Shown here piece by piece: positions 1 to 64,000 of a stretch of 64,000 bases of DNA. Where the stretch lies: positions 576,001 through 640,000 of the forward strand of contig OY970172.1 in assembly GCA_963707655.1 (NCBI GenBank), written 5' to 3'. A program made the position numbers and the translations under genes. Below the pieces are notes generated by a model that made no database searches, was not told the origin of the DNA, and saw only the letters and a list, made by a program, of their open reading frames with translations. This stretch comes from an uncultured bacterium. GTDB taxonomy: Bacteria > Babelota > Babeliae > Babelales > Vermiphilaceae. Numbering within the stretch: position 1 is the stretch's first letter; every line of letters begins with the position of its first letter.

Positions 1-1919
1 TCACCGACTAAAAGATTGTGGGCAGTAAGTGATGATAAGCCGGTGCCACCATGAATAACCGAGACAGGCGACGTTAAATTTACCACCGGAGAATTGGTTG
101 TGCCGGTAATATTTATACCGGTGCCACCGACAACCGTGGTTACTGCACCACTAGAACTGACTGGTTGCCATGTTGGTACAGATGATGAGCCGGTGCTGGT
201 AAATACATAGTTAACATTAGATTGTCCTGCTGATGCACTTTGGAGTGCTCCTGTGCCCGTTGTTCCGCCAACAATTGGTGCGTACGAAGTGAAGCTTGTC
301 TCACCCGTGCCGCCACCTGCTACTACGGCCGTGCCAAATGAAGGTTGTGCTGCAACGCCATTAGAAATTAATGGAATGCCGCTTGTTGATGAAGGGGCAA
401 TTGTTGCGACTGCTGAAGTGCCATTACCGGCGACAAGACTATATTGAGGGATGCTTGTTAGTCCCGTTCCGCCATAAGAAACACTCAAAGGCTGGGTTAC
501 ATCGATATTTAATGAATTGACACCGGGAGTAAACGTGAGTGTATCGCCGGTAGAGGTAAGCGCGGCAAAAGCAGGCGCTGCTCCTGTTGCACCCAGTAAC
601 ACTTGACCATTGGTGCCAAGAGCTAGCGATGTTAATGATCCCGATGAATTACCGATTTGAACAGCGTTCGTCGTTGTGCCTGCAACATTAACCACTGGCG
701 CTGTTTGGGTGCCTGTGATTGATATATTATTGCCGGCGTTTACTGAAGTTACTGCGCCACTCGAACTGACTGGTTGCCATGTTGGCAGACTTGTTGATCC
801 GGTACTGGTTAAAACATATCCAGGATTCAATTGACCGGTTGACGCACTTTGCAGAGCGCTTGTTGGTGATGTGCCGCCAACTACCGGTGCATAGGGAGTA
901 AAGCTAATATCGCCGGTGCCGCCATTTGCAACCGCTACCGGTACCGTTAAATTAACCACAGGATTCATTGTTGGTGTTCCCGTTATAGTTATTCCGGTGC
1001 CGCCGGTTACTGAATTTACCGTTCCTCCTACCGTTGGCGAAAGCCAGATGGGCAAAGCAGAAGCGCCTTGGCTCGTTAAAATGTAGCCCGTGGTGCCGGG
1101 TGTGATAGAAGTTAAAGATCCGGAAGCGTTACCAACTTGCACCGCATTAAGTGTAGTACCTGAAACACTTACCGTTAATGTCGATCCTGAGCCCGACGTG
1201 GTTATATTATTACCGTTGCCAGATATAGTTACAATGCTTCCCGTTACTAATGAACCTGAATTTCCCATAATAGCGCTAATGCCGCCTGTACCCCCGCCGG
1301 GTAAAGAACCCAATTGGCCATCAGGGTTAACCACGACAAAATCAAGAGGGCCCGCAGGACTGACTCCATATATATTGCCTAATGTGAGGGTTCCGATGTT
1401 ACTTGAACCGACAGATAGATCATCAATAGTTGCTCCTCCATTTACCACTAAACCGGGTCTATTATCCTGACTATTGATACTGACCGGACCATAGGTGGTT
1501 AAGTGGTTTTGCACTACCAAGGAATCAAGCACACGCAAGCTTGCAACCGCTGCTCTGTGTGGCTCTTTTTGTAGGAGCTCATATTCTGTTTTCAATTGTT
1601 GTGCAAGCCGATCAGCCTGCCAATCATCCGCAGTTTTCTGCTCAAGCAGAATAAGAGCGCTGTTGAGCGCATCGGATAACACCGTATCATCCATGCTTTC
1701 ATCGCGCAGAAGTAAAGCATGTACATTTTGTAATGATTCATCACATTCAATATTTTGATCAATAACAAAAACAAAAAAACTGACAAGAGCATCGCGTGCG
1801 GATTCAGCAGCAGGACATGTATCAGAGGTTAGTAATGTTTCGACTTCATAAGGCTGCTGCTCTACGTATGTTGTATGACTGAATAATAAAATGGTAAAAA
1901 AAAGACACATTTTTTTCAT
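1..1919 (-). CDS. Large secreted Gly/Thr/Ser/Val-rich repeat protein (fibre/adhesin-like); runs off the left edge
   Basis: Manual translation from ATG 1919: MKKMCLFFTILLFSHTTYV (signal-like), a helical region, then repeats such as VAVANGGTG, YVLTSTGSTSLPTWQPVSSSGAVTSV and AVQ(V/I)GN(A/S)SGSLTS. No stop seen before the window edge, which explains its absence from the ORF track. Confidence 0.85.
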   Translation of the reverse strand, partial: MKKMCLFFTILLFSHTTYVEQQPYEVETLLTSDTCPAAESARDALVSFFVFVIDQNIECDESLQNVHALLLRDESMDDTVLSDALNSALILLEQKTADDWQADRLAQQLKTEYELLQKEPHRAAVASLRVLDSLVVQNHLTTYGPVSINSQDNRPGLVVNGGATIDDLSVGSSNIGTLTLGNIYGVSPAGPLDFVVVNPDGQLGSLPGGGTGGISAIMGNSGSLVTGSIVTISGNGNNITTSGSGSTLTVSVSGTTLNAVQVGNASGSLTSITPGTTGYILTSQGASALPIWLSPTVGGTVNSVTGGTGITITGTPTMNPVVNLTVPVAVANGGTGDISFTPYAPVVGGTSPTSALQSASTGQLNPGYVLTSTGSTSLPTWQPVSSSGAVTSVNAGNNISITGTQTAPVVNVAGTTTNAVQIGNSSGSLTSLALGTNGQVLLGATGAAPAFAALTSTGDTLTFTPGVNSLNIDVTQPLSVSYGGTGLTSIPQYSLVAGNGTSAVATIAPSSTSGIPLISNGVAAQPSFGTAVVAGGGTGETSFTSYAPIVGGTTGTGALQSASAGQSNVNYVFTSTGSSSVPTWQPVSSSGAVTTVVGGTGINITGTTNSPVVNLTSPVSVIHGGTGLSSLTAHNLLVG

Positions 1920-2310
1920 ATATATACTCTCTCTTAATTTTTGATGATCAGCCATTGCTGATTTAATAAAATAAAAAAATAAAAAAAGCAACATTTTGTT
2001 TTGTTGTTTTTTTCAACAATGATGAATAGTATGCTGCTCATAATTTTAGTGCAATGTAGAATTAAAATTTTTCTAAATTATTATTCATTAATTGATAGTG
2101 TTATTGAATCATAATCGTCGCTGTGCTCGCAGCATGGTAAACGCTCTCTCTTTTTCAAGATCGATTTCGTAGCGATTGTACGGTTCCATCAAAACTTATG
2201 ACTCCTTTAGGAAAAAACTTGTATTTTGTTATGCAGCTTCATATTATTATGGGTACTATAAAAAATTTGAGGTACAAGTTATTAAAAATAAAAATAGTAA
2301 GGAGCTTGAT

Positions 2311-2658
2311 ATGAAAAAATTGGTACTGCTTAGCGGCATTCTCGTAAGTTTTTCTGTCTGCGGAATGGATGATGCAGATAAATCAAAAGGAAAGCCATCA
2401 TTCTCTCTTCCTCTTGCGGGATTAACTAAGGCAACAAGTTCTGATGATGCGGCAGCCACGACACCTAAATCTAAATCATTTATAAAAACAACACCGCGAG
2501 AACGATCTGATTCCAATCCTGGTAGTTCTCCTCGATTCCTTGTAGGACGACATCCATCACCGAGTACTGAAAGAGCTATGGCAGAATACGCGATGAAACG
2601 CAAAGGATCTGGTTCAAGCATGGAGCAAAAACCAAGCTCTTCTTCGAGTAATAAATAA
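2311..2658 (+). CDS. Small secreted Ser/Lys-rich low-complexity protein
   Basis: AAGGAG RBS before ATG 2311; signal peptide MKKLVLLSGILVSFSVCG followed by MDD; terminator downstream. Confidence 0.75.
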   Translation: MKKLVLLSGILVSFSVCGMDDADKSKGKPSFSLPLAGLTKATSSDDAAATTPKSKSFIKTTPRERSDSNPGSSPRFLVGRHPSPSTERAMAEYAMKRKGSGSSMEQKPSSSSSNK

Positions 2659-2692
2659 AATATAATCGTCACTAGTTTAAAACATTCAAGAT

Positions 2693-2722
2693 AAAAGCGT
2701 TTGAGAAATCAGGCGCTTTTTT
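2693..2722 (+). terminator. Rho-independent terminator
   Basis: aaaagcgtttga-gaaa-tcaggcgctttttt hairpin with T tail. Confidence 0.7.
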
Positions 2723-2825
2723 ATTTTACTGCTTATCCTAAAAACATTTGGTGCTTTTAAAAAGCAGATGATATTTGCTACACTGTACGCAGTCATTAAA
2801 GTGAGATGTTTCCTGAAAGGTGATT

Positions 2826-3515
2826 ATGAAATTTATTTTTGGTAATGCATTGTGGCATTTGATTATGCAATCAGATATGGTGAGCTGGTTGGTGCTCCTT
2901 ACCCTGTTAGGCATGTCTGTTGCATGCTGGACAATATTTTTATACAAATTAGCGATGAATCGCATTAAACAAAAACATATTCAAGAATTAAAGCATAAGT
3001 TGAATGCAGCGCATACTGTTGAGGAACTCATCTTGTTGCAACGAGAATACGCGCGCACCATACCCGGCTATTTTTTGGGAAGCGTTCTTACTACACTTAA
3101 ATGGCAGCTTGAACCCAATGTTGCCGATGCAAAGGCAGCATCTGAAGGCCAGTTGCAAAATATTCAACAACATATGTATCAAGTAATTGACGACCTGGTG
3201 CATCATGAAGAATCATATATTTCATTTCTTTCTACAAGCGCCGCCGTCGCCCCTCTTTTAGGGTTATTTGGTACAGTCTGGGGCCTTGTGCATGCATTTA
3301 TTGGCATCAGCGAAAAACAGGCTGCAGATATTGCGGCCGTGGCTCCGGGGATTGCGCAGGCATTAACCACCACATTGGCCGGTTTAATGGTGGCGATTCC
3401 CGCCTTTGTTATGTTCAATTATCTTAACGCGCAGGTGCGTGGTTTTGAGCAGAAATTATATGCGTTGAATGATAAAGTAAATTTGCTCATTCAGCGTTTC
3501 TTTTTTGTACGTTAG
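2826..3515 (+). CDS. tolQ: MotA/TolQ/ExbB proton channel protein
   Basis: APLLGLFGTVWG and VAPGIAQALTTTLAGLMVAIPA motifs; first gene of a tol-like cluster. Confidence 0.9.
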   Translation: MKFIFGNALWHLIMQSDMVSWLVLLTLLGMSVACWTIFLYKLAMNRIKQKHIQELKHKLNAAHTVEELILLQREYARTIPGYFLGSVLTTLKWQLEPNVADAKAASEGQLQNIQQHMYQVIDDLVHHEESYISFLSTSAAVAPLLGLFGTVWGLVHAFIGISEKQAADIAAVAPGIAQALTTTLAGLMVAIPAFVMFNYLNAQVRGFEQKLYALNDKVNLLIQRFFFVR

Positions 3516-3522
3516 GAGATAC

Positions 3523-3939
3523 ATGATGAGTCATTCGCCCTATAAAAGAAGACGCGCGCGTCCGAGTTCGCAAGAAATTAGTTTAACACCGTTAATTGAT
3601 ACGGCTCTTACCCTGTTAATTATTTTTATGGTTACTACTCCCATGATGCATAACGCTATCAAAGTGAATTTGCCTCAAGGTAAATCTAATGAAGCTGGGG
3701 GACAGCAAGAATTGGTTGTCTATCTTACGTCAGATGAACAGCTTTTTTTTAATGGAATTCCTGTAACAAAAGACAATCTTGTTTCTACCGTGCAAAACGT
3801 AGTTAGCAAGCAAGCCGGGCGACCGGTGTTTGTTAAAGCCGATGAAAAAGTAAACTATGGGGCCGTTATGCATGTGGTGAATACATTAAAAATGGTAGGG
3901 GGTATTGAATATGTGGGCATGGCGACCAAACGTGCATAA
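3523..3939 (+). CDS. tolR: TolR/ExbD protein
   Basis: ISLTPLIDTALTLLIIFMVTTP and VFVKADEKVNYGAVMHV; AGGAG RBS. Confidence 0.9.
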   Translation: MMSHSPYKRRRARPSSQEISLTPLIDTALTLLIIFMVTTPMMHNAIKVNLPQGKSNEAGGQQELVVYLTSDEQLFFNGIPVTKDNLVSTVQNVVSKQAGRPVFVKADEKVNYGAVMHVVNTLKMVGGIEYVGMATKRA

Positions 3940-4744
3940 AAAATATCTGGTTCACACGCACCTTGTCTTGGCAATCGCAGGAGCTCATCTCCTGCTTTTA
4001 TTGCCCTGCTTTTTATTGGAACAGAGTGCACCGGTATATCATATACATATTAATAAAAGCATTATGGATAGCTCGCTGCCCATTATTTTTTTGCCATTCC
4101 AAGAAAAGGCTTTTGTGCAATCAAGTGCGCACGCTCCTGCTACAAAAAAAGCTTCTGCCCCCAAGCAAGCAATCAAAGCGGTAAAACAAGAAGCAGTTAA
4201 AGCTAAAAAAATAAAAGCTGCAGAAAAAGTTAGATTCTCACAGAATGAAAAAAAGCAGGAACAGAAAAAAGCTAAACCGGCGCCTGTTGTTGAAAAGAAA
4301 ATTGCAGCCAAGCCGATAGAAAAAATAAAGCCAAAAAAAATTGAGCAAAAAATAGCAGCTCAAGAAGAAAAACAGAAAAAAGAAATCCCCGAAGCAAAAA
4401 CAGTTACCGCGCAGCAAGCAAAAGCTGAAGAGACAAAAGAATTATCTACCGCCATTGATGCTTTATATGTTGGAAGAGCCGATCTTGACCAGTTGACCGT
4501 ACAACATGCAATACACAATGTATTTGCCGCTCATTGGCAACCGCCTATCGGATTATCTCCCGATCTTGCCTGCCATATTAAATTTATGGTGAATGCAAAA
4601 GGGGAAGTGCAAGAGATCGTAATGCTCGAGTCCTCCGGCGTGCTCATTTACGATATCGCTGTGCAAAACGCGCTACGTGAAAGCTCGCTACATTTGCCCG
4701 TCTGCGCGTACGGAAAAGAATTTTGCATAACATTTACACAGTAA
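3911..4744 (+). CDS. TolA/TonB-like energy transducer
   Basis: N-terminal TM with His, Lys/Ala/Glu-rich linker, C-terminal W.PP...ESSG...YD domain; lies between tolR and tolB. Confidence 0.8.
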   Translation: MWAWRPNVHKKYLVHTHLVLAIAGAHLLLLLPCFLLEQSAPVYHIHINKSIMDSSLPIIFLPFQEKAFVQSSAHAPATKKASAPKQAIKAVKQEAVKAKKIKAAEKVRFSQNEKKQEQKKAKPAPVVEKKIAAKPIEKIKPKKIEQKIAAQEEKQKKEIPEAKTVTAQQAKAEETKELSTAIDALYVGRADLDQLTVQHAIHNVFAAHWQPPIGLSPDLACHIKFMVNAKGEVQEIVMLESSGVLIYDIAVQNALRESSLHLPVCAYGKEFCITFTQ

Positions 4745-4759
4745 TAAAAAGGAACACCC

Positions 4760-6063
4760 ATGCAATGGTTTAAGAATAAGATAGAAAAAACATATGCGCT
4801 GTTTATTTTCTTTAGCCTTTTCTCTTCTGTTACGGCATTTGAAGTAAATGTCCGCTCAACGGGAAATAAAAAAATACCATTATTGGTAGCAATCATTGCA
4901 GAGCCATCTCGCTATGAAGAATTGCATGAAATTGGCGCCATTGTAAAAAATGATTTTGAATTCAGAAAACAGTTTGATATCACTATAAGAAAAATGCCGG
5001 CTGAATTAACAAAAAGTGCCATTGGCGCATTACACAAAGAAGGCTTTCCGCTCATCTTGTTTTTAAATCAGGATTCAGATACGACTATTGCATGGCGTTT
5101 GTATGGCACCCAACCCGTTGCCATGATGAAGGGGAAGAAGTATCTCAAACAGGGTAAAGAATTGCGTGGCTGGGCACATGGTATTTCTGATATGATTTGG
5201 CCAATCTTGACCGGTCAGGATGGTTTTTTTTCTACTAAAATTGCCTATTGCAAAGAAGAAGTGCTGCGCAACAATCGCTATGGCAAACATATTTATGTTG
5301 CTGATTACGATGGTGCCAATGCAAAACCTCTGGTAACCACTTTAAATATGAGTGTAGCTCCCCGTTGGAACAGAGATAGCCAAATGCCACTTCTCTTTTA
5401 TTCCGAATGTACTCCTTCAAATGTACGATTGATGGCCGTTGACATGCATAAGAAAAAAAGATTGTTTCAGATTTTGATGGGCTCAACATGTTGCCATCTT
5501 TTTCAAAAGATGGCAAAAGAGTAGTCTATTGTGCATCGCGCGGCGATGGCAATTGCCAAATCTACTATTATGAAAAAGGGACGTTTAAAAAATTAACCCA
5601 TAATGAGGGTAACAATATTTCACCCACGCTTTCAGACGATGGTGATACAATATTTTTCTGTTCTGATTTTCAAACCGGTAGGCCGCAAATTTATTGCTAT
5701 GATATGTCTTCAGAGCAGTTGGAGCAATTGACTGATTCCGGTTATTGCACTTCACCCGCTTATTGCCATCAAAAAAAGCTCTTGGCCTACACAAAAATAG
5801 TAAATGGACAAAATCAACTTTTTCTTTACGACCTTACCACTAAAGAACACCGGCAATTAACATTTGATAATGCTAATAAGGAAGAGTGCTGCTGGTCATC
5901 GTGTGGTACCATGTTGCTATTTGGTGCACGGGAAAGAGACAGCAGTCGCCTTGCTGTGCTTGATTTACTCAGCAACGAACAGCGCTTTATTACCTCTGCG
6001 GGGGATAAATGCAGCTATCCGGCTTGGTCAATGATTTACGGGGAATTTCCGCTGATCAGTTGA
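4760..6063 (+). CDS. tolB: TolB beta-propeller protein, split by one frameshift at ~5452-5460
   Basis: FSTKIAY, IYVADYDG and PD40-like repeats (PSFSKDGK, SPTLSDDG, YPAWS). Adding one A to the A7 run joins ORFs 4760..5524 and 5488..6063 (KKKKIVSDFDGLNMLPSFS). Confidence 0.85.
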
Positions 6064-6135
6064 TAATAATGCCCTGAGCAAGCTGCTTTTATAGATGCTC
6101 AAGCGCTTCATCTTGATTGTTCATCGATGCGGTTC

Positions 6136-6166
6136 AAAAGAAAAGGCTGCCAAAGATTTGGCAGCC
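6136..6166 (-). terminator. Terminator hairpin between convergent genes
   Basis: ggctgccaaa-ga-tttggcagcc with an adjacent A-rich run (U-rich tail on the minus strand). Confidence 0.7.
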
Positions 6167-6188
6167 CCAATACACTCTGTATGCACAA

Positions 6189-6578
6189 TTATTTTATTTC
6201 AATGTATTTACAGGTAGATATCTTATTAGTTGCTAGATCACGATAGGTAAAAAATTGTTGTCCTTCAACATATTGCTGTGCACTCATGCCACCTTGTGGA
6301 ACACAGTTAATAATTTGGACCATGCGCTCTTCAGCACCTATATAAGCATTATTTCCACTAAACCCTACTGATTGTCCTTTCCACTGCCCTTCAAGAATTA
6401 CGCCTGTTTTTGAATAGATAATGCCATGGTGGTGAATTATACGCCCGGGAGCGGCCACAACGTCACCGGCGGCTCTACCAACGTCGCCCACCGCATTACC
6501 AAGATTTTCAAAAAATTCTGCATAACTGCTCATGCTTACAAAACTTACCGTTATCATAAAAACATATGACAATTTCAT
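6189..6578 (-). CDS. Hypothetical secreted protein
   Basis: Signal peptide MKLSYVFMITVSFVSMSSYA; GNAVGDVGRAAGDVVAAP glycine-zipper-like segment. Confidence 0.7.
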   Translation of the reverse strand: MKLSYVFMITVSFVSMSSYAEFFENLGNAVGDVGRAAGDVVAAPGRIIHHHGIIYSKTGVILEGQWKGQSVGFSGNNAYIGAEERMVQIINCVPQGGMSAQQYVEGQQFFTYRDLATNKISTCKYIEIK

Positions 6579-6804
6579 AATAAACATCCCTTCTTTGTTA
6601 AGATACATATAATCTCATCTCTCATAAGCATACCATTTGCTAATTCATAATAGCAATATTTTTTAGATTTTATGTGCGCAAATAAAAACCTTTTTTACTC
6701 TCTTAAAATTCTATTATTCAGCAGCGCAAGAGCTATTGTTTTGTTATTTGCCGCTATAGTAATCTATTGATAATCAATAATGGGAAAATAGGAAGGGGAA
6801 CATC

Positions 6805-8388
6805 ATGAATAGAAAACATACTGCACTGAGCATAGCTTTTATAATATTTTTTGCTGCACAGGGAGCCCCTCTCTTTCATGCAACTTCATTTTTAAGCCCC
6901 CGCTCGCAAAGTACCAATGCAGCACGTGAATTGGTTGGCTGGCGAAACTATATAAATCGCGGCGATATGGATGGTTTTTATAGCGCATTTTATGCCTTGG
7001 CAGAATACGAACAATCGTACCGCCCCAATCGCATAGCGCAATATTTCTTTGGTCAACAACTTATTACTGTTTCGGGCAGTGCAAACACCAATCGCAGCAT
7101 CAATGATCTTTTGGCTGATTATTTTGGCCTTTCTCCCGCATTTGTGAGCGATGTTGCCATGTTTCCTCACGTAACCAATAGTTTACTTGAGCTCAATTGG
7201 TACGCAGGCTACAACGATTGGTTTTTCCGCATACATGTGCCCTTTGTCTGGAGCACCACCCACTATAAACTCAAAGAAACAATCCTTAATGACGGATCAA
7301 TGGTGCCTTTTCCCGCCCTGTATATGGCTGACGCCGCCGTTACCGCCCCTGCTACCTCATTCACCCAGGCAATTGAATCACAAGGTATTACGTATGGAGA
7401 GGTGACAGAAGGTCTTAATTTTAGTCGTATTGCCTGCAAACAGCACAAAAAAGGAGTGTCTGAGCCTCAACTAGCTCTTGGCTATAACTTTATTGCAGAC
7501 GAACTATCTCATATTGGTTTTGAAGCGCGCTTGAGTGTTCCAACAGGAAATAGATCAAAAGCACTCTTTTTATTTGAACCTATGATTGGCAATGGCCACC
7601 ATTGGGAGGCCGGTATTGGTTTTACCGGACATTGGACCGTTTGGGAAAAAGATTATACCCAAAGCATAGCTGTTTATCTGGATATTAATCTCATGCATTT
7701 ATTTGATGCACGACAAGTACGTTCATTTGATTTCAAGCAGCATGTATATGCCCCATGCACCGATTACACTAATTTTGGCAGCCGCTACATTTTGTTAAAA
7801 GAATTTAATGCTGCCGGTGATTATATTGGTACTACTATTCCCGCAGCAAATGTTACTACATTGCCCTGCAAAGTAAGAAACTCTATTCAGCTTGATTTAG
7901 CATTTATGCTTGGCTACTCAAGCTGTTGGGTTGATGTTGATCTTGGTTATGGCGCTTGGATACGCAGCAAAGAAAAAATTAAACTCTGCGCATCTCTGCC
8001 GGTGAACACGTATGGATTAAAAGGAATACAGAATGTATCGCTAGCCCCTTTAACACCGAGTAATGCTACACAAAGCGATGCAACGCTCAACGGCAATTAT
8101 TTCACCGATCAAACAATGGTGGAAGACGATCCATCGCCGGTATTTGTAAATACGTGTGATCTTAATCTGCACTCTGCAGCAAATCCAACAGCATTTACCA
8201 ATAAAATTTTCTGGAACATTGGCCACGCATGGGAAAATGAAGACAGAATATGTCGCTTCGTAATTCCGTTTGTAGGGGTTGGTGGAGAGGCTGAATTTGA
8301 AAGCCTTAATCCACGTCGAGTCACCGAGCCAAATCAAAATTCAATTTCTCAATGGGGCCTCTGGCTCAAAGGCGGCGTAACTTTTTAA
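6805..8388 (+). CDS. Secreted protein, probable outer-membrane beta-barrel
   Basis: Signal peptide, alternating amphipathic strands and C-terminal WGLWLKGGVTF beta-signal-like motif; shares GNxGHH-like motif with 30473..32140. Confidence 0.7.
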   Translation: MNRKHTALSIAFIIFFAAQGAPLFHATSFLSPRSQSTNAARELVGWRNYINRGDMDGFYSAFYALAEYEQSYRPNRIAQYFFGQQLITVSGSANTNRSINDLLADYFGLSPAFVSDVAMFPHVTNSLLELNWYAGYNDWFFRIHVPFVWSTTHYKLKETILNDGSMVPFPALYMADAAVTAPATSFTQAIESQGITYGEVTEGLNFSRIACKQHKKGVSEPQLALGYNFIADELSHIGFEARLSVPTGNRSKALFLFEPMIGNGHHWEAGIGFTGHWTVWEKDYTQSIAVYLDINLMHLFDARQVRSFDFKQHVYAPCTDYTNFGSRYILLKEFNAAGDYIGTTIPAANVTTLPCKVRNSIQLDLAFMLGYSSCWVDVDLGYGAWIRSKEKIKLCASLPVNTYGLKGIQNVSLAPLTPSNATQSDATLNGNYFTDQTMVEDDPSPVFVNTCDLNLHSAANPTAFTNKIFWNIGHAWENEDRICRFVIPFVGVGGEAEFESLNPRRVTEPNQNSISQWGLWLKGGVTF

Positions 8389-8391
8389 TAG

Positions 8392-8830
8392 AATAGAAAT
8401 CCGTATACAATTGAAGTTACTTATCAAGACGTAAGAGATCTGCAAACATTAACTTTTACTCCGGACAAGACCATTCTTATATCAGGGCTTAGTAATCTGA
8501 TAAAGATGCATGACATTGTAACCGGAAAATGCATCCAGACATTCACCTACTCAGATGGCAAGGTGACAACTCATCAAGACAATCAACCGGCCCACAAGGT
8601 CGACACCAATGTTGCACAAGTGTTGGATTATGATTCTTCTGATTCAAAAAAACACATTTTTGCTTCACCTGAAAGATTCCAACCATGCGTCGGTTGTAGA
8701 TTTTCATATGCGAGAACCTAATGGAATCAGATCTGGATTTGACTTCAATGATGACAGAACAGTATTTGCATTAGCCACAATCCATCAACCTGAAGAAAAT
8801 AATTATATTGAAGCTTGGGAAATCGAATAG
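8392..8830 (+). pseudogene. WD40-repeat gene remnant
   Basis: Frame reads LTFTPDKTILISGLSNLIKMHDIVTGKCIQTF (WD40-like) with no upstream start; a frameshift near 8670 leads into FDFNDDRTVFALA...IEAWEIE. Confidence 0.6.
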
Positions 8831-8871
8831 GTCGATCAATATCGTAGCGATAAAATCTGAGGAAAATGAGT

Positions 8872-8900
8872 AGCGGGGGCTTAAAAACCCCCGCTTTTTT
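8872..8900. terminator. Terminator hairpin at acpP 3' end
   Basis: agcggggg...cccccgct followed by a T run. Confidence 0.7.
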
Positions 8901-9160
8901 TAATTATTGTTTTTTGTACGCAATTCATGCACATAATCAACAACTTGTTCTACCGATGTTAATTTTTCTGCATCCGCATCGTTGATTTCTATGCCAAAAT
9001 CTTCTTCAAGCTTCATCACTATTTCAACCATATCAAGCGAGTCAGCACCCAGCTCTTGAAACGAGCGTGCGCGCTCTACGGCAGCTTTATCAACGTTTAA
9101 TTTTTGCGCTACGAGGGTAACAACTTTGTTATACGTATCTTGTCTATCAATGTGTGCCAT
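8900..9160 (-). CDS. acpP: Acyl carrier protein
   Basis: LGADSLDMVEIVMKLEEDFGIEI phosphopantetheine motif. Confidence 0.97.
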   Translation of the reverse strand: MAHIDRQDTYNKVVTLVAQKLNVDKAAVERARSFQELGADSLDMVEIVMKLEEDFGIEINDADAEKLTSVEQVVDYVHELRTKNNN

Positions 9161-9162
9161 AG

Positions 9163-10107
9163 TTATTTCTCCGTCTGAGGTTGCATTTGTATAATTTTTT
9201 TAATTTCCATAATATCTGATCGTTGTGTTACCAACATTAAAGGAATGTCTGGATACAGCGCTTGTAACGTGTTAGTCTGTCGATCTTCAAGACCAAAGTG
9301 TGCAATCAAATCAGCATCGGCCAATTTTTCATACACCAAATCAAGACGCACCGGTTTAGTGATGCGATCAACAATAGTTTGCGCTACTTCTTCTGCCGTG
9401 CTTATCTGCTGCGCATCGCTGCTCCGCATAACCGGCACGGTAAGATTTTTAAAATCAACTTTATTCAAATAAGGTTTAAAACTGTCAGCAATAACCTGTG
9501 CCAACGAGCTATGCATTTCATAACCAAGTTCATCATCGACATACGCAATATCATGCGCATCAAGTACTATTTTTAATGCGGCGATTCCTGTCTGTGTGCC
9601 ACTTACCAAATGCTCGTGGGCGCTGATACTCACGGCCAGATCAACCTGTTGCTGCTCTGCATTTATTTGCGCGCAGATTTTTTCTACCGTTGCGTTATCA
9701 GTTTTTTCAATTCTGATCATGCCAACATCTTGTGTTGCAAAAAAATCGTGATACATATTCGCATATTTATTTAACAGATACAGACCATCAGGCAAACTCA
9801 TGCCACCGCTTGCAGCAATAGCAGCATAATCCCCAATGTTGTTACCAATCAGCAACGAGGGTTTAATTTCTTCATCTTTAAATAGTGCATAGATTGCAGA
9901 GCTTATCAAAAATAGCACCGGGTAAGCATTACCAATCTTTGCCAATTCAGCGTCTGACGATGCAAAACATAATTTCACAAAATTAATATTCAAAGATTGC
10001 GATGCTTCTTCAAAATATTCCTGCACAATACGATAATCATCATACAGCTCTTTGCCCATTCCCACGAACTGGCTGCCATAGCCAGGAAAGAGAAATACTA
10101 CTTTCAT
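9163..10107 (-). CDS. fabD: Malonyl-CoA:ACP transacylase homologue with degenerate catalytic motif
   Basis: FLFPGYGSQFVGMGKELY N-terminus and adjacency to acpP; the GHSxG position reads GNNIG. Confidence 0.85.
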   Translation of the reverse strand: MKVVFLFPGYGSQFVGMGKELYDDYRIVQEYFEEASQSLNINFVKLCFASSDAELAKIGNAYPVLFLISSAIYALFKDEEIKPSLLIGNNIGDYAAIAASGGMSLPDGLYLLNKYANMYHDFFATQDVGMIRIEKTDNATVEKICAQINAEQQQVDLAVSISAHEHLVSGTQTGIAALKIVLDAHDIAYVDDELGYEMHSSLAQVIADSFKPYLNKVDFKNLTVPVMRSSDAQQISTAEEVAQTIVDRITKPVRLDLVYEKLADADLIAHFGLEDRQTNTLQALYPDIPLMLVTQRSDIMEIKKIIQMQPQTEK

Positions 10108-10119
10108 AGATTTCCTTTT

Positions 10120-11559
10120 TTATTTGATTGGTTTATTTGTTTCAAGAAAGGCTAAAAATGCATGCAGACGCTTGACCGTTTCATCTTTGCCAAGAATCTC
10201 TATCAATTCAAAAACAGCCGGGCCCGATGCTTTGCCGATCAAAGCAATGCGTATCGGTTGCGCGAGATTAACTATTTTCAAATCATATTGTTTGGCAACA
10301 TCTTTTACACACGCAGTCACTGCTTCTACGTCAAATGATTTAAGATCTTCTAAAGCATTGGATGCTGTTTTCAGGTGCTCTATAGTGCTTTGCGTAACCC
10401 ATGCGGTGATGTCTTCTACCAGATAGGGAGTTGAACGCTCGTAGAGCGATTTTAATTCATCAGCAAGTTCGGTTATTGTTTTTGTGCGTTGTTTGTATAA
10501 ATTAACAAGCGCAAGAATTTGCACTATGTCCCACTTTGAAAGCTCGGCTTGAAATCGCGGTCTAATTTCTTTGATCTGCTCTAATAATGATTCATCCGGT
10601 AATTCACGCATATACATACTGTTTACCCATCCTAATTTAGTCATATCAAAAATTGATCCTTTTTTTCCTACATGGTCAAGTGAAAAATAGCTTATTAGCT
10701 CATCTCTTGTAAAGATTTCTTGATCACCATGTGACCATCCCAAGCGGACCAGATAGTTGATAAGTGCATCGGGAAGGTAGCCCAATTGCTGATATTCCAT
10801 GACTGACGTTGCCGCATCACGTTTACTTAAAGGCTCGCCTGTTTTGCCCAAAATAAGCGGCAGATGGGCAAAGTACGGTATTTTGTAACCACACGCCTGA
10901 TAGAGCATGATCTGTTTTGGTGTATTTGAGATATGATCTTCACCACGAATTACATGCGTAATGTTCATAAAAGCGTCGTCGACAACTACTACAAAATTAT
11001 ACATGGGAGAACCGTCTGAGCGGGCAATAATAAAATCATCAAATTGATCGATATTGAATGAGACGGAACCTCTGATCAAATCATCAAAAGTTATTTTATC
11101 CTCTGCCGGCAACGCAAAGCGAATGACAAATAATTTGTCTTTAAGATCGGGAGTTTGCAGACGATGGCGACAAAAGCCATCATATTTAGCGTAGGCCGGA
11201 TCAACAGCAACTGATTCAATGCGCTCTCTAATTTCTTCCGGCGTGCAATAACAGCGATATGCTTTTTTTTCTTTTACCAGCTGCGCAATAACTTCTTTGT
11301 GCTCATCTACGCGCGCAGATTGAATAACCAGCTCTTCATCCCAGTTAATATGAGCCCAGCGCATCGCATTTAAAATCGCATCAAGATATTCCTGCTTGGA
11401 ACGCTCCAAATCAGTATCTTCAATACGCAAGAGAAATTGCCCTTTATAGTGACGCGCAAAAAGCCAATTAAAAATCGCCGTGCGCAGACCACCAATGTGT
11501 AAGTTGCCGGTGGGGGATGGTGCAAAACGAACGCGAACCGGTGCTGTTTGATTATTCAT
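10120..11559 (-). CDS. gltX: Glutamyl-tRNA synthetase (copy 1)
   Basis: RFAPSPTG, HIGG, LRIEDTD, RGEDH, LSKR. Confidence 0.97.
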   Translation of the reverse strand: MNNQTAPVRVRFAPSPTGNLHIGGLRTAIFNWLFARHYKGQFLLRIEDTDLERSKQEYLDAILNAMRWAHINWDEELVIQSARVDEHKEVIAQLVKEKKAYRCYCTPEEIRERIESVAVDPAYAKYDGFCRHRLQTPDLKDKLFVIRFALPAEDKITFDDLIRGSVSFNIDQFDDFIIARSDGSPMYNFVVVVDDAFMNITHVIRGEDHISNTPKQIMLYQACGYKIPYFAHLPLILGKTGEPLSKRDAATSVMEYQQLGYLPDALINYLVRLGWSHGDQEIFTRDELISYFSLDHVGKKGSIFDMTKLGWVNSMYMRELPDESLLEQIKEIRPRFQAELSKWDIVQILALVNLYKQRTKTITELADELKSLYERSTPYLVEDITAWVTQSTIEHLKTASNALEDLKSFDVEAVTACVKDVAKQYDLKIVNLAQPIRIALIGKASGPAVFELIEILGKDETVKRLHAFLAFLETNKPIK

Positions 11560-11568
11560 GAAGTCCTT

Positions 11569-12231
11569 TTAAATAAGTGGCAATTTTGCCTGAACACGAG
11601 CTGCCCATGGTGAAGCCCCTTCAATATCAAGCGGCATATCACTTAAATCTTGCCAGAGTGCTTTTGCTTGTGTAATGTCATTTTTTTCCCAATAATAAAG
11701 CCCTACGTAATAGGCTGCCTCATCCCAATTTGCTAATGATTTATTGGTAGCTATAGCAGTTAAATCAGCAAGCCCGTCTTGCACTACTTTTTCGTCTGAC
11801 GAGTCAGTGCGCATTAAGGCCCTTTTTATTGTATACAACGAATAGAGTGGATCTGACGAAGAAAGAGAGTTGACCACCTGATCCATGGTTTGCAGAGCTT
11901 GTGGAAGATTATTTTCATTCGCATACACGTCAGCCAATAAGCTCAACAGAGCGGGAGTAACCAAACGCGGTTGTTCGGCATACTGATCTTTTAATGTCTC
12001 TCCAAGCTTGTGCCAATCGGGAGACTTGCTCCGTGCCGTTGCATCAAACAATGCAATGGAATCTGCCAATTTTTGTTGGGACTGAGCCGAGCGGTAGCCC
12101 ATCAATGTTTTATAGCTATAACAAAACACTATTCCGGCACCAAGTAACAAACCTGCAAGAGCAATATACTGTGTTGTTTTTGGTTGCGCCACAAATTTTT
12201 TATACCATACATGAGACGAGAAAAAAGTCAT
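11569..12231 (-). CDS. Membrane-anchored TPR-like protein (YfgM-like)
   Basis: Single N-terminal TM, helical repeats, AAYYVGLYY TPR-like motif. Confidence 0.6.
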   Translation of the reverse strand: MTFFSSHVWYKKFVAQPKTTQYIALAGLLLGAGIVFCYSYKTLMGYRSAQSQQKLADSIALFDATARSKSPDWHKLGETLKDQYAEQPRLVTPALLSLLADVYANENNLPQALQTMDQVVNSLSSSDPLYSLYTIKRALMRTDSSDEKVVQDGLADLTAIATNKSLANWDEAAYYVGLYYWEKNDITQAKALWQDLSDMPLDIEGASPWAARVQAKLPLI

Positions 12232-12542
12232 TGTTACACTCCGAAAAGAATAGAGATTGTTTTCATTATTCAATATCAGCAAAAGTACCATAGTTACAAA
12301 AAAAGATAAACAGTGATTTTGTGCGCGTAACAGGTGAACTTGCAACAATTCATGAAACTGAAAAAGATAGAAACAATATCATAAAAATCACATGCGTAAA
12401 ATGCCGATAAATTGGGGATTTTTCATACCTGATCCCTGCTCAGGAACCATGAAAAAACAATTGCCTAGTAAAGCTTTAATTGCTACCTTGTTCATGGGTA
12501 AAAAATAGAAAAATTACTATTCACACACTAAGAGAGTTATGC

Positions 12543-12926
12543 ATGAAAAGCAAAAATTATTATATTATAGCGCTGTCGACACTTCTTCTTGGTATCACCA
12601 CTATCAAAAGCATGGCATTGTACAAAAAACATCTCGCTAAAACATCCACAACACCGCATTCATTAAAAACATTCGTCTATCCAGTTTTCGATCTGCCCCA
12701 AATCCCTCAAACTGATCAGGAATTAGAACAGAGCAGAATTAACTGCTTATCATTCGCTGATACGTCCTCATTCGATGTGGATGATTGCGATCTCGATGAT
12801 TGTGATAATCTATTAGGCCCCATCATTCCTAGCCCTAGTGCTCCCGCTAAAAAACCAATTCTCAGCAAAAAAAATGACGAAGAATATCAACGCTACCTAA
12901 AACATTATCTTTCTAAAAAACAGTAA
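12543..12926 (+). CDS. Hypothetical secreted protein with acidic patch
   Basis: Signal-like MKSKNYYIIALSTLLLGITTIKS followed by M; acidic DVDDCDLDDCD segment. Confidence 0.65.
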   Translation: MKSKNYYIIALSTLLLGITTIKSMALYKKHLAKTSTTPHSLKTFVYPVFDLPQIPQTDQELEQSRINCLSFADTSSFDVDDCDLDDCDNLLGPIIPSPSAPAKKPILSKKNDEEYQRYLKHYLSKKQ

Positions 12927-13145
12927 AAGAGCAATAATTGCATCTTTCACCACTTCTTATGCCCCTAACAACATCTCATAGAATCCTGCTACTTCACAGT
13001 TCAATTAGAAATAGTTTAATCAATCTAATTGTACTCTAAAACGTGAACCTATCATTTTTTTAATAACAAATTGACTATGAGGTTTTTTCACCTTATTATA
13101 CTCAATATTAAAAAAATATTTTTCGTTTTTATTAAAAGGCTTACT

Positions 13146-13502
13146 GTGAAAACATCCCATCTGTGGTTATTGTTGCTCTCCATCACGGCAAAGGCAATCA
13201 ATGCATCTGAGGTAAAATCATCAAAAATAGATACAAGTTCTCTGATACGAGAGACTGAAGAGGCCATTAGTAAAGCTGAAAGCAGTCTGCAATCGGCTCT
13301 AAAATACGAAACCATGTGTATCAGGCAAAACAAAGACAGGCAGACCTTGTCCAAGGCCAGCAACCGAGTGGCATCGGTTTTCGAGCGCCGTTACCGTCTC
13401 TATAAGGAATTAGAAACTTTGCACAAAAATCTAGAGTGGCAAAGAGAAAAGGCTTGGCTTAAGCGAACGCATTCGGTAAAGACTCAGCTTCCTCTGAAAT
13501 AA
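13146..13502 (+). CDS. Hypothetical secreted coiled-coil protein
   Basis: GTG start, signal-like LWLLLLSITAKAINA, helical body. Confidence 0.6.
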   Translation: MKTSHLWLLLLSITAKAINASEVKSSKIDTSSLIRETEEAISKAESSLQSALKYETMCIRQNKDRQTLSKASNRVASVFERRYRLYKELETLHKNLEWQREKAWLKRTHSVKTQLPLK

Positions 13503-13521
13503 TTCCGTTACCCGAGCAAAC

Positions 13522-13568
13522 AAAAAAGAGGAAGAGATGATTGTTAAAAATAATTTCTTCCTCTTTTT
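13522..13568. terminator. Bidirectional terminator
   Basis: aaaaagaggaaga...tcttcctcttttt inverted repeat between convergent genes. Confidence 0.6.
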
Positions 13569-13569
13569 A

Positions 13570-14619
13570 TTACTTGTTTCCTTGCTGCTGCGCGTAGACA
13601 TGCCCTGCTTGATACATGGGCCATGTTATTAAGCGCTCACTTAATAGTGCATTGTACCGCTGGGTAAAAGATGTTTGAATATTCTCATGCGCTCTCATAA
13701 TCGCTTGCTCAATCGCATAGGCTGATGAAGAGCCATGCGCTATGAATACCGGCTCGCGCACCCCCAATAGTAATGCACCGCCCTGCTTGGCATAATCTGT
13801 TTTTTGCTTTAAGCGAGAGAAGATTCTATAACCCAACATGAAATAGAGGCGCGCCCACCATGACCGCTGCGCTTCTTCACGCAACCAATACATCATAGCT
13901 TTGGCCGTTCCCTGTATACCTTTGAGTAAAACGTTTCCCACAAAGCCATCACACACCAAAACATCAGCCGCTGTTTCAAAAAGATCACGCGATTCAACAT
14001 TGCCAATAAAATGTAAGGGGGAAAATTCTAATTTTTTATATACTTCTTTAACTAAGGCTGATCCTTTATACGGCTCGGCCCCATTTGAAAGTAAGGCAAT
14101 TTTTGGCTCTTGAATCTGTTTACTCATCTGCACATATACATTTCCCATCAGCGCAAACTGTTCAAGGTATTCACTCTTGCAATCGGTGTTTGCTCCTAAA
14201 TCCAGGCAAAAAATTGAGCCGTTTTTTTTGGGAAGAAAACTACCAATTGCAGGACGAAGAATACCGGGGACCCGACCAATAATCAGGGTGGCGGCCACGA
14301 GCATGGCGCCTGAATTACCGGCAGAAACAACTGCTTGCGCCTGCTTATTGGATAGCGCAGCTATTGCGCGGACTAGAGAGGAATCTTTTTTTTGAACTAT
14401 TGCGCGAGTGGGCTCATCACCCATGGCAATTTCTTGAGAACAGTGTTCTATAAAGAGAGGAAGGGAATGCCAATCTGAGTCATGCTCATCTAATAATTTT
14501 CCGAGCACAAGCTCATCACCAAATAAGGTGATTGCGATTCCCTTTTTTGCCGCATTAAGAGCGCCGAGAACAGTAACATGCGGCGCGAAGTCGCCGCCCA
14601 TTGCATCGAGCGCTATCAT
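13570..14619 (-). CDS. plsX: Phosphate acyltransferase PlsX
   Basis: IALDAMGGDFAP, SAGNSGA, LDLGAN, VCDGFVGNVLLK, HGSS; next to rpmF. Confidence 0.97.
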   Translation of the reverse strand: MIALDAMGGDFAPHVTVLGALNAAKKGIAITLFGDELVLGKLLDEHDSDWHSLPLFIEHCSQEIAMGDEPTRAIVQKKDSSLVRAIAALSNKQAQAVVSAGNSGAMLVAATLIIGRVPGILRPAIGSFLPKKNGSIFCLDLGANTDCKSEYLEQFALMGNVYVQMSKQIQEPKIALLSNGAEPYKGSALVKEVYKKLEFSPLHFIGNVESRDLFETAADVLVCDGFVGNVLLKGIQGTAKAMMYWLREEAQRSWWARLYFMLGYRIFSRLKQKTDYAKQGGALLLGVREPVFIAHGSSSAYAIEQAIMRAHENIQTSFTQRYNALLSERLITWPMYQAGHVYAQQQGNK

Positions 14620-14653
14620 ACGTTATTTCCTATAAGAAAGTAGCACGCTGTAT

Positions 14654-14929
14654 TTATTCAGCTTTGCCTTCTGCAGCTTGCTGCGATTGCATTTTTGCTT
14701 GACGAGAAGCTACTTGTTTTTGACGCGATTGCAAACGGTTTGCTGCACGCTCATTTTTTGGGGTCATTACTTTTTTGCCTTTGTAATGGCCACAGTTTTT
14801 GCACACTTGATGAGGCAAAAGCGCTTCTTCACAATTTTTACATGCACCAAATGATTTTACTTTAATAAACTTATTGGCATGGCGGGAATCACGACGCGCC
14901 CGGGAACGCTTTCTTTTTGGTACTGGCAT
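14654..14929 (-). CDS. rpmF: 50S ribosomal protein L32 with basic/Gln-rich C-terminal extension
   Basis: MPVPKRKRSRARRDSR and CxxC...PHxVCxxCGHY. Confidence 0.95.
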   Translation of the reverse strand: MPVPKRKRSRARRDSRHANKFIKVKSFGACKNCEEALLPHQVCKNCGHYKGKKVMTPKNERAANRLQSRQKQVASRQAKMQSQQAAEGKAE

Positions 14930-15055
14930 ACTAATCCTTGACAGATAGAAATAATTTTATTCAATTTCTTGCCGAAAGCGCTATGCATATAGCATTCAAG
15001 CGAGAATTATATCAATTAGAGTAGCAATTTTTAAAAAAAAATCAAAAACTAATAC

Positions 15056-16189
15056 TTATAGCGCGTGCCATAAACCGGCCATTGTTTGCGATATTTTCTG
15101 CTCTAGTTGAAGGTCAAAAAGTAAGGTGTGTAATTCTGCCATAGTCAAAGAGGTTACTGCCAATAGTTCATCGAGCGAACAGGGCTTGCTGCAGCTTTGC
15201 AGAATAAGGTCAGCAATGCTCGCCGGCTTAAACTCAACTTTTGCCTGCACGTGGGACTGCCCATCCTCCTGTGCTGATACGGTAGTCTTTTTTGCCTCAT
15301 GCGCAGCTATTGGCATTGTTTCGCCAAAAGCATTCAATATGTCCTGAGCAGAAGCAACCAGGGTAGCCCCTTGTGCAATTAGGCTGTGACAGCCGGCACT
15401 CAATTCATCATCAATCGCTCCAGGCACGGCAAACACTTCTCTCCCCTGCTCAAGCGCATAGCGCGCGGTAATTAATGCACCACTTTTTTGCGCTGCCTGC
15501 ACCACCACACTGCCCCGGCTCAGGCCAGAAATAATGCGATTGCGTGCCGGAAAATTGCCCGGCGATGGCTCCATTGCCAAAGGAAATGAGCTTATAACCG
15601 CTCCGCCGCGCTCTACGATCTGCTCAAACAACCTTCTATTGCCGGTCGGATACGGGCGCAACAGGCCGGAGCCCAAAACTGCGATAGTTTTCCCACCGGA
15701 TTCAATGGCAGCCTGGTGGGTATAGGTATCAATTCCCTGTGCTCCGCCGCTCACAAGGGCAAAGCCTGCTTGCGCGAGAGGTGGTACTAATCGGTTTACT
15801 ACACGCTTGCCATATAGCGACGCAGCACGCGAACCCACAAAGGCTATTGCCGTATCATTGTTCAAAGCGCCCTGAACATATAAAATTGGCGGTGGTAAAT
15901 GAATTTCTTTGAGCAATGCCGGGTAGTTACCATCTGCGATAGCAATTAATGCAATGCGGTGCTTTTCCAACAGCTTGAGTTCTGCTTCAAGCGTAGTTCT
16001 ATCTTGTAATCCTTGCACCACTTTTTGTGCGGCATTCAGCGTTATGCCACAGGCATGCGCAATATCAGAAGGTAATAATGCATAGAGCTGCTCAAACGCC
16101 TCTTGATTATGCATAAGCGATTCTATTAAAGCCGGCCCTACGCCACTGATTAAGGAAAGATGAAGAATGGTGCGATTAGTATGGTTCAT
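15056..16189 (-). CDS. dprA: DNA processing protein DprA
   Basis: VGSR, VSGGAQGID, FPARNRIISGLS, SGALITA, GREVFAVPG. Confidence 0.96.
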   Translation of the reverse strand: MNHTNRTILHLSLISGVGPALIESLMHNQEAFEQLYALLPSDIAHACGITLNAAQKVVQGLQDRTTLEAELKLLEKHRIALIAIADGNYPALLKEIHLPPPILYVQGALNNDTAIAFVGSRAASLYGKRVVNRLVPPLAQAGFALVSGGAQGIDTYTHQAAIESGGKTIAVLGSGLLRPYPTGNRRLFEQIVERGGAVISSFPLAMEPSPGNFPARNRIISGLSRGSVVVQAAQKSGALITARYALEQGREVFAVPGAIDDELSAGCHSLIAQGATLVASAQDILNAFGETMPIAAHEAKKTTVSAQEDGQSHVQAKVEFKPASIADLILQSCSKPCSLDELLAVTSLTMAELHTLLFDLQLEQKISQTMAGLWHAL

Positions 16190-16223
16190 GTACGTTATCT
16201 ATACCTATAAAATCTATATCTAT

Positions 16224-16253
16224 AAAAAAAATGCCGCGCATTCTCTGCGCGGC
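16224..16253 (-). terminator. Rho-independent terminator
   Basis: gccgcgca-ttctc-tgcgcggc with U8 tail on the minus strand. Confidence 0.75.
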
Positions 16254-16326
16254 TTCACTCTGTTTCTACTAATTTACTTTAAAAATCTCTATTTCTCTAG
16301 GTTCTGTGAACAAAATTTTATATGAG

Positions 16327-16896
16327 TTAATTATTCTCTTGTTGTTCTTCTAGAAATGCAGATAGATCCCATTCCTGCCGAGTAATATTATAGCGTGCTA
16401 CTGCTTTATTTCCATCAAAGCCAAACTTACCATTAAAATTACTTGTTGCTGAGCCATAATTGGCAAGGAATATCATTTTTGCTGTCGCTAAAAAAAGAGC
16501 ATAAAGATCCCTGGACTCAACACCATTATCTCGTTCAATCAATAATATCTTTTTCTGCTTGCTGAAGGCCAAAATGTGCACTTCCTTGGGGAACGTGACT
16601 TCGTTTAAATTATTAGAATAAACCCAAGATATCGTAGAATAATAATGAGCACCGCCATGCCGATCCATACGCGAAAAATATAGCCCACGCGGTTTTATGG
16701 AATGATGGATACCTTCATCATAGCTAGTTGGCATTTCCTCGCCGCTATGAATTACTAGATTTTTTAAATCATTTTCCAGATCTGAAAAGGGACTTCGCCA
16801 TTTTATAACGGGTGTAACTGACTATGCTTGATTATCCATTGCCTGCATGCTACACAGCAAAAACAATACAACAATGCCATATATTTTGTAACTCAT
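16327..16896 (-). pseudogene. Secreted hypothetical protein interrupted by an in-frame TAG at 16822-16824
   Basis: MSYKIYGIVVLFLLCSMQAMDNQA*SVTPVIKW...EEMPTSYDE continues in the same frame as ORF 16327..16734. Confidence 0.65.
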
Positions 16897-17068
16897 ACGC
16901 ATTCTCATTTTTTGGTAATGAATTAATTATTTTCCAATCAATTTTATACAACGATGACACAAATGATCAACTATCGACGAAATCATGCAACTACTTTTTG
17001 CTCATTATCTCATTCGAATAAGCGAAAGATGGAGAAGAGTATTATTTTTGTGTTGCATAACGCCTATT

Positions 17069-17102
17069 AAAAAAGAAAAGCCACGCATTTCTGCGCGGCT
17101 TT
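17069..17102 (-). terminator. Rho-independent terminator, near copy of 16224..16253
   Basis: aaagccacgca-tttc-tgcgcggcttt with U-rich tail on the minus strand. Confidence 0.7.
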
Positions 17103-17167
17103 ATTAAGTATCTACTTATATCTGTTACATAATCATCGCGATGCTTCTGCGGTATTACAAGATATCT

Positions 17168-17635
17168 CTATTCCTCTATTGCTATTATCACGTGCGCATA
17201 CTGCTCCGGCGATATATTAAATACGTGACGAGCTTTCTCATAATTAAATCCCACAAAGCTACCCTCTTCGGGGACGGGGTAAATAAAGTCGGATCCGTGA
17301 ATTATGCGAATCTTGCCTCCACCATTGAGAGTCTGCATTTCCAAATCATCCCATGGAAAGCAATCCTGCTTGGAATAGGTTGCAACAGTTAAAATTAATG
17401 TTTGTGCATTTTTTACCAAATCTCTGCTGTAAGTTAATAAGCTAAAAAGCGTATTCCACGTCTCCGTCCCTTTTTCGCCATAAATCAAGTAAAAGGAATC
17501 TCGCTTTTCAAACTGATAGGCACGAGCAACAATATCATAACTGACGTCTTTAAGACAATGCGCATATACCAGAGTTCCGGTTAGTGCCAATGCAAGGATA
17601 ATCAATAATAGATTTTTTTTGATTCTAGAAATCAT
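17168..17635 (-). CDS. Hypothetical exported protein
   Basis: N-terminal signal/anchor LLLIILALALTGTLVYA; directly downstream of the nitroreductase. Confidence 0.65.
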   Translation of the reverse strand: MISRIKKNLLLIILALALTGTLVYAHCLKDVSYDIVARAYQFEKRDSFYLIYGEKGTETWNTLFSLLTYSRDLVKNAQTLILTVATYSKQDCFPWDDLEMQTLNGGGKIRIIHGSDFIYPVPEEGSFVGFNYEKARHVFNISPEQYAHVIIAIEE

Positions 17636-17637
17636 AG

Positions 17638-18312
17638 TTATATTTGCTCAAACTTACCTTCAAAAGCAAAATCTTCTATCGGTTTACGGTCTGATGGTTT
17701 TGCATCACGGCCGCGCACCGCTTCAGGTGCATTCTCTATGCTGCCCGGTTTGCCAATGGCTACCATTGCTTCAACGGTATACCCTTGCGGAATTGCAAAG
17801 GTAGCGCGCGCTTTATCGTAATCAAAGCCGCCCATGCCATGAGCAACCAGACCATCAATTGTTGCTTGCAATGCCATGTTTTGCCATGCAGCACCAGTGT
17901 CAAATGAATGAGTTCTTGAAAATTCATTGTTATGAGCAAAATGATTGCGGGAAACAATCAGCACTAAAGCGCCTGCATTTTTTACCCAGCTCTTGTTAAA
18001 ATCAACGAGCGTATCAAATAATAAATCCCATGCCGCTGTACCTTTAATGCCATAGATAAAAAACCATGGCTGATCATTAAATGATGAAGGAGCCCAGCGA
18101 GCCGCCTCAAATAAACGATTCAATGCTTCTTTTTCGACTACATCACCAGACAATGCGTATGATGAAACACGATTAAGAAAGAGAGGATCAATAGCATGCG
18201 CCGCTTTGCGGTCTACTTTTAAAGAAGTCACGGTCACCTTTTCATCAGAAATAATTGAGCGAACAGACAAACCAATACCAATTCCCAAAATAAACACTAC
18301 TATTTTATTCAT
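17638..18312 (-). CDS. Nitroreductase family protein with N-terminal hydrophobic segment
   Basis: AARWAPSSFNDQPW, FDTGAAWQNMALQA, HGMGGFD. Confidence 0.92.
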   Translation of the reverse strand: MNKIVVFILGIGIGLSVRSIISDEKVTVTSLKVDRKAAHAIDPLFLNRVSSYALSGDVVEKEALNRLFEAARWAPSSFNDQPWFFIYGIKGTAAWDLLFDTLVDFNKSWVKNAGALVLIVSRNHFAHNNEFSRTHSFDTGAAWQNMALQATIDGLVAHGMGGFDYDKARATFAIPQGYTVEAMVAIGKPGSIENAPEAVRGRDAKPSDRKPIEDFAFEGKFEQI

Positions 18313-18351
18313 ATTCTTTTCCATATCACAATACTCAGTCATTATTCATAC

Positions 18352-21041
18352 TTAAAATTGAAAAAACGAATCATCGTTGTCAGCATCCATTTTCATTTCC
18401 GGTGCATCTTCATCATTTGATGGTTCTCGTAAAGCATCAAAATCTTCTATGATTCCTTCTTCCAACATCTCATTGTCTAAAACGTCAGGAGAGAACAGAT
18501 ATTCTTGATCGGATTCAAGGCCATCCATTCTGCGCGCCCCTTGTAAAGGCGAGCTACCACTCTGGCCGGCATCAGTCTCATCAGCTGCTGCTTCGCCTTC
18601 AAAGCTGACCGCTGACGATAGTTTTTGATCAGCATCAAGTCTAATCAAACGAACTCCTTTTGCCTGACGTCCCAACGTTCTGATTTCCTGAGATGGCAAG
18701 CGAATAATTTTACCTGACTGATCAATTAACAGAATGTCAGAATCATCGCCTACAATCGCAAGACCAATAACCTTGCCATTGCGCTTGTCTGTAGGAATAG
18801 TGCGCACTCCCAAGCCGCCACGGTGGGCAACACGGAAATCTTGAATACCTACGCGTTTTCCATAACCATTTTCTGTAGCGAAAAGAATATCACCACCATC
18901 GTTGACTATTTCCATACCAACCACATAATCTTCGCCTTCTTTTAAGCGAATACCGATAACCCCGGCTGCCTGACGTCCCATTGAGCGGACTTCATCTTCT
19001 TTAAAGCGGATACCTTGGCCCAATGCAGTGGCAATAATAATAGTATTGGTCACCGGTGCTCAAGCGGCAGAATACCAACTCATCATTATCATGCAAAGTA
19101 ATTGCACGAATACCGGTTGAGCGGATTTTAGCAAAATCCATCGCATCGGTACGTTTGATGATACCTTGCTTGGTGAGCATAACGATAAATTTATTTTCCA
19201 TATCACGGGCACAAAGAAGACGAACAACTTGTTCACCCGGATGCCAATGGCAATAGATTCACAATAGCGCGACCCTTGGCGGTACGTGATGCTTCAGGCA
19301 CTTCAAATACCTGCAAGCTGTACACGCGACCAAGATTGGTGAAGAAGAGTAATTCATCATGATTTTTGGTAACAAAGATATCTTGCATGATATCATCAGA
19401 ACCTTCAAGTGCAGCCATGCCCATCTTGCCCTTGCCACCACGGTGCTGTACACCATAGGCTTCAAGCGGAACACGCTTAATGTAGCCTTTGCGGGTCAAG
19501 TGTTACGACCACTTCTTCATCAGGAATCAAGTCTGCTTCTGTCAAAATATCAATGGCACCTTCAATTTTGCGTGCGGCGCTTGTCATTGTATTCACTTTT
19601 AATGTGATTTAATTCTTTAATAATTTCTTGTTTAAGAATTTCAGGATTATCAATAATCGATCTTAGACGTGCAATTTCTTGCTTAATTTCTTCAATTTCA
19701 GCATAAATTTTTTCTTGTTCAAGACCGGTCAAACGTTGCAAGCGCATTTCTAAAATCGCTTTACCCTGTTCAATGGTTAACAGGAAACGTTTATTTAATT
19801 TAACAATTGCTTCGTCCGCATTGGCCGATTGCTTGAGCAATGCAATAACTTCATCAATATTTTTCAACGCTATAATGAAGCCGGCAAGTAAATGTTCGCG
19901 CGCTTCTGCTTTTTTAAGATCATAAATACTGCGCTTATAGACAATTTCACGACGGTGAAACAAGAATTGATCGAACAGCTCACGCAATGAGAAAATAACG
20001 GGACGGTTATCAAGCAATGCAAGCATCAATAAAGAAACTGATGTTTGCAATTGAGGTATGTTTATACAGTTGGTTAAGCACTACTTGTGGAATTTCACCG
20101 CGCTTAAGTTCAATAACCAAGCGCATGCCTTTTTTATCTGATTCATCTTTAATATTAGAAATACCGTCAATAATTTTGTCTTCGAACCAAATCAGCAATT
20201 TTAATGGTTAATTCTGCCTTGTTCACCATATAAGGCAATTCGGTTACTACCAAGACTGGTGCCTTTTTTTGTCTCTTCAACTTCAACCACGCCACGTAAA
20301 ATTAATTTACCACGGCCCGTTTTGTATGCTTTAACAATGCCGGCACGGCCGCAAATAATACCGCCGGTTGGAAAATCGGGCGCTGGAATAAGAGAAAACA
20401 GTTCATCTTCTTCAAGATGTGGGTTAGCCAAAATTGCCAAACAAGCATCAACTACTTCACCCAAATTATGAGGAGGGATAGAAGTTGCCATACCAACCGC
20501 AATACCGGTTGTGCCATTTATTAAAAGATTAGGCAAGCGGCTTGGCAAAATAACCGGTTCAACAGTAGATTCATCAAAGTTAGGTACAAAGCGCACTGTT
20601 TCTTTATCGATATCAGCAAGAAGCTCTTGCGAAATTTTTGTCCATGCGCACTTCGGTATAACGCATTGCAGCTGCGTTGTCACCATCAACAGAACCCCAG
20701 TTACCTTGCCCATCAAGCAATGGATAGCGTTTTGAGAAATCCTGCACCATACCAACCATAGTATTGTATACTGCTTGGTCACCATGAGGATGGTACTTAC
20801 CAAGCACTTCACCCACTACGCGTACCGATTTGTGGTATGGCTTGTTATAATGAAAGCCCAGCTGATGCATGGCATACAACACACGGCGATGCACCGGCTT
20901 GAGACCGTCGCGCACATCGGGAATGGCACGACTAACCACCACAGACATGGCATAATCAAGAAAAGAAGTTTTTAATTCATCTTCTATCAATACCGGTCTA
21001 ATGAGAGATTTAGCTAATTTTTCTTGATTTTCTGATTCCAT
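18352..21041 (-). CDS. gyrA: DNA gyrase subunit A with 8 apparent single-base insertions
   Basis: [29 protein letters not shown], GyrA-box QHRGGKG, pinwheel repeats and acidic tail, spread over consecutive frames. Confidence 0.93.
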
Positions 21042-21256
21042 ACCCTGGGCCCTTGTCAAAAGAAATGGCTATTAAGTTTTAATAGTGAATATTATGATAC
21101 AACGAGCACAAAAAGAAGACAAGATATGCATGTAGATATGAGCGCATGGCGAAACTATACATTTTTGAAAGAAACGCAAAAGAGTAATAAATAGCTCAAA
21201 AAAAGGCGGTTTTCATGACATCAGTAGAACGAGGTGCCGGGTAAATACAAAAATTT

Positions 21257-22891
21257 TTATAGCACCTTATCATGAATCAATGTCTTTTGTGCAATACGCT
21301 CAAAAAGTGGTGCGGCCACCGTTGATGCATATAAATTAGGCATTGCCGCTTCTTTTATAAAAGTAACAATGACTCGTTGATAATCACCTTTTTCTACAAT
21401 GCCGGCGCACGTGTAGATATTTTTTTTAGGGTCATAGGCCCCGTTAGCCAACAAATTTGCCGTTCCTGTCTTGCTCATAACCCGGTACCCCTTAATGGCC
21501 GCTTTCTTTGCAGTGCCCTGCACAGTAGTCTCTTCTAAAATAGCACGTATTGTTTCAATGGTATCATGGGTATACAAACGCTTACCGCGACCTATCACTT
21601 TATCATCTATAATGCGTGGCTGCACGTCACAACCATCATTGGCGATAATGGAAAATGCACGCGCAAGCTGCAGCAAGTTTGCTGATATTTCATAGCCATA
21701 GGAAAGAGAATAAATTGATTGTTTTGACCAATTGCTTGGCTCATTCACAAAGCCTTTATTTTCTCCGGAAAGAGGCAATCCTATTTTTTGCCCAAAGCCC
21801 AATCGAATATAATGGTGATAGAGTTTATCCCCCAAGCGATTTGCTACCAGCGCAATACCAATATTATTTGAAGCCGCAATTACCTGCGTAAAAGGAATTT
21901 CACCACGGACCGAGCTCTGCACCGTATTAATTTTTCGCCCCTCAATAAAGGCTGTTTCCACATTGCGACAATCAATTAACTCATCCGGCGTTACCACCCC
22001 TTCTGCAAGTGCTGCCAGAGCAGTAAACACCTTAAACACCGAGCCCAGCTCATGAGTGTCTGCAAAGATTTTATTTTTTGTCTGCTCAAGATTAAGCTCA
22101 CTCGTATTATTGGGATCAAAACAGGGCGATTGTGCCATGGCAAGAATATCACCGTTGCAGGGATTCATAACAACAACCATGCCTTCTTTGGCGTTATATT
22201 TTTGCACCACCGCGTTCAACTCTTCCTGAGCAAAAAATTGCAGGTCGCTATCAAGCGTGAGCTTTACCACTTCACTCTGCTGTCCCATTGTTTTGGTTCG
22301 TCGATCAAAATAAAAATGGCCGGAGCGCGCATCTTTTTCTAAATAAGCGATCGTTGGTGTTCCTGCCAACCGCTTATTAAATGACAATTCAACCCCAAAC
22401 AAGCCTTTGTTGTCAATATCGGTAATGCCAATAATTGCTCCTGCACAGGAAAGGGGATAATAGCGGCTCGGCTCATTGAGCAATTTAATATCAGCAATGC
22501 CGCTACCGGCAATCAGTTGCATTTCTTGCGGACTCAATCTTCTTTTCACATATACAAAGCATGAATCATGATGCGCATTGAGCCGCTGCAATGCAGCAGG
22601 AAAATGCTTTTTTAAAAACGATGTTAACGCTGCACGATCTTCAATCTGACGCGGTAAAATAAATGCGGCTACGCTCTCTTTGTTCAATGCCAAAAATTGA
22701 CCGAACCTATCTACAATTGGCGCACGCGGCTGCTCAATTGAACAGGTCGTCTCATATTGCGCCTTGCCCATGCGCAGATATACCTGCTTGTTCACAACTT
22801 GAATAAAAAACAAATTCATCATGATTGCCGCGTATAGGCAACAAAAACAGAAAAAGATTATAGAAATTCGTGCATTATATGCTTTGTTCAT
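21257..22891 (-). CDS. ftsI: Class B penicillin-binding protein (FtsI-like)
   Basis: SVFK (SxxK), SNN (SxN), KTGT, N-terminal TM; downstream of ftsL-like gene. Confidence 0.9.
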   Translation of the reverse strand: MNKAYNARISIIFFCFCCLYAAIMMNLFFIQVVNKQVYLRMGKAQYETTCSIEQPRAPIVDRFGQFLALNKESVAAFILPRQIEDRAALTSFLKKHFPAALQRLNAHHDSCFVYVKRRLSPQEMQLIAGSGIADIKLLNEPSRYYPLSCAGAIIGITDIDNKGLFGVELSFNKRLAGTPTIAYLEKDARSGHFYFDRRTKTMGQQSEVVKLTLDSDLQFFAQEELNAVVQKYNAKEGMVVVMNPCNGDILAMAQSPCFDPNNTSELNLEQTKNKIFADTHELGSVFKVFTALAALAEGVVTPDELIDCRNVETAFIEGRKINTVQSSVRGEIPFTQVIAASNNIGIALVANRLGDKLYHHYIRLGFGQKIGLPLSGENKGFVNEPSNWSKQSIYSLSYGYEISANLLQLARAFSIIANDGCDVQPRIIDDKVIGRGKRLYTHDTIETIRAILEETTVQGTAKKAAIKGYRVMSKTGTANLLANGAYDPKKNIYTCAGIVEKGDYQRVIVTFIKEAAMPNLYASTVAAPLFERIAQKTLIHDKVL

Positions 22892-23171
22892 CGTGCGATG
22901 CGCCTACAACAGAAAGTTTTTTTATTTGACTTAGCCGTACCGGCTCCATGTGAAGTTCTTTAGTAGCAAATTCTTTTATCGCCGTGCGGTCCTTGCACGC
23001 ATAGAGCTCTTGCGTGAGTTGTTGCCGCTTTGCCAACAAATTTGCTTTGTGCAACTCATGCTTTTGTTTGTCATATAACAGTTGCGCATGCTTGCTGTGC
23101 TTGTATACCTGCAACGTCACCAAAAAAAGCTGTGTCCCAATAAATAATGAAATAAATGTTGAACGTTTCAT
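22875..23171 (-). CDS. ftsL: Cell division protein FtsL-like
   Basis: TM plus coiled coil and IKEFATKELHM motif; overlaps ftsI start. Confidence 0.7.
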   Translation of the reverse strand: MKRSTFISLFIGTQLFLVTLQVYKHSKHAQLLYDKQKHELHKANLLAKRQQLTQELYACKDRTAIKEFATKELHMEPVRLSQIKKLSVVGASHDEQSI

Positions 23172-23256
23172 ATTTTTCTCCTGTTAATTTATTCAATAAA
23201 ACTATAGCAATGCCAATTACCATTTGTTAAGGTTTTGTATAAATATAAGGAGTACT

Positions 23257-23916
23257 ATGAAAATTTTTCTTGATACATCAAATTTAGATCAGATAAAAAA
23301 ATTGTTGCCAAGCGGCATTATTGATGGCATCACTACCAACCCAACCAACTTGAGCAAAGAAGGAAAAGAACCCAAACAACAGATTCTTGCAATCTGTGCC
23401 GCATTTCCAACGGGCGACATAAGTGTTGAGGTTACCGAACAAGAACCACAAGCAGTGTATGCACAGGCAAAAGAAATTGCAGCGCTCGCAAACAACATTA
23501 CAGTCAAAATCCCTTGTCACAAACTCTATTATGAAGTTATTAAAAAATTGGTTGATGAAGGGATCGCCATTAATATCACGCTCGTCTTTACCCTTATTCA
23601 GGCACTCATGATGTGCAAATTGGGCGTGCGTTACATCTCTCCTTTTGTTGGCCGCTGGGATGATGTTGATATAAATGGATCAGATATTTTATATGAAATT
23701 CGCGAAATGATTGATGGCTACGGCTACCAAACCCAAATTCTTGCAGCATCACTGCGCAACCCGCGCCATTTGCACGAGGCTATCAATGCCGGCGCAGATG
23801 TAGCAACACTACCACCTGAAATTCTTGAAAAATCTCTTGAGCATATTTTAACCAATCAGGGAATAGAAAAATTTATGGCTGATTGGAAGAAGCTGGGCAT
23901 CAGGCAATTCCCGTAA
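23257..23916 (+). CDS. tal: Transaldolase / fructose-6-phosphate aldolase family
   Basis: MKIFLDT, GITTNPT, VKIP, YISPFVGRWDD, ILAASLR. Confidence 0.92.
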   Translation: MKIFLDTSNLDQIKKLLPSGIIDGITTNPTNLSKEGKEPKQQILAICAAFPTGDISVEVTEQEPQAVYAQAKEIAALANNITVKIPCHKLYYEVIKKLVDEGIAINITLVFTLIQALMMCKLGVRYISPFVGRWDDVDINGSDILYEIREMIDGYGYQTQILAASLRNPRHLHEAINAGADVATLPPEILEKSLEHILTNQGIEKFMADWKKLGIRQFP

Positions 23917-23929
23917 CAAAAGGATACTC

Positions 23930-24395
23930 ATGAATGCAAACAAACTGGCTCTCTTATTAATATGCTTGTTTTCAACCTCAATGATCTCAGCAAATGTTAT
24001 TTTTAAAAAATTGATGAATATGCATTTGCCCGGGTGGCTTCTCTTGTTTTTTTCATTCGCTATTGAGTTTGCCTGCTACTATTATTTTCTTAATAAAAGC
24101 TGGTCGCGCACTTTGGCAGCAACTACTGCTATGAATGCTGTATCCGGCATGGGCGCATTTGGTATTTTTAAACTTTTCCTTCAAGGATCTACTGCTTCTC
24201 AGTAGACTTATTTTCATGTGCGTTTTTATCAGTTTGATAGTAATTAAAATAATAACGGCATTACCATTTTTCGGCACAAAAAATTTGAAAAATTTAGCGG
24301 TGATTGTTGTCGTGGCAAATTCATTGGGCCTATTGGCATTTATCGTCGGACTCATTATTGCCTTCACAACCGGCAATGGCCTGGGGGGCCCATAA
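23930..24395 (+). CDS. Hypothetical membrane protein, apparently split by a frameshift near 24190
   Basis: Two overlapping hydrophobic ORFs (23930..24205 and 24135..24395) with continuous TM character. Confidence 0.45.
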
Positions 24396-24397
24396 TT

Positions 24398-24922
24398 TCA
24401 TAGCCTGAGAATGTTTTTGCCAAATGTGGCGCACCATTTTAGCAGCCAATTCTGTTTTTAGCAGCCAATTCTGTTTTTCTTTATCTTGATCTTCTGCCCA
24501 TTTTTGAAAGACGCGATCATAATATACAGTGCCATATCTTTCATCAGCTTCTTCGGTGTTAAACCAGCGCTATTCCGCTTCCATTAGCTTTCTTATTTTC
24601 AATGCTGCGTAACAAAGCACGCTCTTCTGCCGATAAGGTGGAAACAAATTCCTGTTCTGCCGCCTGCCGCTTTCTTTCCACTTCTGCTATACTTTTCTTT
24701 TACCGACATGCGCTTATTGGCATATTGTTCTTGATACACTGCATCATAGTCAGCGGCGACTGTTTTTTTGAGCTTTTCAACAAGACGGCGTGCAGCGCCG
24801 CGCTCAAGAAAATCCCATTGATCATGAGTAAATTCTGGTTGTTCTTGAGCAAAGAGCAAACAAGGAATTCTCATAAGAAATATACTAATAATAAGAAAAT
24901 AATAATTCATTATAGTCATCAT
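24398..24922 (-). pseudogene. Decayed secreted helical protein
   Basis: Signal peptide, then a helical protein readable across two frameshifts, one TAG and a 19-bp duplication (SIAEVERKRQAAEQEF / KLMEAE*RWFNTEEADERY / WCATFGKNILRL). Confidence 0.55.
24441..24478. repeat. Perfect 19-bp tandem duplication
   Basis: agcagccaattctgttttt twice. Confidence 0.95.
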
Positions 24923-25015
24923 GGTTCTCTCCCCACCAACTACTATTGATAATGTCTTACAGATTAGACTAGGCTATTTGTATAGGTCGTTTCAACTTTT
25001 TTAAGGGGAGTTCTT

Positions 25016-25396
25016 ATGAATAAATATGCAATAGCAGCAGCATTAACCTTTGTTATATCTGCTCAGGCAAAAGTACAAGAGATTAATTCTGAAAAAGAAT
25101 TTTATGCTATCACTGCCCATGGGGTTTCTGTGGTAAAATTCTATACACCTGAATGTCCAAACTGTCAGGGAGCCCGACCTGTATTTGAAAGACTCTCAAA
25201 TAAATTTCCTGCGGAGCATTTCTTAGCGGTAAATACTCATGACTATAAGCGCTTGGCAGATAAATACAGAGTAAGCGGATTGCCAACCTTTGCTTACTTT
25301 AAAGATGGCAAACATATAGAAGTAAAACGCCATGTTGGCAACAGCTCGGGTCTTGCAAGCACTATCGAATCCAACGTTTTATCACTTCAAAAATAA
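25016..25396 (+). CDS. Exported thioredoxin-fold protein
   Basis: Signal peptide ending AQA; VVKFYTPECPNC; VSGLPTFAYFKDG. Confidence 0.88.
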   Translation: MNKYAIAAALTFVISAQAKVQEINSEKEFYAITAHGVSVVKFYTPECPNCQGARPVFERLSNKFPAEHFLAVNTHDYKRLADKYRVSGLPTFAYFKDGKHIEVKRHVGNSSGLASTIESNVLSLQK

Positions 25397-25430
25397 GCTT
25401 TTTGATTCCTAAAAACGTCATAGATACAAT

Positions 25431-25471
25431 AAAAATAGGCAGCGGTCATCAAAAACCCACTGCCTATTTTT
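25431..25471. terminator. Bidirectional terminator
   Basis: aaaaataggcag...ctgcctattttt between convergent genes. Confidence 0.75.
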
Positions 25472-25476
25472 ATTTT

Positions 25477-25758
25477 TTATTCTATAATGCGGAATACCCC
25501 ACGGTAATCCCGATCTTTTAAAAATGGTTCAATTTCGATATCAGTAATTTTCGCTTTGGCAAAATCTTTGTGTAACGTATCAATAAAATCATCAACATCA
25601 TCTTTTTCGCCGCACGCAATAATGCGAACCTGATTATCAGTAATTACAACCTGAGCGCTCCCTTCTATCGCAAATTTTCGTGCATGTTTTTGCACCGATG
25701 AATGGAGAAACCCTTCGGGCATATCAATGCCCATGATAATTTTGAGACACTTTTTCAT
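25477..25758 (-). CDS. Acylphosphatase-fold protein with degenerate catalytic motif
   Basis: 93 aa; A..F.I.G...D..V.I...G....D.F pattern and C-terminal FRII; the GVGFR position reads PEGFL. Confidence 0.65.
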   Translation of the reverse strand: MKKCLKIIMGIDMPEGFLHSSVQKHARKFAIEGSAQVVITDNQVRIIACGEKDDVDDFIDTLHKDFAKAKITDIEIEPFLKDRDYRGVFRIIE

Positions 25759-25932
25759 TACTCACCCTTTTTTTAAGTGAAATCCTTTTTCGGTAAGAAA
25801 ATAACAAAAGAAGAGTTCCACTGTCAAAGATCAGTTGCATTTTAATTTTTTTATTCATTGCGCCAATGAGCGGAAATGAAATAAAGTAATGAAAAGCATA
25901 ATAATATATGTAAATAAGAAAGCGAGAATTTT

Positions 25933-26901
25933 ATGGAAAAAAAAGAACAAAAATTAATCTTAGATCCTATCATACAAAAATTTATAGATACCCTGGAAAG
26001 CAATCCGGGTACCCCTCTTTACAAACTATCACCCAAAGAAGCGCGAGAGGTGCTCAATAATGTGCAAAATATTAAGGTGCCGCTGGAGCCAGTAGATATC
26101 GAAGATAAAACAATTCCCGTTGGTCCCAAAGGCACCGTCAAGATTCGCATTATCCGCCCACAGGGGAACAAGAAAACATTACCTATTGTACTCTATATTC
26201 ATGGCGCCGGTTGGGTGATGGGTAATGCGCAAACACATGATCGCTTGGTGCGTGAAATTGCCCATGGCAGCCAGGCCGCAGTAGTATTTGTGGAATATAT
26301 ATTGGCGCCTGAAGGCCAATATCCCATAGCTCATGAAGAAGGATACGCAGTAGCACAGTGGCTCGCTAAAAATGATAAGACATTAAATCTTGATAGCTCT
26401 CGCATGGCAATCGCAGGCGATAGCGTTGGGGGATTGATGGCAACAGCCATTGCGCTCATGATACAAGAAAAAGGTGGTCCAAAACTTGCGGCGCAAATTC
26501 TTTTTTATCCGGTTACCAATGCTGATTTTGATACTCCCTCATATCACCAGTTTGCGCAAGGGCCATGGCTGACCAGACCCGCAATGCAGTGGTTCTGGGA
26601 TAATTATGTACCTAACAAGGAAATGCGCAAACAACCATTTGTATCACCGTTGCAAGCTTCATTTGAACAATTAAAAGGATTACCGCCTGCCTTCATCACC
26701 ACCAATGAATTTGATGTATTGCGCGATGAAGGTGAAGCGTACGCTCACAAGTTAATGCAAGCAGGCGTGCCGGTTGTGGCAATTCGCTGTCTGGGTATGA
26801 TTCATGATTGCCTTATGCTCAATGCTATTACCCAAGCTCCCGCGGTACGAGCAACAATAGCCCAGGCAAATGCGATACTCAAAAAAGCACTGCACTCATA
26901 G
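25933..26901 (+). CDS. HSL-family alpha/beta hydrolase (esterase/lipase)
   Basis: HGAGW, GDSVGG, DVLRDEG, MIHD. Confidence 0.93.
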   Translation: MEKKEQKLILDPIIQKFIDTLESNPGTPLYKLSPKEAREVLNNVQNIKVPLEPVDIEDKTIPVGPKGTVKIRIIRPQGNKKTLPIVLYIHGAGWVMGNAQTHDRLVREIAHGSQAAVVFVEYILAPEGQYPIAHEEGYAVAQWLAKNDKTLNLDSSRMAIAGDSVGGLMATAIALMIQEKGGPKLAAQILFYPVTNADFDTPSYHQFAQGPWLTRPAMQWFWDNYVPNKEMRKQPFVSPLQASFEQLKGLPPAFITTNEFDVLRDEGEAYAHKLMQAGVPVVAIRCLGMIHDCLMLNAITQAPAVRATIAQANAILKKALHS

Positions 26902-26910
26902 AAGATATGC

Positions 26911-27155
26911 CCTTACGCAGGGCAACCCGCCAAAGGGGATGCTGCCACCCCCTTTGGAAACCAGGCACTTAAAACTACGTTTTTATCAATGATATAAAGA
27001 ATTCCGGTAGTTTCGGCGAGGCCCGTAACAATTTCAGAAATTGTGTGTGGCCGACTTCGAAACGTGGAGAAGAAGATTCTTAAGATGTTAATCTTAAGCG
27101 TGCGAAGTCCAGAAGGGGTCACGATACCCCTTTCTGGCGCAATGCCTGCGCAAGG
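26911..27155. repeat. Multi-hairpin element with imperfect terminal inverted repeats (MITE/REPIN-like or structured ncRNA)
   Basis: Ends ccttacgcagggca / tgcctgcgcaagg, each with an adjacent AGGGG...CCCCT hairpin; two further internal hairpins. Confidence 0.6.
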
Positions 27156-27255
27156 ACCCAAGGGGCTACTATACTTGCCAACACAGAGTTGGTACAATAA
27201 CATCAAGACTAAAAAATATCTTCAGGTAACCTCTACTCTTTTCCGCAGGATCGGT

Positions 27256-28701
27256 ATGACTTCACAACTTCCTATTCGTGTACGCTTTGCACCATCCCCA
27301 ACAGGTATGATGCATCTGGGCAATGTCCGCGCAGTTTTAATGAACTATCTTTTTGCCCGGCAAAAAGAGGGTGTTTTTATCATTAGAATTGAGGATACCG
27401 ACCAGCAGCGCAACATTGATACCGGCGTTGCAGGCATTCTTGATGATATTTTATGGCTCGGATTAGATTATGATGAGGGCCCTATAAAAGGGGGCCATTA
27501 TGAGCCATATTTTCAATCGGAGCGCACTTCAATTTATCAAGAAAAATTAACCGTATTGCAACACCGGGAACTTGCCTATCGTTGTTTTTGCACCCCTGAA
27601 GAATTGGAAAAAAAGAGACAACGACAAATTGCACTCAAGCAACCTCCCCGTTATGATCGCACCTGTCTACACATTTCTGCTGAGCAAATCAAAGAGAATT
27701 TAGCAGCGCACAAGCCTTTCAACTGGCGCTTTAAATTGCCCGATGGCACCATAGCAATTCATGATATGGCCAGAGGGATTATTACTTTTGATATGAAAAA
27801 CTTTTCAGACTTTGCTCTGACTCGTCAAGACGGCAGCTTTACTTTTATGTTTGCCAACTTTGTTGACGATATGGTGATGGTTATTAGCCATGTAATTCGT
27901 GGCGAAGATCATTTAACCAATACCGCAGGGCAAGCGGCATTGTACAAAGCGTTTAATGTCAACCTACCCATGTTTTGGCATTTGCCGATTATTGGCAATG
28001 CGCAAGGACAAAAATTATCGAAACGTGATTTTGGCTTTTCTTTACAAGATTTACGCGCTGCCGGATACTTACCCGAAGCAATCTGTAACTATCTGGCCAT
28101 TATAGGTGGCGGCTCATTTGAGCAAGAAATCATGCCCTTGCATGAACTGGTGCGCGCTATGAATTTTGATAATTTAAGCGCAACCGGTCAAGTGCGCTAT
28201 GATATTGAAAAATTGCGCTGGATGAATCATAAGTGGATTGAAAAGCTCGATCTTGAAGATCTCGCCCGGCGCTGCATGCCATTTTTAAAAGCGCAATTTC
28301 CCGATGCTAATTTGGATGAAGCAGTACTGGCATCTTTGCTCAAATCGTTGCGCACCGATCTGGTAACCCTGCCCGATGTTGTAACCGCGCTGCAATTTTA
28401 TTTCCAAGCGCCGCAACTGAGCGATGCACAATTACAAGAAAGCATTCCTGCTGATATTCTTGCATCTTTGAAAAACATTATGCGCACTGCTGCTGCATTG
28501 ATTGCAACCGAGCCATCAGCCCAATTTGTTGAACACCTCAAGCAAGAAGCGCAAAAAGAAAAGATCTCAAATAAATATCTTTTTTGGTTTATTCGCCTCT
28601 GTCTGACCGGCAAAGCAAATGGTCCGGCCGTGCATGAACTGATTGATATGCTCGGCAAAATTGAATCTATCAAGCGCATTGAAGCGGTAGTAAAACAGTA
28701 A
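27256..28701 (+). CDS. gltX: Glutamyl-tRNA synthetase (copy 2)
   Basis: RFAPSPTG, HLGN, RIEDTD, RGEDH, KLSKR; includes an anticodon-domain-length C-terminus, so not GluQ; AGGA RBS before ATG 27256. Confidence 0.92.
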   Translation: MTSQLPIRVRFAPSPTGMMHLGNVRAVLMNYLFARQKEGVFIIRIEDTDQQRNIDTGVAGILDDILWLGLDYDEGPIKGGHYEPYFQSERTSIYQEKLTVLQHRELAYRCFCTPEELEKKRQRQIALKQPPRYDRTCLHISAEQIKENLAAHKPFNWRFKLPDGTIAIHDMARGIITFDMKNFSDFALTRQDGSFTFMFANFVDDMVMVISHVIRGEDHLTNTAGQAALYKAFNVNLPMFWHLPIIGNAQGQKLSKRDFGFSLQDLRAAGYLPEAICNYLAIIGGGSFEQEIMPLHELVRAMNFDNLSATGQVRYDIEKLRWMNHKWIEKLDLEDLARRCMPFLKAQFPDANLDEAVLASLLKSLRTDLVTLPDVVTALQFYFQAPQLSDAQLQESIPADILASLKNIMRTAAALIATEPSAQFVEHLKQEAQKEKISNKYLFWFIRLCLTGKANGPAVHELIDMLGKIESIKRIEAVVKQ

Positions 28702-28734
28702 TTATGCGCCATTGCGCAAAAAACAAAGACTGAT

Positions 28735-28974
28735 TTATTCAATCATACGGTTGGGTAGTTTTTGTAGATTTTCTACAATACCCTTGTCTTGATAATAGCG
28801 CATGAGCTCAAGAAAATGAGGCTCGTTAATGGCTGGCACAAAAAATTCAAAAATACTCTTTTCAACATCAAGAGTACGATCAAATGCTAAATGTTCGTGG
28901 CTGCGCAATGTTGCTGCCAAAAACCAGCAGTGCGCGGGTACCACATGTGCCTGATAATAAAAACAATAATTCAT
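28735..28974 (-). CDS. Small hypothetical protein
   Basis: 79-aa ORF filling the gap; FDRTLD...FEFFVP. Confidence 0.6.
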   Translation of the reverse strand: MNYCFYYQAHVVPAHCWFLAATLRSHEHLAFDRTLDVEKSIFEFFVPAINEPHFLELMRYYQDKGIVENLQKLPNRMIE

Positions 28975-29083
28975 GGGATATGCTGCTTGTTAAATCAACA
29001 ATACTATGTAATGATACTAGAATAAATAAACATAATTAGTATCTCACCAACAGGGATAAAGTAAAGCACTATAAGGAAACATT

Positions 29084-30340
29084 ATGGCATCTTCTTCTGA
29101 GAAAAATAAAATTGGTATAGCAACAGCAACTATAATCGGCATGAATGCAATGATTGGCGCCGGTATCTTTACCGCTCCGGCCGCCATGGCATCAAATGTT
29201 GGTCCGGCAGGCATTATTGCCTATATGTTCGTGGTGGTCGCTGTCTGGTTTATGGCACAGTCGCTCGCGCGGCTCGCGTATCTTTTTCCTCAAGAAGGTT
29301 CTTTTTACACCTATGCAAAACAATGGGGCGGCCATACCGTTGGTTTAATTGCCAGCGCAGCTTATTTTATCGGCTTGTTGGTTGCCATGGGATTACTTTC
29401 TCGCGTTGCCGGTGTTTTTTTGGAAGACTTCTTTCCCTCCGTTTCACCAACAACACTCGGTCTAATTGTTCTGTGGGGGCTGGTAGCGCTCAACATGTGC
29501 GGCATGGCACTCTCTGAGGTTGGTCAACAAGTGCTTATTGTCTGCACCGTGTTTCCCTTATTGATCACTACACTCATTTGCTTTTATCACGCCGATTGGC
29601 ACAATCTCACGCCGTTTATTCCCTATGGCATGGGAAATGTTTTTAAAGCAACGCGTATAGTAATTTTTGGCTTTTTTGGTTTCGAAACAGCGGCATCACT
29701 TTTTGCCATTGTTAAAAATCCGGAGCGCAATGTTCCCCGCGCGCTCACCTATTCAATTATTGCCGTCGGCATCATCTATACGCTTTTTATTGCTTCAATT
29801 ATTGTTTCAACCCCAAGCTCGGTCTTTAGCGGGCCCACCACCAAAGTAACTGATATTTTACGTATTATTTTACCTGGACATCCATGGTTAATAACTATCG
29901 TTAACATATCCATTCTGTCTGCGGTAATTGGTACCGTTCATTCAATGATTTGGAGTTCAAGCACCTTATTAATCGCTTTGATGAAGAAAATAAATTTCAC
30001 TCATGCATTAATTAAAAAGAATGTCATCGGACACAAAACAGCAGTCTTTTTAGTGGGACTCTGCATATGCATCACCTACATCACCTTGACCAACATTGAT
30101 CTTTTCTTTTATATCACCGCTTTATGCATCATAAGTGCCTTTATATTATCAATGATCACCCTGCTCACCATAAAATCAGAATGGCGCTCGGGGCAAAATA
30201 TAAAAACATTGCTTGGTATCGGCACGGCATTAATGATATTTTATTTTGCGGCAGAAGGATTGTGGCAAGAGCTTTTTGTGCAAAAGCAGGTGCAGCAAGA
30301 AATAGTGCAACAGCAAGAAGCAGCGCAAAAAACTCAATAG
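29084..30340 (+). CDS. APC-family amino acid permease
   Basis: MIGAGIF, EGSFYTYA, FGFFGFE, KNPERNVPRA; about 12 TMs. Confidence 0.93.
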   Translation: MASSSEKNKIGIATATIIGMNAMIGAGIFTAPAAMASNVGPAGIIAYMFVVVAVWFMAQSLARLAYLFPQEGSFYTYAKQWGGHTVGLIASAAYFIGLLVAMGLLSRVAGVFLEDFFPSVSPTTLGLIVLWGLVALNMCGMALSEVGQQVLIVCTVFPLLITTLICFYHADWHNLTPFIPYGMGNVFKATRIVIFGFFGFETAASLFAIVKNPERNVPRALTYSIIAVGIIYTLFIASIIVSTPSSVFSGPTTKVTDILRIILPGHPWLITIVNISILSAVIGTVHSMIWSSSTLLIALMKKINFTHALIKKNVIGHKTAVFLVGLCICITYITLTNIDLFFYITALCIISAFILSMITLLTIKSEWRSGQNIKTLLGIGTALMIFYFAAEGLWQELFVQKQVQQEIVQQQEAAQKTQ

Positions 30341-30351
30341 CAGTATACATA

Positions 30352-30384
30352 TCCGGAACTTGATCGAAGCAATCAGGTTCCGGA
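30352..30384. terminator. Strong hairpin after the permease
   Basis: tccggaacttgat...atcaggttccgga; no clear U tail. Confidence 0.45.
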
Positions 30385-30472
30385 AAAGACATTGGCGAAT
30401 AATTTGACGAGCTTAAATTATTGATGCTATAAGTAGTAAAAAATCGACATGTAAAAAAAGGAACTTAGTACA

Positions 30473-32140
30473 ATGTCATTATTCAGCTATCACCAGATCA
30501 AAAAAGCTATCGGCATATTACTGTTTCTGATAGTTCATCAGCCGCAAATCATTGCTACAAATCTTTCTTCTCTTGCGCCTAATGATCCATACCCTGTGTA
30601 CAAAGCAGTGGACCCACAAGAATTTCTTTTCACTTGGGACACACTGTGCATGAAAGGAATTCCTACAGAAAATGATGAATGCTGCCAAGGTGTGAGCATA
30701 GCAATTTCTCCTTTTGGCCAAAACGCCTGTACCGGTAAAAATTTCTGCAATCAGGGTGTGCCACTGGGTGATCTACATGGCCGCTGGAGCATGGTTGGCC
30801 TGCTTATGGGACCGCTGCCTGAGGGACAAACATTACCGCCCACTCTGCTCTCTGCTTTAGAGAATCTCTTTCCCGGCATTGCTCCCGGCACTTTGGATGA
30901 CCCAAACATTATTGATCCCAACCAGACGTTTGGTTTTTTCTCCGTTCCCTTGCGCTATCAAAAACGCGGTCTCCGCTGGGATTTTGCTCTTGATCTGGGT
31001 TATGGTTTTGGTTTTATTTTTCAGGGCGGTATCGCCGACATTGTGCAAAAAGTAGAAGGTTTTGATAATGTAACCTGCTTGCCCTGCCCGTATCCAAGCA
31101 ATGGCACCAATTGCCGTAATGCACTGAGCCAACCATACACGCTTAATGGCAGCGCAAACACAGCGCCAACCAACGCCACTCAAACCGCCGTTAATGTTCC
31201 CAACCTTACCTCTTTGACTACCACTACCACTGGACTATACAACCCTATTAACCCGGAATGTTGTAATCGCTTTTGCGACGCAAGCATTCCCTGCTGCGGC
31301 AGATTTTTTACCCCCACCGCTCCCGTCCAACCTACCGGCTATTTGGCTGCTGAATACCCTAGCTACACCGCACAAAACGTGCAAGCATTTCTTATGAATC
31401 AATTACGCCCGATCGCTCATGATATTGGTCTTGATATTTGTAACTTTCACAAAGTATCGCTTGAAGACCTGCGCTTTGAAATTTATTGGCGCGATGCACA
31501 CATGGTAAATAAAGGGCGCTCAACATGGGCCGAATTTCTCTTTATTCCTTATGTTGAATTTGGCGGATCAGTAGCCGTTGGTAGACCAGAGCATTCAAAT
31601 TATGCTTTTTCGCTTCCGTTTGGTAACAATGGTCACCACTCTGTCGGCGCAACCGGGGGCATCAACCTTGATTTTGTAGACACGGTTGAAATCGGGGCCG
31701 AGGCCGGCATCACCCACTTCTTTGCGCGTGATTATTGCAGCTTACGCATCCCCAACCAAATGCCCGGAAGACAACCGGCTAATCAATGCCAGCTTGGTAT
31801 ATTCCCTTTTAGCACACAGGCATGTGTACAGCCCGGCTTTAACTGGCATTTTGCTGCAAAGCTGGAGACCTATCATTTTATAGATCGCCTCTCATTTTAC
31901 TTCCAATATGTCTTTGTTCATCATGAACATGACCACATTCGACTCATAAAGCCTGACCCGGCATTCGTTCCTTGTGTTTTGGAAGAACAATCAAGCTTCA
32001 CGGTGCAGCTGGGCAACTTTAGCCTCTATTATGACATCTCGCCAAGCTTGAATTTGGGCTTTTTGGTGCAGTTGCCGTTCCAACAACAAAATGCCTACCG
32101 TAGCACCACCGTTATGTTCTCATTATGGTCCACCTTTTAA
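30473..32140 (+). CDS. Secreted Cys-rich protein, probable outer-membrane beta-barrel (related to 6805..8388)
   Basis: Signal-like N-terminus, FGNNGHH, Cys-rich and Thr/Asn/Pro-rich insert, C-terminal VMFSLWSTF. Confidence 0.65.
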   Translation: MSLFSYHQIKKAIGILLFLIVHQPQIIATNLSSLAPNDPYPVYKAVDPQEFLFTWDTLCMKGIPTENDECCQGVSIAISPFGQNACTGKNFCNQGVPLGDLHGRWSMVGLLMGPLPEGQTLPPTLLSALENLFPGIAPGTLDDPNIIDPNQTFGFFSVPLRYQKRGLRWDFALDLGYGFGFIFQGGIADIVQKVEGFDNVTCLPCPYPSNGTNCRNALSQPYTLNGSANTAPTNATQTAVNVPNLTSLTTTTTGLYNPINPECCNRFCDASIPCCGRFFTPTAPVQPTGYLAAEYPSYTAQNVQAFLMNQLRPIAHDIGLDICNFHKVSLEDLRFEIYWRDAHMVNKGRSTWAEFLFIPYVEFGGSVAVGRPEHSNYAFSLPFGNNGHHSVGATGGINLDFVDTVEIGAEAGITHFFARDYCSLRIPNQMPGRQPANQCQLGIFPFSTQACVQPGFNWHFAAKLETYHFIDRLSFYFQYVFVHHEHDHIRLIKPDPAFVPCVLEEQSSFTVQLGNFSLYYDISPSLNLGFLVQLPFQQQNAYRSTTVMFSLWSTF

Positions 32141-32236
32141 AGAATCTGGTCTGACTAAAACGGCGTTTAATTGCTATTTTTGATAGAAAAGATATACTCA
32201 TTTTGTATTAAAAATTAAAATAAAAATGGGGTTATC

Positions 32237-33211
32237 ATGTTTTATTCAGTTGAAAAATTTACCAAGGGCGCTCAAGCCCTCTATCTATTCAGCGATTATC
32301 ATCTTCCTACCGCCAAAACAAACGGCAAGGTCAATTTCACGCAAAGAAAAGAATTGATTGCTATGGCACGCAAGATGGGCGCTGCAACCATTGTTGAAGA
32401 CGAAATTGGTATTGCGAAACAGCTTTCTTTATTTAACTCGGCAGATTTCATTCGCCCCACAGAGAAACTTTCGTTAGCCGAGCTGGTGAGCGCCAATAAA
32501 TTAGGTGGACACACCGCTTTATTAATGCTTTCACACTGGCTTGAACAGGCGCAGCTACCCTACACCAACATTGAGTTCCGCTATGCCCCATGGCGCCCGC
32601 TCAATATCACGTTTACTCTCATGGATACGTTGAAGGCAAAAATAAGAGCATATAACGATGGCCATGAACTCAACAGCTATTATCAAAAAAAATTGGCTGA
32701 ATTGGAGCAGATAGAAGGCAGCTGCAAGCCACTTTTTGATGAATTCAGAAAGAGCGGATTAACCATACAACAATATGTCCAATCACTTTCTCCCGTCTAT
32801 TCTGCCGAATTTGATCCTACACTACAAAAACTACTCGATGAAGCTTCATGGGATTTGGCAAAATTTACCGAAAGAGACAAAGCTTTGACTCTCTTTACTC
32901 GCTACTGCGTACTGTTACTTGATATTGAGATTTTGCATGCTATTGCTCAAAGTGAAGATGAAAACATCTTTGTATGCATCGGCGGCCTTCACGCTCTCAA
33001 CATTAAAGAGGGTCTGGCCCTTGCCGGCTTTACCTCAAAAGCAACGATGGGGCAAGAGTTGGGCTTTGATACACTGGCCAATAGATATGCTGAGCCGGCC
33101 GCTTTGCCCATCACGGCATCGGTAAAAAAGCTTAACCCGCAGTATGCGCCATATTCGATTTCTTTAAAAAGAATCTGGGTATCAATGCTTTTATGGTGCT
33201 TGGCTCATTAA
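32237..33211 (+). CDS. Hypothetical protein, paralogue of 45831..46781; possible TIKI/EreA/ChaN-like fold
   Basis: SDYH, IVED, NIEFRY, IRAYNDG, LLDIEILHAI, IGGLH motifs. Confidence 0.7.
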   Translation: MFYSVEKFTKGAQALYLFSDYHLPTAKTNGKVNFTQRKELIAMARKMGAATIVEDEIGIAKQLSLFNSADFIRPTEKLSLAELVSANKLGGHTALLMLSHWLEQAQLPYTNIEFRYAPWRPLNITFTLMDTLKAKIRAYNDGHELNSYYQKKLAELEQIEGSCKPLFDEFRKSGLTIQQYVQSLSPVYSAEFDPTLQKLLDEASWDLAKFTERDKALTLFTRYCVLLLDIEILHAIAQSEDENIFVCIGGLHALNIKEGLALAGFTSKATMGQELGFDTLANRYAEPAALPITASVKKLNPQYAPYSISLKRIWVSMLLWCLAH

Positions 33212-33356
33212 AAATTAGTGGGAGAAAAAAGGCAATCTTCCAAGAAATTTTGGACGACGCCTTCCCAAATCAGTTACGGCGGGCTACTTTCCCCAATTAC
33301 CAGATGAGCGGGATCAGGAATTGTATCGGGAGAAATTGCAAAACCTTAATGAATTC

Positions 33357-33385
33357 TAGACAATTTACGACAAAATATTTATAAT
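33357..33385 (+). promoter_or_regulatory. Sigma70-like promoter for rpsU-rbfA
   Basis: TAGACA-17-TATAAT. Confidence 0.6.
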
Positions 33386-33429
33386 TTAGCTATCAGTAAA
33401 ATTTTATCTATCTAAAGAAAGTGGATTTC

Positions 33430-33636
33430 ATGTCACGCAAAGCAAATATCGCTGTTCATGTTAGCGGAAATATCGAACGCTCACTACGTCAACTCAAGAA
33501 AAAAATTGAACGTGAAGGCGTTGTCCGTGATATGAAACGCGTAGTTTATTTTGAATCCCCAACTCAAAAACGCCGCAAACGTCTTGTTCGTGCTATCAAG
33601 CAAAACTTGGTACGTTTGATCGCTCAAAAAGGCTAA
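33430..33636 (+). CDS. rpsU: 30S ribosomal protein S21
   Basis: IERSLRQLKKKIEREGVVRDMK..YFESPTQKRRK. Confidence 0.93.
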   Translation: MSRKANIAVHVSGNIERSLRQLKKKIEREGVVRDMKRVVYFESPTQKRRKRLVRAIKQNLVRLIAQKG

Positions 33637-33677
33637 TCTTTTTTACCGGCCCCATGGGCCAGTCAGGTTAATTCCCT

Positions 33678-34049
33678 ATGTCATTTACCGCGTTGCGAGA
33701 CCGCAAAAAGGCTCAAAAAGAATCTCATATGTATCAGGAAATTTCTAAGATCTTTCTCCTGATTACGATGGACGACGAGCGCTTGCGCGATCTTTCAGTA
33801 AGCAGAGTGACTTTATCTCGTGATAAAAGTCACGCAACGGTGTATATGTATACGACCGGTGGTCTTGCTAAGTTTGAAGAAATCCGCCCGACCCTTATTC
33901 TGTACAAGCCATCGATGCGTAAAGCAATTTCTCAAGCGATTCCGGGACGTTACACCCCTGAATTAACCTTCACTTTTGATGAAATTTTTGAAAAACAGCA
34001 AAGAATTCAAGGCCTGATTGATAAGGCATCCACGGAAGAACAATCATAA
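33678..34049 (+). CDS. rbfA: Ribosome-binding factor A
   Basis: DERL..SVSRVTLSRDKSHATVY and RYTPELTFTFD. Confidence 0.92.
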   Translation: MSFTALRDRKKAQKESHMYQEISKIFLLITMDDERLRDLSVSRVTLSRDKSHATVYMYTTGGLAKFEEIRPTLILYKPSMRKAISQAIPGRYTPELTFTFDEIFEKQQRIQGLIDKASTEEQS

Positions 34050-34057
34050 TATTCTTT

Positions 34058-34795
34058 TTGATTCTTTTCTTTTTGTGCTGGGGCTCATTTTTGAATGTAG
34101 TTGCCTATCGCCTGATGAGAGAAGAAAGCATTATCTTTCCCCGCTCACACTGCCCACACTGCAAACATATGATTGCCTGGTATGATAACATTCCGGTACT
34201 TTCATGGCTGTTGCTTGCCGGCAAATGTCGCCAATGCCGCAGGCCAATTTCTTATCTATACCCTGCAATAGAATGCTTCACTGCACTGAGCATGAGCGCT
34301 CTTTTTTTTAGCGTTCCGCTCCACTACTTTCCTCTTTATTTTCTCTTTTTTTCAGCGCTCATAGTTACCCTGCGTTCTGACCTGGAAACAATGCTTATCT
34401 CCCGATTTGTTACCATTTACCTTATTCCTCTTGGCCCAATAGGCAGCATGCTTGGCCTGCTACCCATAACCATGCGTGAAAGCATGCTTGGTTGCATGCT
34501 TGGCTATGCAATTTTATATTGCACCGCCGCTCTCTTTACCAAATACAGCGGCAAAGAAGGAATTGGTCAGGGCGATTTTGATTTACTGGCCTTTATAGGC
34601 GCCTTTATTGGCCCGTTTGGTGCTTGGTTTACTTTATTAAGTGGATCGCTGATAGGCTCATGCATTGGCATATGCTATTTACTTGTCTGTAAACCGGACA
34701 ATAGACGACTTCCCTTCGGTCCTTTTTTGGCGCTTGGAGCCATGGGATATGTATTGTTTCAACAAAGAATCATTGATTTGTTAGCTATTTTTTAA
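34058..34795 (+). CDS. pilD: Prepilin peptidase
   Basis: GSFLNVVAYR, RSHCPHC, WYDNIPVLSW, CRQC, GQGD, LPFGPFL. Confidence 0.94.
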   Translation: MILFFLCWGSFLNVVAYRLMREESIIFPRSHCPHCKHMIAWYDNIPVLSWLLLAGKCRQCRRPISYLYPAIECFTALSMSALFFSVPLHYFPLYFLFFSALIVTLRSDLETMLISRFVTIYLIPLGPIGSMLGLLPITMRESMLGCMLGYAILYCTAALFTKYSGKEGIGQGDFDLLAFIGAFIGPFGAWFTLLSGSLIGSCIGICYLLVCKPDNRRLPFGPFLALGAMGYVLFQQRIIDLLAIF

Positions 34796-35181
34796 GCCAG
34801 ATCATCCTGCACAATCACCATATTGTTATGATGATCAACGGATAAAATATCCATCTGCCCATCACCATCTATATCGCCGGTAGCCAACGCCAAGAAACCG
34901 GTATCACCACCGGAAATCGTGTAGGTGTAATATTTACTATTTTCGTTGTTGCCTTGTCCTTCAGCCTGCCAACCAAGATTGCTCATTGAAGCATAGGAAC
35001 CATGTTCGGCCCAATGTGCTTTTTGTGCGGCGTAAATTGAATTGAGATTAAGATAGGCCTCGGCCCGCTTTGCTTTGGCGAGATACCGGTTAAAGCTGGG
35101 CACCGCTATCATGGCAAGTAAGCCAATAATTGCGACAACCACCATTAATTCGATAAGAGAAAAACCTTTTTTCAAATGCAT
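34792..35181 (-). CDS. Type IV pilin
   Basis: KKG|FSLIELMVVVAIIGLLAMIAVP class III signal; C-terminal GDIDGDGQMD. Confidence 0.92.
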   Translation of the reverse strand: MHLKKGFSLIELMVVVAIIGLLAMIAVPSFNRYLAKAKRAEAYLNLNSIYAAQKAHWAEHGSYASMSNLGWQAEGQGNNENSKYYTYTISGGDTGFLALATGDIDGDGQMDILSVDHHNNMVIVQDDLA

Positions 35182-35266
35182 AACCGCCCCCCTTTTTTCC
35201 ATCGTCACTCTCTCGCTTGATATCATGGCAAAAAGCAGATACGAAAAGCAAGAGAGTGGATAACGG

Positions 35267-35905
35267 TTACTTTTTTTGTATAGTGATACCAGTCTCTTGT
35301 TCTATGCGCTCAATCGAATAAGCCCCTTCGCGGACAACCCTAATAACTTCCCCCGTGCAATCAAGAATAGTAGAGGGAACGGTAGAGGCTGCCTCGCCCT
35401 GCTCCCCATCATTGATGATATAGGCGACGGAACTTAGAATATCGACGTCAAGAGCCTCTATAGTTGTCGGGACAGGCTGGCCCGATTTATTGGCGCTGGT
35501 TGAAAAGAGAGCCGGCACGTGCTGCAAAAGACTCAAGAGCCCTGCATGATTGGGCATGCGCAAAGCAATGGTCCCTTCTTTGGATTTCATGTAGTCAGGA
35601 ATCGACTTTTTTGCCTTGAAAATAAGGGTTAACGGCGCTGGCCAGCAGTTCATTAATTTTTCTACTTGTAATGAATTATTCTCTGCTAACTCACCTACTG
35701 CGCCCAAATTTCCAACCAGAATTAGGTAGGGCTTTTCTTGTCTTACCTTAACGGAGTTAAGAGCATCAAACCCTGTCTTGTTAAGCGGCGCTAAAAAGCC
35801 GATAACGGTATCGGATGTGCCGACAATCAGGTTATTTTGAGAAAATGCATGAAGCAGTGTGGAAATCGCGTTTTTATGCGTCCAAGTTAAAGTTTTACTT
35901 ATCAT
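35267..35905 (-). CDS. tsaC: Threonylcarbamoyl-AMP synthase (Sua5/YrdC)
   Basis: K.R..KP, WPAPLTLI, ALRMP, STSANKSG, PSTILD, VREGA. Confidence 0.9.
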   Translation of the reverse strand: MISKTLTWTHKNAISTLLHAFSQNNLIVGTSDTVIGFLAPLNKTGFDALNSVKVRQEKPYLILVGNLGAVGELAENNSLQVEKLMNCWPAPLTLIFKAKKSIPDYMKSKEGTIALRMPNHAGLLSLLQHVPALFSTSANKSGQPVPTTIEALDVDILSSVAYIINDGEQGEAASTVPSTILDCTGEVIRVVREGAYSIERIEQETGITIQKK

Positions 35906-35953
35906 TTTATCTTTTGTAAATTAAGCAAAGTCGTTTGATTTATAATTTATTGT

Positions 35954-35981
35954 TTGACAATTTATTAGAATACATTATCCT
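35954..35981 (+). promoter_or_regulatory. Sigma70-like promoter upstream of the folC-like/atp genes
   Basis: TTGACA-16-TATCCT. Confidence 0.45.
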
Positions 35982-36075
35982 TACAAAATGTCACGCAATT
36001 TAACTCGTTAAAAATTGCATGATATTTACTATAAATCACTAAAAGCATTGTCCCTTATTGTAAGGCGGAGTAAAA

Positions 36076-37476
36076 ATGAAAATAAACAAGCAGGTAGTAA
36101 GTAAAACTACCATGGCGCCGGAAAAACAGCGCAGCTATCATGAAATCGTGGAATTTCTTGATGCTCACTGGCAAACAAACAAGCAAGATACAGCCCTGTC
36201 AAACATCAAGCAGCTTGATAAAGCATTGGGCAACGTATCACAAAAAACAAACGTTATCCTCGTAGCCGGAAGCAATGGGAAAAGTTTAACTATCAACTTT
36301 ACCGCTCCTCTTTTACACGCTGAGGGATTAACGGTCGGCGCATTCTACATGCCTCACCTGCTTACCTACAATGAACGCTTTGCCATAAACAAAGAACACA
36401 TCTCCAATAAAGCTTTTACCGACCTTGGTAATGAAGTTTTAAATGCTGCACAAAATCTTGAACTCGAGTTCAACAGCTTTGAAATATTAACCATGATGGC
36501 TCTTCTGTATTTCCAATCTAACAACGTTGATGTTGCCTTGATGGAAATCAGCACCGCCTACACCGCTCCTGCAATTTGCAACGCAAAAATTACTGCAATT
36601 AGCCGCATCACTACTGATGATGTAACAAAAACTGATACAGCAATAGCTGAGATGCTAGAGCTCGTAAAAGCGGGAACTCGCGTAATATCAGCCGATCAAA
36701 GCAAGTTAAATTTGCAAACCATGCTCAAAATTGTTGAATCAAAAGAGGCTATTTGGGAAATGCCAATTCGTAAATTGGCACAATTAAATTATCCCTTCGA
36801 GCAATTGCATGGCCGCTGCGCTGCATTGGCTGAACGTATAGCACAAATTTATGTGAATACGATTCTTGCGAAAGATTCAATCGTAGTATCCGGCTCATTG
36901 CTGACCAAACAAAAAGGTCAACGTGGCCGCCCTACCCTAGAAGCAAAACGTCAACAAGAATTAAATCCACGCAAAACAATCGAACAATTCTGGAAAGAAA
37001 CAGATGCATCTCTTCCTGCTCGTTTCCAGCTTCTTGACAAAGAAAAGCCTACTATCCTTTTAGACACGGCAAGCAATCTTGATGCGTTTGAAAATCTTCT
37101 CCTTGGTATCCGCTTGCTCTATTATCAACGCCCGTTAAAAGGTCTCACCTTGATCATTGGATGCAACAATCCCGATCTAAACATGACTGATTTTCTCAAA
37201 GCGTTACGCTACTTCTTCAAAAAAACATCGGGACAAGTCATTGTCTGCCCTACACAACCGGTTGCCGCTCAAAACAGTAACCCGTCATGGGATGTTGAAA
37301 AAGTAACTAATGAAATCAAAGGCATGAAAATAAAAGCAAAATCAGCCAAGAATTTCAAAGAAGCCTTTGAAAGCGCTCAAAAATCAGTTGATGAACGCAG
37401 TGGACTAGTAGTGGTAACCGGATCTTCCGCACTGGTCACTGAATACTGGCATTATAAAGACATTAAAAAATTATAA
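36076..37476 (+). CDS. FolC/Mur-ligase-fold protein, divergent
   Basis: VAGSNGKS P-loop, PHL..YNER, FEILTMMA..YF, VDVALME and VVTGS; other FolC motifs missing. Confidence 0.8.
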   Translation: MKINKQVVSKTTMAPEKQRSYHEIVEFLDAHWQTNKQDTALSNIKQLDKALGNVSQKTNVILVAGSNGKSLTINFTAPLLHAEGLTVGAFYMPHLLTYNERFAINKEHISNKAFTDLGNEVLNAAQNLELEFNSFEILTMMALLYFQSNNVDVALMEISTAYTAPAICNAKITAISRITTDDVTKTDTAIAEMLELVKAGTRVISADQSKLNLQTMLKIVESKEAIWEMPIRKLAQLNYPFEQLHGRCAALAERIAQIYVNTILAKDSIVVSGSLLTKQKGQRGRPTLEAKRQQELNPRKTIEQFWKETDASLPARFQLLDKEKPTILLDTASNLDAFENLLLGIRLLYYQRPLKGLTLIIGCNNPDLNMTDFLKALRYFFKKTSGQVIVCPTQPVAAQNSNPSWDVEKVTNEIKGMKIKAKSAKNFKEAFESAQKSVDERSGLVVVTGSSALVTEYWHYKDIKKL

Positions 37477-37480
37477 TGCA

Positions 37481-37804
37481 ATGACGCTTCTCTCTATCTG
37501 CTTATCAGTTATTAGCGGTATCGGAGCGAGCCTAGTTTATAGACTCTTCTTCTTGTTACAGAGAAGAAGAGTCTTTTTCTTGGCAATGCGACAACAAGAC
37601 AATCAAACTTCATTGTCCGACATGAAACGAAACCTATTACTTTCGTTTTTTTTCGCACTCATCCGAATCATATTTCTTGCAATGGTCTTTAGATATCTAT
37701 TGCTATCATCACCAAACCATTTTATAATCGTAGCATTATCTTTTTTTATAACATGGTTAATCCTTATTGTGTTGCATAAGGAAAAATTTGATGCAAGAGA
37801 CTAA
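37481..37804 (+). CDS. Small membrane protein, AtpI/AtpR-like
   Basis: Three to four TMs with LIRIIFL; immediately upstream of atpB. Confidence 0.55.
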   Translation: MTLLSICLSVISGIGASLVYRLFFLLQRRRVFFLAMRQQDNQTSLSDMKRNLLLSFFFALIRIIFLAMVFRYLLLSSPNHFIIVALSFFITWLILIVLHKEKFDARD

Positions 37805-38534
37805 TTTTTTACAAACTCATACGTGGCAGCCCTTTGCGCGATTTACCACACATCCTTTTTTTACCGTTAATCGCGAGACGATTATAAGTACGTGGATTGT
37901 GCTCGCCCTTCTTTTAGTTATTGGTGCTCTGATATGGTTCGTACTGAGAAGACCAAATGGCATAGCCCGCTATCTTATTTTTTCAGGTGCGCAAGCATTC
38001 ATCGATCTCACCACACAAACATTGGGATCGCTTCAAGCTCATCATTTTTACTTTTGCACCGCTCTTTTTTTATTTATCGCTTTATGTAATTGCATTACCT
38101 TATTGCCCTGGACAGAAGAGCCAACGGCCGATATAAACACGACACTGGCCATGGGGCTTATCTCATTCTTTTATGTTCAATGGTATGCAATCCGAGCGCA
38201 CGGCATAGGTGCCTATTTAAAAGAATATGTCTCCCCCGTGTTTGTTATGTTGCCGCTCCACGTTATCGGTAAGCTTTCTTCAATCATTTCATTGTCATTT
38301 CGTCTGTTCGGTAATATTTTTGGCGGTTCGGTAATTGCGCGCATTTATCTTTCGTTTATTAAGGGCTCATTAATTCTAGAGCCATTGGGAATGCCACTGA
38401 ATATTGCTATCACGCTCTTTTTTGTGCTCTTTGAAGGATTATTACAAGCGTTTGTTTTTTCTATGCTCTCACTCACCTATCTTTCAATTGCAGTATCGCA
38501 TGAAGAAACAACACAAATCGGAGACCTTCCATGA
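37791..38534 (+). CDS. atpB: F0F1 ATP synthase subunit a
   Basis: PTADINTT, SLSFRLFGNIFGG (essential Arg), LQAFVFSMLSLTY. Confidence 0.96.
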   Translation: MQETNFLQTHTWQPFARFTTHPFFTVNRETIISTWIVLALLLVIGALIWFVLRRPNGIARYLIFSGAQAFIDLTTQTLGSLQAHHFYFCTALFLFIALCNCITLLPWTEEPTADINTTLAMGLISFFYVQWYAIRAHGIGAYLKEYVSPVFVMLPLHVIGKLSSIISLSFRLFGNIFGGSVIARIYLSFIKGSLILEPLGMPLNIAITLFFVLFEGLLQAFVFSMLSLTYLSIAVSHEETTQIGDLP

Positions 38535-39481
38535 TAGAATGGGCAGAATTTTTGCATTACGGCACCATTGCTCTTTTGGTCTGCATAAGTGCTATTGGCG
38601 TTGGTCTTGGCCAGGGCCTTATCGGCATTGAAGCGCTCAGGGCCATGCATATACAACCGCAAGCATCACTTGATATGATTCGCCTTTGTGTATTGGGTAT
38701 GGCACTTCTTGAATTTGCCGCTATTTCAGGCTTTACTCTTGCGCTGTTTATTTTATTTACCAATCCCAACATAACTTTATATGGAAGCATTGCTGAATTG
38801 GGTGTTGCTGCTGCTCTGGCAATAACCGGTCTAGCCATTGGGTTTGCCTCATATTTTCCCGCAAGCAGCGCATGCAAAGCACTCGCGCGCCAACCATTTT
38901 TTGGCCAACAAATTGTGCGCTTTATGCTTCTCAGCCAATCAACTATTCAAACTCCTCTTGTTTTCAGTTTTATTATTGCCATGTTTATCAAAACACAAAT
39001 TGCTACCGTAACAACGTTGCCCGATGCACTTCGCGTGCTTGCCAGTGGGCTATGCATAGGTGTCGGCAGCATTGGCCCTGCACTGGGCATTGCTCATTTT
39101 GCAAAGATCGCCTGTGAAAGCATTGGCATTAATCGCGCTGCCTATCCAAAGCTACTCTCTTTTACCTTCATCAGTCAGGCAATTATAGAAACACCGGTCC
39201 TTTTTGCCCTACTTATCTCTTTAATACTTTTGGGCACAACGGTGAATGACAATCTTCTTGCAAGCATCGGGCTGTTCAGCGCTGCCATGTGCGCCGCGGT
39301 AGGAACCTTTGGCCCCGGATTCAGCTCGGGAAGAATCGCCGGAGCCGCCTGTAAACAAATTGCAATAGCGCCGGAAAATCATTCTTACCTTGCTCGCATA
39401 AGTATGTTTGGCCAAGGAATGGTTGATACCGGATCAATCTATGCTTTTTTAATCGCAATTTTGTTATATTTCTTTAGGTAA
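38531..39481 (+). CDS. atpE: ATP synthase subunit c with four fused hairpins (8 TM)
   Basis: Four ~79-aa repeats with Gly-rich inner helix, loops IQP/RQP/INR/IAP and E61/Q140/E220/D299; ATGA overlap with atpB. Confidence 0.92.
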   Translation: MIEWAEFLHYGTIALLVCISAIGVGLGQGLIGIEALRAMHIQPQASLDMIRLCVLGMALLEFAAISGFTLALFILFTNPNITLYGSIAELGVAAALAITGLAIGFASYFPASSACKALARQPFFGQQIVRFMLLSQSTIQTPLVFSFIIAMFIKTQIATVTTLPDALRVLASGLCIGVGSIGPALGIAHFAKIACESIGINRAAYPKLLSFTFISQAIIETPVLFALLISLILLGTTVNDNLLASIGLFSAAMCAAVGTFGPGFSSGRIAGAACKQIAIAPENHSYLARISMFGQGMVDTGSIYAFLIAILLYFFR

Positions 39482-39512
39482 AAATAGTGAAGCAAAAAAA
39501 GGAGCAACCCAC

Positions 39513-41669
39513 ATGCATAGCCAAGCACACGTAAGCAAAGAGCATCAGTCTCTTATCAAAAAAATAATCATGATTTTTGGTATCGTTGGATTTTGTTTTT
39601 TTCTTTTTTTTACCACTAATTTTTTTAGGGTAAGACAACAGATCAGTAATGACGCGTATGCGCGCGCGGAACAGAAAAACAAAGCAATAGCTGATTATAT
39701 CTCAAAAAACATTGCGCAACTCAATCCATTGGTCCTTTCGCTCAAGCAACAAATAGAGCGCGATGGAGCCAATCAATCGGCTATTATTGAATATTTACAA
39801 AAAAAACCGGTAGAAGTAAGCGGCTTGGGAGTTATTGTTAATTCACCGTGGTACGCCCCTTATTACGGCGAACATGAAGACAAGCAGGTTTTACAGAATC
39901 TGCCGCAATCAATAATGCATACCGATTGGTATAAGCAGGCAATGGCTGAAAAGAAAGAAATTTCAGGACTTTTTTTTGATGAAGAAACTAACCAGCCAAT
40001 TTTTTATACCATAGCTCCGTTTTACCTCAAGGCAAACCCGCAACAGCCAGCCGGCATTGTTTTTGCCACTCAATCAATGGCACATATACGCCACATTCTC
40101 TCTACGCTTTATACTGATAACACCGGTTACTGTTTTTTACTTGACCAACAAGGTGCTATTCTTGCTCATCCGGAAAACTTTTGGGTACGTACCAAACAAA
40201 CTATCATAGAGCTGGCAAACAAAGTAAACAATCAAAAATTGATCAGCAAAGCAGAATCAGCGCGAAGCAGCGGCTCTTCTTTTATGCATTATCACAATGA
40301 AATGACTGGCGACCGCTCATGGCTTTTTTTCACCAAAATTCCTGCAACCAATTGGCTTCTTGCCAGCGTTGTTGACATGCGCGAGCTACCATTGAGCGGA
40401 GATTTTTTACGCCATAATCTTCTGTTGATTACCATCAGCTTTATTGTGATGCTGCTGTGCGCTCTTTTATTGCTTCCCCCGCTATATAAACATCCCCATC
40501 ACATCCTGCTTTGGATCATCAGCGGAGCGGTCAGCATGCTCTTTGTCTTGGGCATTGCCAGTGCGTGGATTCTTTCTATTCAATTTCCCCGCACTGAAAA
40601 AGATGCTCTTGCTATTGAGAACAAAGCGCAATTATACAAGCTCTTGGATACATTTGAAGAGGCGTACAAAGGAAAACTTGATGAAAAAAATATCGCACCT
40701 GAAAGTAATGATTATGCACAATTGTTGGCATACCGCTATAAAGACAAAAATTATGTACCAACCGGCATTATCATTAATGATATGCAATTTAACCCGCACG
40801 ATCAGATAGAATTTGTTGGCTTTATTTGGCAACGCTATTTTGATGGCATTCATGATTCTGTTGATCGTGGTTTTATTTTGCCTCAGGCAACGCACAAAAC
40901 AACTATTACTGAAATTGGCCGCACCAAACATGAAAAAGCCGAGACAATCATGTGGCAAGTGCAGGCGCAGTTAAATCAAAACTTGAGCTATAGCGCTTTC
41001 CCTTTTGATATAAAAAATATAAAAATTCAGATGCGCCACAAAGATTTTGAAAAAAATATTATTTTAGTACCGGATTTAGATGCGTATAAAATTATAAACC
41101 CTGCCGCACTGCCCGCCATTGGTCAGGATACTCATCTTGACGGTTGGCATCTTTTAAAGAGCTACTTTGATTATGAAATAGAAACCTATTTAACCAACTT
41201 TGGCCTCTACGGCTATGGTCCTTTTGGTATTTATGATGAAGCGCCGCTTTCCCAGGTTCCTGAATTGCGGCTCAATGTAGTGGCTCAGCGCTATTTATTG
41301 GATACAATCTTAACCGACCTTCTCGCCTTATGCGTGATTGCCGTTATTTTATTTGTTTTACTTCTTACCTATTTCTCTGAAAAGAAATTTGAATTTATTC
41401 TAGAAACATGCGCCGCCGCGTTTTTTAGCTCCGTATTTGCGCAAATTCAATTTAGAGCCAAGATTTTTTCACACGAATTTGTTTATTTTGAAATCTTCTA
41501 TTTTACGCTGTATCTCGCCATTATTTTGATTTTGATTACTACGTTGATTCATATGTTTAAAATGAACGTCCCTTTGATCCGCTACGATAGCAACATTATA
41601 ACCAAATTACTGTATTGGCCATTCATTCTGGGAGTTATCTGGAGTGTGACCATGGTGTATTTGTATTGA
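39513..41669 (+). CDS. Cache-domain-fused pentameric ligand-gated ion channel homologue
   Basis: TM, Cache-like periplasmic region (DWYKQA, GYCFLLDQQGAILAHP, TNWLLA), two TMs, ECD with YSAFPFD, then four C-terminal TMs after AQR. Confidence 0.8.
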   Translation: MHSQAHVSKEHQSLIKKIIMIFGIVGFCFFLFFTTNFFRVRQQISNDAYARAEQKNKAIADYISKNIAQLNPLVLSLKQQIERDGANQSAIIEYLQKKPVEVSGLGVIVNSPWYAPYYGEHEDKQVLQNLPQSIMHTDWYKQAMAEKKEISGLFFDEETNQPIFYTIAPFYLKANPQQPAGIVFATQSMAHIRHILSTLYTDNTGYCFLLDQQGAILAHPENFWVRTKQTIIELANKVNNQKLISKAESARSSGSSFMHYHNEMTGDRSWLFFTKIPATNWLLASVVDMRELPLSGDFLRHNLLLITISFIVMLLCALLLLPPLYKHPHHILLWIISGAVSMLFVLGIASAWILSIQFPRTEKDALAIENKAQLYKLLDTFEEAYKGKLDEKNIAPESNDYAQLLAYRYKDKNYVPTGIIINDMQFNPHDQIEFVGFIWQRYFDGIHDSVDRGFILPQATHKTTITEIGRTKHEKAETIMWQVQAQLNQNLSYSAFPFDIKNIKIQMRHKDFEKNIILVPDLDAYKIINPAALPAIGQDTHLDGWHLLKSYFDYEIETYLTNFGLYGYGPFGIYDEAPLSQVPELRLNVVAQRYLLDTILTDLLALCVIAVILFVLLLTYFSEKKFEFILETCAAAFFSSVFAQIQFRAKIFSHEFVYFEIFYFTLYLAIILILITTLIHMFKMNVPLIRYDSNIITKLLYWPFILGVIWSVTMVYLY

Positions 41670-41945
41670 AAAAAACGGAGAAGGATCTAATTCTACCCGC
41701 ATAGTTTGCGTTAAAAATTCAATTTTTTTGTCCGCCTGATCATCATAGGCTTTTCTATCCGCTATTGTTGCGATAGCAAATGCATGTAATGCTGGGTCAA
41801 TACCTTCATTGAATCTGGCGGCTATGAGCTGGCAATATTTTTTTAGAGATAATTGTGAAGCTTTTTCCAATAATGATTTGTCATCATCCATAGCATGAGC
41901 ATTTAAAATAGTTATGGCTACAAGGAGCAATAATTTATTTTTCAT
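41607..41945 (-). CDS. Small secreted hypothetical protein
   Basis: MKNKLLLLVAITILNAHA followed by MDDDK; 3' end overlaps the convergent channel gene. Confidence 0.55.
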   Translation of the reverse strand: MKNKLLLLVAITILNAHAMDDDKSLLEKASQLSLKKYCQLIAARFNEGIDPALHAFAIATIADRKAYDDQADKKIEFLTQTMRVELDPSPFFSIQIHHGHTPDNSQNEWPIQ

Positions 41946-42095
41946 AAAAGCTCTTCCTAAAGAAAAACAATTGAAACAATCTCGTTTCAGATTGTACCTA
42001 TCTATGATAATTTTGAAAAGAAAACATGTGTTTCTTGAAGAAGTTATTCGGGAATAGGTCTCAAGCACTTGATAATGTATAAGCTATTGAAAATA

Positions 42096-42758
42096 CTATC
42101 TCGTGACACAATAACAGCTCAGAGCAGTGAGAATAGCCCCGGTCGCAATTGCCGCCGGTTCATAATATTTTTGCAATGATGGACTCAGTTGTTGTTTCAT
42201 AAGTTCTCCATCACAAGCTTTAGAGAATGGATACCATTGAGCTAAGTCATTTGCTATACTCCCCACACAAGCCGCACCAATTCCGCCCGCAATACAACCT
42301 GTTATAGATGAATTATTTGCATTACATTCTGCTGCACAATATTTTGTTGCCAGAGCTATCGCCAGGCCACTCGCAGCTCCGCACAGACCCCCGGCAGCAC
42401 CCACAATAAATTCTTTAATAGGGGTCTTATTTTGCGGAACTTTGTCAGCACAACACATCCCCCCATCCCAAAATGATTTATATATAGTCATCCAATTATT
42501 TTTATAAAGAATCGGTTGCTTGCTTTCATCATCCCCACCAATATAGATATGACTATCTATTCCATAACACCACTTAAAAGCAGCTGCATGACCCATTTCA
42601 TGACAAAAAATGGTGATTCCGAGAATGGGGAACACAGCTAGGGCTGCAACCCCGGCCATCAAGCCCAAGCCCTTGGTCGCATCAATTTTCATATTTTCTT
42701 GAATAGGCTGAACAGTGAAACCCATTAACAACGCACCAATTATTAATATTTTTTTCAT
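42096..42758 (-). CDS. M50-like membrane zinc metallopeptidase
   Basis: HEMGH, AAGG and P....DG motifs. Confidence 0.75.
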   Translation of the reverse strand: MKKILIIGALLMGFTVQPIQENMKIDATKGLGLMAGVAALAVFPILGITIFCHEMGHAAAFKWCYGIDSHIYIGGDDESKQPILYKNNWMTIYKSFWDGGMCCADKVPQNKTPIKEFIVGAAGGLCGAASGLAIALATKYCAAECNANNSSITGCIAGGIGAACVGSIANDLAQWYPFSKACDGELMKQQLSPSLQKYYEPAAIATGAILTALSCYCVTR

Positions 42759-42987
42759 TTTAAACCCTTAATTAAAATTCTATTATGAATTTAATAATAA
42801 CATTTCCATTGCCCATGTCCAGGTTGGGATTAAGGGATTGATCTATTATTCTTCGCATAAAGACGGTGACAGGAGCAACTCTCATCATTTCATCCCCTCA
42901 TTTAAAGTAGGCAAAGAGCATGACATTGCTACAAAATTCATTTACATTAAAGTTTTAAAAGAAAAATTTATATTTTGAGGATACTTC

Positions 42988-43902
42988 ATGATGTATAACA
43001 ACCTCCTGCAAGCAATTGGCAATACTCCATTGGTGAAAGTTAATTTTGGTGGTCCCGGCACTATTTATGCAAAACTTGAATACTTAAATCCGGGTGGCAG
43101 TGTAAAAGATCGCTCTGCACTTTTTATGATTGAACATGCGGAAAAAAATGGCCTTCTAAAGCCTGGCGGCACGTTGATTGACGCTTCTTCCGGCAATCAA
43201 GGCATTGCAGTAGCCATGATTGGCGCACTCAAAGGATACAAAGTAATTATTACCGTATCTGAGAAGATCAGCAAAGAAAAAATGGATACACTCAGAGCCT
43301 ATGGCGCACAAGTAGTTGTGTGTCCGGCCACCGCTTTGATTGACGACGCGCAAAGCTATCATACCCAGGCAAAAGCACTCCATGAGCAAACCCCCAATTC
43401 ATTTATGCCTAATCAATATTACAATCCCGTAAATGCGGTAGCTCATTATAGCTTATTGGGGCCGGAAATTTGGCGTCAAACTGATGGCAAAATTACCCAT
43501 TTTTTTGCCGGCGCAGGGACAACAGGCACGGTAAGTGGTGTTGGCCGCTATCTTAAAGAACAAAATCCCGCTATCAAAGTCTTTGCCCTTGATTCAATTA
43601 ATTCATTCAGAGCTACCGGGGGCAACCCTAAACCCTACAAGCTTGAGGGGTTGGGGATGGATTTTGAAACGCCGGTGTTTAACCCAAAAGTTGTTGATGA
43701 AATTATCACCGTCTCAGATGATCATGCTATTGAAATGCTCTCAACCCTGGCGCGCAAACATGGTCTTTTGGTCGGGCCAAGCAGCGGTGCCGTAGCCTGG
43801 GCAGCTGCTCAAAAAGCAGCCCAATTGAAAGAAAATGACATCGCCGTCATGATCTTTGGTGATTCGGGCCGTGCATACCTTACCAAAGGATTTTATTCTT
43901 GA
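42988..43902 (+). CDS. cysK: Cysteine synthase / cystathionine beta-synthase family PLP enzyme
   Basis: IGNTPLV, KLEYLNPGGSVKDR, SSGNQG, GTTGT, GPSSGA. Confidence 0.88.
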   Translation: MMYNNLLQAIGNTPLVKVNFGGPGTIYAKLEYLNPGGSVKDRSALFMIEHAEKNGLLKPGGTLIDASSGNQGIAVAMIGALKGYKVIITVSEKISKEKMDTLRAYGAQVVVCPATALIDDAQSYHTQAKALHEQTPNSFMPNQYYNPVNAVAHYSLLGPEIWRQTDGKITHFFAGAGTTGTVSGVGRYLKEQNPAIKVFALDSINSFRATGGNPKPYKLEGLGMDFETPVFNPKVVDEIITVSDDHAIEMLSTLARKHGLLVGPSSGAVAWAAAQKAAQLKENDIAVMIFGDSGRAYLTKGFYS

Positions 43903-43947
43903 TGGGTAAATAGGTTTTGCCACTTACCACCTCTGATTATTTTCAAG

Positions 43948-43975
43948 TTGAAAAAAATACATGAGCTGATATACT
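43948..43975 (+). promoter_or_regulatory. Promoter (copy 1 of duplicated leader)
   Basis: TTGAAA-16-TATACT with TGn extension. Confidence 0.65.
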
Positions 43976-44008
43976 TATCATAAGTAACTTAATTAAATGG
44001 AGGTTATT

Positions 44009-44476
44009 ATGAAAAACAAATTACTCTTATTGGGTTTAACCCTATTCACCGTTCCTGTTATGCAGGCAAATGTTTTTACCAGAGCATGTGCTACAATCTT
44101 GAAATCCGGTACCAAATTCACCTTTTTCGGTACTGCGGGATTAGTGGGCAGCCATTACCAGCTCTTGCTAGAAGCGAAAAATGATTTTTTATTCTACAAG
44201 ATGCATAATAGGCTAAACCAACATGAAGAAAGAATCTCATCATTAGAATATAGAGTGCAGCAACTAGAGACAGGAAAGCCTGCTCAGGTTGGGCAACCTA
44301 AACCACAAATTGCTGACAATAATATGGGCAAAAAATTCTGGCAATGGGGAGAATCCCTCGTGACCGAAGAAAATGTTGCACTCGTAACGGCAAACATAGA
44401 AGCAATAAAATATAGCGGCCAGAAATATGGGGAACGCTTCGTTGATGCAGTAACCCAAAGGCCAAAAAAATTATAA
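44009..44476 (+). CDS. Secreted coiled-coil hypothetical protein
   Basis: GGAGG RBS; MKNKLLLLGLTLFTVPVMQA; HEERISSLEYRVQQLE. Confidence 0.75.
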   Translation: MKNKLLLLGLTLFTVPVMQANVFTRACATILKSGTKFTFFGTAGLVGSHYQLLLEAKNDFLFYKMHNRLNQHEERISSLEYRVQQLETGKPAQVGQPKPQIADNNMGKKFWQWGESLVTEENVALVTANIEAIKYSGQKYGERFVDAVTQRPKKL

Positions 44477-44534
44477 AAATCCTTTATCCTTAATGGGTAA
44501 ATAGGTCGTGCTATGCCACTCTGCTTATTTCAAA

Positions 44535-44562
44535 TTGAAAAAAATATGCGAATTGGTATACT
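44535..44562 (+). promoter_or_regulatory. Promoter (copy 2 of duplicated leader)
   Basis: TTGAAA-16-TATACT with TGn extension. Confidence 0.65.
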
Positions 44563-44600
44563 TGCTATAAGTAGATTAATGATTAATGGAGGATCTAAAT

Positions 44601-45248
44601 ATGAATAACAAATTAATAACTATCCTTTTAGGATTAACCTTTTTACTCACCCCAAAAGCTGAAGCTATGGGCGGGGTAGCAGCGCGATATCTCTTAGGCG
44701 GCGGTGCCGCAGGAGCTGTCGGCGCAGGGTTACAATATGCGCTTAATAATTATTTGCCATTGCTCGCTCCTGCAGTACAAGCAGCAGCTCCGGCAGCAGC
44801 GCCAGTAATCAATGTTATGATGCCCGCAGCAGCGCCAATCGCAGCTTCAGGCTTTATGGCAAAAGTACTCGGTGGTGCCCTTGTTCCCCTAGCGTACGGA
44901 TGCTGGACATATAGAATGGAAATTGCGCTCGCCGCAACAGAACTAAAAAATAATGCGATCTTATGGTGGCACAATAACAGAATCACAGACTTGGAACGAA
45001 AAGCCAAAAACCAAGCTGACCAGATCGTAGAGCAAGAGGATAGGCTCGCGCAACAAGAAGCGCGCCAAGAAGAACAAGCGGTACAGATTGCTCAGCTCCG
45101 TGAAGATCATGAACAACTTAATAATAGAGTCGTGCAGTTGACTGCAGTGGTAAGTGAGGTTCAAGGACAAAATCCTGCCTGGTACCAAAGAATTAGACAA
45201 ATATTTAATCGCGTTGTAGGCAACAATAACCAAGCCCAACAAGTATAA
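44601..45248 (+). CDS. Secreted Gly/Ala-rich plus coiled-coil hypothetical protein
   Basis: GGAGG RBS; signal ending AEA followed by MGG; hydrophobic Gly/Ala segments; long Gln/Glu heptad region. Confidence 0.75.
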   Translation: MNNKLITILLGLTFLLTPKAEAMGGVAARYLLGGGAAGAVGAGLQYALNNYLPLLAPAVQAAAPAAAPVINVMMPAAAPIAASGFMAKVLGGALVPLAYGCWTYRMEIALAATELKNNAILWWHNNRITDLERKAKNQADQIVEQEDRLAQQEARQEEQAVQIAQLREDHEQLNNRVVQLTAVVSEVQGQNPAWYQRIRQIFNRVVGNNNQAQQV

Positions 45249-45274
45249 ATACCTACCTCCTTAATTAATCAAGC

Positions 45275-45307
45275 AAAAAAGCTCGCCGTAAAAAAGCGAG
45301 CTTTTTT
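45275..45307. terminator. Bidirectional terminator
   Basis: aaaaaagctcgc...gcgagctttttt. Confidence 0.8.
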
Positions 45308-45350
45308 CTGTCCAAATTTTATAGAGCCTTGTTTTTTGGATGGGGCTTTC

Positions 45351-45818
45351 TTAATGCACTGTTTCTGCTGCGTCTATCAAATCAGCAATATCTTTTAGGT
45401 GGTTATTTTTTGCAATATCACGTGCCGTTTCACCATATTTATTTTTGATTGCCGTGTTTGCTCCTGCAGCTAAAAGCAGAGCAACAGTCTTTTTATGATG
45501 CTCTCTTGCTGCATCCATTAAAGGAGTGTAACCTTCCTTGGCATCTTGAGCGTCCATGGCACCACCAGCGATCAAAAGCAATTTAACTATTTCTGTATGC
45601 CCTTGCATTGCCGCATCATGCAATGGAATAAAGCCGCGCGCGTCGATTTTATTAACGTCCACTCCTGCTTTAATAAGCTCACGCACTTTTTCTACGCGAT
45701 TTTCAAATGCAGCGGTGTGCAATGCACTTATTTCTAATCCATCTGAATCAGCATGCTCTGCCCAACGAGTAAGTTTGCGCGCAGATATTGCCTGCCTTGA
45801 ATCATTTTTTCGCGACAT
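45351..45818 (-). CDS. Ankyrin-repeat protein
   Basis: SALHTAA, IPLHDAA, TPLMDAA, GETARDIA. Confidence 0.92.
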   Translation of the reverse strand: MSRKNDSRQAISARKLTRWAEHADSDGLEISALHTAAFENRVEKVRELIKAGVDVNKIDARGFIPLHDAAMQGHTEIVKLLLIAGGAMDAQDAKEGYTPLMDAAREHHKKTVALLLAAGANTAIKNKYGETARDIAKNNHLKDIADLIDAAETVH

Positions 45819-45830
45819 AACACACTCTCG

Positions 45831-46781
45831 CTATAAGTATTCTTCTAACACCGTTAATTCTATTGGCTCCGGCTTTACACAATAACCGCCGGGCATAATG
45901 GGTGAGCCAAGAGAATTGGCAACATCATAATCATGTATGAATGATACGGGTGTTGCATATATTTGTGTATACCCCTGCGCTTTTAATTGTTCAAACGCAC
46001 GGTCAATATGCGTTCCGCCTGCCAGAGCAACTATTACCCCTTTATCCGCAGCATGGATTATGCTATGCACCAGGGCGCAATCAACCAAGCCGCTATCAAA
46101 GGTTAATAACTTCTTCAGCGTAAGCAATCGGTTACTGCGCTGAGTAATCTTTTCAAAATATGCAGCACTGCTCAATGCATTATGCTCTTGCAAACGCAAT
46201 GCATGCATGCTCTTTTTTACCTCAGCACAATTTTCTTTGTACCAACGATTGAGTGCTGATCCATCATCGTAGCTCAAGATTTTTTGCATCATCTGCTGCA
46301 CTTCATCAATCAATGAATAGATTCTAATAGCACACGCAGGTTGCGATATGTAAGAACTTTGGTCCAACTGGCGCAGCAAGCCCCCTAATGATATCACTCG
46401 ACAATATCGATACTCTATATTTTCTGCGTCAAGACCCAGCGCTATGCACTCTTTTGTTAAACTTGCCAAAATACCACGATTTGAATTGAGCCAAAATTGT
46501 TTGTGCCCATAACTACCACTATTATTCGGCGAGCTTAAGTCTTCTAAAATGATCTTCATTGATTGGTTTTGTTTAGCTAATAGATGAGTAATATAGGTTC
46601 TTTGGGCGCTATTTGCCTCGTGCATTTTATCATGAAAATCGCTACACCCTATAATAATTTTGTGCTCTTGCGCCGCCTCATCCCACGCGCGCAATATCTT
46701 TACTTCATAAATATAGCTCTTGATGGGAGACGAAAAGCAGAGAAAAATGCCACCACATAAGGCAAAAAATAGCTTTACCAC
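45831..46781 (-). CDS. Secreted hypothetical protein, paralogue of 32237..33211
   Basis: Signal peptide; SDFH, ILED, NIEYRY, ILSYDDG, LVDCALVHSI, AGGTH. Confidence 0.72.
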   Translation of the reverse strand: MVKLFFALCGGIFLCFSSPIKSYIYEVKILRAWDEAAQEHKIIIGCSDFHDKMHEANSAQRTYITHLLAKQNQSMKIILEDLSSPNNSGSYGHKQFWLNSNRGILASLTKECIALGLDAENIEYRYCRVISLGGLLRQLDQSSYISQPACAIRIYSLIDEVQQMMQKILSYDDGSALNRWYKENCAEVKKSMHALRLQEHNALSSAAYFEKITQRSNRLLTLKKLLTFDSGLVDCALVHSIIHAADKGVIVALAGGTHIDRAFEQLKAQGYTQIYATPVSFIHDYDVANSLGSPIMPGGYCVKPEPIELTVLEEYL

Positions 46782-47070
46782 AGCACTTCTCCTTTTACAT
46801 AGATATAGGTTTCTCCTTTTTATTTTATTACATGTTGAAATATTTTATCAACATTATAAATTAAAATAATCTAAAAATGCCATACAAAAAGAAAGCGTGG
46901 GATGAAAAATGGAGATGTAGAGAAGCGTATTAACTGTCAAATCCAGCCTTCGCTTATTCCGGGCATTCAGGCTCGGTAAGCTTCGGCGGATAGCCGACAA
47001 TTCTCGCTATAAATGGCAATTATTTTCCTCAGCAGACAATTTGAATCCTTAGCAAATCTTGGCATAGGCT

Positions 47071-47178
47071 AAAAAAATACCCCCACCCAGACAGAACGTC
47101 ACGGATAGGGGAAATGGAGGTTATCAAGGTAAAATGTGTGCTGCTTTAACTGATCATTTGCATGATCAATTATTACTG
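47071..47178 (-). ncRNA. Candidate small RNA with anti-SD motif
   Basis: TTGATT-17-TAGACT at 47213-47185, a 5' hairpin tgatca...tgatca, ACCUCCAUUU, and a GC hairpin with U7 at 47071-47111. Confidence 0.35.
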
Positions 47179-47268
47179 ATAGGTAGTCTACGTCAAGATT
47201 TGGCAAAAATCAAATTTTTATCTTTCAGCTCTCTAGCAACACCTACCAAAAAAGTGATTTGATCGTTA

Positions 47269-48855
47269 TTAAGCCTTATTATTCAACCTTTTTTTATCAA
47301 TTTTGCCCGTCGCCGTAAGCGGCAAAGATTCAGTAGTGCACACAAAAGAACGCGGTATTTTGTAGGGGGCCAAATTTTTTCTACACAACTCCTGTAGCTC
47401 TTGCTCTAAAGTGGGAGTTATTTCACGCACTTGTACATAGGCAACGGGAACTTGGCCAACCGCTTTATCTTCGCGCCCAATAACTGCCACACGTATCACT
47501 AAAGGGTGACTCATGATCACATTTTCAATCTCTTGGGGATAAATTTTTATTCCCTTGCTAGCAATAACATCTTTCAATCGCCCGGTAATAACTAAACGGT
47601 CCTGTTCGTCAAAATAGACCATATCACCGGTATTGAACCAGCCATCTCTCAATACCAATTCAGTTGCCTCCGGTGCATTATAATAGCCAAGCATAATATT
47701 ATCTCCCTTTACCCAGAGCTCTCCAATAGAACCGGCGGGTAATGGCTGGCCCTGCTCGTCTCTAACTTGAGCCTGAATGCCTACAACAAGGGGTCCCACG
47801 GTGGGCGCAGAAGCTGCTTCATCTTCCAGATGTGCTGATATTAAAGGAGAGGTCTCCGTTAATCCATAGCCACTACAAATCTTTCTGCGATAAACGAGCT
47901 CAAAACCGGCACAAATCTTGTCTTGCAATGCATCACCACCGGAAACAAAGTATTTGACCGAATCAAGTGGCGCATTTTTAAGCAAAACAAGCAAACCGTA
48001 TAATGCCGGAACACCCAAAAATATGGTTGGTTCATGGCGTAATCCTTCCAGCAAATAGCGGCGCTCAATACGCGGCACCACAATTACTGTTGAGCTGGTA
48101 AAAAATGCACCCCAAATGCACGCGAATTGTGCAAAGCTATGAAACAAGGGCAAAATACCGAGCAGGCGCTCACCCGGCAAAAGACCCAATTTTAAACGAG
48201 ATATACCTTGAATAACATTGGTTATCGCATTTTTCGAACTGATCATCACTCCTTTAGGAAAGCCAGTTGTTCCTGAAGTATAGAGCAGCGCAGCCATTTC
48301 ATCCGGCTCCAGATCGACAACTTCAAAAGAATCCGCTTCTTGTTCAGATGCCGCAGCGGGAAAATCTGTGAGCCTAATTAAAGGAAGATCAGAGGAATAA
48401 TTGTTGTCTTTCAGACGCGCATGCAACTCATCAGAAACAATCATAAGACGCGGTTGTGAATCGGCAATAATGTGCACAACTTCAGGCTCTGTTAAAAAAA
48501 CATTTAAAGGGGCAACCACCGCACCCAGTTGCGCAATGGCAAAATAAGCAACATAAAATTCAATTGAGTTTTCCCAAAAGAGCAGCACGCGATCTTTTTT
48601 CTGCACACCGCGCTCTTTTAAAAGCCTACTTAACGCCACTGAGCGCGCATAAAGATCATGATAGGAAATCGATTGACCCTTGTACACCAAAGCGATATGC
48701 GCTGGAGATAAAAATGCTGCTCGTTGCAATAAACGCCCAATAGAGAGCAACTTATTATTAAACAATGAAGCAGCATATAAAACATCAAACAACTGTTGCT
48801 CGGAAAGCCCCTCGTTAAGGACACTCGCATCGGGCATGGGAGGATATAGAGTCAT
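47269..48855 (-). CDS. fadD: Long-chain fatty-acid--CoA ligase family (AMP-binding)
   Basis: LYTSGTTGFPKGV, GYGLTETSP, WFNTGD, GRLKD, TGKIDK. Confidence 0.88.
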   Translation of the reverse strand: MTLYPPMPDASVLNEGLSEQQLFDVLYAASLFNNKLLSIGRLLQRAAFLSPAHIALVYKGQSISYHDLYARSVALSRLLKERGVQKKDRVLLFWENSIEFYVAYFAIAQLGAVVAPLNVFLTEPEVVHIIADSQPRLMIVSDELHARLKDNNYSSDLPLIRLTDFPAAASEQEADSFEVVDLEPDEMAALLYTSGTTGFPKGVMISSKNAITNVIQGISRLKLGLLPGERLLGILPLFHSFAQFACIWGAFFTSSTVIVVPRIERRYLLEGLRHEPTIFLGVPALYGLLVLLKNAPLDSVKYFVSGGDALQDKICAGFELVYRRKICSGYGLTETSPLISAHLEDEAASAPTVGPLVVGIQAQVRDEQGQPLPAGSIGELWVKGDNIMLGYYNAPEATELVLRDGWFNTGDMVYFDEQDRLVITGRLKDVIASKGIKIYPQEIENVIMSHPLVIRVAVIGREDKAVGQVPVAYVQVREITPTLEQELQELCRKNLAPYKIPRSFVCTTESLPLTATGKIDKKRLNNKA

Positions 48856-48873
48856 TTTTTTACCGTTCCTTTT

Positions 48874-49059
48874 TTATTCTTCATATTCTATAACCTGCAC
48901 GGGACATCCTCGTGCAGCTTCTTTTATACTATCATTACAGCGAGCTATTGGCGCATCTTTTTTAACACGCGAAAGATCAGTCACTTCAAAAATTTCAGGC
49001 GCTATAAATTCACATAACCCACAGGTAATGCACCCCGGCTCTATGCTTACTTTTTTCAT
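48874..49059 (-). CDS. Single-cluster ferredoxin
   Basis: CITCGLC...APEIF and GCPVQVI. Confidence 0.9.
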   Translation of the reverse strand: MKKVSIEPGCITCGLCEFIAPEIFEVTDLSRVKKDAPIARCNDSIKEAARGCPVQVIEYEE

Positions 49060-49176
49060 GAAAAATTCCCTCGCGGCGATACTGTTTTTTATGTATACTA
49101 TAACAACAAAAAAGAGAAAAAAACATGACATAAAAACTCTACGTCATGTGTACCATTTATGATAAGGCTTTTAACC

Positions 49177-49824
49177 ATGACAGCATTAAAAAAAGGATTA
49201 TTGATCTCTATCGAAGGGATCGATGGATCGGGAAAAAGCACACTCGCTGCTGCTCTTGTTAAAACATTGTCATTGGCCGGTCTGCCAATACTATTAACCA
49301 AAGAACCGGGAGCTACGCAACTGGGCACTATCTTACGCGCACTCGTTCAAAAAAAAGAGATGCCTATTTGTTCAAAGGCTGAATATCTTTTATTTGCCGC
49401 TGACAGAGCGCAACATTTTGAACAGATAATTATTCCTGCGCTTGCGCAAGGCAAAATTATTATTTCAGATCGCATGGCCGATTCATCGCTCGTGTACCAG
49501 GGCTATGGACGCGGCCTTGAAAAAGAGATGATCACCACTATTAATAAATGGACAATGAATCACGTTGTTCCCGATCTGACCATTTATGTAAAAGTAACTG
49601 CACAAACGGCTTTTAAGCGCATTATACAAAGAAATGCGGAATTTACCTCATTTGAAAAAGAACAGACAGAGTTTATTGAACGGCTCATCATTGGTTTTGA
49701 TGAAATCTTTAAAGCACGCGCCAATACTCTCTGGTGCGATGGAGAGCAAGGGGCAGAACAAATTAGCAACCATGCAACGCAAAGTATTCTTTCATGGATT
49801 ACCAATCAACAACCAACGCCGTAG
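49177..49824 (+). CDS. tmk: Thymidylate kinase
   Basis: IEGIDGSGKST, KEPG, LFAADRAQH, SDR...SSLVYQG. Confidence 0.96.
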   Translation: MTALKKGLLISIEGIDGSGKSTLAAALVKTLSLAGLPILLTKEPGATQLGTILRALVQKKEMPICSKAEYLLFAADRAQHFEQIIIPALAQGKIIISDRMADSSLVYQGYGRGLEKEMITTINKWTMNHVVPDLTIYVKVTAQTAFKRIIQRNAEFTSFEKEQTEFIERLIIGFDEIFKARANTLWCDGEQGAEQISNHATQSILSWITNQQPTP

Positions 49825-50570
49825 CGCCAACGGCTACTCATCGAGTACCCGCTTATTTATGGCTGGGCAATCATGACTTTTTAGTGCAAAAAACAAAGAA
49901 TTTCTTGCGCGCTATGTTCTGCGCATCAGATGCATGCACCCTCTGCAGCGTATGCCGCAAAATTGAAGAAGAACAGCATCACGCGGCGCTCTGGCTCGCA
50001 CCGGAAAAAGAACTCTACACGCTTGAGCAGATAGAGCTCATACATAGCACCATTGCCTATAAGCTTGCTGATGGTGAACATTATTTTTTCATAGTACAAA
50101 AAGCTGACAGCCTTTCACCGCTTTGCGCCAACAGTCTGCTAAAATCTATTGAAGAACCCCCTGCCGGCTACCACTTCATCTTGCTTGCCGAGCGGGCTGA
50201 TATGATAGTACCCACCATACGTTCACGCTGCCAAACAGAAGCTCATTATGGCAATGCCGCACCGGCGATACATCCATTATTAAGATTTTTTTACTCGAGA
50301 GAGAATAATGATTCAATAGCTTTTTTGAAAGAAATTGAGAGTAACAAAATTGGCGAGCAGGAAAGCCTGCAATTGCTTGATGCTTTGTTATATTACTGGA
50401 TCGAAGAAGCAAAAAAAGCGATCATCAACAATCAGCGCAAAGAATATTTACACGCATGCACAGTGATCGAAACAATGAAACAAACATTTTTAAAACCGCC
50501 AATGCCCGGCAGCAGCAAGTTGTTTTGGAAGAATCTGTTTTTACAATTTCATACTGGTACCTGCAGCTAA
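49794..50570 (+). CDS. holB: DNA polymerase III delta' subunit
   Basis: C..C..C zinc module, ANSLLKSIEEPP, PTIRSRC; follows tmk. Confidence 0.88.
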   Translation: MDYQSTTNAVAPTATHRVPAYLWLGNHDFLVQKTKNFLRAMFCASDACTLCSVCRKIEEEQHHAALWLAPEKELYTLEQIELIHSTIAYKLADGEHYFFIVQKADSLSPLCANSLLKSIEEPPAGYHFILLAERADMIVPTIRSRCQTEAHYGNAAPAIHPLLRFFYSRENNDSIAFLKEIESNKIGEQESLQLLDALLYYWIEEAKKAIINNQRKEYLHACTVIETMKQTFLKPPMPGSSKLFWKNLFLQFHTGTCS

Positions 50571-50589
50571 ACTCGGCAGCAATGCCCAT

Positions 50590-51168
50590 TCATTTCTTGG
50601 AAACCCACCGATTTCCGGCAATATAAAAACGCCACAGTTTATCTTGCGCTTTTGATATGCCAACGCGCTTAGAAGTGACCATCGTAAAATCTTGCTCCTG
50701 CGGGTGAGTAATCAGATACAACGGCCCGCGATGCGTGACATCGTGACCATATAATGCAGGCGTGATATCTAATGCTTCGCTCAATTTCCCCGGTCCGTTG
50801 GTCAAATTTTGAGCAACAGTAGTGCCGCGATAGTGTTGCATGATCTCGATTCCTTGCAAAGGCTCAAGAGCACGAATCAGTACCCCGCCAGCAGGAGTGC
50901 TGCTTTCACGCGCTACTAAATTTAAACAATAATGAGTATGAATGGTATAAATATACGCATGACCCGGCGCGCCAAATAATGCGCGATTGCGATTGGTTTG
51001 TTTATCAAAGGCGTGAGAAGCCTCATCGCCAAATTCATACGCTTCGGTTTCAACAATCATTCCCGTCACGCGCTGATCATTAATCACGCGTACTACTACT
51101 TTTCCCAACAATTCCTGGGCAACTTCAACGGTATTTCGTGCATAAAATGAGCGGGTAAGAATGGTCAT
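50590..51168 (-). CDS. mpg: 3-methyladenine DNA glycosylase (MPG/AAG)
   Basis: IVETEAY, PGHAYIY, GVLIRALEP, TNGPGKL, RVGIS, WRF. Confidence 0.94.
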   Translation of the reverse strand: MTILTRSFYARNTVEVAQELLGKVVVRVINDQRVTGMIVETEAYEFGDEASHAFDKQTNRNRALFGAPGHAYIYTIHTHYCLNLVARESSTPAGGVLIRALEPLQGIEIMQHYRGTTVAQNLTNGPGKLSEALDITPALYGHDVTHRGPLYLITHPQEQDFTMVTSKRVGISKAQDKLWRFYIAGNRWVSKK

Positions 51169-51287
51169 AAACTTCAGTAATTTTTAAAAAAATATCTGTG
51201 TTTTAGAAAAAATAGTGCTATTTTCTTGATAGATTACTATAGTACAATGAATAAAAAAGTGAAGCAAGCAAAAAAGGGGTAGCACGC

Positions 51288-52202
51288 ATGGAAGCACACT
51301 ATTCATCAAAAAAAAGATATATCATATTTATCTTGGCGCTCCTCATTCATGCCCTACTTGCTTTGATTTTATTTATGACTTTTTTTGAAAAAAAACTTGA
51401 TTGTTTGTTACCCACTCATCAGAATACCGATCTTGATTTAAAAAAAGATTGGGCCGCTCGTTTGCCCGCACCAATTTTATTTTATGACATGATCGATGAT
51501 CAACCCAGCATTGCGCAAAAAGAGCAGGAAAACTCTTCTGCTGCACCGATAGAAAAAGAAATAAAAGAAGAAATTGAGCAGGAAGAACATGTCGTGGCAC
51601 ACCACCAGCCTGACAAACTGGAGGCCCCTGAACATCGATTCCCCGCAATGGAAAAACCAAACACTCTCATTGAAAACGTGGCAATCAATGTTGATCAAGA
51701 GAAAAAAACAGCACCACGCGCACAACAACAAAAAGCTCGCGCTAAGAAAGTGCCGTCACAAAAAACAACAATGACTCTTGCCGATCTGACAAAAATGTAT
51801 AAAAAACAGCTCCAAGAGGTACCTATTGAAAACATGTTCCTGCAGGGAGTTCCTGATAAATTACCGCCGGACAAGCAAATTAGTTTTGAACGATACAAAA
51901 CAAAAATTAATAGCATTATTAATGATATGTATAAAATTTATAGGAATGAGATGGGACCGGTACCACCAAATCTTTCAGTCAAAGTCTATGTGGCAATGGA
52001 GCGCAAAGGAATTTTTAAAGATCTCTATCTGGCGACCTCCAGCGGTTATCCGCTCATTGATAAATGCGTGATGAAAATTTACCGGGAAGCAAGCGATCGC
52101 TTTCCGCCGATTCCTAAAGGGCTGGAAGAAGAGTTGTTCAAAGGCTTTATTATCTTACAAAGTGGTTATCGCACGTCGGGGGGCAACTGGTTGCCTTTTT
52201 GA
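51288..52202 (+). CDS. TonB/TolA-like protein
   Basis: ALLIH TM, charged linker, TSSGYPLID...FPPIP C-terminal domain. Confidence 0.7.
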   Translation: MEAHYSSKKRYIIFILALLIHALLALILFMTFFEKKLDCLLPTHQNTDLDLKKDWAARLPAPILFYDMIDDQPSIAQKEQENSSAAPIEKEIKEEIEQEEHVVAHHQPDKLEAPEHRFPAMEKPNTLIENVAINVDQEKKTAPRAQQQKARAKKVPSQKTTMTLADLTKMYKKQLQEVPIENMFLQGVPDKLPPDKQISFERYKTKINSIINDMYKIYRNEMGPVPPNLSVKVYVAMERKGIFKDLYLATSSGYPLIDKCVMKIYREASDRFPPIPKGLEEELFKGFIILQSGYRTSGGNWLPF

Positions 52203-52294
52203 AAAACTCACTTCAAATGTTGCTTTTCTTAAAATAAATTGGGTAGCCTCTGCCTATAAGCAAGACTAAATCAAAATCGGAAATTAAGAAAAGT

Positions 52295-53710
52295 ATGAAA
52301 TTACCGAAAATAACCAGAAAAAATATAACTATCGCGAGCAGCATCGTCATAGCAATTTGTGCTCTGGCACTTGCATACACCATATACGATTATATGACAA
52401 CGCATCACAAGCAAAAGGCAAGGCTCCATGAAACAAAAACATTTGTACCGCAAGCAGAAGCCCAATCAACGCAAGATTTAGCTATCATTTTGCAGAAAAA
52501 AATAATTCGCGCTTTGCTATTGGGGACTGCAATACTCTTTTTACTCAGCATCATGCTATCAAAAGCGTATACGGGCAATAGACATTCATTATGGTTTTTG
52601 GCTATTTTTTTCTCTCTGCTTTTGGCCGCTGACATTGTTGTTATCTGGTATTTCGAAGTACGATTGGCACGTTTAAAAATGCAAAGCAATATTGTAGAAA
52701 ACGACGCCGATGTAGAAAAATTTTTTGAGATACATAGGGCTCAAAACCCTAACATTTATGAAGGAAAATTTCATTACGTACCTATCGGATTTCTTTGGTA
52801 TTCAATAATACTCAATGAGAAGATTCAAGGGGACATTGGAGATGTGCATTTATATTCCTATCCCTGGATAACGTATGATCTTTCCACAGACAAAGAACTT
52901 AAAGAGAAGATCGATAAGAATATTAATGCCGGCGTTTTTATTAGCATGAACGCTATTAATGAAATAAGATGGGCTCTTTCCGGGATCACCCAAGGCAATA
53001 AATATGTATTGAATTGGCAAGAAGATATAGCTCTTCATACTGATTTCAATTACAGAAAATATCCTTTTGATCAGCAACAAATTATTATACGTTTTGAACA
53101 TTATGACTCGCTCACAAGAATTATGCTTCTTCCCGACTTTGAAGCATACAAGATGGCCACCACCAAATATCCCCCCATCGATAAAAATATCAACTTGTCG
53201 GGCTGGAAAATTACCAATGCCTATTTTTGTTATGTTTTAAGCAATTACTCAACCGATTTTGGCATAAAAAATTATTGGCAAGTTAAAAACTATCCCTTTC
53301 TAACATACATTATTCAAATTCAACGTAATTTTACCGAACCGCTCGTTACTGGACTGCTACCTATACTTATTATTCTTTTTATTATTTTTGCGAGTCTACT
53401 CATACTCTCAAAAGTAACGAGTCCAAAAGATACAATTAACGGTATTCTCGCGTTACTTTCAAGTCTTTTTTTCGCCAATTTGATTTCTTATCAAACCTTG
53501 CAAAATACTATATTGTCGCCCAGCATAACCTACTTTAAATTATTTTATATCATAACGTACGTTATTATTTTTGTTGCAACCACGAATTGCTTGCTCTACG
53601 TATATAAACCAAATTCGTTTCTACATTATGATAAAAATTTTATTTCACGATTACTCTACTGGCCCGTGGTTATGACAATTTTTTTTGTTATAACACTTAT
53701 CTTTTTTTAA
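52295..53710 (+). CDS. pLGIC homologue with 3 extra N-terminal TMs
   Basis: FNYRKYPFDQQ, LSGW, IQIQR..GLLP (M1), then M2-M4. Confidence 0.8.
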   Translation: MKLPKITRKNITIASSIVIAICALALAYTIYDYMTTHHKQKARLHETKTFVPQAEAQSTQDLAIILQKKIIRALLLGTAILFLLSIMLSKAYTGNRHSLWFLAIFFSLLLAADIVVIWYFEVRLARLKMQSNIVENDADVEKFFEIHRAQNPNIYEGKFHYVPIGFLWYSIILNEKIQGDIGDVHLYSYPWITYDLSTDKELKEKIDKNINAGVFISMNAINEIRWALSGITQGNKYVLNWQEDIALHTDFNYRKYPFDQQQIIIRFEHYDSLTRIMLLPDFEAYKMATTKYPPIDKNINLSGWKITNAYFCYVLSNYSTDFGIKNYWQVKNYPFLTYIIQIQRNFTEPLVTGLLPILIILFIIFASLLILSKVTSPKDTINGILALLSSLFFANLISYQTLQNTILSPSITYFKLFYIITYVIIFVATTNCLLYVYKPNSFLHYDKNFISRLLYWPVVMTIFFVITLIFF

Positions 53711-53809
53711 ATTAAGAGGTTAAGAGTTGAGCTAAAATATTGCACGGTCCAGGATATAACTGAATAACATCAAACCAAAGTATAAACAAAGCGTAAAAAG
53801 GCTAACAAA

Positions 53810-55159
53810 ATGAAAAAATTAGGAAAAAATAAGCCTGCCACCCTCGCGATCGCTATTTTAACAGCATGTGCTGTTGGCATTTTTGGTTATCTATCCCATA
53901 GTTACATGAAGCTTTATAGCATTAAGCCAGTACCCCATACTTGGGTTAATATCGATCAGAAAAAAGATTTTGATCAACCGGAAATGTTGAGAAAAAAAAC
54001 GATTCAATGCATAACAATGATCATTATTGTTCTTGCCTTGTTTATCATTTTTTTGACTGCATTTCATAATTTTGAGCGGCTTTGGTTATGGATCGCTGCA
54101 ATATCTTTATCATGTTTATTATGTATCGGCATTATTTTAATCTGGCATTTGGAAATTAAAAAAACTGAATTCAAAATCGATTATAATGTGGTTGCTAATG
54201 ATGAGGATGTGAAAAATTTTTTTACTGCTCATAAAAAAGAAAATCCAAAAATATATGAGCCCGAAGCTCATTTTCTTCCTGTCGGCTTTCTTTTTTATTC
54301 GATTGAAATTAATGAGGAGCGAATCACTATTGGCAGCTATCCATGGCTAAAGAGAAATATGAAAAAAGATAGCGACATTCCCAATATTTTTATTGCAATG
54401 AATGCTACACAAGAAACAAAAACATGGACCGTAGACAATAGGCGCGTTGGTGATATTGAAGATGCATCTTGGCAGGAACAGTTGCAAATTGAAAGCCATT
54501 TCAACTATGCGAAATATCCCTTTGATCAGCAAGATATCGTCATCCGATTTGAGGAAGAAGAAACACTGAAAAAAACAATTCTATTGCCTGATTTCGGCGC
54601 ATATCTACCAGGTAACCCTTATCCGCCACTAGATCCCTCTTTTCACCTTGATGGCTGGACCATAAAAAATGCCTATTTTTTCTATGACTTATCTGATTAT
54701 TCAACCAATTTTGGTATAAAGGATTACTGGCAAGTTAAAAATTATCCCTTTCTTGGCTATGTCATCCGGGTACAACGCAATTTTTTTGAACCGCTTTTTT
54801 CCGGCTTGATACCAATAATTATTATTTTATTTATTACTTTTGCATGTCTATTATTATTGCCAAATCAGAAAGGGGCCGACATTCGACTCATTCTCGCGCT
54901 TTTATCAAGTTTGTTTTTTGCCAATGTTCTTTCTTACCAAAACTTACAAACAATGATACTCACCCCCGACATCACCTATCTCAAAAGTTTTTATATCATA
55001 GCATATGTCGTCATTTTTTTAGTGGCCGTCAATATCATACTGTATGTATACCGCGCCAATGAAGTGATTATTTATAAAAGCAATCTACTTGCACGGCTAT
55101 TGTATTGGCCCGTTGTTTTAAGCATTTTTTTTATAGCGACGCTTATCTTTTTTTATTGA
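53810..55159 (+). CDS. pLGIC homologue, tandem paralogue of 52295..53710
   Basis: FNYAKYPFDQQ, LDGW, YSTNFGIKDYWQVKNYPFL, VQR..GLIP, ILALLSSLFFAN. Confidence 0.8.
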   Translation: MKKLGKNKPATLAIAILTACAVGIFGYLSHSYMKLYSIKPVPHTWVNIDQKKDFDQPEMLRKKTIQCITMIIIVLALFIIFLTAFHNFERLWLWIAAISLSCLLCIGIILIWHLEIKKTEFKIDYNVVANDEDVKNFFTAHKKENPKIYEPEAHFLPVGFLFYSIEINEERITIGSYPWLKRNMKKDSDIPNIFIAMNATQETKTWTVDNRRVGDIEDASWQEQLQIESHFNYAKYPFDQQDIVIRFEEEETLKKTILLPDFGAYLPGNPYPPLDPSFHLDGWTIKNAYFFYDLSDYSTNFGIKDYWQVKNYPFLGYVIRVQRNFFEPLFSGLIPIIIILFITFACLLLLPNQKGADIRLILALLSSLFFANVLSYQNLQTMILTPDITYLKSFYIIAYVVIFLVAVNIILYVYRANEVIIYKSNLLARLLYWPVVLSIFFIATLIFFY

Positions 55160-55355
55160 AGAAATAAAACCCTCACCGGCTCTATACACCGATTCCAAGC
55201 TCTTACTTAGATATTTTTAATTTCGTATCGAGCTCGTCTACTTGTGCTTTTTTATAAAAATTGATATAATTTTTAATCATAAAATAACATTTCATATTGC
55301 CTCGGTCTGTTACCAAAAAAATTCCAGCCGTTCAGCTATTGGAAAAGGAGCATCG

Positions 55356-56114
55356 GTGCCTATACCCATTCTTGAAATAAAAAACATTAGCAAAGTCTAT
55401 CGCGCCGGAACAAAGTCTGTTCACGCTCTCGACGATGTTTCACTCACTCTTTTTCAAGGTGAAATATTTGGTCTTCTTGGCGTGAATGGCGCAGGCAAAA
55501 CAACATTATCGTCCCTCATCGCCACGCTTCATCCTCCCACATCAGGAACCATACTCTTTAGAGGTGAATCGATTTATGAAAATTTGGTTAATTACCGCCG
55601 ATCACTCGGCTTTTGCCCCCAATCACAAAATCTTGATCAATTTTTAACCGTAGAAGAGAATCTCATCTTTGCCGGCCGCTATTTTTTGATGCCTGAAGAA
55701 CAAATAAAAGAGCGCGTAAGAAAATTGATGCACGATTTAGAGCTCACTCGTTATGCAGATTTTAATATAAATGCTCTTTCCGGTGGCACAAAGCAGCGCG
55801 TACTCATCGCTCGCGCGCTTATGCATCATCCCGCTATTATCATTCTTGACGAACCAACCGTTGGGCTCGATCCCGATATTCGTCGTAAATTGTGGGATTT
55901 AATTCTTGATCTAAAAACCCAAGGCATAACCATTATCTTAACAACCCACTATCTTGATGAAGCAGAAGTCTTGTCTGACCGAATTTGCATATTAAATAAA
56001 GGAAAAGTGGTAATGGTTGAGTCAGTGCAAACACTCAAAACAAAGCATGAAATGGCCACACTAGAAGAAATCTTTTTACGACTCTCCAAAGAAGGATTTA
56101 TTCAAGAAGGCTAA
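55356..56114 (+). CDS. ABC-2 exporter ATP-binding protein
   Basis: GVNGAGKTT, LSGG, ILDEPT, TTHY; AAGGAG RBS before GTG. Confidence 0.95.
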   Translation: MPIPILEIKNISKVYRAGTKSVHALDDVSLTLFQGEIFGLLGVNGAGKTTLSSLIATLHPPTSGTILFRGESIYENLVNYRRSLGFCPQSQNLDQFLTVEENLIFAGRYFLMPEEQIKERVRKLMHDLELTRYADFNINALSGGTKQRVLIARALMHHPAIIILDEPTVGLDPDIRRKLWDLILDLKTQGITIILTTHYLDEAEVLSDRICILNKGKVVMVESVQTLKTKHEMATLEEIFLRLSKEGFIQEG

Positions 56115-56131
56115 AAAAATAAGGACCCGAG

Positions 56132-56926
56132 TTGGTATATTTTACAGACAACTACAACTTTCGTATTTTCTGTGCATTGATACGGCGAGACATTAAAGTT
56201 TTTGCGTCGGAGCTCATTGACACAATAATTGATGGCATCGTCTTGGTTGTTACAGAAATATTGTTGTATAGCCATTTCTTGCCTCTCATGGGCATGCCCT
56301 CTACCGAGATCGCTCCCATGTATATAGGAAGCCTTGTGTTTGTACTCTTCTTTTTAGGAGAGAATTTATCAATAAGCCATCTGTTTGATCTTAAATATGA
56401 ACGATTTATAGATTATCAATTACTTTTGCCTATTTCCCGCCCGTGGTTATTTGCTCATTACCTTGTCTCTTTCATTATTGAGTCATCAATCATAAGCGGC
56501 CTACTCCTGGTGTTTGGATTACTTCTTTTGGGTAACAAATTTGCCGTTATCAGCCCTAATTGGTTTGGCCTTGTCGCCATCTATTTCTTAAGTTTAATTT
56601 TCTTTGGTCTCTTTTTTTTATTTCTCGCTTTCATTGCCCACTTTGAATGGTTTATGGATAATGTCTGGCCACGAGTTCTATCACCGCTTTATGCGTTTGG
56701 CTGCACCGTGTTTGTATGGAGCAAGGTAAATCAGCTTTCTCCATGGCTCGCCAAGTTTTGTCTCCTCAATCCACTCACCTATGTGAGCGAGGGATTACGA
56801 GCAGCAGCTATTGGCGGTTCTGATTTTATTCCCTTATGGATATGCATAACCGTGGTGAGTTGCACCATCATTGCACTTTTTTATGCGCTCATGCTCGGCA
56901 TCAAAAAAACATTGGATCCTGTATGA
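56132..56926 (+). CDS. ABC-2 permease (type A)
   Basis: About 6 TMs; NPLTYVSEGLR. Confidence 0.88.
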   Translation: MVYFTDNYNFRIFCALIRRDIKVFASELIDTIIDGIVLVVTEILLYSHFLPLMGMPSTEIAPMYIGSLVFVLFFLGENLSISHLFDLKYERFIDYQLLLPISRPWLFAHYLVSFIIESSIISGLLLVFGLLLLGNKFAVISPNWFGLVAIYFLSLIFFGLFFLFLAFIAHFEWFMDNVWPRVLSPLYAFGCTVFVWSKVNQLSPWLAKFCLLNPLTYVSEGLRAAAIGGSDFIPLWICITVVSCTIIALFYALMLGIKKTLDPV

Positions 56927-57732
56927 AACAAATGACATTATCAAAACATGAGAGAATCCGTATCTTTTTTGCGTTTTTGAAGCGAGATTTTTATGTCTAC
57001 TTCAAAAGAATACATACGTACACCATCAACTTTGTTATCCTCTATCCACTCACCTATATTATTTCATTTGCCTATATTCAGGCAAAAGTCTATTTTGGCA
57101 CTGAAAATGTTACGCAAGCAACTATATTTTTTGCCGGCAATGTAATTTTACTTATTATGAGCCTTGCATTTGAATTTACCATCACCCTGCTCTTTGATTT
57201 AGAAAATGAACATACGACTGATTATCGCATAACTATCCTTGACCCATGGCTGGTGTTAGTGGAACACGTTACGTTCACCACGCTTTTTTCTTTTATTCTT
57301 TTACTTCCTTTTTTTCCTATCACGGTACTCTGCCTGCAAAACAATTTTGACAGCTCTCATATATCGTGGCCATTGCTCTTCCTTATGCTCTTTTTAAGCT
57401 GCCTATGTGGCGCTGCGTACCATATACTCGTCGCATGCGCATTAAAAAATTCAAAACAGATTGTCCATTTTTGGATGCGTTGCAATCTTCCTTTAATTAC
57501 TCTTGGCGGTTTTTGGACCCCGTGGTATATTATGAATCAGTACTCACACACTTTGGGAATACTGAGCCTCTTTAACCCTTTACTGTACGCAACAGAAGGA
57601 ATACGACAGGCAATTATTGGAGGAAATATGTTTTTATCGGCAAGCATCTGCGCCATTGTTTTAATAATTTTTTCTTTTGTGTTTACCGGTGTTGCCCTGT
57701 ATTTGTTCAAGAAGAAGGTGGATCATATCTAA
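56923..57732 (+). CDS. ABC-2 permease (type B)
   Basis: LGGFWTPWY; NPLLYATEGIR. Confidence 0.88.
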   Translation: MKQMTLSKHERIRIFFAFLKRDFYVYFKRIHTYTINFVILYPLTYIISFAYIQAKVYFGTENVTQATIFFAGNVILLIMSLAFEFTITLLFDLENEHTTDYRITILDPWLVLVEHVTFTTLFSFILLLPFFPITVLCLQNNFDSSHISWPLLFLMLFLSCLCGAAYHILVACALKNSKQIVHFWMRCNLPLITLGGFWTPWYIMNQYSHTLGILSLFNPLLYATEGIRQAIIGGNMFLSASICAIVLIIFSFVFTGVALYLFKKKVDHI

Positions 57733-57733
57733 C

Positions 57734-58525
57734 ATGCAGCCAATCTATACAACCAGCATGCGCGTATTTTTAGCATTGTTGAAAAGAACTTTTTTTGTTA
57801 TCGTGCCACAATTAAAAAATACTCTTATTGATGGCCTTTTTTTAACAAGCATTTATGTGCTTCTTTTTGGTTATCTGTATCCTGAAATGGGCATGAGATC
57901 AAACTTTATCGGTCCGGTTTTTATCGGTTCAATTCTTACTTTGCTCTGCAGCCTGAGCTTTAGTTTGGCGGTGCGCATGGTCAATGATCTTAAATATCAG
58001 CGCTTCATCGATTATCTTTTCACCCTGCCCATCGCAAAAACATGGCTCTTTGGCTGGTACGTTGCATCATTTTTAATTGAATTGGTTCTTGCCACTGCCC
58101 CGTTGCTCATGTTTGGCCTCTTCTTGTTGCGCAACAAAATAGATTTAACTCATCTACAGCTCCCTCTTTTCATCCCAATTTACGCGGCGAGCGTGCTTTT
58201 TTGCTCAATTTGTTTTTTGGCGTTCAGCATTTTATATGATTACGAGTGGTTCTTTGATAACATATGGCCGCGCCGGCTCACCCCGTGCTTAATAGCAAGC
58301 TGCTCAATGTTTCCCTGGCAGAAAGTGCACGCTTTTTCTCCATTAATAGGAAAATTATTTTTACTTAACCCAGTAACCTATATTGCCGAAGGATTACGAG
58401 GCGCCTTGTTTGATCCGGCTCTTTCATTGTCCCCATTGGTCTGCCTCGGCATGTTATGTATATGTAATGGATTGGCAGTTTGTTTGCTCATACACAGTGT
58501 TAAAAAAACATTCAATACGGTATAA
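57734..58525 (+). CDS. ABC-2 permease (type A')
   Basis: DNIWPR; NPVTYIAEGLR. Confidence 0.88.
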   Translation: MQPIYTTSMRVFLALLKRTFFVIVPQLKNTLIDGLFLTSIYVLLFGYLYPEMGMRSNFIGPVFIGSILTLLCSLSFSLAVRMVNDLKYQRFIDYLFTLPIAKTWLFGWYVASFLIELVLATAPLLMFGLFLLRNKIDLTHLQLPLFIPIYAASVLFCSICFLAFSILYDYEWFFDNIWPRRLTPCLIASCSMFPWQKVHAFSPLIGKLFLLNPVTYIAEGLRGALFDPALSLSPLVCLGMLCICNGLAVCLLIHSVKKTFNTV

Positions 58526-58530
58526 AATAT

Positions 58531-59337
58531 ATGAATTATTCATCATGCAAAAATCAGACTCTTATTTTTTTACGATTGATGCAGCGAGATTGGTATCAAT
58601 ATAAAGATCGTATTTTTAGTTATTATCTGATTAACTATGCGCTCATATATCCAGCCCTTTATGCATTTTCTTTTGGCTACCTGCAAGCAAATCTTTTTTT
58701 TGGAAATACCGATCCTTTAAAAGGAACTATTCTTTTTGTGGGCAATTTTTTATTGGTCGTCATTGTACTGTCATTCAACCTTGGGCTTGAGTTGCTTTTT
58801 GATCTTGAGCATGATCGAACCGTTGATTATCAGATGACAATCATTAATCCGCGCCTGATAATTATAGAACGCATTTTATTTACTTCATTGTTCACTTTTT
58901 TTATTCTGCTTCCTTATTATCCGGTCGCAAAATTGCTTCTCGGCTCTTTTTTTGTCACCTCTGCACTTTCAATACCAAAAGCCATAGCGCTTTTATATGT
59001 AAGCAGCCTTATGTGCGCAGCATATAATCATTTTGTCGCCTGCGTATTACCAAGCGCTGATTCGATAGGAATATTTTGGCGCCGCGTAAATACGCCGCTG
59101 TTTATGCTTGGTGGTTTCTGGGTGCCCTGGTATGTATTACAAAAATTTTCACCCTGGTTGGGCGCTGTTGCAATGCTGAATCCATTTTTGTATGTAACAG
59201 AAGGCATGCGCCAGGCAGTACTCAACAATAATCTCTTTCTCCCTTTTTGGCATAGCTTTTTTATGCTGCTCCTCTTTACTGCCATGTTTACCGGGGCAGC
59301 ACTGTGGAAATTCAAAAAAAGAGTTGATCATATTTAA
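58531..59337 (+). CDS. ABC-2 permease (type B')
   Basis: LGGFWVPWY; NPFLYVTEGMR. Confidence 0.88.
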   Translation: MNYSSCKNQTLIFLRLMQRDWYQYKDRIFSYYLINYALIYPALYAFSFGYLQANLFFGNTDPLKGTILFVGNFLLVVIVLSFNLGLELLFDLEHDRTVDYQMTIINPRLIIIERILFTSLFTFFILLPYYPVAKLLLGSFFVTSALSIPKAIALLYVSSLMCAAYNHFVACVLPSADSIGIFWRRVNTPLFMLGGFWVPWYVLQKFSPWLGAVAMLNPFLYVTEGMRQAVLNNNLFLPFWHSFFMLLLFTAMFTGAALWKFKKRVDHI

Positions 59338-59390
59338 ATAAAATCATTTATAAAAGTTTTCTGCATATTTTGTAAAAAATAATTTCTCAC

Positions 59391-59798
59391 ATGCATGAGT
59401 CATCATTTTCTGATACCCAAATCGAACCTGAGGTTTTAGCAGCACTTCATGAAATGATAGCAGCATATGACCCCGAGCAACATAAGGCTGATAGCGCAAA
59501 AAATAAGGAATTGATCGCACAATGGTCAGATGAAGAAAGACAAAGCTATCTTGATGATATGAAGGAGATAATGGGAGATCTTTCCAGCCGTCCGATAGAA
59601 ACTGCAACGGACACCGATGAATTTAATTCTTATCGCGTTGCTCTAGCTGCAATAGAAGAAAGTATAGAAGCACGATCAGCCAATAAAGCTGCGCAAACCG
59701 ATGAATCTGTTGCTTGGCTCGCAAATTTATCAGATGAAGAAAGACAAAGTTTATTGGATGATATGGATGAAATTATGGGTGCGAGCAAAAAGCTATAA
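59391..59798 (+). CDS. Acidic helical protein with internal repeat
   Basis: SDEERQSYLDDMKEIMG / SDEERQSLLDDMDEIMG. Confidence 0.7.
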   Translation: MHESSFSDTQIEPEVLAALHEMIAAYDPEQHKADSAKNKELIAQWSDEERQSYLDDMKEIMGDLSSRPIETATDTDEFNSYRVALAAIEESIEARSANKAAQTDESVAWLANLSDEERQSLLDDMDEIMGASKKL

Positions 59799-59817
59799 AA
59801 AGGATGTATAAAATTTG

Positions 59818-60162
59818 ATGAATCAAATGCAAAAAAAGCATTTCCTTACTTGCCATGCAGTTTTATATCAAGGAATCACTGATGAAGATATATTTTTTGA
59901 ATGGATAACACATATAAAATGCATAGAACATTTTGACGGGGTGGGACTTGATTTGTATCTCTACCTGAAATCAGACACATTATCTTCACACGATTTATAC
60001 GAATTGCTTGGTTTTTTCAAACGATACAACATAGATATGCAACAATTAAGACCATTTTTAACTGAAGAAAATAAAAAACCATTTTTAAAACCAAAAAAAG
60101 CATTTTGGTATAAAGCTCTTTTTGGCGATTTAGCAGAAGTCAAAAGAAGGACTAGACCATGA
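59818..60162 (+). CDS. Small hypothetical protein, array member 1
   Basis: DEDIFFEW..IKCI, ELLGFFKRY.I.M.QLRPFL, W.K.LFG. Confidence 0.8.
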   Translation: MNQMQKKHFLTCHAVLYQGITDEDIFFEWITHIKCIEHFDGVGLDLYLYLKSDTLSSHDLYELLGFFKRYNIDMQQLRPFLTEENKKPFLKPKKAFWYKALFGDLAEVKRRTRP

Positions 60163-60476
60163 ACATGATAGTTAAAAAAAGTGCCTTTCTTGTCTGCGCA
60201 GACGTCAAATACTATGGTCCTACGGATGAATACATGTTTTTTCAGTGGGTAAAAAAAATTCAGTGTATAAAAGATTTTGAAAAAAAAGATAATATTCTCT
60301 ATCTCTATCTTAAATCTCGACGATTATCATCGCTTGATCTCTTTGAATTACTCGGTTTCTTTAAGCGATATAAAATCAATATGAAGCAATTGCGGCCATT
60401 TTTAACCAAGTTCAATACAAAGAATTTTATAAAAGATAAAAAAGCATACTGGCACAAACCTCTTTTTGGCGAATAA
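60159..60476 (+). CDS. Small hypothetical protein, array member 2
   Basis: DEYMFFQW..IQCI, ELLGFFKRYKINMKQLRPFL; ATGA coupling with member 1. Confidence 0.8.
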   Translation: MNMIVKKSAFLVCADVKYYGPTDEYMFFQWVKKIQCIKDFEKKDNILYLYLKSRRLSSLDLFELLGFFKRYKINMKQLRPFLTKFNTKNFIKDKKAYWHKPLFGE

Positions 60477-60530
60477 CCCATTATCATGAATCAATCAACA
60501 CAAAACAAACATTAAACAAAGGCTACTCGA

Positions 60531-61022
60531 ATGAATCCATATGATCGCCAGCATTGGCATGTTATGTGCCCATCGACTCCAGACATTCAGGAAGAATATA
60601 TAAACGTTTATCCTGAAAATGATGCTTCACAGGTTCCTATAAAAGATACCGTCACGATTACTCTTTTCCCTCAAGCATTTTACTCTCAGAATGATGAGAA
60701 TTTTTTGTTTTATTGGCTCAAATATTTTAAAGGTATTAAGGCGATACAAGGATACAATCTTTATATTGACCCCAATGAAGTTTCTGAAGAAGATATTACT
60801 GATTTGAGAGCTATTTTTAAGAGATATAAATTTCAAGACATACAGCAGCTGTACTTGTTTAAGAATAAAGACAACAAAAACTTATTTGAATCCTTTGGTC
60901 CTCTAGAAGACGATGAGGAAATCATAAAAAATAAAGCGTTGTATGAGGAATTTAGAAATTGTTCTGTACCCGCGGAAGTCTTGGAGCAAATGAAATATGA
61001 TCAAGAAAATCCTAATGATTAA
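60531..61022 (+). CDS. Hypothetical protein, divergent array member 3
   Basis: FYSQNDENFLFYW, DLRAIFKRYKF..IQQL.LF...NK.LF. Confidence 0.7.
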   Translation: MNPYDRQHWHVMCPSTPDIQEEYINVYPENDASQVPIKDTVTITLFPQAFYSQNDENFLFYWLKYFKGIKAIQGYNLYIDPNEVSEEDITDLRAIFKRYKFQDIQQLYLFKNKDNKNLFESFGPLEDDEEIIKNKALYEEFRNCSVPAEVLEQMKYDQENPND

Positions 61023-61029
61023 TGGCGGA

Positions 61030-61872
61030 TTAATGCTGCCCGACATCGAAATCGCCGCGTTCATGTCGCAGAAAAAAATACAAGTCTTTACGGCTTGATA
61101 AATACGCGGTGTCTATAGGATTAGTTCTATAGTCAGTTGCATCGGCATGAGCATGAACATCTGCTCCATGCTCTAATAAAACATTCGCCACTGCTATTGA
61201 TTGCACAAAGTGCAAAGGAGTGTATCCTCCACAATCTTTATCTGTCGCGTTTGAGCCATGTTCGCACAGATAGCGCACCATTTCTTCATCATCTTGTTCT
61301 GTTGCGTAATGCAGTGGATACTTTTTTGCTGAGCTGGGCAGGGCGAGTGATATCTTCTTTTCCTCAACCAAGTAACCCAGCGCCGGCATATTTGCATGCA
61401 TTATTGCCCGCGCCACTGAATCGACAGATAATGGGCCGGGAATTTGTGCTTCTCCCAGCAAAAACCCCATAATCTTCCGATCGTGTTCATCAATGCCAAG
61501 GTCGGCAGATCTGTTTACCACATCCATTACTTTTATTTTCTGGCTATAAGAGAGCTTATCACTCTCAAGACTTTGGATAATAATATCTGATCGATAGGTA
61601 TAAGGACGGGTATCAGAGCGGCTATCGAGAGTCTTATTAATGTAATAAGTAGGACAACTTTTAAGAAACTCATTAACTAGGGCAAATTTTGGCTCTTTTA
61701 GGGCTAAGCACATGACGCAGCCCCGTTCGGCGAGCTTAACCAAAGAAGGTATATATCTTGCAGGTCCTATTGGCAGTTCTGTGGGTTCCGCGGCATGAGC
61801 GGCGGCTGTCAGCACTGCACTGAGCAGAAGACAGTTTTTTATGGTTGTCAGCACACGTTTTACCATGTTCAT
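61030..61872 (-). CDS. Secreted ankyrin-repeat protein
   Basis: Signal ending AAAHA; YPLHYA, GYTPLH, LLEHGAD. Confidence 0.85.
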   Translation of the reverse strand: MNMVKRVLTTIKNCLLLSAVLTAAAHAAEPTELPIGPARYIPSLVKLAERGCVMCLALKEPKFALVNEFLKSCPTYYINKTLDSRSDTRPYTYRSDIIIQSLESDKLSYSQKIKVMDVVNRSADLGIDEHDRKIMGFLLGEAQIPGPLSVDSVARAIMHANMPALGYLVEEKKISLALPSSAKKYPLHYATEQDDEEMVRYLCEHGSNATDKDCGGYTPLHFVQSIAVANVLLEHGADVHAHADATDYRTNPIDTAYLSSRKDLYFFLRHERGDFDVGQH

Positions 61873-61971
61873 ATAAAACACTCCCGATAATAACCCATCG
61901 ACGATAGCCTACTCTTGTGATATAATGGCACTAAAATAAGATAAAAACCAGAAAACAGATTATCAGCGCCC

Positions 61972-62904
61972 ATGGGAAAAATTTTACTTTTTTATAAATA
62001 CGTCGCTATTCAATATCCAAAGCAAGTCCTGAAATGGCAAACGCGCCTGTGCACTGAATTAGAGCTCAAAGGCCGCATAATTCTTGCTCACGAAGGAATC
62101 AATGCTACGCTTGGCGGAACAGCAGAAAACATTAACCGCTACAAAGCTGCTATGGAAAAACATCCCCTTTTTGGCTCCATAGATTTTAAAGAGAGCGATG
62201 GCGCAGCCAACTATTTTCCCCGTCTGCGCATTGTCATTAAAAATGAAATTGTTTATTTGGGTCTTGACCCTGCCCTGATTAAAGCAGAAGACGGTGGCAC
62301 TCACGTAACCCCCGCTCAGGCGCATCAGATGATGCAAGAAAAAGCTGAAAACCTGCTCATTCTTGACTGCCGCAACACCTATGAAACAACCGTCGGTACC
62401 TTTGTTGATGCAGTACGCCCCAACACTCAATATTTCAGAGAGTTTCCCGGTTATGTTGATACCAATGCCGATATGTTTAAAGGCAAGCAGGTGCTCATGG
62501 CCTGCACCGGTGGCATCCGCTGCGAACGCGCTTCAGCATACTTAAAATCAAAAGGCGTTGCTGAACAGGTATACCAGATTGAAGGGGGCATTCATCGTTA
62601 TATAGAGCAATTTCCTGATGGTCTATTTCGAGGAAAAAACTATGTTTTTGATGCCCGCGTCACCGTACAGGTCAATAATGATGTTTTGGGCTCCTGTGCT
62701 TTATGCCAAGCCCCTCATGATGAATATGCCAATTGCATGAATGCAAGCTGCAACAAACATTTTATCTGCTGCGCGTCATGTCTTGAAAAATATAAAGGCA
62801 GCTGCAGCCAGACATGCTTTGAACTTCTTGCGGCCAATAAAGTTGCTGCACGCCCTGCACGCATAAAAATTGAAAACACTCCTGAAAAAAGTTGTAATCT
62901 TTGA
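61972..62904 (+). CDS. trhO: tRNA uridine(34) hydroxylase TrhO (UPF0176 rhodanese)
   Basis: FYKY, GRI..A.EGIN, CTGGIRCE, GGIHRY, GKNYVFDAR. Confidence 0.92.
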   Translation: MGKILLFYKYVAIQYPKQVLKWQTRLCTELELKGRIILAHEGINATLGGTAENINRYKAAMEKHPLFGSIDFKESDGAANYFPRLRIVIKNEIVYLGLDPALIKAEDGGTHVTPAQAHQMMQEKAENLLILDCRNTYETTVGTFVDAVRPNTQYFREFPGYVDTNADMFKGKQVLMACTGGIRCERASAYLKSKGVAEQVYQIEGGIHRYIEQFPDGLFRGKNYVFDARVTVQVNNDVLGSCALCQAPHDEYANCMNASCNKHFICCASCLEKYKGSCSQTCFELLAANKVAARPARIKIENTPEKSCNL

Positions 62905-62905
62905 T

Positions 62906-63889
62906 ATGGAAAAACTGCACCAAAAAATAGCTGAGCCATTACATATCCCTCCCATTATTAGCAGACAAGTTTCTTTAAAAAATAAAAACTGGTTTAATAC
63001 CGGCGGGTCTGCGCAATTCTTTGCGCAACCAGCCAATGCTCAAGATTTTCAAGATGCTTTGCAGTTTGCTCACACGCAACAATTACCCATAACATTAATC
63101 GGACACGGCGCAAATGCACTTATTAATGATGCAGGCATTGCCGGGCTGGTGATTTCTCCCTCTCTTAACACACTACACATTGATTCTTACGACGATCAGC
63201 ACATGAGCGTGCATGCAGGAGCTGGCGTTTCTATGCATGATCTGATTGTTCATTGTCTGGAGCACAATCTTATTGGCCTTGAAGAATTCAGTGGCATTCC
63301 CGGCAGCGTAGGGGGCTCGGTGTACATTAATCTACATTATTTTGAATTTTTATTGGCTCAATTTCTGGTAACTGCGCAGGTTATTAATCGCCACACTGGC
63401 ACTGTACATGAAGTGGATACGAACTGGTTTAATTTTGGTTATAACTACTCAACGTTGCATGAGGGTAATCATTATCTTCTATCGGCAGCCTTTAAACTCA
63501 AAAAAGCAACTGATCTTGAAACCTCCCACGCGCAGGGAAGACGTGCAGAAATTATGCGCCACCGCTTTAAGCGCTATCCAACCAAAAATACCTGCGGCAG
63601 CTTTTTTAGAAATTTTCTTGACTCCGAAGTAACGCTCATGAGCGGCGGCAAAAAAATGATTTATGTTGCCTATTATCTTGATAAAATTGGAGTAAAAGGT
63701 GAACTGCGCGTTGGCGATGCACTCGTCTCGCACCAACATGCTAATATGCTGGTGAACCAAGGTGCCGCGACAACGGCCGATATTGTCAGCCTGGCGCGCA
63801 CCATGCAAGAGCTTGTTCGTGATCAATTTGGTCTTATTCCTCAGCCTGAGTGCCGCCTACTGGGATTTGAAGAGTATCCATTGCTCTGA
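62906..63889 (+). CDS. murB: UDP-N-acetylenolpyruvoylglucosamine reductase
   Basis: TGG.A, GLEEFSGIPGSVGG, CGSFFRN, SHQHANMLVN, PECRLLG. Confidence 0.93.
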   Translation: MEKLHQKIAEPLHIPPIISRQVSLKNKNWFNTGGSAQFFAQPANAQDFQDALQFAHTQQLPITLIGHGANALINDAGIAGLVISPSLNTLHIDSYDDQHMSVHAGAGVSMHDLIVHCLEHNLIGLEEFSGIPGSVGGSVYINLHYFEFLLAQFLVTAQVINRHTGTVHEVDTNWFNFGYNYSTLHEGNHYLLSAAFKLKKATDLETSHAQGRRAEIMRHRFKRYPTKNTCGSFFRNFLDSEVTLMSGGKKMIYVAYYLDKIGVKGELRVGDALVSHQHANMLVNQGAATTADIVSLARTMQELVRDQFGLIPQPECRLLGFEEYPLL

Positions 63890-63938
63890 GCGGCAGCAAA
63901 GAAAAACAACTTCACTGCCGCATATCTTACATCAACAA

Positions 63939-64000
63939 TTAAGATTTTTTGTTGCTATAACCAAAGATGAGGGAGATAACAAATAAAATAATAAATATCG
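63939..64000 (-). CDS. 3' end of a small membrane protein (possibly DUF1328/YtjA-like)
   Basis: IFIILFVISLIFGYSNKKS* entering from the right edge. Confidence 0.4.
   Translation of the reverse strand, partial: IFIILFVISLIFGYSNKKS

Follow-up and report, generated by a model that had tools for sequence, protein, structure and literature searches.

A phylum-wide four-hairpin F-type subunit c in Dependentiae may share a mixed rotor with a conventional single-hairpin c

The window analysed here is a stretch of 64,000 nucleotides from a Dependentiae genome of 1.09 Mb. In it, the gene for Fo subunit a is followed, with overlapping ends, by a gene whose product consists of four subunit c hairpins in one chain. 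We call this gene c4, and we call the single-hairpin c gene, which lies elsewhere in the same genome, c1. The features discussed are as follows (window positions, except for c1).

37481..37804, plus strand: orf107, upstream of atpB, encoding a small membrane protein that may be AtpI-like (a factor for c-ring assembly)
37767..38534, plus strand: atpB, Fo subunit a (Pfam ATP-synt_A, E 1.7e-35, 123 bits)
38531..39481, plus strand: c4, a 316-residue F-type subunit c of four fused hairpins (four Pfam ATP-synt_C stretches)
38531..38767, plus strand: hairpin 1 of c4, residues 1-79, with Q28, loop I-Q-P43 and carboxylate E61 (codon 38711-38713)
38768..39004, plus strand: hairpin 2, residues 80-158, with loop R120-Q121-P122, Q140 (codon 38948-38950) where the carboxylate would be, and then T141-P142
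39005..39241, plus strand: hairpin 3, residues 159-237, with loop N-R202 and carboxylate E220 (codon 39188-39190), followed by T221-P222
39242..39481, stop codon included, plus strand: hairpin 4, residues 238-316, with loop A-P281, carboxylate D299 (codon 39425-39427), T300 and Y304
G000:C1:678195-678452, minus strand: c1, an 85-residue single-hairpin atpE that heads a c-b'-b-delta-alpha operon, 63 kb from c4

The c4 reading frame runs through all 316 residues with zero internal stops, and the Pfam family ATP-synt_C (PF00137) matches four distinct segments of it (E 3.1e-23 and 82 bits for the protein as a whole, cut-off 24); the genome holds five PF00137 matches, every one above the cut-off. 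The ion sites follow one another at 79, 80 and 79 residues, each lies 18 residues past a loop position (P43, P122, R202 or P281), and E61, Q140, E220 and D299 all align with E64 of the single-hairpin c. A sequence-only reading of this DNA had described a four-hairpin protein with these named residues, had noted that the RQP loop occurs only in hairpin 2, the one that lacks its carboxylate, and had pointed to Na+-type ligands scattered over the repeats. Every one of these residues is present, and so are T141, T221, T300 and Y304. The c4 gene thus encodes a real four-hairpin F-type subunit c with E/Q/E/D at its ion sites. The best specific NCBIfam F0 c model, PRK13468, gave 110.4 bits (cut-off 116) and the general model TIGR01260 gave 47.1 bits (cut-off 43.95); both models describe a single hairpin.

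Pairwise identity among the four repeats is just 17-27%, and no DNA tandem repeat was found inside the gene, which together argue that the fusion is old and not an assembly artefact. Comparison of the hairpins with hhalign did not point clearly to a two-plus-two duplication; the highest score joins hairpins 3 and 4 (111.8), and hairpin 2 stands apart and is also the most diverged from the single-hairpin c (score 50.6 versus 86-108 for hairpins 1, 3 and 4). In a tree of 103 single hairpins over 80 columns, hairpins 1, 2 and 3 of Dependentiae formed one clade each (SH-aLRT 95-97), and hairpins 3 and 4 were joined (91). A ring can function with covalently joined F-type hairpins, as is known from the engineered fusions c2, c3, c4 and c10 of E. 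coli and Bacillus PS3; those fusions are laboratory-made from identical repeats, whereas the repeats described here are natural, ancient and differentiated.

The upstream partner, atpB, is the single PF00119 match in the genome. It carries the essential arginine of subunit a as R179 in the motif SFRLFGN, its stop codon overlaps the c4 start (ATGA), and its true start may be a Met eight codons downstream of the TTG. By itself, orf107 had no Pfam match at E ≤ 0.01. In 8 of the 11 c4 loci compared from relatives, a blastp match to it stands between atpB and a folC-like gene, and among orf107 and eight orthologues there were weak matches to ATP-synt_I in four of the nine (E 0.0045-0.066, 14-18 bits, cut-off 25.1) and to AtpR in one, which is consistent with a possible, weakly indicated role as an AtpI-like factor. 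Scans around the c4 locus gave 7 promoter-like sites against 10.2 expected from shuffled sequence, and 5 terminator-like sites against 4.5.

Beyond this pair, the genome encodes one F1Fo complement, with one copy each of a, alpha, beta, gamma, a short epsilon, b', b and delta, and two c genes; the genes outside the a-c4 locus are spread over three further loci. The sequence-only reading had reasoned that, if c4 were the sole c gene, the ring would be restricted to multiples of four hairpins, for example 12 hairpins with at most 9 sites, and had named a separate single-hairpin atpE forming the main ring as what would overturn it. As far as the existence of the gene goes, such an atpE is there, with Q31, E64 and Y69 at its ion site. 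The sole-gene premise therefore falls, multiples of four hairpins are not required, and the 12-hairpin, 9-site figure is without support. The c1 protein fits the Na+ motif Q....E(T/S), for which we follow PMC7911925, as a motif match only. Its loop reads G-K-Y-P, as against RQP on hairpin 2 only of c4, and at the position of its Gln, hairpins 3 and 4 of c4 carry L/I and S. Both c genes are preceded by a plausible Shine-Dalgarno sequence.

Both genes are close to universal in the phylum. Of 261 Dependentiae genomes, 254 gave a match to c4, with intact orthologues, and so did all 189 of high quality, the seven genomes without a match being 53-78% complete; c1 was matched in 255 of the 261 and again in 189 of 189. 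The surroundings are conserved as well: in all 12 c4 loci the a gene immediately preceded c4, overlapping it in 8, and b' followed c1 in 29 of 30 c1 loci, the exception ending about 100 bases past c1. Adjacency of c4 and c1 was never seen in the Dependentiae genomes examined.

We counted ion-site residues of c4 in 119 close homologues and, separately, in 72 genomes with paired c4 and c1. The E/Q/E/D pattern held up among the homologues. At site 1, 116 have E and 3 have D; at site 2, 115 have Q and 4 have E; E at site 3 is invariant in all 119; and at site 4 there is D in 74, E in 40, G in 4 and S in 1. The RQP loop of hairpin 2 is retained in 118 of them. Across the 72 genomes the patterns were EQED (47), EQEE (11), EMED (5), EEEE (4), EQGE (2), EEEQ, EGQE and DQED (1 each), such that at least one of the four sites lacks a carboxylate in 68 genomes and all four are intact in 4. 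The constant trait of c4 is the fusion, not the dead site. Among other positions in this set, position 28 is variable (Q in 37, E in 13, G in 11, others in the remainder) and Y304 is present in 70 of 72. The c1 site is uniform by comparison, with E64 in 71 of the 72 genomes, S or T directly after the site in 67, Q31 in 66 and Y69 in 64. At the c1 site D occurs in a single genome, which likewise carries D at site 1 of c4, and both genomes without Y304 also lack Y69; in six genomes the c1 tyrosine is lost and Y304 is kept. This co-variation involves two lineages only, and separate rings facing the same a subunit would give the same pattern.

An AlphaFold2 model of c4, computed from an alignment of 121 sequences (mean pLDDT 98.0, pTM 0.93), predicts eight helices of membrane length that pair up into four hairpins; a one-residue DSSP break interrupts several of the helices. 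A carboxylate sits mid C-terminal helix in hairpins 1, 3 and 4 and not in hairpin 2. The best structural matches of the model are rotor ring subunits throughout. The top Foldseek match is the c1 subunit of Acetobacterium woodii (4bem_J, TM 0.74 on target), which is also the nearest solved protein by profile (E 1.5e-25 over hairpins 3-4). PDB entry 4BEM contains nine c2 chains and one c1 chain, and PMC9171764, where it treats this ring, gives it as nine one-hairpin c subunits and one V-type c.

The likeness to this protein extends beyond the fold. The c1 of A. woodii (and of Clostridium aceticum), from an F/V-hybrid Na+ rotor, is like c4 a multi-hairpin protein encoded with an F-type a; the two-hairpin c1 of A. 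woodii is likewise accompanied by ordinary single-hairpin c and has one hairpin in which Gln-Thr replaces Glu-Thr. A figure legend in PMC7911925 gives the motifs 'Q....ET' and, for the dead site, 'Q....QT', the latter with the same Q-T as Q140-T141 of the c4 described here. As in the A. woodii type, a multi-hairpin and a single-hairpin c occur in one genome with one F1Fo, here as non-adjacent genes. The two systems differ in several respects. A. woodii c1 has two hairpins and one active site, and c4 has four hairpins and three active sites; the dead hairpin is the second and last in the former and the second of four in the latter. The c genes of A. woodii are adjacent in one operon, whereas c4 and c1 of the present genome occupy two loci 63 kb apart. 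Co-assembly of the c types is proven in A. woodii, whereas we infer it for Dependentiae.

V/A-type proteolipids (E. hirae NtpK, eukaryotic c and archaeal c) also have more fused hairpins than sites, and their folds match c4 with TM 0.75-0.83 on target over about 155 residues. By contrast, c4 lies in an F-type context (a, b, b' and delta) without V/A-type subunits. A V-type origin of c4 was considered and rejected, given 38.2 bits against PRK14893 (cut-off 188), 18.8 bits against PRK06558 (cut-off 127) and F-type neighbours. An N-ATPase was likewise rejected: c4 scored 87.6 bits against TIGR03322 (cut-off 130.85), a scored 107.3 bits against TIGR03306 (cut-off 302.1), and b', b and delta follow the ordinary F-type pattern. 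In the passage of PMC9171764 that lists archaeal c forms, with 1, 2, 3 or 13 hairpins, a four-hairpin form is absent.

A second multi-hairpin family came to light in Thermodesulfobacteriota and related MAGs, where a five-hairpin c is directly followed by a single-hairpin c in all eight loci (L058-L065). In L058, the order is AtpZ, an ORF without Pfam match, a, c5, c, b', b, delta, alpha, gamma, beta and epsilon. Set beside this arrangement, the a-c4 and c1-b'-b-delta-alpha loci of Dependentiae look like such an operon cut between its two c genes. The five-hairpin c shares with c4 its place after a and its company of a single-hairpin c, and its internal hairpins have the RQP loop and the Q-T-P dead site of c4 hairpin 2. 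Its last hairpin scores best against c4 hairpin 4 (65-78 bits), and the single-hairpin c of these loci scores best against Dependentiae c1 (88-93 bits). It differs from c4 in having one carboxylate (E/Q/Q/Q/Q in L058 and L065) and an unbroken operon. A five-hairpin protein from Thermodesulfobacteriota MAGs (P0217) had no match in any of the 261 Dependentiae genomes at E ≤ 1e-60, and the tree of 103 hairpins gave no resolution of c4 relative to the five-hairpin or single-hairpin c. We know of no description of the Thermodesulfobacteriota five-hairpin c.

We reasoned that c4, as an additional paralogue of Fo subunit c with four hairpins, would belong to the organism's single F1Fo ATPase and would join c1 in one heteromeric c-ring, as the two-hairpin c1 of A. 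woodii does with the single-hairpin c2/c3. We consider this mixed ring, working in an ATP-driven ion pump, to be the probable arrangement, at a probability of roughly 0.6. The proposal draws on the presence of one F1Fo set with two c genes, both universal and both retaining ion-site residues, and on the conserved synteny, the likeness to A. woodii c1, the unbroken operon of five-hairpin and single-hairpin c elsewhere, the co-variation of c1 and c4 and the lifestyle of the bacterium. Each copy of c4 would place in the ring four adjacent hairpins with three carboxylates (E61, E220 and D299) and one ion-incapable position (Q140), and would cost the ring one ion per turn. Because only the fusion, and not the dead site, is universal, c4 may serve chiefly a structural purpose, such as to nucleate the ring or to set its size beside a, rather than re-gearing. 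Against a mixed ring, c4 and c1 are non-adjacent in the Dependentiae genomes examined, and the three intact sites of c4 could suffice for a working ring made of c4 only, with 8, 12 or 16 hairpins.

The direction of work is suggested by the remainder of the genome, which encodes three TLC-type translocases (ATP/ADP translocases) and a membrane pyrophosphatase, and in which complex I antiporter subunits, haem-copper oxidase and Rnf/Nqr had no match. This complement fits an ATP importer, and the energy-parasite setting proposed by the sequence-only reading stands in that respect; what does not stand is the ring inference attached to it, which needed a sole c gene. Because ATP/ADP translocases are present and a respiratory chain is absent, the enzyme would run mainly as an ATP-driven ion pump. 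Consistent with this, a passage of PMC4776705 describes TM6 bacteria as lacking an electron transport chain, with an ATP synthase that may maintain the gradient. The pumped ion is perhaps Na+, because c1 bears the Q...E(S/T)...Y signature. The sites of c4 are heterogeneous (variable position 28; L/I and S in hairpins 3 and 4), which speaks against Na+.

A more specific form of the mixed ring, to which we give little credence, would be asymmetric. Here one c4, made in step with a, would nucleate assembly, set the ring size, dock the central stalk through the RQP loop of hairpin 2 and mix two site chemistries: c1 and hairpin 1 would contribute Na+-type Q/E/T/Y sites, hairpins 3 and 4 sites with neither Q nor Y. 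The one copy per ring would come, along with the single a subunit, from the overlapping a and c4 genes, and the docking place would be unique in that RQP is restricted to the ion-dead hairpin, c1 having G-K-Y-P.

The two c genes could instead supply two alternative homomeric rotors, a c1 ring and a c4 ring, used in the same F1Fo according to life stage and giving two gear ratios or ion preferences. The life stages in question would be those outside the host and those of replication inside it. Separate transcription units would allow separate regulation, the site chemistries differ (uniformly Q/E/S-T/Y in c1, mixed in c4), and the co-variation of the two proteins fits this arrangement as well as it fits a mixed ring. 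We nevertheless regard it as unlikely, given that the known case of an F-type operon with two kinds of c, that of A. woodii, is described as a mixed ring in the relevant part of PMC9171764, and that the five-hairpin relatives keep both c genes adjacent in one operon. Nor do we know of a precedent for the exchange of complete c-rings.

Somewhat less credible still is the model of the sequence-only reading, in which two to four copies of c4 alone form a rotor of 8, 12 or 16 hairpins with three quarters of the sites active, c1 being minor or spare. The position of c4 directly after the only a gene, overlapping its stop codon, agrees with such a rotor, as does the strong conservation of three of its four carboxylates, and engineered fused c trimers and tetramers are reportedly functional in E. 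coli (work of Fillingame). Yet c1 is just as universal (all 189 high-quality genomes), its E64 persists in 71 of 72 genomes, and it stands first in the operon that holds the stator and alpha genes; a spare gene would not be retained in this way in genomes of about 1 Mb. A role of c4 outside the rotor, as a static membrane partner of a, a scaffold for assembly or an ion channel in its own right, is highly improbable: co-transcription with a and a possible AtpI-like protein and the strong divergence of hairpin 2 from normal c would suit it, but carboxylates at the exact rotor position are conserved phylum-wide, and in the predicted structure (pLDDT 98) the c-type hairpins form a regular arc, with rotor ring subunits as its best matches.

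The number of ion sites in a c-ring sets the ions moved per ATP. To our knowledge, natural changes of that number by gene fusion are familiar in V/A-type enzymes, and in F-type enzymes from one two-hairpin case, that of the acetogens. In literature other than Brandt and Muller (2015), a review of hybrid rotors, and Matthies et al. (2014), our search found no paper describing the four-hairpin c of Dependentiae. That a whole phylum keeps such a subunit beside a normal c widens the range of F-type rotors, and the five-hairpin form with a single active site in sulfate-reducer-related MAGs widens the known rotor designs in the same way. If the asymmetric ring were true, the four- and five-hairpin c subunits of Dependentiae and Thermodesulfobacteriota would form an unrecognised class of ring-organising F-type subunits. 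These proteins offer natural test cases for how many inactive sites a rotor tolerates, how ring size is fixed and how the pump is tuned in ATP-importing parasites.

The sequence-only reading described a four-hairpin subunit c with E/Q/E/D ion sites, and translation of the ORF and alignment place every residue that it named where it had put it in the protein (c4). ATP-synt_C is matched over four stretches of c4 (Pfam, E = 3.1e-23), bearing out the hairpin count. The genes concerned in the window are:

Upstream of c4, with the a-subunit gene: 107-aa membrane ORF
Upstream of c4: a subunit (ATP-synt_A, E = 1.7e-35)
38531–39481, + strand: c4, uninterrupted ORF of 316 aa (ORF reading and Pfam)
39513–41669, + strand, directly downstream of c4: 718-aa membrane protein with an N-terminal dCache_1 domain (E = 8.7e-14), not atpF

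The stop of the a gene overlaps the start of c4, and the a subunit retains the essential arginine (R179 within SFRLFGN). When c4 was split every 79 residues and the pieces were aligned against the single-hairpin c of the same genome, E61, Q140, E220 and D299 (sites 1 to 4) fell in the column of its E64. The four repeats share 17–27% identity, and a search of the gene for a DNA tandem repeat found none. An AlphaFold2 model using 121 homologues (mean pLDDT 98.0, pTM 0.93) comprises four hairpins with eight membrane-length helices, in several of which the DSSP string breaks for one residue. Hairpins 3 and 4 are without the helix-1 Gln and face Phe, not Tyr. The C-terminal half of the dCache protein looks hydrophobic from its printed sequence, Pfam recognised no output domain in it, and homologues occupy the equivalent position in two relatives (loci L015 and L020).

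It had been argued that, were c4 the only c gene, the ring would be restricted to multiples of four hairpins. That premise is false, because an 85-aa single-hairpin c (c1) heads a b'-b-delta-alpha run elsewhere in the window's genome (G000), a single contig of 1,091,075 bases. The F1Fo genes are dispersed over four loci of this 1.09-Mb genome, with a present in one copy:

Locus 1, window, + strand: a, c4
Locus 2, G000:C1 about 675–678 kb: c1, b', b, delta, alpha (alpha at about 676 kb)
Locus 3, G000:C1 about 854–856 kb: beta (at about 855 kb), epsilon
Locus 4, G000:C1 about 107 kb: gamma, standing alone
G000:C1:678195–678452, − strand: c1, an ordinary single-hairpin c
G000:C1 about 855560–855810, + strand: epsilon, about 81 aa, directly after beta and outside the window

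Downstream of c1 lie, in order, b' (119 aa), b (163 aa), delta (181 aa) and alpha (505 aa).

Both c genes are found throughout the phylum. Each of 41 relatives gave a match to c4. Of 261 Dependentiae genomes, 254 were matched (E ≤ 1e-15), including all 189 of high quality; the seven genomes that gave no match are all 53–78% complete. The c1 profile was matched in 255 of the 261, again including all 189 high-quality genomes. Source names attached to homologues are Candidatus Dependentiae or Babeliales. Searching 1.84 billion representative proteins returned 400 matches at a threshold of E ≤ 0.001, of which 149 reached E ≤ 1e-30, with lengths of 300–330 aa for most of the 150 matches listed. In all 12 loci compared, the a gene lies immediately 5' of c4, and the two overlap in eight; c1 is followed by b' in 29 of 30 loci, the exception stopping about 100 bases past c1. 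In a tree of single hairpins, informative for the shallower relations, hairpins 1, 2 and 3 each form one clade across Dependentiae and therefore the fusion is older than the sampled diversity of the phylum.

Site residues are largely kept among 119 close homologues of c4: E in 116 and D in 3 at site 1, Q in 115 and E in 4 at site 2, E in all 119 at site 3, and D in 74, E in 40, G in 4 and S in 1 at site 4, with the RQP loop of hairpin 2 retained in 118. Across 126 full-length representatives, down to about 30% identity, EQED occurs in 67, EQEE in 21 and EEEE in 16, alongside rarer patterns. Reading c1 and c4 together in 72 genomes gave c4 patterns of EQED (47), EQEE (11), EMED (5), EEEE (4), EQGE (2), and EEEQ, EGQE and DQED (1 each). 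These counts show that the fusion is universal, whereas a dead second hairpin is common yet not universal. In the same genomes c1 keeps Q31 in 66, E64 in 71 and Y69 in 64, and the residue after E64 is S or T in 67. It bears the 'Q....E(T/S)' signature, which PMC7911925 gives as the Na+ motif.

The closest solved counterpart of the c4 family profile is the two-hairpin c1 of A. woodii (4bem_J, E = 1.5e-25, over hairpins 3–4). Foldseek also placed 4bem_J first, with V-type proteolipids next and solved chains covering at most about 170 of the 316 residues. NCBIfam scores excluded c4 as a V-type K or N-ATPase member. The 4BEM entry holds nine c2 chains and one c1 chain, and PMC9171764 describes an A. 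woodii ring in which a single V-type c joins nine one-hairpin c, and archaeal c subunits as having 1, 2, 3 or 13 hairpins. For the dead hairpin of A. woodii c1, a figure legend in PMC7911925 gives 'Q....QT'; this Q-T is shared with Q140-T141 of c4. Literature searches on Dependentiae or Babeliales ATP synthase, four-hairpin or eight-helix c and hybrid rotors, with two key papers outside their reach, yielded no description of c4.

Weaker matches of the protein search include other multi-hairpin c subunits, among them five-hairpin E/Q/Q/Q/Q proteins (c5). One of these, P0217, comes from a Thermodesulfobacteriota MAG, with relatives in Desulfobacterales-type MAGs; none of the 261 Dependentiae genomes matched it at E ≤ 1e-60. 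The c5 proteins (about 404 aa, F-type, single carboxylate; E/Q/Q/Q/Q in L058 and L065) are carried by Thermodesulfobacteriota, Desulfobacterales-type and one 'Bacteriovoracaceae' MAG (loci L058–L065), and a single-hairpin c with the motif E...ESTxxY follows immediately 3' in eight of eight loci:

L058:5995–7221, + strand: c5
L058:7246–7497, + strand: single-hairpin c

L058 is a complete atp operon (AtpZ, an ORF without Pfam match, a, c5, c, b', b, delta, alpha, gamma, beta, epsilon), and the Dependentiae order looks like such an operon severed between its two c genes. In profile comparisons, the last c5 hairpin scores highest with hairpin 4 of c4 (65–78 bits), the internal dead hairpins (RQP loop, Q-T-P) score 54–63 bits with hairpin 2, against 23–47 for other hairpins, and the single-hairpin partner scores 88–93 bits with Dependentiae c1. 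These scores show a likeness by position between hairpins of c5 and of c4. Two further four-hairpin c subunits, P0253 (320 aa, E/S/S/Q) and P0254 (328 aa, E/E/E/Q), score 167 and 206 bits with Pfam, and their repeats have diverged far less. A 12-hairpin metagenomic c, P0268 (968 aa, 12 ATP-synt_C stretches, 12 cluster members), repeats an L(V/I)E(S/V) carboxylate motif throughout its printed sequence, in which tryptophan is unusually abundant.

Because the other subunits exist as a single set, and c1 and c4 are alike retained throughout with their carboxylates, the two must serve one F1Fo. Given the A. woodii precedent and the unbroken a-c5-c operons, the most economical reading would be a ring mixing c4 with single-hairpin c (probability roughly 0.6). 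Parallel changes bear on this. Genome G013 (L019, L056) alone among the 72 has Asp at the c1 site, and site 1 of its c4 is Asp as well; its c1 carries G31, D64 and F69, and F replaces Y304 in c4. Y304 is lost in only two of the 72, G013 and G118 (L144, L145; L in c1 and N in c4 at the Tyr positions), and c1 Y69 is lost in both; the c1 Tyr alone is lost in six. This co-variation, from two lineages only, may be a weak clue tying c1 to the outer hairpins of c4, a link to be expected in a mixed ring from a neighbour rule reported for the K-ring structure of E. hirae. Separate c1 and c4 rings facing one a subunit would yield identical co-variation, and two alternative rings are an unlikely explanation beside the unbroken a-c5-c operons. 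Still less likely is a ring of c4 only, with c1 heading its b'-b-delta-alpha run. A non-rotor role for c4, with its carboxylates kept, is very improbable.

In a mixed ring, c4 would supply four adjacent hairpins, one of them inactive in G000, and each copy would mean one ion fewer per turn. Other genes of G000 bear on the direction of operation:

G000:C1:302678–304024, − strand: TLC-type ATP/ADP translocase
G000:C1:15308–16291, + strand: TLC-type ATP/ADP translocase
G000:C1:16798–18129, + strand: TLC-type ATP/ADP translocase
G000:C1:949841–951760, − strand: membrane pyrophosphatase

Searches of G000 for complex I antiporter subunits, haem-copper oxidase and Rnf/Nqr (PF00361, PF00115, PF02508) gave no match, and its translocase and respiratory gene content is consistent with PMC4776705. 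The match of epsilon to the N-terminal beta-sandwich domain is weak (25 bits, below the cut-off of 27); the protein consists of this domain alone, too short to fit the C-terminal helical domain. In many bacteria the C-terminal part of epsilon restrains hydrolysis. The TLC translocases, the lack of respiratory-chain matches and an epsilon without that part together suggest that the F1Fo of G000 is likely to work as an ATP-driven pump.

Follow-up and report, generated by a model that had tools for sequence, protein, structure and literature searches.

A Cache-fused subunit of the pentameric ligand-gated ion channel type, with a transmembrane hairpin between sensor and channel module, in a Dependentiae genome

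Introduction

Can a periplasmic Cache sensor and an ion channel of the pentameric ligand-gated kind (pLGIC) be parts of one protein chain, and what would such a protein do in a bacterium confined to its host? This question is raised by one gene of a Dependentiae genome (1.09 Mb, single contig, 88.59% complete by marker genes), which lies in a window, i.e. the whole stretch of DNA analysed, of 64,000 nucleotides. Dependentiae are an obligate intracellular lineage of tiny bacteria and live on host ATP. To our knowledge, no physiological role has been established for prokaryotic pLGICs, and the fusion of a Cache domain to a pLGIC, noticed in 2005, has never been studied at the bench.

Results

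The original prediction, made from the sequence alone, described a membrane helix, a Cache-like region, two further helices, a beta-rich domain and four helices, and it listed a Pro-loop, an LDGW motif and a pre-M1 arginine. All these elements were found at the places described (Table 1), in the order TM1, dCache_1, TM2-TM3 hairpin, beta-rich domain with FPFD, pre-M1 Arg and four helices. The AGGAG sequence eight nucleotides before the ATG favours the start of the 718-aa product over that of the 461-aa entry P0007. The AlphaFold2 model of the target has a mean pLDDT of 80.4. No usable match came from an NCBIfam scan, in which the best score was 17.9 bits where the cut-off is 700. The 13 sequencing runs listed for the target are all DNA-type metagenomes (shares at most 0.17), with no RNA run among them.

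Table 1. Features of the target gene and of its two paralogues; nucleotide positions are those of the window
Feature	Residues	Position	Strand	Basis
Whole gene, 718-aa Cache-fused pLGIC-type subunit (P0001)		39513..41669	+	ORF and translation, ATG start, intact
Shine-Dalgarno-like AGGAG, 8 nt 5' of ATG		39500..39504	+	Read directly in sequence
TM1, continuous with first Cache helix	17-39	39561..39629	+	Hydropathy scan; AlphaFold helix 2-68
Periplasmic dCache_1 sensor	40-285	39630..40367	+	Pfam PF02743, E 8.7e-14, 52.1 bits vs cut-off 45
TM2, from Cache domain back into membrane	296-324	40398..40484	+	Hydropathy, AlphaFold
TM3, second arm of hairpin, chain back to periplasm	330-357	40500..40583	+	Hydropathy, AlphaFold
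Linker: short helices 371-386 and 399-405, low-confidence 388-398		40584..40751	+	AlphaFold secondary structure, pLDDT
pLGIC-type extracellular beta-sandwich (ECD)	414-593	40752..41291	+	AlphaFold strands, GLIC superposition, profile alignment
Pro-loop, F496-P497-F498-D499	493-499	40989-41009	+	Aligns with GLIC Pro-loop
LDGW	542-545	41136-41147	+	Sequence
Pre-M1 Arg	593	41289-41291	+	Aligns with GLIC pre-M1 Arg
M1	595-619	41295..41369	+	AlphaFold helix, hydropathy
Ala at conserved M1 proline position, codon GCC	605	41325-41327	+	Family alignment
M2, presumed pore-lining	626-650	41388..41462	+	AlphaFold helix; aligns with GLIC M2
M3	660-681	41490..41555	+	Hydropathy, AlphaFold, GLIC profile alignment
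M4, conserved W702-P703	695-717	41595..41663	+	Hydropathy, AlphaFold
Paralogue 1 (P0002), 471 aa: TM1, short loop, TM2-TM3, ECD, four TM; M1 Pro		52295..53710	+	
Paralogue 2 (P0003), 449 aa, Cache-less, in tandem with paralogue 1; M1 Pro		53810..55159	+	

The channel module was compared with GLIC, the proton-gated channel of Gloeobacter violaceus (PDB 3ehz, 5heh, 6zgk). The original prediction depended on the ECD modelling as a pLGIC beta-sandwich, and the AlphaFold2 model does superpose on full GLIC subunits: as a predicted monomer, residues 412-718 fit GLIC 14-315 with Z 19.6 and rmsd 3.0 Å over 274 aligned residues (VIA-align). Foldseek returned GLIC at E about 1e-9 with a target TM-score of 0.70. 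A single-sequence search of the PDB with the C-terminal half produced no pLGIC, its match at E 0.54 being at chance level; a profile of 22 sequences (A2) reached GLIC at E 2.7e-7, all 60 matches listed being GLIC chains, in an alignment that spans the Pro-loop through M3. The two proteins share the subunit fold of an ECD followed by M1-M4, a Pro-loop motif of the YPFD type, a GW motif, the pre-M1 arginine and an alignable M1-M3, at only 12-14% identity; GLIC, unlike the target, has neither N-terminal TM helices nor a Cache domain. In a plain hydropathy scan M1, M3 and M4 were detected, and the amphipathic M2 stayed below threshold. When two copies of residues 290-718 were submitted to homodimer prediction, the score was 0.01 against a mark of 0.42, a value that speaks neither for nor against assembly.

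Conservation was counted in an hmmalign alignment of 172 family sequences. The Pro-loop proline P497 is present in all 172, D499 in 145 and W545 in 155, and the column of residue 593 holds arginine in 147 and lysine in 18. With P497 invariant and R593 matched by arginine at this frequency, the motifs are not due to chance. The tryptophan and proline of M4 are nearly invariant in orthologues, the proline being kept in 168 of the 172. In the superfamily the pre-M1 arginine forms a pair with the Pro-loop aspartate. Across the pLGIC superfamily, the beta6-beta7 loop is described as having [F/Y]PxD with an invariant proline at its tip, and the Pro-loop proline and aspartate and the pre-M1 arginine are named among the most conserved features (PMC4795631). 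Judged by profile alignment and predicted fold, the C-terminal half belongs to the pLGIC superfamily.

Pfam models give a divided answer. The original prediction had pointed to dCache_1 and Neur_chan_LBD as the models that should recognise the protein; the former matches and the latter does not. Neither Neur_chan_LBD (PF02931) nor Neur_chan_memb (PF02932) matched the target at E up to 0.1, the C-terminal half or the two paralogues at E up to 1, or any of 40 family representatives scanned, and both are absent from the 25 listed of 35 Pfam families for 22 orthologues. A search of the genome with PF02931 had no match, and control genomes were likewise without one. GLIC-like proteins are described by these Pfam models, and the same models miss the target family; the lack of a match reflects how far the models reach and is no biological trait that defines the superfamily.

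The sensor domain belongs to the dCache_1 type, which is matched in 20 of 22 orthologues and, in the whole genome, in the target only. Residues 45-296 of the model superpose on the dCache sensor 3lib_H with Z 23.6 and rmsd 3.4 Å over 241 aligned residues, and the dCache sensor structures matched score Z 19-23.6 (VIA-align). The double-Cache fold is shared with mmHK1S-Z3 (3lib), PctA and PctC (5ltx, 5ltv), Mlp24 (6ioq) and TlpA (6e09), whose sequence similarity to the target lies at E 1e-4 to 4e-3; phmmer with the target gave E values from 1e-4 to 1e-3 for 3lib, PctC and PctA. As in dCache_1 chemoreceptors and histidine kinases, the Cache domain is placed between two TM helices. The output module differs, being a channel in the target and a kinase or MCP signalling domain in the known sensors.

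The amino acid-binding motif of dCache_1AA domains consists of Y121, R126, W128, Y144 and D173 in PctA numbering (Gumerov et al. 2022, PMC8915833). In the phmmer alignment of PctA (5ltx) with the target, W128 is kept as W139, and R126, Y144 and D173 are replaced by T137, F155 and T186; Y121 lies outside the aligned stretch. An alpha-amino acid ligand bound through the canonical motif was thus ruled out, the target pocket being devoid of equivalents of R126, Y144 and D173.

Between sensor and channel lies a hairpin of two TM helices, TM2 and TM3. With TM1 before the Cache domain, these helices place both Cache domain and ECD in the periplasm, so that the topology is self-consistent. Such a two-segment hairpin occurs within 140 residues before the ECD in 132 of the 144 family sequences that have at least 300 residues upstream of the ECD, and hydropathy also detects it in both Cache-less paralogues. 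The TM2-TM3 hairpin is therefore typical of the family and gives a subunit with seven TM helices. L374, in the linker that follows, is invariant among 22 orthologues.

In M1, an alanine (Ala605) occupies the position of the conserved proline. This proline was predicted to be absent from the target and present in both paralogues, and that is what the alignment displays. By the family profile alignment, column 605 corresponds to the second M1 proline of GLIC, Pro-203 (PMC4813548). The commonest residues of this column are Pro (148 of 172), Ala (10), Thr (6), Val (3), Ser (2) and Arg (1), so that proline is missing in 24 sequences. Among orthologues without it, P0004, P0005 and P0009-P0011 carry alanine and P0006, P0012 and P0013 threonine. 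In GLIC, P203A gave no current, P203L none although it was present at the surface, and P203G no response; conventional mutants of the M1 proline are, according to the same authors, non-functional in nAChR and 5-HT3 receptors (PMC4813548). The missing proline is a real caveat for channel function, because the same substitution abolishes the function of GLIC. On the other hand, the M1 proline is described as the most conserved TM position, and only the Pro-loop proline as absolutely conserved (PMC4795631); we therefore treat the target as an atypical member of the superfamily, not as a non-member.

The pore face of M2 inferred from the alignment comprises F628 (2'), T632 (6'), A635 (9'), S639 (13'), F642 (16') and Q646 (20'). 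Residues at the inferred 6', 9' and 13' are small or polar. In the family, the 6' position is Ala (43), Ser (33) or Thr (30) in 106 of 172 sequences and the 9' position Ala (72) or Gly (42) in 114. Phenylalanine at the inferred 2', usually Gly or Ser, is found in only 4 of 172 sequences and could, by its position, narrow the cytoplasmic mouth of the pore. The M1-M2 loop of the target contains both Glu and Lys and varies in length across the family; ion selectivity is not to be read from these residues.

The channel module family comprises 1359 representative clusters and is mostly Cache-fused. Orthologues of 700-724 aa are colinear with the target from residue 1 and over the full length, at 33-72% identity, which indicates a maintained gene. 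Relatives among the loci examined include Methanolobus (L025), Cyclobacteriaceae (L027) and Gammaproteobacteria. Of 151 genomes sampled from the phylum, 51 had a match to the family: one match in 41 of them, two in 8 and three in 2. The present genome has three copies, the target and two paralogues, the latter being sisters in the tree (support 1.0).

That Cache-fused bacterial pLGICs had been noted bioinformatically, as the original prediction stated, is borne out by Tasneem, Iyer, Jakobsson and Aravind (Genome Biol 2005), who describe ART-LGICs with an MCP-N/Cache fusion in Methanosarcina, Cytophaga and Microbulbifer (PMC549065). Architecture and taxa agree, so the target family is probably this group: in both, a Cache-type sensor comes before the pLGIC ligand-binding domain, which is followed by four TM helices; both have a similarly scattered distribution, and both are known from sequence alone. 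Where that paper describes the architecture, extra domains are placed between signal peptide and ligand-binding domain, and the text there has no TM hairpin between Cache and ligand-binding domain (PMC549065). In the target, the fusion comes with an additional pair of TM helices and lacks the M1 proline. A non-exhaustive keyword search of the literature found no description of a TM hairpin in Cache-fused pLGICs, nor of pLGICs in Dependentiae.

DeCLIC, from a Desulfofustis-related deltaproteobacterium, resembles the target in being a pLGIC of a prokaryote and in having a large accessory domain in the periplasm, which in DeCLIC modulates gating. Its NTD consists of two periplasmic lobes, NTD1 and NTD2, and binds calcium, whereas the accessory domain of the target is a dCache_1. 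No DeCLIC chain was among the matches listed in the Foldseek, profile and VIA structure comparisons. As the dCache_1 domain is set between TM1 and TM2 and is followed by TM3, its route of coupling must differ from that of DeCLIC.

Directly upstream of the target lies the membrane sector of an F-type ATPase, consisting of an a subunit gene and a four-fold fused c subunit (c4). The a subunit model PF00119 was matched nowhere else in the genome. Searches for MCPsignal and CheW had no match in the single-contig, 88.59% complete genome; among 14 control genomes, 8 were matched by these searches.

Discussion

The original prediction proposed a small-molecule-gated channel that senses the host environment, and this functional part of it is a hypothesis. 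We consider it rather probable that the target is one subunit of a pentameric channel and that a small molecule in the periplasm modulates this channel. For this function speak the dCache_1 match, the homology to GLIC, the conserved signatures, the topology, the small or polar residues of the inferred pore face, the maintained gene and the lack of MCP and CheW matches. Against it count the missing matches to the Pfam pLGIC models and in the single-sequence PDB search, the alanine at the M1 proline position, the phenylalanine at the inferred 2' position and a fold comparison made with a predicted monomer. The gene would encode one subunit of a Pro-loop receptor, a divergent pLGIC in which every subunit has seven membrane helices, and five subunits would assemble around a pore lined by M2. 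A small molecule of the periplasm, other than a canonically bound alpha-amino acid, would bind the membrane-distal Cache pocket and move the Cache C-terminal helix together with TM2. The movement would reach the channel via the TM2-TM3 hairpin packed on M1, M3 and M4, via contacts between Cache domain and ECD, or both, and would open or modulate the pore. Since neither MCP nor CheW is matched in the genome, the output would be the ion flux itself: not a signal for chemotaxis, but a shift in membrane potential or ion balance that answers to a metabolite from the host.

Several other readings have to be weighed against this one. The most serious is that the target derives from a pLGIC and no longer gates in the canonical manner: it might not conduct and serve as a membrane sensor or scaffold, it might leak constitutively, or the extra hairpin might drive a different gating movement. 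The alanine aligned with Pro-203 of GLIC, where P203A, P203L and P203G give no response (PMC4813548), argues for it, as do the recurrence of the proline-less state as a minority in the family and the rare phenylalanine at the inferred 2' position. Nevertheless, the proline-less orthologues, which align along their whole length at 40-72% identity, still have the Pro-loop, the pre-M1 Arg and both M2 and M4, which is unlike a decaying module, and absolute conservation in the superfamily is described for the Pro-loop proline only (PMC4795631). We regard this reading as rather unlikely. The target might instead act mainly in heteropentamers, as a regulatory subunit beside the pore-competent, Cache-less paralogues with their M1 proline 11 kb downstream. 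Three family copies in so small a genome would fit such a role, and the paralogues keep three N-terminal TM helices as well as the proline and fall in the tree with the Cache-fused clade of Dependentiae (support 0.84). Against it stand the mere 27-30% identity between their modules and that of the target, the separate location of target and paralogue genes, and the single match in most family-bearing genomes of the phylum, from which it follows that the Cache-fused form must usually work alone; mixed assembly is accordingly an improbable main role.

The remaining two readings concern the cellular partner. A functional tie to the upstream ATPase sector, for instance as a regulated leak that sets the ion-motive force, is suggested by position: c4 shares its strand with the channel gene, the two are 31 nt apart and nothing resembling a terminator lies between them on the + strand, atpB and c4 are upstream of the orthologue in each of the 8 loci from the Dependentiae clade, and the only recognisable a subunit gene of the genome is located here. 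Yet the wider order, with folC upstream and cysK downstream, is conserved too, so that the adjacency may be plain synteny. The distance from c4 to the channel gene is 1.2-4.7 kb in 5 of these 8 loci, and an a or c gene is nearby in none of 23 loci outside the clade, which makes the tie very improbable. A role as chemotaxis receptor, put forward by Tasneem et al. for the ART-LGICs of bacteria generally (PMC549065), would agree with Cache domains being typical sensors of chemoreceptors. It does not suit a genome in which neither MCPsignal nor CheW is matched by searches that worked on 8 of 14 controls; we rejected it for this genome and give it next to no credence.

Returning to the preferred reading of a channel subunit modulated from the periplasm, its consequences for the family may go further. 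The family could form a distinct class of Pro-loop receptors with seven TM helices, in which the Cache signal would take a route through the membrane to the pore, by way of a TM2-TM3 hairpin packed on the outer helices of the channel, and not by the classical agonist site of the ECD. Hairpin coupling, if real, would explain how the subclade that includes the target manages without the M1 proline, and the Dependentiae channel, encoded beside the sole Fo a-subunit gene, would act on the ion-motive force as a valve under the control of a metabolite. We hold this extended view to be unlikely as it stands and offer it as speculation.

What the family provides is of wider use. It is large, invisible to the Pfam pLGIC models and mostly equipped with a type of sensor that can be screened for ligands. 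It also offers two handles on gating, the extra TM hairpin and natural variants devoid of an M1 proline that mutagenesis calls essential. Finally, the host genome is a minimal background for finding the role of such a channel, a simple setting of 1.09 Mb in which the target is the sole dCache_1 sensor and no chemotaxis protein is matched, so that the output is probably the flux of ions itself.

Gene layout

The target gene is an intact open reading frame for 718 aa with an ATG start, whose product, the Cache-fused channel-type subunit P0001, was modelled with AlphaFold2 from a 22-sequence alignment (predicted monomer, mean pLDDT 80.4, pTM 0.69). In the protein, TM1 and TM2 bracket a dCache_1 domain on the periplasmic side; TM3 leads the chain back, and an extracellular domain (ECD) of the pentameric ligand-gated ion channel (pLGIC) type, also periplasmic, and four pLGIC-type helices follow. 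A hydropathy scan marks six strongly hydrophobic segments. The original prediction had described the reading frame, the order of domains, the motifs and the apparent absence of the usual M1 proline, and every detail was borne out by the ORF, hydropathy, the model and the motif coordinates.

Features of the channel gene, its product and neighbouring ORFs (window positions; residues of the target protein)
Feature	Window position (strand)	Residues	Remark
107-aa hydrophobic ORF	37481-37804 (+)		between folC-like gene and atpB
atpB and c4 genes	37767-39481 (+)		
Shine-Dalgarno site	39500-39504		
Channel gene	39513-41669 (+)		
P0007 (461-aa entry)	40284-41669	258-718	identical to target
153-aa ORF	41607-42068 (-)		
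159-aa ORF	43997-44476 (+)		
Tandem paralogues	52295-55159 (+)		471 and 449 aa
TM1		~17-39	helix running through it; AlphaFold2 model
Pfam dCache_1 match		40-285	
Mixed alpha/beta domain		40-290	AlphaFold2 model
TM2, TM3		296-324, 330-357	two long helices; AlphaFold2 model
Linker		between helix 330-357 and strands	two short helices; AlphaFold2 model
ECD		414-593	ten beta strands; AlphaFold2 model
Pro-loop		493-499	proline P497
LDGW motif		542-545	
Pre-M1 Arg		R593	
M1, M2, M3, M4		595-619, 626-650, 660-681, 695-717	AlphaFold2 model
M1 proline position		Ala605	

The shorter entry P0007 would be devoid of the Cache domain. The 718-aa start is favoured because AGGAG is found 8 nt 5' of its ATG and the orthologues are full-length. 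On the minus strand, a 153-aa ORF shares 63 nt with the channel gene at the latter's 3' end. After an internal Met this ORF has a stretch that looks like a signal peptide and is akin to the N-terminus of a 159-aa ORF further downstream. These two ORFs may represent a small family of secreted proteins, of which the searched loci yielded a single 22-residue match, in locus L015.

The C-terminal module as an atypical member of the pLGIC superfamily

Pfam pLGIC models do not match the target; even with E up to 1, none was found in its C-terminal half or in the two paralogues. Nor did they match any of 40 scanned proteins among the 150 listed representatives (selected for atypical length, with some typical members added); of the 35 families found for the 22 orthologues, the 25 listed include none of these models, and a PDB search with the single sequence retrieved no pLGIC. 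The HMM built from 22 family sequences (alignment A2), in turn, found the Gloeobacter channel GLIC in the PDB at E 2.7e-7, the best 60 matches listed all being GLIC chains. The aligned stretch begins at the Pro-loop, takes in the GW motif, pre-M1 Arg, M1 and M2, and reaches into M3. Foldseek with the model retrieved whole GLIC chains (E ~1e-9, target TM-score ~0.70), and VIA-align superposed model residues 412-718 on GLIC 14-315 with Z 19.6 and rmsd 3.0 Å over 274 aligned residues. The fold match depends on a modelled monomer, and pLGICs were part of AlphaFold's training; the profile match is independent of AlphaFold. Two independent lines, profile and predicted fold, thus place the C-terminal module in the pLGIC superfamily, as an atypical member.

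Conservation was assessed in 172 sequences aligned to the A2 profile, namely the 150 listed representatives, the orthologues, the target and its paralogues, minus the 461-aa duplicate P0007. The Pro-loop proline is present in all 172, its Asp in 145, the GW Trp in 155 and the pre-M1 Arg in 147, with Lys in 18. By the register of the profile alignment with GLIC, the target's pore face would comprise F628 at 2' (commonest family residues Gly/Ser), T632 at 6' (Ala/Ser/Thr), A635 at 9' (Ala/Gly), S639 at 13' (Val/Ser), F642 at 16' (Phe/Leu) and Q646 at 20'. The pattern plausibly fits a pore-lining helix whose hydrophobic narrowing sits above the usual 9' Leu.

The sensor domain and the membrane hairpin

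Pfam dCache_1 matches the target with E 8.7e-14 (52.1 bits, cut-off 45), the sole such match in the genome, and also 20 of the 22 orthologues. The solved dCache sensor 3lib_H superposes on the model with Z 23.6 and rmsd 3.4 Å over 241 residues, and TlpA, McpX, PctA/C and Mlp24 with Z 19-22; 3lib, PctC and PctA were retrieved by sequence alone (E 1e-4 to 1e-3). Residues defining the amino-acid-binding dCache subclass are given in the part of PMC8915833 consulted. In the PctA alignment, W128 is kept as W139, and R126, Y144 and D173 are replaced by T137, F155 and T186. Since the subclass-defining residues are mostly replaced, an alpha-amino acid held in the canonical manner is an unlikely ligand.

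When the C-terminal 358 residues were searched exhaustively with HMMER, 1359 representative clusters matched with E no higher than 1e-3, 588 of them with E no higher than 1e-30; most of the 150 representatives listed measure about 650-740 aa. By a simple hydropathy rule applied to the 140 residues before the ECD, 132 of 144 sequences with at least 300 pre-ECD residues have two hydrophobic segments there (none in seven, one in four, three in one); members of this family thus typically carry a transmembrane hairpin interposed between the sensor and the channel module. In the Cache-less paralogues the three N-terminal helices are all retained and a loop of only some 30 residues stands in for the Cache domain, which suggests that the extra helices are part of the membrane portion of the assembly and more than a tether.

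Related loci occur in Dependentiae, Myxococcota, Alpha- and Gammaproteobacteria, Cyanobacteria, Bacteroidota, Chloroflexota, Thermodesulfobacteriota, Spirochaetia and the archaeon Methanolobus. Some family members measure 1322-1566 aa (Chloroflexota loci L028, L034, L041 and L043; proteins P0151 and P0164). The extra length of P0151 and P0164 consists of a Bmp/PnrA-like and an ABC_sub_bind domain, both of the periplasmic binding-protein kind, C-terminal to M4, so that a single chain unites Cache, channel and both domains; the 1282-aa P0128 has an N-terminal TPR array instead. In many Dependentiae genomes (G005, G006, G015, G021 and others) the module lies within open frames of ~1000-1130 aa, and the 1029-aa P0025 has ~300 additional residues before the usual Cache domain.

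Genome and neighbouring genes

The genome is one contig of 1,091,075 bases (marker-gene completeness 88.59%), with Candidatus Dependentiae as closest named relatives. The family is present in 51 of 151 sampled genomes of the phylum, this one included, and in 36 of 55 from the window's own taxonomic family. In a quick, approximate, midpoint-rooted FastTree that combined the three window proteins with 32 ORFs taken from 30 of the 31 loci (all but the fragment L044), the target falls into a clade with L014-L021 (support 1.0), to which the two paralogues are sister (0.84). The paralogues are arranged in tandem, both with TM1-TM3 and the M1 proline, preceded by a TonB-C-like gene and followed by an ABC ATPase gene.

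Upstream of the channel gene lies the genome's only Pfam ATP-synt_A match (a subunit) and then the c4 gene, in which the ion-binding position is occupied by E, Q, E and D in the successive hairpins. About 60 kb away (G000:C1:675-678 kb; loci L004 and L010) are genes for a single-hairpin c subunit, two unassigned ORFs, delta and alpha, with no a-subunit gene among them; a second strong ATP-synt_ab match lies ~240 kb from the window. An atp operon divided in this way and encoding c subunits of two types may be worth separate attention. The 107-aa ORF is located where an AtpI-like gene would lie; it matches no Pfam family, and tblastn found weak relatives in three of eight related loci (L014, L017, L018).

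Proposed mechanism and its alternatives

From established pLGICs and Cache sensors, we infer that five subunits would form an M2-lined pore and that a small molecule would bind in the Cache pocket distal to the membrane. This would displace TM2 and the C-terminal helix of the Cache domain, and the movement, transmitted to the channel through the hairpin, a Cache-ECD contact or both, would open or modulate the pore. With no chemotaxis machinery found, ion flux itself would be the output. Overall, we consider this mechanism fairly probable; channel function is not rated higher mainly because the M1 proline is replaced by Ala605.

This replacement could mean that gating is altered or lost, which we regard as a minority possibility of some weight. 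The Ala605 column contains Pro in 148 of 172 sequences; the other residues listed are Ala in 10, Thr in six, Val in three, Ser in two and Arg in one. In the A2-GLIC alignment this column pairs with GLIC's second proline in M1, Pro-203 in PMC4813548. In the part of that study available (Rienzo et al.), no response was obtained from GLIC with P203A, P203L or P203G, P203L retaining surface expression. The proline-less proteins among the 22 orthologues are the target's closer relatives, with Ala in P0004, P0005 and P0009-P0011 and Thr in P0006, P0012 and P0013; they are full-length, keep every other signature and share 40-72% identity, so the loss looks like a tolerated, inherited state rather than decay. 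Both paralogues have the proline, and heteromers of the target with them, compatible with the ligand-gated mechanism, seem rather unlikely.

Coupling of the channel to Fo genes is still less probable. Directly upstream, on the same strand, stand atpB, for the F-type a subunit, and c4, a gene for 316 aa in which four c-subunit hairpins are fused; the gap to the channel gene measures 31 nt and contains no terminator-like site. The atpB-c4 pair lies ahead of the orthologue in all eight loci of the target's clade and in none of 23 outside. A functional reading is weakened because folC and cysK likewise flank the region in most of the eight loci and the c4-to-channel spacing is 1.2-4.7 kb in five of them; we read the neighbourhood as clade-wide synteny and any functional link as at most a weak hint. 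A chemotaxis receptor is scarcely credible: MCPsignal and CheW have no match in the genome, both searches being positive in 8 of 14 control genomes.

Relation to known channels

Tasneem et al. (2005, PMC549065), in the part consulted, describe ART-LGICs of bacteria and archaea (Methanosarcina, Cytophaga and Microbulbifer) that carry fused MCP-N and Cache domains; compared by description, their taxa and architecture fit the target's family. That part places the extra domains between signal peptide and ligand-binding domain with no mention of a transmembrane hairpin. According to the portion of a 2025 paper seen (PMC12664993), little is known of N-terminal domains of this sort, and DeCLIC alone has been characterised in part. 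Several points go beyond the literature found by keyword: the size of a family in which no scanned member is matched by Pfam pLGIC models, the hairpin across it, giving a seven-TM subunit, a natural subclade devoid of the M1 proline, a sensor without the amino-acid motif, and the frequent occurrence of these proteins in the reduced genomes of Dependentiae, with three copies in the present one.
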